Under the pieces are notes generated by a model that ran no database searches, had not been told where the DNA came from, and saw only the letters and a list, made by a program, of their open reading frames with translations. The position numbers were made by a program, and so were the translations under genes. Of a stretch of 34,317 nucleotides of DNA, positions 1 to 34,317 are shown piece by piece. Source of the DNA: a virus (taxonomy: Duplodnaviria > Caudoviricetes); IMG/VR virus record IMGVR_UViG_3300029823_000006. One strand, 5' to 3'. How positions within the stretch are numbered: the stretch's first letter is position 1; the number at the start of each line of letters is the position of its first letter.

Positions 1-282
1 CCAACCACGATGATTCCAAGGCAATGTTTGGTATGTGGCAATGGAGCCATCTGCTAACTTACCAATAAAAGCATGGACGCAAACTTGACGACCTCCAGGT
101 TTATCCTGATTCCAATGATTATTGTATTGGTTCTTTCCGAGCAAACCATCATCTGGACCAACATATCTCTTCAACCATGGGTTGTTAGCCCCTGTTGAAT
201 GAACCATTATACCCTTCGGTTTTATTGTTTTGCCTGCTTTGTAGCAGGCATTGTTCGTAAGTATTAGTTTGTATAATTTCAT
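1..282 (-). CDS. N-acetylmuramoyl-L-alanine amidase endolysin (5' part; runs off the window)
   Basis: Hand translation from ATG at 282 (SD GAGGTG upstream): MKLYKLILTNNACYKAGKTIKPKGIMVHSTGANNPWLKRYVGPDDGLLGKNQYNNHWNQ...VCVHAFIGKLADGSIATYQTLPWNHRGW. Amidase_2-like H-S-T and H-A-F-I motifs; lies downstream of the holin. Not in the ORF track. Confidence 0.88.
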   Translation of the reverse strand, partial: MKLYKLILTNNACYKAGKTIKPKGIMVHSTGANNPWLKRYVGPDDGLLGKNQYNNHWNQDKPGGRQVCVHAFIGKLADGSIATYQTLPWNHRGW

Positions 283-299
283 TATAATCACCTCAACAT

Positions 300-1694
300 T
301 TAATCATTTGGCTCAGGTGTAAGATGGACAGGGTACAGGTGATAGGTAAACTTTAAATCACAATAAGCATTTGATGATGTTCCATCACTTCCCATACAGA
401 TATACAGTCCATAACCTGCTGGAACTCTGGCCTGCCGCATTTGAATATGAATGTGCAAGGATTCTGCTGAAGTATTCGATCCGACAGGTGTACTCCGTTG
501 AATTCTAGTGAATGTCTCCTCATCATTGGAAATATACAAGTCCAGTTCCTTTTCACTAGTATCCGATTGACGACAAAGAGTTATCAAATGGCAATCATAA
601 GCCGTCGTATACAATTCTCCACCCTGACCGCCAATAACCACACTATTAATAGGTAATATCGTGTGCAAAGGACCACGAACACTGTTTGCACCGCCTGAAC
701 CCGAGACATTACCCGACAAAATATATCTTGAATAGGCCGACCGGGTGAAGTCACTAATAATAGCCGTTGCTGTGGATGAGAGAGGTATTGCGGAAGTCAC
801 ATTTTCTGCTCTTTCAAGTAGAAAAAGGCTCTCACCTGCCTCAACGGTGGTACTACCTATGGAAAACCTCTGACTTGTCCAGTAAGCTGTACAAATTGGG
901 TTTGGATCAGTCCCAGTTCCATAGGCAATATTCATTTCGTCATCAATGCCCCTTATAGCTCTAGCAAGTGTCTTAACTGTATTACGAAGGGTGTCTTGAA
1001 TTAGAACCTGCACATTATTTGCAGCTGGACTGCCCAAAGCTGTAACGAAGGTATATGTTATCATGCCAATCACTACATTGTTTCCATTTGCTATGTTGTT
1101 AAATGTGATGGCTGCTCTCCGGCTAATCATATCCGGTGCACTAGCTGTTTCTATTGGATGCAAATGGTTTAGTAGAATACCTGTCCGCCTATATAAATTT
1201 TCGCGGGTATCCTCAACCAAATTGTGTGTTGTATTTAGCAACTCATAGTTGTTGTTTAAAAGATTATAAGTGAGGTTGAGCAGATTATTTATTTCATCAA
1301 TATCCAGTTCAGCTAAAGCCGAAAGCACTTTATTTAACCATTCCTGTGCAGGAGGTTCTGGTGGTTCAACAATTCCATCCACAAGAGCATCCTCGACTAT
1401 GGTTAGTATTCTTGCACTCTTTCCAACCACATCACCATAAGTAACCCTTATTTCAAGCCGACCAACACCAACAAATGATGTGTCCGTTGCATTGGGCTGC
1501 CATGTAAGGACACCATCAGCGTAGTTCGTGACTACCGGATATGCAACCCCATCAGGCCTTTTGTAAATCGCATTTAAGGAGGCACTTGGGTAGTTATTTT
1601 CCAGTAGGCTTGATACATCAAACTCAATATTTCGGTAATTGTGTTCACCGCGTCGACCAATGAATACCGTTACCGCTTTTGTTAAGTCAATCAT
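300..1694 (-). CDS. Uncharacterised 464-aa protein: BppU-like N-terminal domain, Asn/Leu-rich coiled coil, unknown C-terminal domain
   Basis: The N-terminus (IGRRGEHNYRNIEFDV...KRPDG...LTW...DT..VG.G.LEI) resembles the N-terminal domain of baseplate upper proteins. Start codon overlaps the holin stop (ATGA). Confidence 0.6.
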   Translation of the reverse strand: MIDLTKAVTVFIGRRGEHNYRNIEFDVSSLLENNYPSASLNAIYKRPDGVAYPVVTNYADGVLTWQPNATDTSFVGVGRLEIRVTYGDVVGKSARILTIVEDALVDGIVEPPEPPAQEWLNKVLSALAELDIDEINNLLNLTYNLLNNNYELLNTTHNLVEDTRENLYRRTGILLNHLHPIETASAPDMISRRAAITFNNIANGNNVVIGMITYTFVTALGSPAANNVQVLIQDTLRNTVKTLARAIRGIDDEMNIAYGTGTDPNPICTAYWTSQRFSIGSTTVEAGESLFLLERAENVTSAIPLSSTATAIISDFTRSAYSRYILSGNVSGSGGANSVRGPLHTILPINSVVIGGQGGELYTTAYDCHLITLCRQSDTSEKELDLYISNDEETFTRIQRSTPVGSNTSAESLHIHIQMRQARVPAGYGLYICMGSDGTSSNAYCDLKFTYHLYPVHLTPEPND

Positions 1695-2131
1695 ATTTCA
1701 TCACCTGGCTTAGGAGGTTCCTCATCACGACCATGTAGTTGCTTAAGAACCGCCTTTAGTTTTTCTGGGATGGGTAGTCCAATATGACCTGCATTCTCCA
1801 AAATGGATACACCCTCGTTACTTAGGTAGAAAAAGATTACCGCTGTTCGCAAAGCGCTGCCATCATATCCTGCACTCCCCAAAATTTGTGTATCAAGAAT
1901 ATGAGCGATACCTACCATTACAAAGATGAGCACCTTTTTGAAAATTCCCTTGGCACCAATTTCGCTGGACAGCTTTTTATCTGTAATCGCACAAAGGACA
2001 CCTGTCAGATAATCAATAGCTACAAAAGTGACCAGTGTATATAGAAATCCGTCAAACCCACCGAGAAACCATCCAAGAAAAGCACCAACAGCCGCAAAAG
2101 CTAACTGTATCCAATTCCAAATCTCTTTCAC
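1691..2131 (-). CDS. Phage holin (toxin secretion/phage lysis holin, Cph1-like)
   Basis: Hydrophobic segments with motifs DYLTG, LSSEIG.KGI.KK and NEG.SILEN...GLPIP. Probable start is GTG at 2131, after SD GGAGG; the ORF track start at 2146 overlaps that SD. Confidence 0.9.
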   Translation of the reverse strand: MKEIWNWIQLAFAAVGAFLGWFLGGFDGFLYTLVTFVAIDYLTGVLCAITDKKLSSEIGAKGIFKKVLIFVMVGIAHILDTQILGSAGYDGSALRTAVIFFYLSNEGVSILENAGHIGLPIPEKLKAVLKQLHGRDEEPPKPGDEI

Positions 2132-2165
2132 TGTAAACACCTCCATTACATTAATTTGTGTATTT

Positions 2166-2196
2166 AAAAAAACACCCCTGTAAAATACAAGAGTGC
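2166..2196 (-). terminator. Intrinsic terminator between the tail and lysis modules
   Basis: Minus strand GCACTCTTGTA-TTT-TACAGGGGTGT (11-bp stem with G-U pairs) followed by a T run. Confidence 0.7.
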
Positions 2197-2215
2197 TGTT
2201 GCCGTATCACACACC

Positions 2216-4687
2216 TTACAGCATCAGTATAAGATCGTGGATTTGTTGCATCACATCCGCCTTTGGACGCCCTGTTCCAATAGGGAGCCATGTCACAGGT
2301 GGTATATCAAATGCTGCAGAAGAGTCAAAACCATTAACCACTGTAATGATAGTATCAATAGCCTTTCGGATTTCAGTAATGTGAAATGGCCATTTTTTAA
2401 CTGTTGTTCTTCCCGCAATAATCTCTTCACTCCAAATTACAGGGGATAAGTTGTAATAACTTAGCACTATATTTAAAGCGGTTCGAAGCGTCTGAATATG
2501 TGCTGCCTTTACGACAGTCTCATTTGCAGTAATCGTTTCAAAAGGTGGCGGTAATATAGTAAATGTCCTGACAACATCTGTGCTTGCCGACTCAATATCA
2601 CTATCAAGACAGCGGAAGGTTACAGTATGGTTTCCTACTGCAAGCGGTTCCGCTTGGTACACCGTACTAACACCATTTCCCAGATAGCCACTCGTAGAAA
2701 ATCTCTCAGGATTATCCACACTATTAACCCACTCACCTGAATCAATCTTTACTTCCACAATCTGTGTCTGACCGTCTGGTTCAGTGCCTGTAGTAATCAT
2801 AAAGCGTGGTGTAGTGTTATAAGTAGACTTTCCGGTCATAGGACTGACGATGGTCGGAGCAGCAGGCGGACTGTTTTTCTTTACCGTGTTACTAACCACA
2901 TGGCTTGAAACTGCATCAAGTGTATCTGTTACGCTTATTCGATAGCGGGTATACATTCCAGGTACCGGGGAAGCATTTACCTGATGGGTACCTGAAGTAG
3001 CACTTGAAATAATAGTAGTCAATGCTTCATATACCGACCAATTTATACCGTCTGCTGATGTAGCTTGTTGAATAACATATTGCTTGATGGCACTGGTTCC
3101 CGGTATTGTTCCGCTCCACATAAGAGTTACTGTATTCGTCTCATATATTGGAGGAGTAGCAGTGAAAGAAGTAGGCGGAATGGGCAGTGTATTTCTGCGG
3201 ACAGTGTTACTAGATATAGTCCAGTCAGAATAAAAACTCTCTCCAGCAGTACCACGTGTCCTAACTCTATACCTACGGTAATAACCGCGAGTTGTCGGTG
3301 GGCTAACAACTACGCTGCCACTTGTTGTTGATGTAACCGCTATTGTTAATGCTGTCCATGCTCCCCATGTGCTGTTATCTGCCGAGTCACTATATTGAAT
3401 CTCATAGGATGTGATGGTGTTGCCTGCTCCACTGGATGCACCACTCCATGAAAGAGTAACATTTCCTTCAGCTAAAGTTGAACTGACCGAGCAAGCAGTC
3501 GGTGCTCCACAAGCCGTGATATCACAGTAGATGCTATTACTGATTTTTTCCGAGGAGTAGACATCGAGATTATCTATCGTCCATACACCAAATTGAGTAT
3601 ATGTTCCTGGAACTCGTGACACGTTAGGGTTATAACTACCTCCACTGGCCGATAGGGCTAAAATGGTTAGAACATTCCATGAACTCCATGTGCTGTTATC
3701 CGTAGATGTTCTACTGGCAATCTGGTATCCCTTGATTGCACTCGTACTTCCAGAAGCACCGCTCCAAGTAAGCGTGATTGTTTCATCACTATAATTGATT
3801 GGAGTAGCAGTCACTGTAGTTGGTGGGCTAGGAACTGTGTTTCTGCGAACAGAGTTCGACGATACTCTCCAGCCTGAATAATAACTTGCTCCTGCTGTAC
3901 CTCGAGTTCGCACCCGAAACCTACGATAATTACCCCGTGTTGATGGTGGTGCAACTGACAAGCTGCCACTAGTGGCCGTGGTGGTTACTGTAGTTAGTGC
4001 TGTCCACGATCCCCAATTCAAATTGTCAGCAGAATCACTATACTGTATCTCGTAGGAGGAGATGGCATTATTTGTACCACCGGAAGCACCACTCCATGAT
4101 AATGTAACATTGTCCTCCGAGAGGGTTGCACTCAATGAACAGGATGTCGGAGCACTACAAGCTGTGGTTCTTATTGCCCAGTTAATGGTTAACACTATCT
4201 GGCTTAAATCATCTCTGGCTCGAAATCCCATATAGTTTAGTGTGCTGGAGCCAGCATCCATGAATAAACAATTACTAGCTCCACTACCGATGGAATCAAT
4301 GAGTGCGGTGGAAATTGCGATATCCTTTGTACCCTGTCCGGCAGAAACAGTATAGCTATATCCAGAAGTAACTTTCGTAGGTCTACTCCCGGATATGCTG
4401 GTACCCGAACTAGGAGATGGCAAACCATATGCATTTCCAGCATATAGCGTTATCGTTCTAGCTGAACCCCAATCACCTGCAGCTATCCTAACAAGACGAA
4501 TACTGGCAGAGGTAGGATAATAGTTTGCATAGGTATTTCGAATACTTGTAAGGTCAAATAACATGGCACCAACATTTTCATAATTATTGGCTGGGGCATA
4601 AACCCCTTGTCGAACGTAATCGGTTACACCAGCAATCCAACTGCCATTACGCCATGTACAAGCATTTATCGCTTGATAGGTTGCCAT
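2216..4687 (-). CDS. Minor tail/adhesin protein with fibronectin type III-like repeats
   Basis: Ser/Thr-rich, with four repeats of the type VTL.WSG...I..Y.IQ...W....Y.R.RV; last gene of the tail module. Confidence 0.8.
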   Translation of the reverse strand: MATYQAINACTWRNGSWIAGVTDYVRQGVYAPANNYENVGAMLFDLTSIRNTYANYYPTSASIRLVRIAAGDWGSARTITLYAGNAYGLPSPSSGTSISGSRPTKVTSGYSYTVSAGQGTKDIAISTALIDSIGSGASNCLFMDAGSSTLNYMGFRARDDLSQIVLTINWAIRTTACSAPTSCSLSATLSEDNVTLSWSGASGGTNNAISSYEIQYSDSADNLNWGSWTALTTVTTTATSGSLSVAPPSTRGNYRRFRVRTRGTAGASYYSGWRVSSNSVRRNTVPSPPTTVTATPINYSDETITLTWSGASGSTSAIKGYQIASRTSTDNSTWSSWNVLTILALSASGGSYNPNVSRVPGTYTQFGVWTIDNLDVYSSEKISNSIYCDITACGAPTACSVSSTLAEGNVTLSWSGASSGAGNTITSYEIQYSDSADNSTWGAWTALTIAVTSTTSGSVVVSPPTTRGYYRRYRVRTRGTAGESFYSDWTISSNTVRRNTLPIPPTSFTATPPIYETNTVTLMWSGTIPGTSAIKQYVIQQATSADGINWSVYEALTTIISSATSGTHQVNASPVPGMYTRYRISVTDTLDAVSSHVVSNTVKKNSPPAAPTIVSPMTGKSTYNTTPRFMITTGTEPDGQTQIVEVKIDSGEWVNSVDNPERFSTSGYLGNGVSTVYQAEPLAVGNHTVTFRCLDSDIESASTDVVRTFTILPPPFETITANETVVKAAHIQTLRTALNIVLSYYNLSPVIWSEEIIAGRTTVKKWPFHITEIRKAIDTIITVVNGFDSSAAFDIPPVTWLPIGTGRPKADVMQQIHDLILML
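2870..4165 (-). repeat. Intragenic tandem duplication of a two-FN3-domain unit (period 648 nt / 216 aa)
   Basis: TACSAPTSCS (starting 4165) versus TACGAPTACS (starting 3517); YEIQYSDSADN and RVRTRGTAG recur in both copies. Confidence 0.85.
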
Positions 4688-4698
4688 AGAAATTCACC

Positions 4699-5202
4699 TC
4701 ACTCGTAAACCGCCGATACCAATGAGTTCACTAACCCACAAAGGCTGGTGTTTAATCTGGTATCAGTAATGTTATTTGCTGCAATTGATGTAGCCGCAGC
4801 AGGTACAAGAACGTCTGCAATACCGAGTTCATATACATCGCTGGTTCTTGTTAAGTCTGGGGCCACTGGTGTAGCAGCTGGAGTCCCGGTAACAACTGCA
4901 AGCTGAATATTCCTGCTGATTTGGCTTAAGCGAACAACAATCCGATCGATGCGTGGATTGCTACCGTGCGCTGTAGTGAGAGGCATATTTAACGCATCTG
5001 TATTCTCATATCTATATCCATTAATCCACGCACTTCCAGCCGCCACGCTTACTGCCAATCCCATCCCTGGTGATACCTGCAGATTTGTAGCTGTTTTATA
5101 AAATATCCCGTTTGAAACAAGACTTCCAAAGTATGCTGCAAAATCCGTGGCATCATAGACTCTATCTCCATCGGATGAATTGAAAAATCCGCTTTTCTCC
5201 AT
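4699..5202 (-). CDS. Phage tail/baseplate structural protein
   Basis: MEKSGFFNS..GDRVYDA.DFA.YF, G.AWING and RIDRIVVRL motifs, typical of Firmicutes siphophage minor tail proteins; strong SD AGGAGG. Confidence 0.75.
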   Translation of the reverse strand: MEKSGFFNSSDGDRVYDATDFAAYFGSLVSNGIFYKTATNLQVSPGMGLAVSVAAGSAWINGYRYENTDALNMPLTTAHGSNPRIDRIVVRLSQISRNIQLAVVTGTPAATPVAPDLTRTSDVYELGIADVLVPAAATSIAANNITDTRLNTSLCGLVNSLVSAVYE

Positions 5203-5219
5203 ACAAAAATTCCTCCTTC

Positions 5220-7142
5220 CTAGATGGTTTTCGTATACTCGATAACCACGTAGCCCGTATAATCTGTCCGGTCAATACCTGGTTCAACAACGACATTTGT
5301 TTTATCCACATAGAGACCGATTTGTGAAGCGAAGTTGTTATACCGTGCAAGCGGTAGTGGCAAGAAGTTGGTGCCATTTGTTGCAAAGCTGGATAAACTA
5401 ACAACTGTACTTAGGTTTGCTATGCCATGGGCTACACTCCCAGGAGTAGCGTTGGGAAGGGAGCCGAGGTTTACAACTTTTCGATATATTACCTTACCAT
5501 CTATCCAGAGACGCCCTGTGTTTTGTTCTGTCATAGAGTAATCAGTAAACGCAGAGGAGATTTTAGTTGCAGTAATCGTTCGTTCTGCAATCTTGGCACC
5601 AGTGACCGCTCCATTTGCAATCCGTGCTGTAGTTATTGGATCGTTATTAATATTCAACCAGTTCGCTTCACCAGACGGATTGTTAAATACAAAAACAGAT
5701 ATCACATAAAACGTCATTGTGTTGCGAGATATAAAAAATCCCATTGCCCGCTGATATCCATTTCCCGTGTTATCCCCGCTATGCTTTACCAAAAAGACAT
5801 GCCCGTCATCGCTTGGCTGATCACTGAATTTGTTGCCGCTCCACGAGGTGAAATAAAAAGCATCTCCAGGACTCATATGGTGCAGGGCATACTGACCGAT
5901 CGATATAGCTCCTTCTCCAACAATTACCTCAAGTGAGGGCAGTTTCCCAAACAGATTGTTGATACTATCGGTAACAGTATCTCCTTGGATATTGGGGTCA
6001 AGGTCATGAATATCTCCAAGTGTTTCTGACACATTGCCTAATGCTTCTGCAATATCAGAGATGCCAGTTGGGGCAGATAATGCCGTTTTAACCTCACTCA
6101 TATCAGAGTGAATTTTTTGAGCTATTGTTAGCTCGCTCTTTCCGAATACTACGCTGATGCTTTGACCGTCCGCGTCATATGTCTCCTCCACTTCAGCGAT
6201 TCGTGTTGTCATAGATACACCCCATGCTTTGGAAATAACCTTAACAACCTGCCCAAGGTCAAAGTCTACCTTATAAGTCAGGTTGCCATGTGGGTTAACT
6301 GATGTATCAAAGGAATAACGTATTACTTGCTCATTTAGCTTGCTCTGCCCACGAAAAATCAGCGTATTGATATAATCCACTCCAAAATCTTCTGCCCGTA
6401 GGTCTTTAGCATCCACAAAAATCTCATGTCGAGTTTCTCCCGATCCACTTGTAATTGCTACAAATGTCCGCTCTGCACCTTCGCCCTCTCCACCTATAAG
6501 AGCAGTGTTAGCAAAATCTGCTGCACTTACTGTATAAACCTGCTCAGTTAGGTTCTCATACTCCTTAGAGAACACTGCCTGTGATTCAGTCCCCTTATAC
6601 AGCATTATTGTAAAAACCCCTGTTTCAGGAGTAAAAATAGTCTTGATACCAACCTCCGAAACTTCACATAGTTCCGTCACTGTGTCCATCAAGTTGCGGT
6701 ACGAAATCTGGGTGCTAATGGGTATATCCAGGCTTGGGGATGAAAAGGATATACCGCTGATCTTTCTTGCTACATCAGAAGGATTGATAAGGTTATTTTC
6801 TATAAGTTGCTCCACACAATCAGAAATGTCACCGGACAATTTCTCCGTTTGCCATACAATGCGTCTAGCAAGAAAGGACGTGGCAAAGCGACCACTTACC
6901 GTAATAAATTCCTGATCCGTCTGAGACAAGGAAAGATGCTCAATAATCCCAGCTTCTTCATCATCGTTCTTCCAAATGATATTTCCTTCTTTTAGAAGTT
7001 CGGCATTCTCTTGTGTGGCGATGGCTTTTAATTCAAATGAACCACATTGAGAATAACGCCGTGTCCATCGAAGATATTCGAAAGATTCCACGATGCCCAC
7101 AAGCTCCCGGTTTGTATTAAAGATATATAGTTCCATACTCAC
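5220..7142 (-). CDS. Siphovirus Gp37-like (ReqiPepy6-type) tail hub/Tal protein with C-terminal fibre/receptor-binding extension
   Basis: N-terminal W.RRY...G.FEL, N.ALIGGEGEG..R, E.FVDA.DL and DFDLG.VV motifs; follows Dit. The C-terminus carries GAVTGAKIA repeats and a YS..EQ.TG..WIDGK.IYRK domain. Confidence 0.85.
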   Translation of the reverse strand: MSMELYIFNTNRELVGIVESFEYLRWTRRYSQCGSFELKAIATQENAELLKEGNIIWKNDDEEAGIIEHLSLSQTDQEFITVSGRFATSFLARRIVWQTEKLSGDISDCVEQLIENNLINPSDVARKISGISFSSPSLDIPISTQISYRNLMDTVTELCEVSEVGIKTIFTPETGVFTIMLYKGTESQAVFSKEYENLTEQVYTVSAADFANTALIGGEGEGAERTFVAITSGSGETRHEIFVDAKDLRAEDFGVDYINTLIFRGQSKLNEQVIRYSFDTSVNPHGNLTYKVDFDLGQVVKVISKAWGVSMTTRIAEVEETYDADGQSISVVFGKSELTIAQKIHSDMSEVKTALSAPTGISDIAEALGNVSETLGDIHDLDPNIQGDTVTDSINNLFGKLPSLEVIVGEGAISIGQYALHHMSPGDAFYFTSWSGNKFSDQPSDDGHVFLVKHSGDNTGNGYQRAMGFFISRNTMTFYVISVFVFNNPSGEANWLNINNDPITTARIANGAVTGAKIAERTITATKISSAFTDYSMTEQNTGRLWIDGKVIYRKVVNLGSLPNATPGSVAHGIANLSTVVSLSSFATNGTNFLPLPLARYNNFASQIGLYVDKTNVVVEPGIDRTDYTGYVVIEYTKTI

Positions 7143-7990
7143 ACCCCCAGAAATTGTGGACGAAAGTAAATACTGACCTCCAACAGTTCCATATTAACTG
7201 AAGCGTCATAGCGCAGTGTGTTAGTACCTGCAGCAAGCTGGAAAAACGTTGAATTGGTGTCCAATAGTGAAAAAGCATTTGTAACCGTTGACCCTACAAC
7301 CTGGACCACACGCTTACCAGCGAAATGGGTATACACACGAAGTTCATCACCAGCACTCATTGTAGTGAGAAGCCGGATATATTCTCCCGTGTCTATGTTT
7401 AGTAGTTCAGGGTTGGTAACCGTACCCAGTGCTCGAAATACGATTTCGCATCCACAAGATACATCACCAATGTTTTCTACTGTGATGATTTGGCTCGGCT
7501 GACGCATTCCAAACTCCATACCACTTACTGGTATCTCCAGTTCAAACTCAAATAGAGGTATCCATGATGCCAGTTCCTCTCTCACCTCATCTAATGTTTC
7601 GAAGAAAGGGGATGGGCATAGTAAACTTACAAAGAAGTTTGGTATGCGTTGTCTAGTAGAAACAGTAAATCCTGCTTCCTCTACCACACAAGCAATTTGC
7701 CGTCCACGATACAAAAGAGTTCCTCGCATTTTTGGAGTAAATATCTTAAGAAATCTCTGTCTCCGTACATAAGCCTCGTCAAGAGAATCCGCTACGACCG
7801 TACCTTCTAGCGTGATATTACGCATATCCAGTGTGGAGGAAATATAAAAAGCACCGTCTTGATCCGGTGCCTTAAATGTATTAACGGTCTGGCGTATGTT
7901 GCCTGTTCCGTCTATCTTGGTAAGAAAATACGGGCGGCTTTGTTTTAGGGTGATACTCTCACCGCTTGAGTTAATATAAGTAAGTTCCAC
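7139..7990 (-). CDS. Distal tail protein (Dit, phage tail family)
   Basis: Immediately follows the tape measure gene; motifs L.CP.PFF, N.GDV and FFQL..GTN.L.Y. Confidence 0.85.
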   Translation of the reverse strand: MELTYINSSGESITLKQSRPYFLTKIDGTGNIRQTVNTFKAPDQDGAFYISSTLDMRNITLEGTVVADSLDEAYVRRQRFLKIFTPKMRGTLLYRGRQIACVVEEAGFTVSTRQRIPNFFVSLLCPSPFFETLDEVREELASWIPLFEFELEIPVSGMEFGMRQPSQIITVENIGDVSCGCEIVFRALGTVTNPELLNIDTGEYIRLLTTMSAGDELRVYTHFAGKRVVQVVGSTVTNAFSLLDTNSTFFQLAAGTNTLRYDASVNMELLEVSIYFRPQFLGV

Positions 7991-8003
7991 TGCCAGACCT
8001 CCT

Positions 8004-10424
8004 TTAATATTCTAGTGCCAGTTTGCGAGACAGATTTTTGAATTCCCTGGCTAATTCTTTTTCAGATAGAGGCTTTGGTGACACAACAGAGATATTTTGA
8101 GTGATACTTGTACCATTGGCATTCCCTTGCCCAGATAAACCTCTGTAATTAAAATCAAAACTAGTTGGTACAGCATTTTGCATATCCCTTGAAACTGCTG
8201 TCATTGCATCCTCAAAACCTACACCGATCCCTTCACCCATATTGTGACCAATCCCAGCAAATAGCTTTGAAGGTGAACTGATGCCAAAGAAATTCTTAAT
8301 CTTTGATACAACATTGCCGAAAAATCCAGAGATTTTACTCCATAGCCATGCACCTGCATCTGAAATACCTTGCCACAGACCTTTGATTAAGTTTCCACCT
8401 ACTTTAGCCATCTGGCTTATATAACTTGTAAAAGCATTGACCAATCCTGAGATAATCTGAGGTACAGCCTTGACGATCTCTACGATTATCCTTGGAAGAT
8501 TCGCAATTAATGCCACAAACAGCTGAACACCGGCCAAGATGATCTTGTCGATGTTACCTACAATAGCGTTTACCAAAGATGTTATTATTTTCGGAATAGC
8601 CCCAACCACAGTAGTGATAATTTGTGGGAGTGCCTGTATGAGCGATATTAATAGACGTATGCCCGCATCTATAATCAATGGAATTGACCCAATAACTGCA
8701 CTGATAATACTGTCGATAATCTGCGGGATTGCTTCCACGATTGCAGTGATAATAGTAGGCAGCGCTGTAACCAGTGAAGTCAATAATTGAATACCTGCAT
8801 CAATAATCTGTGGAATGGACTCCACTATAAAATCCACTATTGCTTTTATGATGACAGGTAAGGCAGTTGTTAGTTGAGGTATTGCATCTACCAATCCCTG
8901 TGCTAATCCTATAATCAACTGCAAAGCGGCATCCAAAATAAGTGGTAGGTTATCCATTAATCCTTGAACAATCTGCGTGACTGCCGAAACTGCTGCGGGT
9001 ATCAGTTGCGGTAGAGCCATGCCAATACCCTCCACAAGTGCGGTTACCAGTTCTATTGCTGCATTTATGAGCAGTGGAAGATTATCAATCAACGCACCGA
9101 CAATCGTCATTACTGCATCTACTGCCGCTGGAATCAGTTCAGGCAGTAAGTTCAAGAGTGTCTCCAACACCTGCGTGAACAGGCTCGTGACAGTTTCCAA
9201 TAACATCGGAAGCAGGTCACCTATTGCTGTTAAAATCGCATCGAACGCAGGCGGGAGTGCGGTTACGATGTTTTCTAAAACAGGCACGATATTTTTAACG
9301 ACTGCACGGAATGCATCCACAAGATTTTCCGTCAAATTTGTCATGTCTGCATTAGCGTTACCGAGTCCTGCTGTAAAAGAGCCAAGTGCAGCTTGTAATA
9401 ACCCAATAGAACCAGAAATGGTCTCAGTTGACTCTCTCGCAAAGTTTCCGGCATACTGCTGTGTGTTCTCAAAAAACATCTGCATTGCGACTTCCGCTTT
9501 TTCCGCTTGTGTAGCGGTATTCCAAGTGAAATCTAGTCCCTTAGCAAGAGCATAAGCTTCGATGTTTGTAGCATTCATGGCAACACCTAAGTTATCCATC
9601 ATGGTAAAGTTGCCTTTTGCCGCTCCCGTAACCGCTTCCATGGCAGCGGACATATCTATACCCATAACGGATGCCATATCTGCTGCACGTTGCATCGCTT
9701 TTTCTGTCAATTCAAGACTTTTTCGCTGTTCAATGCCAGAGCCTTGGAACAATGCACCCATTTTATTAGCCGTTGCCAGATACTCACTTTGGGAAATTCC
9801 GAGATTTCTATAGGCTTCTTCACCGGTTTTTTGAATTGAAGCAGCATATGCTCCAAAGACTGCTTCTGAGCCACCTAGGTTTTGCTCCAATTCCCCAAAC
9901 TGGGTAACTACCTCTTTACCCAATTTTATAGCAGCAGCTCCAGCAGCAACTGCAACTGTGCCCATAGCCACACCGATGCCCTTGAGTATACCACCAAGCT
10001 TTTCAAATTTACCTCCAGAATCTTCCGCACTTTTGCCTGAGTTGTCTAACTCTTCACCGAGATTATCTGCTTCAACCGCAGACTGCTGAAGTTCACGCTC
10101 CATATTATTGAGTTCTGCCTGAGCTCTGTTCAGCTGAATCTGCCAGTTTTGAGTGCGGCGGTCATTTTCACCGAAAGAGGAGGTGGCATTATCAAGAGCG
10201 GCCTTAAGGGTTGAAATCTTTTCTTTCTGTGCGTCGATTTCTTTATTCAAAACCGCATTACGAGCAGTGACCGACTGGATGGATTTATCGTTTTTATCAA
10301 ACTGACTGGTCACAAGTGCCATTTCACTGCCCAGCACCTTAAAGGACTGATTGATATCTCGTAGGGCGTTCTTAAACTCACGCTCGCCCTCGACGCCTAT
10401 TTTCAATCCAAAATTGTCCGCCAT
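8004..10424 (-). CDS. Tail tape measure protein
   Basis: 806 aa; N-terminal coiled coil, then Ala/Ile/Leu-rich amphipathic repeats with periodic LP/IP; C-terminal FFGISSPSK motif. Confidence 0.93.
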   Translation of the reverse strand: MADNFGLKIGVEGEREFKNALRDINQSFKVLGSEMALVTSQFDKNDKSIQSVTARNAVLNKEIDAQKEKISTLKAALDNATSSFGENDRRTQNWQIQLNRAQAELNNMERELQQSAVEADNLGEELDNSGKSAEDSGGKFEKLGGILKGIGVAMGTVAVAAGAAAIKLGKEVVTQFGELEQNLGGSEAVFGAYAASIQKTGEEAYRNLGISQSEYLATANKMGALFQGSGIEQRKSLELTEKAMQRAADMASVMGIDMSAAMEAVTGAAKGNFTMMDNLGVAMNATNIEAYALAKGLDFTWNTATQAEKAEVAMQMFFENTQQYAGNFARESTETISGSIGLLQAALGSFTAGLGNANADMTNLTENLVDAFRAVVKNIVPVLENIVTALPPAFDAILTAIGDLLPMLLETVTSLFTQVLETLLNLLPELIPAAVDAVMTIVGALIDNLPLLINAAIELVTALVEGIGMALPQLIPAAVSAVTQIVQGLMDNLPLILDAALQLIIGLAQGLVDAIPQLTTALPVIIKAIVDFIVESIPQIIDAGIQLLTSLVTALPTIITAIVEAIPQIIDSIISAVIGSIPLIIDAGIRLLISLIQALPQIITTVVGAIPKIITSLVNAIVGNIDKIILAGVQLFVALIANLPRIIVEIVKAVPQIISGLVNAFTSYISQMAKVGGNLIKGLWQGISDAGAWLWSKISGFFGNVVSKIKNFFGISSPSKLFAGIGHNMGEGIGVGFEDAMTAVSRDMQNAVPTSFDFNYRGLSGQGNANGTSITQNISVVSPKPLSEKELAREFKNLSRKLALEY

Positions 10425-10438
10425 ACCTTCACCTCCTC

Positions 10439-10642
10439 CTATATGCCTGGTGGGATAATATCATCAATCGTTCGAGTTTTCTTCGGCTTTTCGATCCCAT
10501 GCCATTGCTTGTGGCAAGCCCATAAATCAAAAAACAGTCCAATTGGCATAAGCCAGAATTCCTCTGCGTCCATGCCCATCTGAACTGTTCCATAATAATA
10601 AAGTCGGGTAAAGACTTCAGCGTCCGTTACCCGACTTCCATG
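10439..10642 (-). CDS. -1 frame extension of the tail assembly chaperone (gpGT-like)
   Basis: Open -1 frame HGSRVTDAEVFTRLYYYGTVQMGMDAEEFWLMPIGLFFDLWACHKQWHGIEKPKKTRTIDDIIPPGI*, entered at slippery site A AAA AAC. Fills the gap up to the tape measure RBS. Not in the ORF track. Confidence 0.85.
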   Translation of the reverse strand, partial: HGSRVTDAEVFTRLYYYGTVQMGMDAEEFWLMPIGLFFDLWACHKQWHGIEKPKKTRTIDDIIPPGI

Positions 10643-10648
10643 TTTTTT
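10601..10648 (-). other. Programmed -1 ribosomal frameshift signal
   Basis: Slippery heptamer AAAAAAC (10642-10648), followed 4 nt later by a perfect 11-bp stem AAGTCGGGTAA...TTACCCGACTT (10627-10637 / 10601-10611). Confidence 0.85.
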
Positions 10649-11013
10649 GGAGTTTCTTCCTCACTTTCCACGTTGCGCTTTGCACCTTTGAACATTGCTT
10701 CGGTGATTGCACTTTTATATTCCGCCAAATCAAGCGGTGAGGTAAGAAGCTCCACTTCTTCCTCTGTCAACAATTCTTCTGATGCGCTCTTGTTCTTAAG
10801 GTTGCGAATTAAAATGGACTGGTTTGCAAGCAGTGTGATTAGCCAAACGATCTCGTCCAGTGCCATCTCAAAGTTTTCTGATTTCATCAGTTTTTCTCCA
10901 AGATTTTCAAGACCACCGTAACGACCAGCAATTGCCTTTGTTGCACGTGTAGTTAAAACCAGTTCATACTCTTTGTCACCTATTTTGATTGCGGCACTTC
11001 TCTCATTATCCAT
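10627..11013 (-). CDS. Tail assembly chaperone (gpG-like)
   Basis: Lies between the major tail and tape measure genes; ends in PKN at a slippery site. Confidence 0.85.
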   Translation of the reverse strand: MDNERSAAIKIGDKEYELVLTTRATKAIAGRYGGLENLGEKLMKSENFEMALDEIVWLITLLANQSILIRNLKNKSASEELLTEEEVELLTSPLDLAEYKSAITEAMFKGAKRNVESEEETPKNMEVG

Positions 11014-11024
11014 TATTTCTCCTC

Positions 11025-11615
11025 CTATGGTTCAGGTGTATATACGGGTTCATAAACTTCAGTGAACCAGCCTGTTATGGTGGACGATGAAACACCGGGG
11101 TCACCTTCTGTGACTTCTGCTTTCCATGGGTGCTTGCCCAACCCATCCAGCTTGTTCCTGCGCATAACTGTTCCTTCAATAGTAGGTGTAGAAAAGGTAA
11201 TGGAATCCGCCTTTGTCTGTAAGTTGGTCGCTGGTAGTCCAAACTTAACGCGATACAACCAAAAATATCGGTATGTTCCATTAGCCTTTTGCGCACGAAA
11301 CCCCACTGCAACAGGTGTACCTACACTCTCACTTGCAGAAATTAATACCCCATTGTCGTCGGTAGACGCACCAGTTAGATCTGCTGCTACTGTCGGGCCA
11401 ATGTCATCTACACCGAGAGTGAGTGTACCGCTGTTAAAGTCCTTCACAACCTCGGCAGCACCATCATCGGCATACAGAATTGCTTCCACCAATTCTACCG
11501 AAAGTTCGGCAGTAATGGCTTTTGCGAGTACCGAAGGCACACCATAGGTTTCCTCGCCATTTGAGTCCTCGGTTATTTTTGCATAGTACAGTTTATCCAA
11601 ACCGATAGTTGCCAT
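11025..11615 (-). CDS. Major tail (tube) protein, phi13-like
   Basis: MATIGLDKLYYA, LYADDG and YRYFWLYRVKF motifs. Confidence 0.9.
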   Translation of the reverse strand: MATIGLDKLYYAKITEDSNGEETYGVPSVLAKAITAELSVELVEAILYADDGAAEVVKDFNSGTLTLGVDDIGPTVAADLTGASTDDNGVLISASESVGTPVAVGFRAQKANGTYRYFWLYRVKFGLPATNLQTKADSITFSTPTIEGTVMRRNKLDGLGKHPWKAEVTEGDPGVSSSTITGWFTEVYEPVYTPEP

Positions 11616-11618
11616 ATG

Positions 11619-11960
11619 TTATTCCTCCATTCCATAGTTTTTCGCCACGTCGATGGCGTAATGATGATATCCAGTATCATCCTCGTGACCAATATACCTA
11701 CGCTCAGTCACTGTAAAATCATCGTTTAACAAAGCCGTTGTAATCTGCCTCTTTCTCTCTAAGTAATTGCTCTTGGAAAATAGTGATATCCGTGCTTCCT
11801 GCACATCAAAGCCAGGGCGGTTATCCGCATGAACTTCAAAAACATCCGAAAGTGGGAGTATCACCACGTACTCATCCGGTGCCAAACCTGAAAAAACCCC
11901 GGTTTCTACGGGGATAGGTATTGCTGTCAGAAGTGTATTTAGCTCCTCTAAGATATTCAT
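11619..11960 (-). CDS. Putative tail terminator/completion protein
   Basis: Lies between the gp10-like and tail tube genes; ends in E.DTGYHHYAIDV. Confidence 0.7.
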   Translation of the reverse strand: MNILEELNTLLTAIPIPVETGVFSGLAPDEYVVILPLSDVFEVHADNRPGFDVQEARISLFSKSNYLERKRQITTALLNDDFTVTERRYIGHEDDTGYHHYAIDVAKNYGMEE

Positions 11961-12397
11961 ATTTTATCAATCTCCTCCTCTAGCTTTGCGATCATCGCAT
12001 TGATACAAGGTTTCCTAGATGCAGTTCTCGCAGGCTTTAGGAAGGGTTTTGCAGGCTGACCATGCTTACCATATTCAATGATTGTGGCAATTTTAGCATT
12101 GCTCTCACCATCAGAACGTGGCTCGGCAAAGCCAACTTTAACATTGAAGTTTCCGTTTCTATCTTGCTTTGCACTTGAAAGTCCTAGTGAAGATAGTAGC
12201 TCCCCAGTGCTTTTGGATGGATATTTTGTATTCTTACCAATCACTTTACTTAGATTTCCCTTAACTTTATCCAATACCACTTCACCGCCAACTTCCAGAA
12301 CCTTAGGAAGAATTACATCGGTCTGGTCAGCTAATCGTGATACCTTTAAAAGAAATTCTTCTGGCATCTTTATATTCACTTTTGCCATATCCATCAC
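11957..12397 (-). CDS. HK97 gp10-family tail component
   Basis: STGEL..SL and IEYG..GQPAKPFLKPA motifs. Confidence 0.85.
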   Translation of the reverse strand: MMDMAKVNIKMPEEFLLKVSRLADQTDVILPKVLEVGGEVVLDKVKGNLSKVIGKNTKYPSKSTGELLSSLGLSSAKQDRNGNFNVKVGFAEPRSDGESNAKIATIIEYGKHGQPAKPFLKPARTASRKPCINAMIAKLEEEIDKI

Positions 12398-12729
12398 CTC
12401 ACAGTTGGTTCTATCTTTTCTGCTAAAACCTCGACATACATACCTCGGTTTCTTACATCATCAACGCTTAAAATCTGATATCTGCCATCATCACAAACGA
12501 TGACCATTTCACTGGTCACCCTAAGGCCAGAAATTTTTCTAAACCTAAATAGGGAAGTTGCAGAAGAAAATGATGCCCTATTTGCCCACCGCTCACTGCC
12601 ATGCCGATCTTCCTTGTAGGCACGTACACTGGCAAGTATGTTATCGCCTATAGCAGCGAAACCATCCTTGTCTTTAATAGGCTCTGTACTGATGATATCA
12701 ATAAAGGTGTTCATCTTTCCAAAACTCAT
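12394..12729 (-). CDS. Head-tail adaptor/stopper (SPP1 gp16-like)
   Basis: Position and size; F.FR and RY.I.SV motifs. Confidence 0.8.
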   Translation of the reverse strand: MSFGKMNTFIDIISTEPIKDKDGFAAIGDNILASVRAYKEDRHGSERWANRASFSSATSLFRFRKISGLRVTSEMVIVCDDGRYQILSVDDVRNRGMYVEVLAEKIEPTVR

Positions 12730-12732
12730 AAT

Positions 12733-13050
12733 TTACACCTTCCAATCCCGGTCTAGTCTAAGAAGTAGGTTCACTGTGTTCCAAACCTGCTGCCCCGCTT
12801 GTACGCTATCGGCGAAGAAACCAGCCGTCGAGCCATCTCTGCTTTCGTAGAAATGACTCGACAGCATGATTACTGCCTGTTCAGTTGTTGGGGGCATGAT
12901 GTTTTCAGTGTAATAACCCTCAGCAACATGCTGATAACTTTCCGCATAAGAGACGGCGGCTTTGATGTAATGCAGCAGAAGTCCATCGTCTGCGTCATGC
13001 GTCAGGATCAGATTTGCTTTTACTTTAGGGAGAAGATTATCAGTTGTCAT
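12733..13050 (-). CDS. Head-tail connector (HK97 gp6-like)
   Basis: VKANL....DADD.LL..YI.AA and QAVIML.SHFYE.R motifs. Confidence 0.88.
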   Translation of the reverse strand: MTTDNLLPKVKANLILTHDADDGLLLHYIKAAVSYAESYQHVAEGYYTENIMPPTTEQAVIMLSSHFYESRDGSTAGFFADSVQAGQQVWNTVNLLLRLDRDWKV

Positions 13051-13069
13051 GCCGTCCGCCTCCCTCCGG

Positions 13070-13450
13070 TCATTCTTCGTCTGCTGCCATTAACCCAGCC
13101 GCTTTTAGTTTAGCGAGCAGAGCATTAAAATCCGTGACAAGAGTGGCTGTATCCTCGGCTATGCTGTCGGATTGATTAGCAGCCATTTTTACCAGCCCAG
13201 AGACTGACTCCGTAGCATCGGTAGGATATGTTGGAGCATACAGCTTACCATCTTCACCAATTTTGATTTCGACAGTATCACCCTCATCAGCAGCGGCGGC
13301 TTTTACACCACCGAGAGTCTCCTCTGTTGCCACGAGAAGTGGATCGGCGGAGAGCCCCGTTACCGAGGCTCCTTCCTTGATTTCAAGTGTTCCGCCTATA
13401 ACAGTTTTCTCTCCGCCTTGTTCGGTATAATTCTTTGTGTTATAGCTCAT
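13070..13450 (-). CDS. Head fibre/decoration protein
   Basis: Directly after the capsid gene; AT..TLGGVK / AT..VSGLVK repeats and C-terminal LV.DFNALLAKLKAAGLM. Confidence 0.7.
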   Translation of the reverse strand: MSYNTKNYTEQGGEKTVIGGTLEIKEGASVTGLSADPLLVATEETLGGVKAAAADEGDTVEIKIGEDGKLYAPTYPTDATESVSGLVKMAANQSDSIAEDTATLVTDFNALLAKLKAAGLMAADEE

Positions 13451-13462
13451 AACGCACCTCCA

Positions 13463-14668
13463 TTAAGCTTTCTGCTGAAGTACTTTTATGGCTTCAGGTA
13501 GAATTAATTTTCCATCCACACGCTGAGTAGCAACAAAGCCTACTTGACCAGTAACAGCATAAAGTTCATTAAGCCTCTTAAATACACGACCCTGACGATC
13601 AGCTACCCAGTAATAACTAAAATCACCAAATGCGATACTCTTTGCAGCTGCAGCAATAGTTGGCATATATGCAGAAGTATACAATGGTCGATTGAGGATA
13701 GTATCCGGTGTACCTGCCTGTAAGGAAGGTTGCCATAGGTACTGTCCTTGACCATCCTTTAGTTTACGGATTGCTTTTACAGTGGCGTCGTTCATAACGA
13801 ATACAGCCTTATTACGGTAAGGTGCCTTTAATGAATAGAACAGATCAAGAACCTCGTCCATAGTGATTGCCGTAGCACCTGCAGTAGTCACACCAATTTG
13901 GGCACCACCTGTAGAAGCAAGGATACCTGTCGGTTTTCCAGATCCATCACCGGTAAAGAAAGCTTCTTCCTCTTTGTTACCGATACGCCTTGCAAACTCC
14001 TTAGAGATGTAGGCTTCAAGATTGAACACAGAATCGTTAAGAAGCTCCTCGGAAACTTTGATCATGGTAGCGAGTTTGTAAGCTCCTATAGAAACCTGTC
14101 CGAAACTATCATCGCTATCTGGGATAGTGCCTTCTTCATCCACCCAAGAAGCAGTACCTTTTGTAGCTACAACAGGAATTTTCCTATCACCAGAAGATGT
14201 ATTGATAACATTGGCCAGTGAACGGAAAATGTTCTCTTCCTCAAGAGCCTCTACTAAGGTACGTTCAAACTCGTCAGGCACAAGATAGCCACCCTCGGAG
14301 TCTGTACCGATTTGAAGGGCATTTCTTACGTTTACATCAAGGCCTTCCCCTGCACGAGTACGCATAGCATTCCAGAATGCTTTCTTGTACTCTGCAGACG
14401 CACGTCCTGTCTTATCTTCAGCATGTTTGGACGGTGTGTTTGTAATAGGGCTACTAGTGGCTTTGGAAAGTTCTAAGTCAATAACCGCCTGACGTTCCAA
14501 ACGTTCTATTTCCTTACCAAGTGCAACAACTTCAGCTTCCATCTTTTCATAGGTTTGTGTGTCCTCTGCGGATAACAATCCATCACCGCCACGTTTTGAA
14601 TCAAGGAATGCCTTCGCCGCATCCCAAACCTTAGCGCGTTTCTCGCGCAATTCAAGAATTTTACTCAT
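13463..14668 (-). CDS. Major capsid protein, HK97 fold
   Basis: N-terminal coiled-coil delta domain; GGYLVP.EF, GDGSGKP.GIL, YLWQP and FGDFS.Y motifs. Confidence 0.96.
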   Translation of the reverse strand: MSKILELREKRAKVWDAAKAFLDSKRGGDGLLSAEDTQTYEKMEAEVVALGKEIERLERQAVIDLELSKATSSPITNTPSKHAEDKTGRASAEYKKAFWNAMRTRAGEGLDVNVRNALQIGTDSEGGYLVPDEFERTLVEALEEENIFRSLANVINTSSGDRKIPVVATKGTASWVDEEGTIPDSDDSFGQVSIGAYKLATMIKVSEELLNDSVFNLEAYISKEFARRIGNKEEEAFFTGDGSGKPTGILASTGGAQIGVTTAGATAITMDEVLDLFYSLKAPYRNKAVFVMNDATVKAIRKLKDGQGQYLWQPSLQAGTPDTILNRPLYTSAYMPTIAAAAKSIAFGDFSYYWVADRQGRVFKRLNELYAVTGQVGFVATQRVDGKLILPEAIKVLQQKA

Positions 14669-14687
14669 TGTTATTTCCTCCTTTAAA

Positions 14688-15377
14688 TTAGTGAGAAATT
14701 AAAGAAAGCCGCTTATCCAGCGACTCTATAGGTGTACCTGTTTTTTGTTTTTGTTTTTTAGGTAGTTTGCTAATAAGTGAGTTAGTAACCGCCATCCTGC
14801 TAAAGATAAGGCTATCCGTCAAATCCGGTGTTTCATTTTCCATAAACATGATCTTATCTGCAAAACCCAGTTCGATGGCTTTATTTGCATTCATCCATGA
14901 TTCTGCATCCATCAGATGAGAAAGCTTTGTTCGGGAAAGACCAGTCTTTAACTCATAGGCATTAATAATACTTTCCTTAACCTCATCTAATAGAGCCTTT
15001 GCTCGCAGCATTTCCTCGCTGTCACCGATGGCAATGGTCGAAGGGTTATGAATCATGATCATGGATACCGGCGACATATATACATCTCCACCCGCCATTG
15101 CAATAACGGAAGCTGCACTTGCCGCAAGCCCGTCAATTTTTACAGTGACCTTTCCTGTATAGTCCATAAGCATGTTGTAAATCTGAGCTGCTGCAAACAC
15201 ATCCCCGCCAGGAGAGTTAATCCACACTGTAATATCACCGGTGCCAGCCAGCAGTTCATCTTTGAACATCTTAGGTGTGACCTCATCACCCCACCACGTT
15301 TCTTCGGATATCACTCCATTTAAATAGAGAGTGCGCCCTTCATCAGAATCTCGCACCCAATTCCAGAACTTCTTCAT
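14688..15377 (-). CDS. ClpP-type prohead maturation protease
   Basis: INSPGGDV, GLAASAASVI (catalytic Ser), MIHNP (catalytic His) and A.ELGFAD motifs. Confidence 0.93.
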   Translation of the reverse strand: MKKFWNWVRDSDEGRTLYLNGVISEETWWGDEVTPKMFKDELLAGTGDITVWINSPGGDVFAAAQIYNMLMDYTGKVTVKIDGLAASAASVIAMAGGDVYMSPVSMIMIHNPSTIAIGDSEEMLRAKALLDEVKESIINAYELKTGLSRTKLSHLMDAESWMNANKAIELGFADKIMFMENETPDLTDSLIFSRMAVTNSLISKLPKKQKQKTGTPIESLDKRLSLISH

Positions 15378-16622
15378 TTACTGACCTCCTTCGGTTTTAG
15401 CAAACGCTCCTGCGTCAGCCAATTTCGTCATATTTCCGTTAACCAGATATAAATCGCCACCTTCCTCAGCTGGGATACGGTTCATGTCCTCCAATTCACG
15501 GATATCATTAGCTGACATCCAGCCATTTTGCCGCCCAATAGCATAGCCATTCATTCGGCTTTGATAATCGCCGCGCAGCAGACCATCTAAATTGAACTTG
15601 ATGAATACTGATGTTTTCTCAGAAGGCAAAATAAGCGATTGCTGGAGACTTTGCTCCCATCTCACCACCCACGGATCGAGAGTGTATTTTACAAACTCCA
15701 AAGACTGCTGCTCGATATTAGAGAAGCTAGATTTCTCAAGATCTCCCACCATATGGGGAGGCACACGGAAAATCCTTGCGATCTCATTGATTTGAAATTT
15801 CCGTGTTTCTAAAAACTGAGCCTGTTCTGGAGGTATACCGATGGCTTGAAACTTCATGCCCTCTTCCAATACAGCGATTTTATGTGCCTTAGCTGTGCCT
15901 TGGTAAGCACTATTCCAGCTGTCCTTGACTCTCTGTATGTCTTTAATTACTCCCGGGTGCTCCAGCACACCGCCGGGATTGGCTCCATTAGCAAAGAATG
16001 CCGCACCGTATTCTTCGGTAGCAAGTGACATACCGATTGCATTTTTCGCCATAGCAATAGGGCTATAGCCAATGAGTCCATCAAAGCCTAAGCCTGGTAT
16101 GTGAAGTACATCATCTTTGCGAAGTGTGACATAGCCACCCTTTGGATTCAGGCCACTTTCGTCTGTATCCCGGTAGTAGGTATAAACCAGCTCACCATTT
16201 GATGCTCGACTTACTTCCATCTTGTTAGGAAGTAGGGGATAAAGCGCAATTGCCTGGCCACGACCATTTCGAACTATCTGTGCATAAGCATTGCCCCAAA
16301 GTAAAAGATGACTCATCAGTGTTTCTCGAAACACAAATGAAGTCATCTCTGGATTTGGTTCATCATGAAGAAGGTAATACAAAGGGTGGAATGGAATCTT
16401 TTCTTTACCTCCATCAGAACGATATCTATATACATGTAGTGGCAGTCCAGCAATCGCTTCAGCTAGTATTCTTACGCAGGCATACACCGCTGTTGCTTGC
16501 ATTGCAGTACGCTCATTTACTGTTTTGCCAGATGATGTACCGCCGAATAGGAAGGAAAATGCGCTACCCACACGGTTTTGCGGTTTGTCCCTTGAACGAA
16601 ACAGTCCTTTTAATAAATTCAT
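15378..16622 (-). CDS. Portal protein, HK97 family
   Basis: VYACVRILAE, LLLWGNAY, IARIFRVPP and FSNIEQQ motifs. Start moved to ATG 16622, after SD GGAGGT. Confidence 0.95.
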   Translation of the reverse strand: MNLLKGLFRSRDKPQNRVGSAFSFLFGGTSSGKTVNERTAMQATAVYACVRILAEAIAGLPLHVYRYRSDGGKEKIPFHPLYYLLHDEPNPEMTSFVFRETLMSHLLLWGNAYAQIVRNGRGQAIALYPLLPNKMEVSRASNGELVYTYYRDTDESGLNPKGGYVTLRKDDVLHIPGLGFDGLIGYSPIAMAKNAIGMSLATEEYGAAFFANGANPGGVLEHPGVIKDIQRVKDSWNSAYQGTAKAHKIAVLEEGMKFQAIGIPPEQAQFLETRKFQINEIARIFRVPPHMVGDLEKSSFSNIEQQSLEFVKYTLDPWVVRWEQSLQQSLILPSEKTSVFIKFNLDGLLRGDYQSRMNGYAIGRQNGWMSANDIRELEDMNRIPAEEGGDLYLVNGNMTKLADAGAFAKTEGGQ

Positions 16623-16672
16623 AGGCCTCACCTCCAAATTGAAAGAATTACACCACAAACAATCATTGAAAT

Positions 16673-18277
16673 TTATAGAATTATTAAACCTCTCTCGTCA
16701 TACACCGAGTCTCCACTATTACCTGGTCCACAGCGGATGGCGCGGTCGAGTGCCATAATAGTTGCCACTGCTCCATCTATTTTTTCTGTACTTTTTTCCT
16801 TGTCCGGTTTTATATTTCCAGCCGGATCTGTTTTTATATAGATGTTGTCCATCATCCACCGTAGTACTGGATGCCCGCCGTGTGCTATTCTTTCTTCTAA
16901 TGTCAGTTTCATAAGTTCCTTTGTAGGTGGTGACATATCTTTAAAACCTTGACCGAAGGGAACTACGGTAAAACCTAACCCTTCAAGGTTCTGCACCATC
17001 TGAACAGCGCCCCAACGATCAAAAGCAATCTCTCGAATGTTGTACTTTTCCCCCAGTTCTTCAATGAATTTTTCAATGTATCCATAATGGACTACATTTC
17101 CTTCGGTAGTTAAAATGTGTCCCTGCTTCTCCCAAAGGTCGTATTGCACGTGGTCTCGTCGAACTCGGAGGTCAATATTATCCTCCGGCATCCAAAAATA
17201 CGGGAGAACGGTATATTTATCTGTTTCATCTTCCGGTGGGAACACCAGCACGAAGGCTGTAATGTCAGTGGTAGAGGATAAATCAAGTCCTCCATAGCAT
17301 ACTCTACCTTCAAGGCTCTCTGGTTTTACTGGAAACGCACAGGCATCCCACTTTGCCATTGGCATCCAACGGACAGATTGCTTAACCCACTGGTTCAGAC
17401 GCAGCTGTCGAAAGCTATTTTCCTCAGCAGGGTTCTGCTTTGCACTTTCACAAGCGGCTCTAACTTTATCGATACTTACTGTAATTCCTAAGCTTGGATT
17501 TGCTTTCTTCCATACTTTAGGATCAGTCCAATCATCCTCTTCTTTGGCACCGTAGATTACGGGATAAAAAGTAGGATCGTATTTTCTGCCCTCAATAATA
17601 TCAACCGCTTTTTGGTGTGTTTCATAGCAGATACTCTGGGTATCCGTCCCTGCAGTGGTGATAAGAAAATATAGCGGTTGGGTTCTCGCATCACCAGACC
17701 CTTTTGTCATAACATCAAATAGTTTCCTATTTGGCTGAGTATGAAGTTCATCAAAAACAACACCATGTATATTGAAGCCGTGTTTTGAATAGGCTTCAGC
17801 CGACAATACCTGATAAAAGCTGTTGGTCGGCAGGTACACCAGTCGTTTAGTTGAAGCCAGCAACTTCACTCGTTTATTCAGCGCTGGACACATCCGCACC
17901 ATATCGGCTGCTACTTCAAATACAATTGATGCCTGCTGGCGATCTGCGGCACAACCGTATACCTCTGCTCGTTCTTCACCATCTCCACAAGTGAGGAGAA
18001 GTGCGATTGCTGCTGCAAGCTCGCTTTTTCCCATCTTTTTAGGTATTTCTATATAAGCCGTGTTAAACTGCCGGTATCCATTAGGTTTTAAGATACCGAA
18101 TAAATCACGGACAATTTGTTCCTGCCAGTCGATAAGTTCAAAAGGCTTGCCTGCCCATGAACCTTTCGTATGGGAGAGTGCTTCGATAAAAGCCACAGCG
18201 TAATCAGCAGCGTCCTTATCGTAATATGACCCTTCAGCTATAAAGGCGGTCGGCTTATATTTCTTCAGTTTCCGCAT
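16673..18277 (-). CDS. terL: Terminase large subunit
   Basis: Walker A IPKKMGKS, Walker B VVFDELH, nuclease motifs GGLDLS and KIDG.VA. Probable start ATG 18277. Confidence 0.96.
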   Translation of the reverse strand: MRKLKKYKPTAFIAEGSYYDKDAADYAVAFIEALSHTKGSWAGKPFELIDWQEQIVRDLFGILKPNGYRQFNTAYIEIPKKMGKSELAAAIALLLTCGDGEERAEVYGCAADRQQASIVFEVAADMVRMCPALNKRVKLLASTKRLVYLPTNSFYQVLSAEAYSKHGFNIHGVVFDELHTQPNRKLFDVMTKGSGDARTQPLYFLITTAGTDTQSICYETHQKAVDIIEGRKYDPTFYPVIYGAKEEDDWTDPKVWKKANPSLGITVSIDKVRAACESAKQNPAEENSFRQLRLNQWVKQSVRWMPMAKWDACAFPVKPESLEGRVCYGGLDLSSTTDITAFVLVFPPEDETDKYTVLPYFWMPEDNIDLRVRRDHVQYDLWEKQGHILTTEGNVVHYGYIEKFIEELGEKYNIREIAFDRWGAVQMVQNLEGLGFTVVPFGQGFKDMSPPTKELMKLTLEERIAHGGHPVLRWMMDNIYIKTDPAGNIKPDKEKSTEKIDGAVATIMALDRAIRCGPGNSGDSVYDERGLIIL

Positions 18278-18308
18278 AAACACCGCCCCTTTTATGGAAA
18301 AGGACATA

Positions 18309-18346
18309 AGAAAAGAGCCTCAATCCTATAGATGAAGCCCTTTTCT
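18309..18346 (-). terminator. Intrinsic terminator closing the amidoligase unit
   Basis: Minus strand AGAAAAGGGCTTCA-N10-TGAGGCTCTTTTCT stem ending in a U-rich tail. Confidence 0.7.
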
Positions 18347-18365
18347 CTATCCTATTTAGATTTAG

Positions 18366-18554
18366 TTATTTCTTTTTATCCACTTCACCCGTCAGTATGA
18401 AATGGGCATATTCTGCTTTATGGTCTATTAAATAGACTACCAATTCATAAAACCCTCGTTCATTTGCCTCATACTGTACTCGGTCCACATCAAACATATT
18501 TGTGACTCCACTTTCTCGGATGGAAAGGATTTGTTGCTTAATTATCTCATTCAT
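18366..18554 (-). CDS. DUF5049-like small protein
   Basis: QIL.IR.SG.TNMFD...VQ..A...GFYELV...Y..FILTG pattern. Confidence 0.8.
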   Translation of the reverse strand: MNEIIKQQILSIRESGVTNMFDVDRVQYEANERGFYELVVYLIDHKAEYAHFILTGEVDKKK

Positions 18555-19005
18555 TGGCTACCTCCTCCGATTCTATTGAATCAATTGTAGCTTTGCGCAG
18601 AATTTCCACATCGAAGCCCGCACTCTTATAGCCTTCTAAAATTGTACTGTAATAATAACAACTCGGCTGTCCAAGCGGTCTACCATCATTCATGATGTAG
18701 ACCATCGCCTTGACGGTTTTGCTTCCCAACTTCACTTTTATTGTTTCCTTTCGATAAAGGAACGGCCATCCCTCGTAACGGTCAAGTGCCGCTTCATCGG
18801 TCGGTGTAATCTCCCAAACTAAAACTGGTACGTTGCCACCCTCAAAAGGCTCGATTGTCGCCACAGCACCCGCGTGTGCCCCTCTAAATAATAGGCGGTG
18901 GTCATTAATTTGGCTTGCTCCTACCACCTTCGCTGTGGGGCATCTGTCGGCCATTTGCTTTAGATTAAGGTTGGAGCCATAGGCAAGGTATAATTTATTC
19001 TTCAT
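18547..19005 (-). CDS. Gamma-glutamyl cyclotransferase (GGCT/AIG2-like) family protein
   Basis: Y.AYGSNL loop, QM..RCP.A and LDRYEG with the catalytic Glu. Confidence 0.9.
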   Translation of the reverse strand: MKNKLYLAYGSNLNLKQMADRCPTAKVVGASQINDHRLLFRGAHAGAVATIEPFEGGNVPVLVWEITPTDEAALDRYEGWPFLYRKETIKVKLGSKTVKAMVYIMNDGRPLGQPSCYYYSTILEGYKSAGFDVEILRKATIDSIESEEVANE

Positions 19006-19043
19006 TGTAATCCTCCTTCTTAGCTTTGTGGGTTAGGGGCAGC

Positions 19044-19943
19044 TCAGGCCGCCCGAAACCGCCATGCAGCTGAACCCGAAAGTGCTGCTGTCAAATGTTC
19101 TCTGCAGTTTGCAAATTCATCCCCAATGAAACCAATCCGGTTTAGATAGGTTCTCATGGCAAATTTCTCGTTTTCCACCTGCGGTTTCTTTGCTGATGCG
19201 CACTTTTGTGTTAAGGCTTGGTGGTTGATGGCAAGTGCTAGAACAATGTAGCTTCTTATCTTTCCTGCATAAAGTTCGCTATTGAATCCTCTAAGTTCAA
19301 CTGTATGGTTTCCGGTAAAAAAGCTGTGAAGGTTGAGGAAATGGTAGCGGCTGTTGTGGTAATGAGTGCTTCTACTCTCGCTGTAGCCCTCGTACCAAAT
19401 GTCCTCAATTTGTCTCATGGTTTTAGGCTTTTTACGGTTTATCTTCTCAACCAAAATGCTATCCATCTTTTTGCAGTAATTCATTCTCTGCGGTGCAATC
19501 TGAAGTGCTTTATAAAATAAGTCGTTTTTGCTTGCAATGATATTTACAAAGTTTCGAATGCTTCGTGGGGTATGTTCAGCACCGTCTAGATGAATGTGAA
19601 TTCCGCAAGATGTATTTGTAAAGGCTCCAGCTTTGCGAAGCTTTCTTACTAGCTCTTGCAAAGTTTCAATGTCCTCCCGGTAGGTTAGGATTGGGCTAAC
19701 CAGCTCAACACTATAATCTCTACCTGCAGCTACTTTTCTTCTACCTTCTTTTCTTTGGCAATTGATGCTCCCGTCGTACATAAACTTCCACACTCGACCA
19801 TCTGGAGTTTTTACCTTCTTGGTGTCGTAGTATGTCCCGCCTTCACTGTAAATGCCTTGCAAAAACTCTGCAGCTACTTTAGCCGCCCTTTCCCTTGTAA
19901 TCCCGGTAAATTCAATCTCAATCCCGAATTTTGCACTTAACAT
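19044..19943 (-). CDS. Amidoligase (COOH-NH2 ligase, glutamine synthetase/glutamate-cysteine ligase fold; Amidoligase_2-like)
   Basis: FGIEIE, W....DGSI, ELVSPIL, SCGIHIH, RY..LN and TVELR motifs, all intact. Confidence 0.9.
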   Translation of the reverse strand: MLSAKFGIEIEFTGITRERAAKVAAEFLQGIYSEGGTYYDTKKVKTPDGRVWKFMYDGSINCQRKEGRRKVAAGRDYSVELVSPILTYREDIETLQELVRKLRKAGAFTNTSCGIHIHLDGAEHTPRSIRNFVNIIASKNDLFYKALQIAPQRMNYCKKMDSILVEKINRKKPKTMRQIEDIWYEGYSESRSTHYHNSRYHFLNLHSFFTGNHTVELRGFNSELYAGKIRSYIVLALAINHQALTQKCASAKKPQVENEKFAMRTYLNRIGFIGDEFANCREHLTAALSGSAAWRFRAA

Positions 19944-19985
19944 CGTGTCTCGCTCCTTTTAAAGTGTGTTTGTCCTTTCGGCATG

Positions 19986-20019
19986 TACATATATCACTCT
20001 AAAAGGCTTATATAGCAAG
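19986..20019 (-). promoter_or_regulatory. Repeated promoter/operator motif, copy 2 (upstream of the amidoligase)
   Basis: Minus strand CTTGCTA-N9-TTTAGAGTGATATATGTA; the 18-bp core is identical to copy 1. Confidence 0.7.
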
Positions 20020-20078
20020 ACAATTCTGCAATATAAATCTACATATTTACTGCCATATTGGGCTTAAAATGTGTATTT

Positions 20079-20306
20079 TTATTCTTCGATTTTCTTGCAT
20101 AAATCCTCTCCAAAAACCACTCCAAGGGAACTGCCTGAATCCCAACTGACGTGGATAGTTCCCATATCATCAACACTAGTAACCGTACCTTTATCTCCTG
20201 GCTGAAGCTTGGTATAAGGGTCATTCATCTTAAGTAGCATGACACGAGTTCCTGGAGTGTAATAACTTCTAAGTTGCTTTAGCATTTCTGGATGAATGAT
20301 ATTCAT
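20079..20306 (-). CDS. DUF4314-like SH3-type small protein
   Basis: Y.PGTRV.L..M.DPY..L.PG..GTV..VDD.GTIHV.WD.GSSLG pattern. Confidence 0.85.
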   Translation of the reverse strand: MNIIHPEMLKQLRSYYTPGTRVMLLKMNDPYTKLQPGDKGTVTSVDDMGTIHVSWDSGSSLGVVFGEDLCKKIEE

Positions 20307-21094
20307 TATTCACTCACCTCCTCATGCTTGGCACTTCCGCTTTTGAAGGCAGAGCTACCCGACAGTTTGGAGAGGAGAATTTTTCGTTCTGTTTTGTATT
20401 CTGGCCCGATAAAGCCAAGTCTTAGAAGGAAACAACGGAAAGCGTACTTTTCATTCTCCACTGATTTCTCGGTCGAGTTGACGCGGGTCTGTTTCTTTGC
20501 CATTTCACAAAGTGCTGTTACAAAGTGGGTATAAGCCTTAACCTCCTCTGCGGAGCACTTACTTTTGAACCAAGGGAAGGTTATAAATTCCTCATTTACG
20601 ATAATGGGAATAGAGTCAGTATCAAGTGCTTTCTTTATAAGGTTTTCTTTACTTTCTACCAATCCTTTTAGGTTACCAAGTGCAGTTTCGCTAAAACCCT
20701 CCCTCGGCATTTGAATAATCAAACTAATAGCTTCTTCGGTTTCATTTGATTCGCTGTATACGGGAGGTTCTTCGTAATCACTATTTGGACTTACCCTACC
20801 CCCAAGAGCCGCTTCATTGGGAACTTGAATATTTTCAAGAACAGGATCTGCTGCTGGAAGTGGTGTGTCAAATTCTACTGTAACCGCCTTAAAGTCATGA
20901 AGGCCTAATAGATTATTAACCAGTTCAGAATTATCTGGTCCTCTGACTACCCCGTTTTTGTCAATGTTGTAGTCTGCCACTTCATATGCAAATGTAGGTG
21001 CTCCAAGATATCTTGCAGGAGCATTCAGTTTTTGGCTGATTGCGTTGACTAGCTCTTTTCTTTTTGCTCCTGTGACATTATAATTTATCTGCAT
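20306..21094 (-). CDS. Protein of the kind usually labelled 'virulence-related protein'; probable inactive amidoligase paralogue
   Basis: Y.GAPTFAYEV and ENEKYAFRCFLLRLGFIG motifs; the C-terminus aligns without gaps to the neighbouring amidoligase. Confidence 0.75.
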   Translation of the reverse strand: MQINYNVTGAKRKELVNAISQKLNAPARYLGAPTFAYEVADYNIDKNGVVRGPDNSELVNNLLGLHDFKAVTVEFDTPLPAADPVLENIQVPNEAALGGRVSPNSDYEEPPVYSESNETEEAISLIIQMPREGFSETALGNLKGLVESKENLIKKALDTDSIPIIVNEEFITFPWFKSKCSAEEVKAYTHFVTALCEMAKKQTRVNSTEKSVENEKYAFRCFLLRLGFIGPEYKTERKILLSKLSGSSAFKSGSAKHEEVSE

Positions 21095-21124
21095 TTTTTA
21101 TACCGCCTTTCTATTTTCGGTACA

Positions 21125-21158
21125 TACATATATCACTCTAAAGGCTGTTAATATCAAG
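21125..21158 (-). promoter_or_regulatory. Repeated promoter/operator motif, copy 1
   Basis: Minus strand CTTGATA-N9-TTTAGAGTGATATATGTA; same spacing as copy 2. Confidence 0.7.
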
Positions 21159-21195
21159 TCATTTAGAGCATCTTTCTGTAGAAAATACTCTTCCA

Positions 21196-23139
21196 TTAAT
21201 CGGCGGTATTTTCAGCAGATAACACAATACCAGTCAGCACAAAACAGACGCATGGAAGTGCTACACCATTACCCCACATTTTATACTCAGCTGAATCAGA
21301 ATGAGGGTTGTTAAGCCATTTTATAATCTGCTTTCTTGTTTTTGGCTTGCTGCTCTTACCCATGATTTTGCGGTGAGTTTCCCAAACCTCTGTCCAGAAT
21401 AAAATTTCATCCTCTGTAGGGTTTTCCGTACCGAGGTCATCACACCAATCATCAGGAAAACCTTGCAATCTTGCACATTCCGTTGGTGTAAGCCTTCGAA
21501 CTATATATTCTGGCTCATCGTTTTTCTTGACTGTAACAAGCATATCGTTTGATGCATCCTGACCGTTAAAACCACTTGGATGTGCACCTGCAGAAATCGT
21601 ACCACTGACATTCTGATAAGGTTGTGCCACAGCCGATGGACCTTGAGCATTTAATGTTGATGCAACACTGTCTTCTGTTATCCCTAAATTTCTAGCAAAA
21701 TTCTGTCCGCAGTTAAAGGTTTCACGATCAATTGCATACACAACACCATGTCTATCCACTGTATTAAGAGTGAAACTCATATTGTCATTTATACCACCGC
21801 CTTGAGGACCGTTTTTATCCTGTCTTCCAATCATCGAGCCTTGAAGAGCAACTACTGCAATACCACCTTGATTACATCCCGGATTTCCACCATTAGCATC
21901 GATGGTTCGGGAAGTATCCGCTTCATATATACCGCTATGAGGATTGCTTGACTGCATCGAGTTGCTCTTATCAGAACAGATGCCAAATGCAGTAGGCACA
22001 AAAACGGTCTGGTCATTGTTGCATCCAAGGGTCGCAGACTTATCATCTTGAATTAACGCACCTTTACCGCCACCTTCACACCCAGAACGAATTTTTAGGG
22101 TCTTTGGAGTCTCATTTAATGATACAGCCGCTGGTACGACTCCTGCCCTTAACGTTGGTGAAATTTCCTCCTCATATCCAATACTACGACTATCCGATGA
22201 ATGTTCTGTGCAGAATCCAGCAGTTGTTACAAAAGGTTGATTATTACCACCCTTCCCATATGTAGCGGATACAGTTGGTGCTACATCAACGGGGCCTTTG
22301 TATCGTGTATCTTGACTGTGGTTTTCAAACATTACACAGGGTGGATGATTTGCTTTTGCTCTAAGTGTTGCTGTCTTACCATCAAGCACATCGATGCGTT
22401 GTCCACCTTGATCGTTTAAGCATACAGTGCCTGTCTTTCCAGTGCAGTTTTTAGCATTTCCGGAAGTTCTTTGCCACGGGCTGCCGCTCGGCGTAAAATT
22501 CCTTGGCATGCCTTCGGACTCAAATAGTATTTCTGCGGCACTTCTGCCTGCAAAATCTGCGACAAGGTAGATTCTACGACGACGTTGGGGTACTCCGAAA
22601 TATTGCGCATCGATAGTTCGGTAAGCCACACTCCATCCGTCTCCCATATAGATGTCAGCGTATGCCCATCGTCCTTTTTCAGGTAAAGGCACCGAGGTGT
22701 TCGGCTCTTTGACACCGATGACCGCTTCGAGGACTGCCCTAAAATCCTCTCCTTTATTTGACGAGAATGCGCCGGGGACATTTTCCCAGACTGCATACCT
22801 TGGATATTGTCCATTGGTCTTACACCTCATTTCCTTGATAATTCTTATTGCTTCATAAAAAAGGACGGATTGTTCTCCGTCCAGACCAGCTCTTTTACCC
22901 GCCACACTCATATCTGTGCAGGGAGAGCCAAATGTTATGATGTCTACAGGTGGAAGCTCCGCACCATTTAATTTGTTTATATCCCCATAATGCTTCATCT
23001 GAGGGATGCGTTTGGTCGTAACTCTTATAGGAAACGGCTCAATTTCAGATGCCCATAAAGGCTCAATGCCACAGAGCAGACCACCTAGAGGAAAACCTCC
23101 GCTCCCATCAAAAAGGGAGCCGAGTGTCAATTTACTCAT
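21196..23139 (-). CDS. DNA (cytosine-5) methyltransferase with expanded variable region (probably multispecific)
   Basis: Motif I LFDGSGG, IV GSPC, VI WENVPG, VIII QRRRRIYLV, IX RRLTPTECARLQGFPD, X WGNGV. Confidence 0.93.
   Translation of the reverse strand: MSKLTLGSLFDGSGGFPLGGLLCGIEPLWASEIEPFPIRVTTKRIPQMKHYGDINKLNGAELPPVDIITFGSPCTDMSVAGKRAGLDGEQSVLFYEAIRIIKEMRCKTNGQYPRYAVWENVPGAFSSNKGEDFRAVLEAVIGVKEPNTSVPLPEKGRWAYADIYMGDGWSVAYRTIDAQYFGVPQRRRRIYLVADFAGRSAAEILFESEGMPRNFTPSGSPWQRTSGNAKNCTGKTGTVCLNDQGGQRIDVLDGKTATLRAKANHPPCVMFENHSQDTRYKGPVDVAPTVSATYGKGGNNQPFVTTAGFCTEHSSDSRSIGYEEEISPTLRAGVVPAAVSLNETPKTLKIRSGCEGGGKGALIQDDKSATLGCNNDQTVFVPTAFGICSDKSNSMQSSNPHSGIYEADTSRTIDANGGNPGCNQGGIAVVALQGSMIGRQDKNGPQGGGINDNMSFTLNTVDRHGVVYAIDRETFNCGQNFARNLGITEDSVASTLNAQGPSAVAQPYQNVSGTISAGAHPSGFNGQDASNDMLVTVKKNDEPEYIVRRLTPTECARLQGFPDDWCDDLGTENPTEDEILFWTEVWETHRKIMGKSSKPKTRKQIIKWLNNPHSDSAEYKMWGNGVALPCVCFVLTGIVLSAENTAD
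22416..22814 (-). CDS. Nested alternative-frame gene, putative MTase beta-type subunit
   Basis: 132 aa with its own SD GAGGTG 8 nt before the ATG. Contains STLSQILQAEVPQKYYLSPKACQGILRRA, resembling the segment that normally follows motif VIII in C5 MTases. Confidence 0.7.
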   Translation of the reverse strand: MDNIQGMQSGKMSPAHSRQIKERILGQSSKRSSVSKSRTPRCLYLKKDDGHTLTSIWETDGVWLTELSMRNISEYPNVVVESTLSQILQAEVPQKYYLSPKACQGILRRAAARGKELPEMLKTALERQALYA

Positions 23140-24373
23140 CTACATTCACCTCCGGCAGGTCACAATATCTTATTTTCGAACCATCTCTTAAAAGAAACAC
23201 ACCGTCTGAGTTTCCAACTTGCTCAATATACCTTTTCACAATAACATCACAATACTTTTCATCCAGTTCAATGGTGTAGCAGATTCTATCTGTCTGCTCA
23301 CAGGCAATCAGTGTGCTTCCTGAACCACCAAAAGGATCAAGCACGATACAATTAGAAAGGCTTGAATTCAAAATAGGGTAGGCCACAAGTGCAACTGGCT
23401 TCATCGTAGGATGATCACTGTTTTTCTTCGGTTTCTCAAATTCCCAGATGGTGGTCTGCTTTCTATCGGAATACCAGTTATGCTTGCCTTTCTTTTTCCA
23501 CCCAAAGAGAATAGGTTCATGCTGCCACTGATAAGGAGAGCGACCGAGAACAAGGGACTGCTTTTTCCAAATACAAGTACCGGAAAGATAAAATCCTGCA
23601 TCGGAGAATGCTCTTCTAAAATTGAGTCCTTCGGTATCCGCATGGAATACATAAATAGAAGCGTCCTTTGCCATCGCTGCTTCGGTGTTCTGAAATGCTG
23701 CAAGCAGGAAATCGTAGAACGCTTCGTTAGCCATATTGTCATTTTTGATTTTTCCAGCAGTGCCTTCATAGTTAACATTATATGGAGGGTCCGTAACTAC
23801 CAAATTAGCAGTTTTCCCATCCATCAAGAGATCAAAGGTGTCTTTCTTTGTACTGTCTCCGCAGACTAATCGATGCTGCCCAAGTAGCCAAATATCCCCT
23901 AAATGCGAAACAGCGGGCTTTTTCAGCTCGCTGTCTACATCGAAATCATCTTCTTTTATATTATCCTTAAGGGAATCCTTGAAAAGATCGTCCAACTCTC
24001 CTGGGTCAAAACCTGTCAAAGACACATCAAAGTCTGAAGCATTTAAGTCCGTGATGAGAAGTGCTAATTTGTCTTTATCCCAATCACCACTTATTTTATT
24101 TAGTGCAATGTTCAGCGCCTTCTCCTTTTGCTCATCCATTTCAACAACTACGCATTCTATCTCATCCATGCCCATACTCAGCAGGATTTTCAAACGCTGA
24201 TGACCTCCGATGACTCTGCCTGTGGTCTTATTCCATATTACGGGTTCTACATATCCAAACTCCTCAAGGGAGCGTTTAAGTTTCTCATATTCCGGATCAC
24301 CCGGTTTTAAATCCTTCCTTGGGTTATATTCAGCGGGGATGAGTTGTTTAGTTTTTATCTTCTCTATCAACAT
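23132..24373 (-). CDS. ParB-like N-terminal domain fused to a beta-class amino (N6-adenine/N4-cytosine) DNA methyltransferase
   Basis: ParB motifs YNPRK and GGHQRL; catalytic DPPY precedes HPTMKP and the SAM-binding LDPFGGSGST. Probable start ATG 24373. Confidence 0.92.
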   Translation of the reverse strand: MLIEKIKTKQLIPAEYNPRKDLKPGDPEYEKLKRSLEEFGYVEPVIWNKTTGRVIGGHQRLKILLSMGMDEIECVVVEMDEQKEKALNIALNKISGDWDKDKLALLITDLNASDFDVSLTGFDPGELDDLFKDSLKDNIKEDDFDVDSELKKPAVSHLGDIWLLGQHRLVCGDSTKKDTFDLLMDGKTANLVVTDPPYNVNYEGTAGKIKNDNMANEAFYDFLLAAFQNTEAAMAKDASIYVFHADTEGLNFRRAFSDAGFYLSGTCIWKKQSLVLGRSPYQWQHEPILFGWKKKGKHNWYSDRKQTTIWEFEKPKKNSDHPTMKPVALVAYPILNSSLSNCIVLDPFGGSGSTLIACEQTDRICYTIELDEKYCDVIVKRYIEQVGNSDGVFLLRDGSKIRYCDLPEVNVDE

Positions 24374-25529
24374 ACTTTTCCACCGCCTTTCTAAATTCAC
24401 TGTACTTATTTACATCCTCCCACGGGAATAGACAACTATTAAAGTGACCATAAGCCGCTGTGTCAGAGTAAATCACATTCCTTAGACGCAACTTCTCTAT
24501 GATTGCCGCAGGTCTTAAATTGAAAATCTCCTGTGCAGCAAGAGTTAATATTTCGTCAGAAACAATACCTGTGCCAAGGGTATTTACAGAAAAGGCTACA
24601 GGATTTGCCTTACCAATGGCATAGGATATACTAACTTCACATCTCTTTGCATAACCACACCAGACGATATGCTTTGCAATGTACCGAGCCATATAGGCAC
24701 CGCTTCGGTCAACCTTGGTGGGGTCTTTACCACTAAGTGCGCCACCTCCATGGGATGCAAGTCCTCCATAGGTATCAACCATAACTTTTCTACCAGTTAA
24801 GCCTGTATCGGCAGCGGGACCACCTTCGACAAATCTACCAGAGGGGTTAATGAGAATTTCTGTTTCATCATCAAATGGGAAATCCTCAAAGCACTGCCAT
24901 AGGACATTGTTAAGGATATCTGTCTTAAGTTCTTCCTGTGTTTTATTCTTATCATGCTGTACCGATATCACAATAGTCTTTATTCGCACTGGAGTGTCCC
25001 CTTCATATTCCACCGTCACCTGTGCTTTACCATCTGGGTGTATACCTTTTATCAGTTTCCCTTTTCGGCAATCATCCAGTCTCTTTACAATCCTGTGAGA
25101 TAGTACAAGGGGTAGGGGAAGCATTTCTCCCGTTTCCTTTGTAGCATAGCCATACACAGTTCCTTGGTCTCCAGCACCTATCGAACCATACTGTTCATTT
25201 ATTCCATTTCTTACTTCCAGTGCAGTATCCACGCCAGTTGCAATATCTACACTTTGTTTGTGTACAAATACATAAATCAAGAATTTAAGAGGGTTGTATC
25301 CAATCTCTTTAAGGACATTCCTAACAATGTATCGGATGTCTATTTTCTCGCTGCAGGAGATTTCGCCCGCCACGATAATTTTCCCTTTGGTTGCCATTAC
25401 CTCACAAGCGACACGTGATGCTTTGTCTTTACGTAAACATGCTTCTAAAATGCTATCTGCTATGATGTCGCATAGTTTATCAGGATGTCCGGCACATACA
25501 CTTTCAGCTGTTAAATATCTTTTACTCAT
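24348..25529 (-). CDS. metK: S-adenosylmethionine synthetase (methionine adenosyltransferase)
   Basis: ESV..GHPDK.CD, GAGDQG, DGKAQV, GGP.ADTGLTGRK, GGGALSGKDPTKVDRS and YGHF signatures. Probable start ATG 25529, after SD GAGGAG. Confidence 0.96.
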   Translation of the reverse strand: MSKRYLTAESVCAGHPDKLCDIIADSILEACLRKDKASRVACEVMATKGKIIVAGEISCSEKIDIRYIVRNVLKEIGYNPLKFLIYVFVHKQSVDIATGVDTALEVRNGINEQYGSIGAGDQGTVYGYATKETGEMLPLPLVLSHRIVKRLDDCRKGKLIKGIHPDGKAQVTVEYEGDTPVRIKTIVISVQHDKNKTQEELKTDILNNVLWQCFEDFPFDDETEILINPSGRFVEGGPAADTGLTGRKVMVDTYGGLASHGGGALSGKDPTKVDRSGAYMARYIAKHIVWCGYAKRCEVSISYAIGKANPVAFSVNTLGTGIVSDEILTLAAQEIFNLRPAAIIEKLRLRNVIYSDTAAYGHFNSCLFPWEDVNKYSEFRKAVEKYVDREDKN

Positions 25530-25546
25530 TATATATCTCCTCATCT

Positions 25547-26098
25547 TTATTTTCCTCTGCGGGCAGATAGCAGTCGCTCCATCACATCGTCCTGTGGGTT
25601 TAAACCAGAATACTCTGTAGCACAATTCTCTTTAACGATTTGATAAATCTCCATCCACAATCTGTTTGTCTGACTCATAAAGTTCTGACTCATAGCTACA
25701 TAAGGACTTTGAATAGCATTGCCGGTAGTTGGATGCTTGGCAAGAAAGCCAAACTCAGTTACCGCCTCCTCACACTGTATCCATCTGGCCGCACTCATGG
25801 CATATCGTTCTAGAAGCTGTGGGAGCACCAAATGGGCACAGCCTCGCTCCTCAAGCCATTTCCAAGTAATTTCATAAATCTCGCTGGCTACTAGGGTTTT
25901 CCCGTCCTTTTGCACCGCTGAGAGCATGGCCCTTGGCTTTGGCATTTCCTGCCCCTTTAAATCAGCGGTATTTTGGAAGTCGATAATTTCTAGCTTTCTC
26001 TTACCTGGATTACCCTGTGCAATTTTATCAGCAAGTGGTTTCTTTTTTTGACCAGAGCCTATACGGGCACCGCCACGATTTGTTCCATCTTTGGCCAT
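25547..26098 (-). CDS. terS: Terminase small subunit (P27-like)
   Basis: N-terminal RGGAR.G.G.K.KP and GNPGKR; G...QSPYV; D.MERLL near the C-terminus; lies downstream of the HNH gene. Confidence 0.85.
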   Translation of the reverse strand: MAKDGTNRGGARIGSGQKKKPLADKIAQGNPGKRKLEIIDFQNTADLKGQEMPKPRAMLSAVQKDGKTLVASEIYEITWKWLEERGCAHLVLPQLLERYAMSAARWIQCEEAVTEFGFLAKHPTTGNAIQSPYVAMSQNFMSQTNRLWMEIYQIVKENCATEYSGLNPQDDVMERLLSARRGK

Positions 26099-26139
26099 TC
26101 ACTCACCTCTTTTCGTTGATGGGTCTATTACCCTGTTTG

Positions 26140-26212
26140 AAACCGCGAATTTTCACGCGTTACCCCACGCCCGTTGCACATCTAAAAAGCTGTGGAGATT
26201 TGACTCCCCCTA
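26140..26212. other. Candidate cos (cohesive end) region
   Basis: Between HNH and terS: GGGGGAGTCAAATCT, then a GC-rich core ACGGGCGTGGGG (26163-26174). This is the usual layout in HNH-dependent cos phages. Confidence 0.55.
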
Positions 26213-26569
26213 CCGGGTTCCCCAACGGTCTCCATCTTTTGCAGTGATGGTAGAGTGACAGGAAGTACAAAGGGACATAAGATTGCTTCTATCATGTGTT
26301 CCACCTCTTGCAAGAGGAAGAATGTGATGCACCTCGGTTGCTGAGGTCAGCTTTCCTTGTCGTTTACACTCCTCGCAAAGAGGATGAGCCGCAATGTAGC
26401 GATCACGTATTCTTTTCCATGCACGACCATATCGCTTACGAGTTGCTGGATCGCGGTCATACTTTTCATACCGTGCGGCTTCCTTTTTAGCATGTTCTTC
26501 ACAAAAACGTCTGTCAGTCAGCTCTGGACAACCAGGGTAAGAGCATGGTCGCTTAGGTTTCCTTGGCAT
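26210..26569 (-). CDS. HNH endonuclease (terminase cofactor, HK97 gp74-like)
   Basis: N-terminal C..PGC...C..H, CEEC, and VHHILP...GGT....NL..LC..CH. Probable start ATG 26569, after SD GGAGGT. Confidence 0.92.
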   Translation of the reverse strand: MPRKPKRPCSYPGCPELTDRRFCEEHAKKEAARYEKYDRDPATRKRYGRAWKRIRDRYIAAHPLCEECKRQGKLTSATEVHHILPLARGGTHDRSNLMSLCTSCHSTITAKDGDRWGTR

Positions 26570-26590
26570 ACTACACCTCCTTTTGCCCAT

Positions 26591-26630
26591 AGAAAAAGCC
26601 CTCGCAGGAGAAATGCTCCCGTGAAGGCTT
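26591..26630 (-). terminator. Terminator-like hairpin in the late-operon leader
   Basis: AAGCCTTCACGGGAG-CATTT-CTCCTGCGAGGGCTT followed by TTTCT (15-bp stem, one mismatch). Confidence 0.65.
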
Positions 26631-26649
26631 CTGTTTGCTAATATTCCAT

Positions 26650-26720
26650 ACTACCATTATATAGCTTTCCCTACGGACAAACAGTGTCATCGTATGCCAA
26701 CCTGTGCCAAAGTGTGCCAA
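26650..26720 (-). promoter_or_regulatory. Putative activator-dependent late promoter with four phased repeats
   Basis: TTGGCAC / TTGGCAC / TTGGCAT / ATGACAC at an exact 10-bp period, then TATAAT (26656-26661) without a consensus -35 at 17 bp. Confidence 0.7.
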
Positions 26721-26723
26721 CTT

Positions 26724-27134
26724 TTATTTAGGCACCTTTAAATGCTGCAAGGCTGATGAGTGAAGTCTATGCACAGTTCTCATAGAAACATTAAGGTTGA
26801 CACAGATTTCTTCCCAGTTAAGAAAGTTAATGTAACGGTAGCGAAGAAGCAGCTTCTCATCCACGTTTTCCATCTGGTTAATCGCTTCACGAATATCTGA
26901 CTTAAGCTTTATTAAACGTTCCACCTCTTGTTGTATCTGCTTCTCCAAATCTACTATTCTAATCACGTATTTTTCAAAAGGTGGATCAGTACTTTTTGTT
27001 TTACTGACTTTTTCCTCAAGAACAGGAGATGAAACACTCCTTGAGAGTTCCCTTAGATTTTGTAACTCCTCTAGATCGGAATTAATCAACTCATTTAAGC
27101 GATATGCTTGTTTCAAGAATTCCTTTGCCGTCAT
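26724..27134 (-). CDS. Late transcriptional regulator (DUF1492/ArpU/RinA-like, sigma region 4-type HTH)
   Basis: MTAKEFL.QAY start; C-terminal LL.YRYI....WEEIC..LN.S.RTV.RLH..AL; last gene before the packaging module. Confidence 0.82.
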   Translation of the reverse strand: MTAKEFLKQAYRLNELINSDLEELQNLRELSRSVSSPVLEEKVSKTKSTDPPFEKYVIRIVDLEKQIQQEVERLIKLKSDIREAINQMENVDEKLLLRYRYINFLNWEEICVNLNVSMRTVHRLHSSALQHLKVPK

Positions 27135-27352
27135 CGCACCACCTCCTCATGTAGCTTTTTAATTAGCATCTCAGGATCGAGGGATGTTAGGGTAGTGAAA
27201 TACCCGGAATGAAAGAAACGCTCAATCTCACCTTTCGTATATCTAGCAGAATCATTGCGAGGGTATTTTGCTAGTCTTTTCAGAGCAAAACGATAATCCT
27301 TGACCGCCTGTAGAATAATGGCATTTGCCAGTTTTTCAAATGCATCCATCAT
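27131..27352 (-). CDS. Conserved phage hypothetical protein
   Basis: LANAII.QAV.DYR and E.FF.S..F..LT pattern; overlaps both neighbours by ATGA. Confidence 0.75.
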   Translation of the reverse strand: MMDAFEKLANAIILQAVKDYRFALKRLAKYPRNDSARYTKGEIERFFHSGYFTTLTSLDPEMLIKKLHEEVVR

Positions 27353-28710
27353 ACAACACCCCTCGCTTTCCCCAGATTTGCTTTGACAGCATTTATAAGA
27401 TCGGACTGTGTCTTTTCCTTTCGTTTCAAAGCTCTCATCACATCTTCATCAATCGTGCCTTTAGTAACAATGTGATGGATAACCACCGTTTCATTTTGTC
27501 CTTGTCTCCAAAGTCTTGCATTTGTTTGCTGATAGAGCTCCAGACTCCAAGTAAGACCAAACCAGATAAGTGTTGAACCTCCACTTTGTAAATTGAGACC
27601 GTGTCCTGCTGATGCGGGATGGATAACCGCCACAGAAATATCACCGTTGTTCCAGTCTTTGATATCCTTGGATGTTTTAATTTCTCTAACATTAAATCTT
27701 GCTTTAATACGCTCTAAATCGTGATTATACCAATATGCAATAAGAACAGGTTTGCCGTTTGCACCTTCGATTAAATCTTCAAGAGCATCCAGCTTGCGGT
27801 CATGGATAATATGAGTATTTTTATCATCATCATAGACAGCACCGTTTGCCATTTGAAGGAGTTTGCCCGAAAGGACTGCTGCATTCATGGCATCAATCTC
27901 CTCATTGGCAAGCTCAAGAACCATTTCTTCACGAAAGTGATCGTATACTGATTGTTCTTTATCATTTAGATACACCGACACTTCATTTATCACGCATTCT
28001 GGCATTTTCAGAAAATCAACCGACTTCATTGAAATGGTAATATCTGAAATTAGCCGATATATGGCATCTTCTGCCCCAGGTAACGGTTTATATGAAAATA
28101 CAATCTGCTGATTACGTTTATCTGGAGTAAAGAAGGAATTGCGGTAGTGAGTTATGTATCTGCCGAGTCTTTTACCCATGTCGAGAATACGAAACTCTGC
28201 CCACAAATCCATTAACCCGTTACTGGATGGAGTACCCGTAAGACCCACGATACGTTTCGCCCTAGGTCTGACTTTTAGTAAACTCTTAAATCTTTTTGCT
28301 CCATAGGACTTAAAAGATGACAATTCATCAATGACCACCATGTCATAATCAAAAGGAATGCCACTTTTGTTTACTAACCAGTCAACATTTTCTCTGTTTA
28401 TAAGATAGACACTTGCTGGTTTCCTAAGAGCTGCTAACCGCTCCTGTTCTGTTCCAATAGCCACTGAATACTCCAGTCCTTTTAAATGCTCCCATTTGTT
28501 TATCTCAGCTGGCCAAGTATCCCTTGCTACCCTTAGAGGGGCAATGACCAGAACCTTTCCAATTTCAAAACTATCAAGACATAAATCAAATATAGCAGTT
28601 AAAGTGATTACGCTTTTGCCAAGACCCATCTCTAAAAACACCGCTGCTATAGGATGCTCAAGTATGAAATTCGTAGCATATGTTTGATATTTATGAGGAT
28701 TGTATTTCAT
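27349..28710 (-). CDS. SNF2-family (DEAD/DEAH-like) helicase
   Basis: MGLGKS, VVIDELS, LTGTP, GHGLNLQ and Q.NARLWRQGQ motifs. Probable start ATG 28710. Confidence 0.93.
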   Translation of the reverse strand: MKYNPHKYQTYATNFILEHPIAAVFLEMGLGKSVITLTAIFDLCLDSFEIGKVLVIAPLRVARDTWPAEINKWEHLKGLEYSVAIGTEQERLAALRKPASVYLINRENVDWLVNKSGIPFDYDMVVIDELSSFKSYGAKRFKSLLKVRPRAKRIVGLTGTPSSNGLMDLWAEFRILDMGKRLGRYITHYRNSFFTPDKRNQQIVFSYKPLPGAEDAIYRLISDITISMKSVDFLKMPECVINEVSVYLNDKEQSVYDHFREEMVLELANEEIDAMNAAVLSGKLLQMANGAVYDDDKNTHIIHDRKLDALEDLIEGANGKPVLIAYWYNHDLERIKARFNVREIKTSKDIKDWNNGDISVAVIHPASAGHGLNLQSGGSTLIWFGLTWSLELYQQTNARLWRQGQNETVVIHHIVTKGTIDEDVMRALKRKEKTQSDLINAVKANLGKARGVV

Positions 28711-28972
28711 AGAGTATCCCTCCAATTTGCTGAACATCGTCAATGACATAGCAGGTAAAGCCTAACTTCTGTAATTGCTTTATTCTTCTAATCTGTAGTG
28801 GACGAGGTTTCTTTCCGGGAGCCTTTAATTCTACAAATGCCATCTTTCCAAGTGGTAAAAGCACTAGGCGGTCTGGCATCCCATCTAAACCTGGGCTAAC
28901 AAACTTTGCTGCAATGCCACCCATCTTTTTTACCTCAGCCACCAGTTTCTTTTCGACATACTTTTCAAGCAT
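28691..28972 (-). CDS. VRR-NUC domain nuclease
   Basis: PG..G.PDR..L and FVELKAPG.KPRPLQ (PD-(D/E)xK). Probable start ATG 28972, after SD GGAGGT. Confidence 0.9.
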   Translation of the reverse strand: MLEKYVEKKLVAEVKKMGGIAAKFVSPGLDGMPDRLVLLPLGKMAFVELKAPGKKPRPLQIRRIKQLQKLGFTCYVIDDVQQIGGILYEIQSS

Positions 28973-28996
28973 AAATACCTCCCATATAAAAAGGCT

Positions 28997-29283
28997 CGGA
29001 ACAAGAAAACAACTTTGACCCATTTTTCCTATACGCGCGCGTATGCGTGTATGCACAGGCTACACTTTCTTCTTTTTTACTATTTATAAATAAATAGGAT
29101 ACTTCTTGTTCCACTTGTTCCGAACCGTAGATTTTCCTTTTGATTACTAGCTTTGGGGAAAGAACCAGTATGAGAACAAGGTAAGGTACAACTAGCTTTG
29201 TTCCTCGGTTCGGGAATAAGCTCGTTGCTTTCCATAGATAGGGAAATTGATTGTTCCGTTCTTGTTCTCGATGTACTTGTTCC
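28997..29283. repeat. Candidate replication origin: GAACAA-type iterons in both orientations, a GC palindrome and an AT-rich tract
   Basis: GGAACAAG 28998, CTTGTTCC 29105 and 29114, GAGAACAAG 29172, TTTGTTCC 29197, more copies at 29251-29283; palindrome ATACGCGCGCGTAT 29031-29044; TATTTATAAATA 29081-29092. Confidence 0.55.
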
Positions 29284-31558
29284 ACCCACTGATCTTTCTC
29301 ATAATGGCACCGATGGCATAAGAATCAGATGTTCTCATTGAGGATGCATCTTTTCCAAAACATTCACACCAAATCTCCATATTGCAGACAAGGGTTCTTT
29401 TTACTGTTCCAACACGGGTGCCGCCGCCAAATTCGCTACCGCCGAGGAAATTTCTACGCTCGTATAAAGACATAGTGTCCCAATCATCCGGCAAAAGAGT
29501 ATCCAGATAGGTACGAACCAATCCTTCTCGTTCATCTGTTTCCATGGCATCTGCCTGCTCACTAGTTGCCATGGATGCATCATCACCTTCAAGGTAGAGT
29601 TTTTCTCCCTTCTCATAAAGCACTAGTGTCTCTGCCCAAATCTGCTGTACTTCCTCTTTAGTCATCTGCCAAGCTTTCTTTTTACCATTACCGCTAATAC
29701 GGACTGGCCAGAATCTTCGATTGCCAGTTATATCCCGAAGAAACCCGCTTTCTGCATTTGTAGAACCTACAATCACACATTGACGGGGATGGCTTTCCAC
29801 ATTGACTCCATAACTTGCCCGGTACTTATCATCTGCCCTCGAAATAAAAGACTTCACAATTTCCACATCCGTCTTACGCATACCAGCAAGCTCACCCAGT
29901 TCCAATAACCAATATCCCTGAAGTTTCTCAGCTCCAGATTTATCTTTCATGTCCGTAATGGTCAAACTATCTGAAAACCAATCTCCAGCAAGTTTTGCAA
30001 AGAAGGTTGACTTACCGATACCTTGAGGACCGTTTAAGATAAGGACACTATCAAACTTTGTGCCTGGTCTATAAATGCGGGCTACCGCTGCAACCATCGT
30101 TTTGCGGATGACTGCTTTTGTATAGGAATTATCTGTTGCACCGAAATAATCAATTAATAGATTATCTACTCGACTAATTCCATCCCATTTTGGCAGGGAG
30201 TCCAGATACTCCTTAACAGGATGGTAGGCTCGTTCAGCCGCTACCGCTAACACAGCATCCTTGGTCTTGGTAGGTGAATAGACTCCGTATTTGCTGCTTA
30301 AATACACTTTAAGAAGTGCATTATCTGAATCATTCCAACCCGCCTTGATCTGTTCCCAAGGCAGGCCACCTTTGGCATCAATACCATCACGGTGGCAATT
30401 AAAAGCTATATGCTGTAATTCCTTGTCATGACGAATAATTAAAACGATGTTGTCTAGAGTGTCTTTTATTCGGCCTTGCTTATCCAATTCCAAAGCTGTC
30501 TGCCAATCCTCATCACTAAACTCCTCTTCAGCCTGTGCCTGTCTCTCCTTAGCAAACTCAGCTTTTACTCTTTCATCTTTTATAGCAAACTCGCACATTG
30601 CCACAAAAGATGGCATCTTACTAGGAGCTGTAGTGGTAGAAGCTTTATCATCTAAAGAACCGAATTTATGAATACGAACGAGATCAAAAGCATTGAGGAG
30701 TAATCCACTTGCTGGGTCTGTAGCATGGTGGCTGTATGCGAATTTATCATCATAGATAATCACACCGGCACTACTATCAGCTGGAATATAATCGTATCGC
30801 CCTTCCATAGCAGAAGGTGCATAAACTGCACCTAAGAATTTCTCAATTGCTTCACGAACGGGATAGGCACGACAGAATGTTCCTACCACACCTTCCTTTA
30901 AAAGCGGGTCCGCTTGCTCTTTAATACTGCGATTTATAACTTCAGACTGCCTGCTTGATACTGGCCAAGTTGATGTATCCCGCCAGTTTTGATATTTTGA
31001 AAGATAAACATCAGGGTCAAGCAATTCTCCATCCTGCTCTTCATAGACGAATTCACCATTAGAGGAAGTGGATGGCCAATACATAAGGCGATGGGCTTCA
31101 TAAGTCGTATCATCGAAAAGATCTATGCCGATTTCTTTTGCCACCATACGTCCAACGGCTGCGTATTCTTCTTCGCTGATTTCACGAGCGAGAGGAACGA
31201 TTAGCCTAAGTCTTGGATTTTCCGGTGTGTGCTTATGGGTGGAATAAACACAGCATTTGAAATCAAAAAGCATACTGATTTGTTCCCAGATATCTGGTCT
31301 ACCGTAATCCATATCTAAGGTAAGCAAAGAACGGCATAAAACATTGCCCTTCTTTCGCCTTCCCCCTTTTAAATGGCCTCCGACAAAACCACCCACATCT
31401 TTGATATCATCTTGTTGGCCTCTTTTTAATTTCCGATATTCTTCTACTGTTTCCGTAGTACGTTGTGTTGTCTTTACACGGGCACAAAAATCCTCCCACG
31501 AGATATCTTTGTTTTTCCATTTCTTGTCCATCCGGCTGTTGCCCACAGCGATTTTCAT
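29192..31558 (-). CDS. Primase-helicase, virulence-associated E (VirE/VapE) family
   Basis: N-terminal primase-polymerase-like LTLDMD, YSTHKH and RLRL..PL; C-terminal Walker A GPQGIGKST, ELGEL and TGNRRFWPV. Confidence 0.9.
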   Translation of the reverse strand: MKIAVGNSRMDKKWKNKDISWEDFCARVKTTQRTTETVEEYRKLKRGQQDDIKDVGGFVGGHLKGGRRKKGNVLCRSLLTLDMDYGRPDIWEQISMLFDFKCCVYSTHKHTPENPRLRLIVPLAREISEEEYAAVGRMVAKEIGIDLFDDTTYEAHRLMYWPSTSSNGEFVYEEQDGELLDPDVYLSKYQNWRDTSTWPVSSRQSEVINRSIKEQADPLLKEGVVGTFCRAYPVREAIEKFLGAVYAPSAMEGRYDYIPADSSAGVIIYDDKFAYSHHATDPASGLLLNAFDLVRIHKFGSLDDKASTTTAPSKMPSFVAMCEFAIKDERVKAEFAKERQAQAEEEFSDEDWQTALELDKQGRIKDTLDNIVLIIRHDKELQHIAFNCHRDGIDAKGGLPWEQIKAGWNDSDNALLKVYLSSKYGVYSPTKTKDAVLAVAAERAYHPVKEYLDSLPKWDGISRVDNLLIDYFGATDNSYTKAVIRKTMVAAVARIYRPGTKFDSVLILNGPQGIGKSTFFAKLAGDWFSDSLTITDMKDKSGAEKLQGYWLLELGELAGMRKTDVEIVKSFISRADDKYRASYGVNVESHPRQCVIVGSTNAESGFLRDITGNRRFWPVRISGNGKKKAWQMTKEEVQQIWAETLVLYEKGEKLYLEGDDASMATSEQADAMETDEREGLVRTYLDTLLPDDWDTMSLYERRNFLGGSEFGGGTRVGTVKRTLVCNMEIWCECFGKDASSMRTSDSYAIGAIMRKISGWNKYIENKNGTINFPIYGKQRAYSRTEEQS

Positions 31559-31989
31559 AAGCTTTCGACCTCCTCATGCTCCGGACTAAAATATCTGACC
31601 GTTTGTCTGCGTTTCTTGGCTACTTCAATCTCCCTTGCCATCCCGCTTGAGATGGTATTGCCTAGCACCCAAACCTCGGAGCATTTGCCCATAAGCACGA
31701 TGTCCATAAATATGGCAAGTTCCCGTTCCTTTGGATTTTCATCATCCATAAACTGTGGAAACATAAGGTGGGGAGCAATCGGAATACAGTTTTGGTCTAA
31801 TGCAAACCTGCAAAAACTGCGAGCCTTTTTAATGTTTCCTTCTACATCACCGGAATAGGGAGAACAAATATATACAAGTGGCTTAAAGGCAGATTTTTTC
31901 TCTGCCTTTTTCTTTCTTATTATGTTGGTCAGTGCCTCATGGGGAGTTGGGTCATGGTATCCTTCATGATTGAATTTATCAATTCCCAT
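31555..31989 (-). CDS. DUF4406-like protein (nucleoside 2-deoxyribosyltransferase-like fold)
   Basis: VYICSPY.GD, PIAPHL and C.EVWV.G..IS.GM..EI..A motifs. Probable start ATG 31989, overlapping the antirepressor stop. Confidence 0.72.
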   Translation of the reverse strand: MGIDKFNHEGYHDPTPHEALTNIIRKKKAEKKSAFKPLVYICSPYSGDVEGNIKKARSFCRFALDQNCIPIAPHLMFPQFMDDENPKERELAIFMDIVLMGKCSEVWVLGNTISSGMAREIEVAKKRRQTVRYFSPEHEEVESL

Positions 31990-32741
31990 TACACACCCTC
32001 CATTTCTATCTGCGGCAAAATACCATCTGCCTTCAACAGTTCGTAAATGAAGAGTCTGCCTTTTTGAGTCCAATATGTATGGACTTTTGTATGCAGTTCA
32101 CCGTTACTACCAATGTAGCTATGTGTCTTGGTGCTGGTATAGCCTTTTTCTGCGTACTTCTGATATAAAAGCCAGATACCACCTTGTTTAAACTGGATGC
32201 CCTTTTTATTAAGATAGCGGTTCATCCAAATAGCTGACTTGCCGTAATCTTTGGCAATTGCTGATGTAGAAATGAGGTCTTTGCAATTTAAAACTACATC
32301 ATAATAGGAGACTTTCGGTTTCATTTCCGCAATCTGCTGATTCTGAACAGCAATCGTACCTTCAAGTAATTTATTTTGATTCCTTACTTGATTTAGTTGC
32401 TGATTGGCAAACTGTAATGCCCTTGCCATGATTGCTTCTGGAGAGTTCCATCGTCTTTCAATTTCAAGAAAGTACCCGCGGCATTGTTTTCCTTTTGGAG
32501 TACGCTGTATCATGCATAGCTCTTTTGCCATATCAATTGTTATTTGGTGGTCAACAGCAGGTCTTCCACCTGTACTTTCCGACAGAAATGTCGAAAAGTC
32601 CGTACCCTCCACAAATCCATACTCACACATTCTTGGAAACCATTTATCATAGGGTGTTTTCACTTCCAAAACTGCATGCAAATCACGGCCAAGTACTGTG
32701 GGGCGGTCTTTTTCATAGTTGATTCTTACTAATTCGTCCAT
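31989..32741 (-). CDS. Phage antirepressor (AntA-like N-terminal domain plus ANT/KilAC C-terminal domain)
   Basis: GRDLH..LEV.T.Y..WF.RM and MAKELCM...GKQ.R.YF; KPKV.YYD.VL, IAKDYG and WTQKGRLFIY. Confidence 0.9.
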   Translation of the reverse strand: MDELVRINYEKDRPTVLGRDLHAVLEVKTPYDKWFPRMCEYGFVEGTDFSTFLSESTGGRPAVDHQITIDMAKELCMIQRTPKGKQCRGYFLEIERRWNSPEAIMARALQFANQQLNQVRNQNKLLEGTIAVQNQQIAEMKPKVSYYDVVLNCKDLISTSAIAKDYGKSAIWMNRYLNKKGIQFKQGGIWLLYQKYAEKGYTSTKTHSYIGSNGELHTKVHTYWTQKGRLFIYELLKADGILPQIEMEGV

Positions 32742-32834
32742 ACGAATTACCTCCTGTAATATAGTCAGAGAGGAAACCCCTCTACCTAATAGCCACAGGA
32801 GGTGATGAATGTTGAGGATTTTGAAAAAATATAT

Positions 32835-34317
32835 TTAATCTTTTTGATAAAACTGACACTCATAGCCATCAGCACTAAGTAACAGGCCATTTGCCCATGT
32901 TGGTGTCCTAGCCATTTGTTCACAAATAGTAGAAAGTGACATCCTCATATCCGCTTCGATTATAATTTCATCGTGTACATGAGCTACAATGGAACAATTC
33001 CTCAACGTCTGCATGGCATAACACAAAATGTCCCGACTGATTGCCTGAACAATATTCTCTACAAATTTTGGTCCATAGCTTTCGATTCTTTCCCATTTCT
33101 TTGTCCCACCAACCCCTTCATAAGTAACTGACTCACCACCAAATACATTCTCTCCCATACGAGGTTTCACATAGGAAAGCCGCCTGCCGGAAGGAAGGAC
33201 AATAAAGAGCATCCCACTTTGATATATAAATTTAATACCGTGTGTTTCTGTAGGAGTTTTTTGCTTAACGCAGGTTTTTACAGCACGGTCAACATCCCAC
33301 CATAGTTTTGTAATATTGGGATTGGATTGTCTCCAAGCCGTTACAAGAGGTTGAAGTTCCTCTTCTTCAATTCCCATCTCCAAAGCACCCATTGATTTCA
33401 GTGCACCAACAGCTCCACCGTAACCTAGGGCTAATTCAGCAATTTTTCCCTTCTGACGAAGATGTCCATTAACACCGTTTTTCTCCACAGGTACATTAAA
33501 CATCTGAGATGCACTTGCACAGTAAATGTCACCGCCATTTTGGAATACATCTATTCTCCATTTTTCTCCCGCAAGCCAGGCGATAACGCGAGCTTCAATC
33601 GCTGAAAAATCTGCAACTATAAACTTCATGCCCTCCTGTGGTATAAAAGCAGTTCGGATAAGTTCCGACAGTACCTCCGGGATAGAATCATAAAGTAAGG
33701 TAAGAGCATCAAAGTTTCCGCTACGAACTAAAGCACGAGCCTGTTCCAAATCAGGCATATGGTTTTGAGGGAGATTTTGTAGTTGAATAAGCCTGCCCGA
33801 AAACCTACCAGTTCTGTTTGCTCCATAAAACTGAAACATTCCTCTTGCACGATCATCATTACATACTGCATTCTCCATTGCCGTGTATTTTTTTATCGAT
33901 GATTTTGCAAGCTGCTGACGAAGTTCCAAAACGGTGCCTAGTGGTTCAGGTGCTGTCTTTAACATCTCAGCAACTGCTTTTTTACCAAGACTATCTGTTT
34001 CCAATCCGTTATCAGCAAGCCATTCTTTCATTTGTTGTACAGAGTTTGGATTCTCCAAATTAGTTATATCCTGCATTAAAGCCATTAGCTTTTCCCGCGA
34101 CTGTTCATCCATCTTGACGGCTTGTTTTACAAAAGCCATGTCAATAGCGATACCACGATCATTGATTTTCTGGTCAAGATGATATTCTGACCATATATTC
34201 TCTGGAAGCGGGAATTTAGATAGTCTCTGCTGTATTGACATCTCAGCTTCCACATCACGGAGGTTATATGCTTTAAATCGCTCCCATTTATCAATATCGT
34301 GTTTTGGCAAATTACGA
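32835..34317 (-). CDS. Family A DNA polymerase (3' part; start lies beyond the window)
   Basis: RTGRFSG...QLQNLP, motif A DFSAIEARV, motif B RQKGKIAELALGYG, motif C HVHDE. Confidence 0.95.
   Translation of the reverse strand, partial: RNLPKHDIDKWERFKAYNLRDVEAEMSIQQRLSKFPLPENIWSEYHLDQKINDRGIAIDMAFVKQAVKMDEQSREKLMALMQDITNLENPNSVQQMKEWLADNGLETDSLGKKAVAEMLKTAPEPLGTVLELRQQLAKSSIKKYTAMENAVCNDDRARGMFQFYGANRTGRFSGRLIQLQNLPQNHMPDLEQARALVRSGNFDALTLLYDSIPEVLSELIRTAFIPQEGMKFIVADFSAIEARVIAWLAGEKWRIDVFQNGGDIYCASASQMFNVPVEKNGVNGHLRQKGKIAELALGYGGAVGALKSMGALEMGIEEEELQPLVTAWRQSNPNITKLWWDVDRAVKTCVKQKTPTETHGIKFIYQSGMLFIVLPSGRRLSYVKPRMGENVFGGESVTYEGVGGTKKWERIESYGPKFVENIVQAISRDILCYAMQTLRNCSIVAHVHDEIIIEADMRMSLSTICEQMARTPTWANGLLLSADGYECQFYQKD

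Follow-up and report, generated by a model that had tools for sequence, protein, structure and literature searches.

A predicted catalytically dead amidoligase paralogue beside an intact amidoligase and cyclotransferase: probable separable modules in a common phage lineage

Why does a phage carry two amidoligase-like genes side by side, one of them with its active site apparently gone? The question is raised by a five-gene block in the window, a stretch of 34,317 nucleotides (IMG/VR record IMGVR_UViG_3300029823_000006) that is a prophage from a phage lineage very common in guts and digesters, with a TerL up to 86.8% identical to the Ca. Heliusvirales reference series. All five open reading frames have the boundaries given in the initial annotation and lie on the minus strand. 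Read along that strand, the block begins with the first copy of a promoter-shaped bipartite motif (21125..21158; -35-like TTGATA at 21157-21152, 18-bp core at 21142-21125), 31 nt ahead of the start of the gene for a 262-aa 'virulence protein' (20306..21094), followed by DUF4314 (75 aa; 20079..20306). The second motif copy (19986..20019; -35-like TTGCTA at 20018-20013, core at 20003-19986) precedes the 299-aa amidoligase (19044..19943), which is followed by a GGCT/AIG2-like gamma-glutamyl cyclotransferase (152 aa; 18547..19005) and DUF5049 (62 aa; 18366..18554), so that small genes do follow each large gene, as described initially. Among the five proteins, Pfam assigns DUF5049, GGACT, Amidoligase_2 and DUF4314, the last with weak SH3-like matches as well, while a Pfam search with the 262-aa protein gave no match. 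An NCBIfam search of the block returned no matches, Rfam gave nothing at gathering level (two weak chance matches), and none of the five proteins matched a known anti-phage defence system in PADLOC 2.0 (library of 2023) at E up to 1. Contigs from four expression runs span the whole prophage stretch, often as long pieces, and this signal probably reflects DNA and not transcription.

The 299-aa protein is a COOH-NH2 ligase of the YbdK/GCS/GS fold and matches Amidoligase_2 (PF12224) at 258.6 bits against a cut-off of 22 (E 9.4e-77). The PF12224 model stops at residue 239, and the structural alignment of the GS/GCS fold reaches residue 291. The model superposes on YbdK-type 1tt4 at Z 13.6 and on plant GCL at Z 12.6; a search of the PDB by sequence gave nothing significant for either the ligase or the pseudoenzyme alignment. 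Residues E9, E11, E80, H116, H118, R199, Y200, E216 and R218, which include the E-x-E, E, H-x-H, R and E-x-R elements of this fold, are invariant in 30/30 ligases, and we take their catalytic roles from family knowledge. The ligase is thus intact by its residues and likely active. Its partner matches PF06094 at 47.7 bits (cut-off 22.8) and retains YGSN (residue 9) and LDRYEG (residue 74), presumably the YGS loop and the catalytic-type glutamate motif. By analogy with the GS/GCS families, the ligase would couple glutamate to an acceptor amine in a reaction that needs ATP and Mg, and the cyclotransferase, by analogy with its own family, would release that glutamate as 5-oxoproline.

The initial annotation proposed that the 262-aa protein is an old, dead duplicate of this ligase. 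Both Amidoligase_2 profile and catalytic residues are absent from it, and common ancestry and a shared fold are borne out by profile comparison, in which HHalign joins the two proteins over 220 columns, N-terminus included (99.92%, E 6.7e-35), by the match of both to phrog_2443 (E 9.6e-96 for the 299-aa and 4.3e-64 for the 262-aa protein), and by structure matches. BLASTP finds 29/80 identities (E 7e-13); in the C-terminal block, 82 columns aligned without gaps contain 28 identities, the very number counted before, and the match of the middle block is likewise ungapped (8/34 identities). GIEIE, ELVSP, HIH and ELR are found in the ligase and none of them in the paralogue, where TFP aligns to ELR. 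The predicted catalytic set of nine residues is lost in all 41 paralogues examined, and a single branch (100/100) splits 41 dead from 30 active proteins, which upholds the proposed duplication into enzyme and pseudoenzyme as one ancient split. Despite the loss of the active site, N258, K260, R264 and R281 are kept, in a shared module that is invariant in both families.

The predicted structure of the pseudoenzyme (pLDDT 89) comprises a ferredoxin-like N-domain (residues 1-74), a variable acidic linker (75-122) and a C-half of glutamine-synthetase/GCS type (123-255) with a conserved basic module; two ligase segments (about 61-89 and 153-207) are missing, and the acidic linker is inserted. The best BFVD matches are amidoligases (probability 0.99, with E of only 0.07-0.1), and the C-half aligns with GCS, YbdK-type and PafA structures at Z 5.2-5.4. 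Foldseek against the PDB gave nothing at E up to 0.001, and the ribosome-assembly proteins in its top rows were weak and were discarded; the ESM Atlas offered just 'virulence protein' clusters without further name, and no informative match to the C-module. Across 129 diverse sequences the family has invariant residues, and its conserved positions hold basic or aromatic side chains instead of acidic ones (R12, K13, Y29, K149, F173, W175, R204, K216, R220, R237). This composition, the ferredoxin-like N-domain, the DNA methylase gene that usually precedes the pseudoenzyme gene and an Nmad4 gene in a relative's cassette are what one would expect had the pseudoenzyme been re-purposed to bind nucleic acid together with the MetK/DNA-methyltransferase/terminase block, with the ligase pair perhaps modifying a nucleotide or base. 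MetK and a C5 methylase are common cargo of Ca. Heliusvirales, the main text of the same paper leaving amidoligase, cyclotransferase and promoter motif unmentioned (PMC11283538). In line with a nucleic-acid role, DNA-hypermodification genes and amidoligases are found together in other phages, according to excerpts of PMC8989533. We nevertheless hold a nucleic-acid role to be unlikely, as neither the PDB search by sequence nor Foldseek returned a significant match to a nucleic-acid-binding family, and in conjugative elements the neighbour of the ligase pair is a cell-wall hydrolase. The methylase-pseudoenzyme fusions, moreover, look like stop-loss read-through across the promoter and were rejected as functional evidence; so were fusions with primase, AIPR, tail-protein and DUF4314 genes, which look like deletion junctions with truncated partners.

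If the dead copy were a working part of a reversible system run by the ligase and the cyclotransferase, as was first suggested, the two should be inherited together. Both genes and the motif do co-occur in many related phages, as anticipated. Across 70 informative phage loci, the two genes are adjacent in 41, and the paralogue occurs without the ligase in the other 29; the ligase and GGCT genes are always lost as a pair. DUF4314, the usual gene downstream of the pseudoenzyme, adjoins it in 70/70 informative viral loci and in 24/30 Clostridia loci, and DUF5049 is retained in 28 of the 29 ligase-less loci; because it remains after deletion of ligase and GGCT, DUF5049 belongs to the pseudoenzyme/DUF4314 set and not to that of the ligase. 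Conversely, GGCT is the constant partner of the ligase, lying directly downstream in 29/30 sampled Clostridia loci, of which only 15 carry the paralogue and 15 do not (one locus being incomplete), and a profile scan found the paralogue absent in 12/12 wider ligase loci. On the paralogue tree the ligase state switches 9 times, and no fewer than 7 of these switches are forced. The suggested partnership is thus not supported: in repeated cases the paralogue persists where the ligase is absent, and the ligase where the paralogue is absent, with neither the co-inheritance nor the co-evolution of an obligate pair.

In this first model the dead copy would serve ligase and GGCT as a regulatory or substrate-binding subunit, for example in a hetero-oligomer through the shared C-terminal helices, and there is precedent in enzyme/pseudoenzyme heterodimers such as trypanosome AdoMetDC/prozyme. 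The model draws on the invariance of the shared module in both families, on adjacency in those 41/70 phage loci and on the presence of the paralogue in 65/65 close-relative loci with enough flank (ligase at least 83% identical). Pairwise distances of ligase and paralogue also correlate (rho 0.54), and shared ancestry explains both this and the co-presence. Median dN/dS of the paralogue is 0.077 with the ligase and 0.143 without it (the pairs are not independent), a roughly twofold difference that leaves room for a facultative interaction. However, besides the frequent retention of each part alone, paralogue alleles have been swapped under near-identical ligases (in 14 loci the ligase is at least 90% identical to that of the window and the paralogue C-half at most 65%), and the two shared modules of one locus resemble each other no more than shuffled pairs do (0.388 vs 0.393, 26 loci). 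We therefore consider a subunit role improbable. Within loci, no gene conversion was seen in the shared module, and no co-adaptation of it either. A complex prediction for the pseudoenzyme against the ligase and DUF4314 scored 0.01 (mark 0.32) and weighs neither way.

The same measurements show that the paralogue is under purifying selection, also in loci without the ligase. That it is a slowly decaying relic, retained only by linkage to packaging genes, is barely credible; the loss of the active site, a linker that varies greatly and the absence of the gene from some reference phages would fit such decay, but a dN/dS of 0.07-0.14 largely refutes decay, the residues invariant over the 129 sequences do not suggest it, the fold is confident and the clusters number in the thousands. 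Grouped at 90% identity, the family comprises no fewer than 7,996 clusters, and at 50% (E up to 1e-10) 1,641; either count may include some active ligases. With 44/49 PV0364xx reference phages carrying it (two of the five absences were checked), the pseudoenzyme is close to a core gene of this widespread gut and digester phage order. Its strong conservation both in the presence and in the absence of the intact gene makes an independent function likely, and not a role as the enzyme's required partner.

The same motif precedes both genes. The 18-mer noted earlier is identical at 19986-20003 and 21125-21142 (chance expectation, 0.03 matches), with a third site at 8095 that has 3 mismatches, and belongs to a longer bipartite element, in which it makes up the downstream part and CTTG(C/A)TAT, at fixed spacing, the upstream part. 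It is found within 120 nt upstream of 76/78 paralogue genes and upstream of 45/46 ligase genes, and copy 2 is lost jointly with ligase and GGCT in deletion relatives. Among its 130 matches, however, 42 head unrelated genes, so that the motif is lineage-wide and gives no evidence of the duplication of promoter plus ligase that had been supposed. A scan for sigma-70/sigma-A promoters, defined by a -35 plus a -10 hexamer (A at position 2, T at position 6) spaced 16-18 nt apart, calls neither copy; with its conserved -35-like TTG(C/A)TA and fixed spacing, the motif is thus promoter-shaped but non-consensus. The position table of the motif is circular, its core being fixed by the pattern, and is illustrative only. 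The motif would likely act as a lineage-wide non-consensus promoter that expresses accessory genes apart from the late packaging operon; should it depend on a phage-encoded activator or sigma-like factor, the DUF1492/sigma70_r4 gene at 26724-27134 is a candidate. Each large gene may be first in a unit of its own, as suggested earlier, but a terminator scan found none between DUF4314 and the ligase.

What the ligase pair acts on is suggested by its setting outside phages. Conjugation operons make up 8/30 sampled Clostridia ligase loci; in these conjugative elements the pair sits between a VirB4-like ATPase and an NlpC/P60 peptidoglycan hydrolase, whose gene is just downstream in all four conjugation loci read wider. 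Because of this position the acceptor may be a cell-wall precursor amine, a possibility to which we give somewhat less than even weight. GGCT chemistry requires a glutamyl group with a free alpha-amino group, so that the enzyme could not act directly on the acylated D-glutamate of peptidoglycan. In a distant Amidoligase_2 group from the same genome sample, a class II glutamine amidotransferase-like gene (Pfam-confirmed in locus L441, with similar ORFs in L442, L443 and L445) fills the GGCT slot, as it might if GGCT were a feeder that, in the manner of a glutamine amidotransferase, supplied the ligase with ammonia or an amine taken from glutamine or a gamma-glutamyl amide, the pseudoenzyme being independent. 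Yet an eraser role fits this swap equally, since class II amidotransferase-fold proteins such as EgtC can also remove gamma-glutamyl groups, and characterised GGCT-fold partners such as BtrG deprotect; a feeder role is in our view rather unlikely.

On balance we favour two separable modules, an optional pair that would add and remove gamma-glutamyl groups and an older, near-core pseudoenzyme that likely works alone as a non-catalytic binder. Slightly short of an even chance, we infer, is that its basic C-terminal module (N214, K216, R220, R237) binds, and blocks or shields, a ligase-type target with the help of the SH3-like DUF4314; the module belongs to the ancestral GS/GCS fold and may be retained for folding instead. 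Improbable is that the pseudoenzyme serves as a decoy against the amidoligase and GGCT cell-wall pairs of rivals, by taking up their target or poisoning their oligomers. Those rivals would be other phages and conjugative elements, the weapon would have been kept across thousands of Firmicutes prophages, and ligase and dead copy, both expressed from a private lineage promoter, would be opposing sides of an undescribed conflict over cell-envelope gamma-glutamylation.

How far is this locus already known? Amidoligase_2 genes with an AIG2/GGCT neighbour in Firmicutes mobile elements were reportedly noted by Iyer et al. in 2009. The ligase of the window is a member of that family (PF12224) and is followed by GGCT, but the family model misses the dead paralogue altogether. 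The chemistry of the pair would resemble the gamma-glutamyl protection and deprotection of BtrJ/BtrG, EgtA/EgtC and PuuA/PuuD, in which glutamate is attached by a ligase and taken off again by a second protein; those pairs, however, belong to operons of biosynthesis or catabolism whose substrates are known, and no pathway genes lie near the pair in the window. Annotated loci of these genes are carried, according to excerpts of the respective papers, by Tn6164 (PMC3485107), C. clostridioforme LM41 prophages (PMC11318856) and Terrisporobacter phage TPDSL_ph1 (PMC11253131), and cell-wall modification against superinfection is predicted for amidoligase plus GGCT in excerpts of the latter two (PMC11318856, PMC11253131). 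PHROG 2443 'amidoligase enzyme' loci in these excerpts have the same order, a 'virulence-related protein' or first 'amidoligase', then amidoligase and GGCT; both genes are annotated as enzymes, or the first as hypothetical, and catalytic loss and independent inheritance go unremarked there. To call this an undescribed system is too strong, as the ligase and GGCT neighbourhood is already in print as annotation; not found in print was that one of the two 'amidoligases' is, by its residues, catalytically dead and a family of its own. Databases and papers label this family 'virulence protein' or 'amidoligase'; its residues are not those of an enzyme, nothing was found on which the 'virulence' label could rest, and relabelling it removes false 'auxiliary metabolic gene' and 'virulence' calls. 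This also delimits two separate units, a pair of enzymes for which the setting in conjugation operons suggests the cell wall and a putative binder that would act alone. The YbdK/GCS/GS/PafA-Dop fold provides the best structural matches of both the ligase model and the pseudoenzyme C-half, but at 9-14% identity, from which the amine substrate is not inferable; PafA and Dop, moreover, are both catalytic, whereas the paralogue in the window is dead. Another parallel is Lengsin, an inactive glutamine-synthetase paralogue re-used as a binding protein (Z 7.3 vs the ligase model): it too is a GS-fold pseudoenzyme with an enzyme-independent job, but it is eukaryotic and keeps the whole fold, whereas the phage protein has lost two segments.

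The 262-aa protein encoded at 20306-21094 (-), labelled a virulence protein, and the intact 299-aa Amidoligase_2 ligase encoded at 19044-19943 (-) are homologues, as the initial annotation had proposed. Both matches that it described are reproduced, with 28 identities over 82 ungapped columns at the C-terminus and 8 over 34 in the middle block, and BLASTP aligns the pair at E 7e-13. Comparing the profiles of the two families (A1, 129 paralogues; A2, 62 ligases) establishes homology with 99.92% probability across 220 columns, and these take in the N-terminus, which had been overlooked. Ligase segments ~61-89 and ~153-207 are missing from the paralogue, which carries an acidic insert (residues 75-122, 11 D/E vs 1 K/R). 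The predicted ligase structure (pLDDT 94, pTM 0.92) matches YbdK, glutamate-cysteine ligases, glutamine synthetases and PafA/Dop (top match Z 13.6, rmsd 3.9, 235 aligned). The paralogue is modelled as two confident domains joined by a loose linker (pLDDT 89, pTM 0.58); amidoligases are its top viral structure matches (probability 0.99, but E only 0.07-0.1). Its C-half resembles GCS, YbdK-type and PafA folds (Z 5.2-5.4), and for the N-half the matches are ferredoxin-like folds of a generic kind (Z <= 7). These Z values are middling and serve only to support the sequence-based homology.

Residues E9, E11, E80, H116, H118, R199, Y200, E216 and R218 are invariant in the 30 ligases compared. This predicted catalytic set is lost among 41 paralogues (the window's own, all 10 long-type proteins and a random 30 of the 75 short-type representatives), with lone positions still glutamate in a few, while N258, K260, R264 and R281 are retained by ligases and paralogues alike. 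In an unrooted tree of 185 columns, one long branch with 100/100 support splits dead from active proteins, and long-type paralogues with a helical insert take a position intermediate between ligases and short-type proteins. Because of this placement, the sequences suggest stepwise trimming after a single ancient duplication, and not a duplication within this phage. The longer subtype, which keeps the ligase's helical insert (L291, L292, L295, L390, L393 and L399), is an intermediate form and useful material for structure-function work.

Whether the two genes travel together was scored at 70 viral paralogue loci, 9 of the 79 found being incomplete and left out. The full cassette (paralogue, DUF4314, ligase, GGCT, DUF5049) is present in 41, paralogue-DUF4314-DUF5049 without ligase and GGCT in 28, and paralogue-DUF4314 in one; none of the 70 has lost the ligase or GGCT singly. 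The junctions of the ligase-GGCT deletion vary by locus, and the second copy of the 18-bp motif is gone too. On the paralogue gene tree (61 genes), the ligase switches state 9 times, and well-supported branches force 7 or more of these changes. The paralogue's median dN/dS is 0.077 among 242 pairs that have the ligase, 0.143 among 104 that lack it and 0.074 among 353 mixed pairs, the pairs not being independent. Close ligase relatives, all >=83% identical, have the paralogue in 65/65 cases with enough flank (12 more are too short), but are uninformative on ligases without a paralogue; an even draw of 400 Clostridia genomes, with one and two genomes unscored in the two scans, is more telling. 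Among its best 30 ligase loci, GGCT lies directly downstream in 29, yet the paralogue lies within 1.5 kb in only 15, and when 12 wider loci picked for its absence were scanned with the profile in six frames, nothing turned up beyond the ligase itself. The best 30 paralogue loci have DUF4314 in 24 and the ligase in 14; TerL is reached without a ligase in 10, and 6 are ambiguous. In the PV0364xx reference phages, 44 of the 49 records seen hold a full-length dead copy and 5 the ligase only (2 of these checked), the 49 being records with either gene, so that any lacking both would escape the count. Both genes are present at 136 distinct loci at most; at 14 of these the ligase is >=90% identical to the window's, yet the paralogue C-half is <=65% identical. 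Shared modules show no co-similarity within a locus (0.388 same-locus vs 0.393 shuffled, 26 loci); overall, the distances of the two proteins are correlated (rho 0.54), which is expected from shared ancestry. The five genes had been read as one regulated system; that reading is not supported, since ligase and paralogue are each kept without the other. The feature itself is real and widespread.

The exact 18-mer does occur twice in the window, 31 and 43 nt ahead of the paralogue and ligase starts (0.03 chance matches expected). Scanned for the exact sequence, an eighth of the viral collection returned 134 loci with 130 distinct matches, and an estimated ~1,000 stored viral stretches carry it. 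The gene that follows is the paralogue in 57 matches, the ligase in 25, DUF4314 in 3, incomplete in 3 and unrelated in 42. A joint duplication of promoter and ligase would agree with the motif, but the motif is no evidence for it. The unrelated genes include 14 DUF7698-like and 4 DUF7678-like, named by likeness to other scanned proteins, and 9 that we take, by motif, to be large-serine-recombinase-like. Across stored loci L157-L290, the motif heads such recombinase-like genes and many small DUF7698-like and DUF7678-like ones. An upstream block, CTTG(C/A)TAT, not selected for, is 80-100% conserved at constant distance and looks like a -35 box; no consensus -10 was found at 17-19 nt spacing from it, and a sigma-70 scan of the window called neither motif copy. 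We infer a lineage-wide, possibly activator-dependent promoter.

By gene calling and Pfam annotation, the window, a virus record of 34,317 bases, is a single minus-strand prophage arm, ordered replication genes, HNH, small terminase, MetK, ParB-N6/N4 methylase, C5 methylase, cassette, TerL, head and tail. Identity of its TerL to those of the PV0364xx series reaches 86.8%; the four records examined from that series are filed under Ca. Heliusvirales, and many Clostridia and Bacilli genomes hold near-identical cassettes. Around 23132-26098 (-), the terminase genes are set ~7 kb apart by the small terminase gene, MetK and a pair of DNA methylases. A DUF1492/sigma70 region 4 protein at 26724-27134 (-) is a candidate for activating the non-consensus motif or the late operon. 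The C5 methylase gene (21196-23139) is optional among relatives and fully contains a 132-aa ORF (22416-22814 (-)) that is read in a different frame of the same strand and has no match in a Pfam scan. In P0394 (a cluster of 17 members), P0395 and P0396, the C5 methylase is fused to the pseudoenzyme by apparent read-through of the promoter region. Ligase matches of ~1,225-1,275 nt vs 897 (L137, L152, L156, L335, L336, L338, L340, L349) suggest that the gene, or the stretch before it, has gained an insertion or a partial tandem duplication. The ligase of Faecalibacterium phage FP_Taranis (L293) has neither GGCT nor paralogue nearby, and the small zinc-ribbon protein that comes after it resembles that following GGCT in L292 and L294.

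Conjugation operons host 8 of the best 30 Clostridia ligase loci; the four of these read more widely have the order VirB4-like ATPase, ligase, GGCT, NlpC/P60 hydrolase, relaxase, interrupted now and then by inserts. In L377-L384 and L437-L440, a longer ligase (~345 aa) and GGCT lie inside MobL relaxase/TrbL/VirB4-like operons right before the NlpC/P60 gene, and the dead paralogue is absent. A distant Amidoligase_2 group (L441-L443, L445) has an N-terminal Cys-rich, LIM-like region and a class II glutamine amidotransferase-like gene in the GGCT slot, an arrangement consistent with an eraser as well as with an amine feeder.

GGCT-fold enzymes split off a free gamma-glutamyl group as 5-oxoproline. 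Judged by fold and residues, the ligase would use ATP and Mg to activate a carboxylate, which it would join to an amine; because ligase and GGCT are constantly coupled, they are likely an add/remove pair. The acceptor may be a cell-wall precursor, to which the NlpC/P60 neighbour in conjugative elements points. By its residues the paralogue would be incapable of ligase chemistry; it does not need the ligase, and its conservation is strong at basic and aromatic residues (A1 alignment, 129 sequences). From this combination we predict a stand-alone binder, acting through the module common to both proteins; the main rival is that it binds nucleic acid. The target of the predicted stand-alone binder is most likely of the same kind as the ligase's.

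The gene order is already published, as far as the portions available of three papers go: two phrog_2443 'amidoligases' with GGCT in two prophage segments (PMC11318856), 'two amidoligases' ahead of GGCT (PMC11253131), and virulence-related protein, amidoligase and AIG2/GGCT in the Tn6164 table (PMC3485107). The accessible text of PMC11283538 does not mention the cassette genes, which its supplements may list; that of PMC10993401 holds nothing relevant to the cassette, and that of PMC7824862 only a reference. Searches for 'DUF4314' found no literature, and those for the 18-bp motif only unrelated papers. That the first gene is dead and independent is stated nowhere in the available parts of these six papers and of PMC8989533 and PMC10945688, although Iyer 2009 may treat inactive versions. 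Ligase and GGCT are a known neighbourhood with a predicted function, and the dead paralogue represents a large pseudoenzyme family that is mislabelled and has a putative target of its own.
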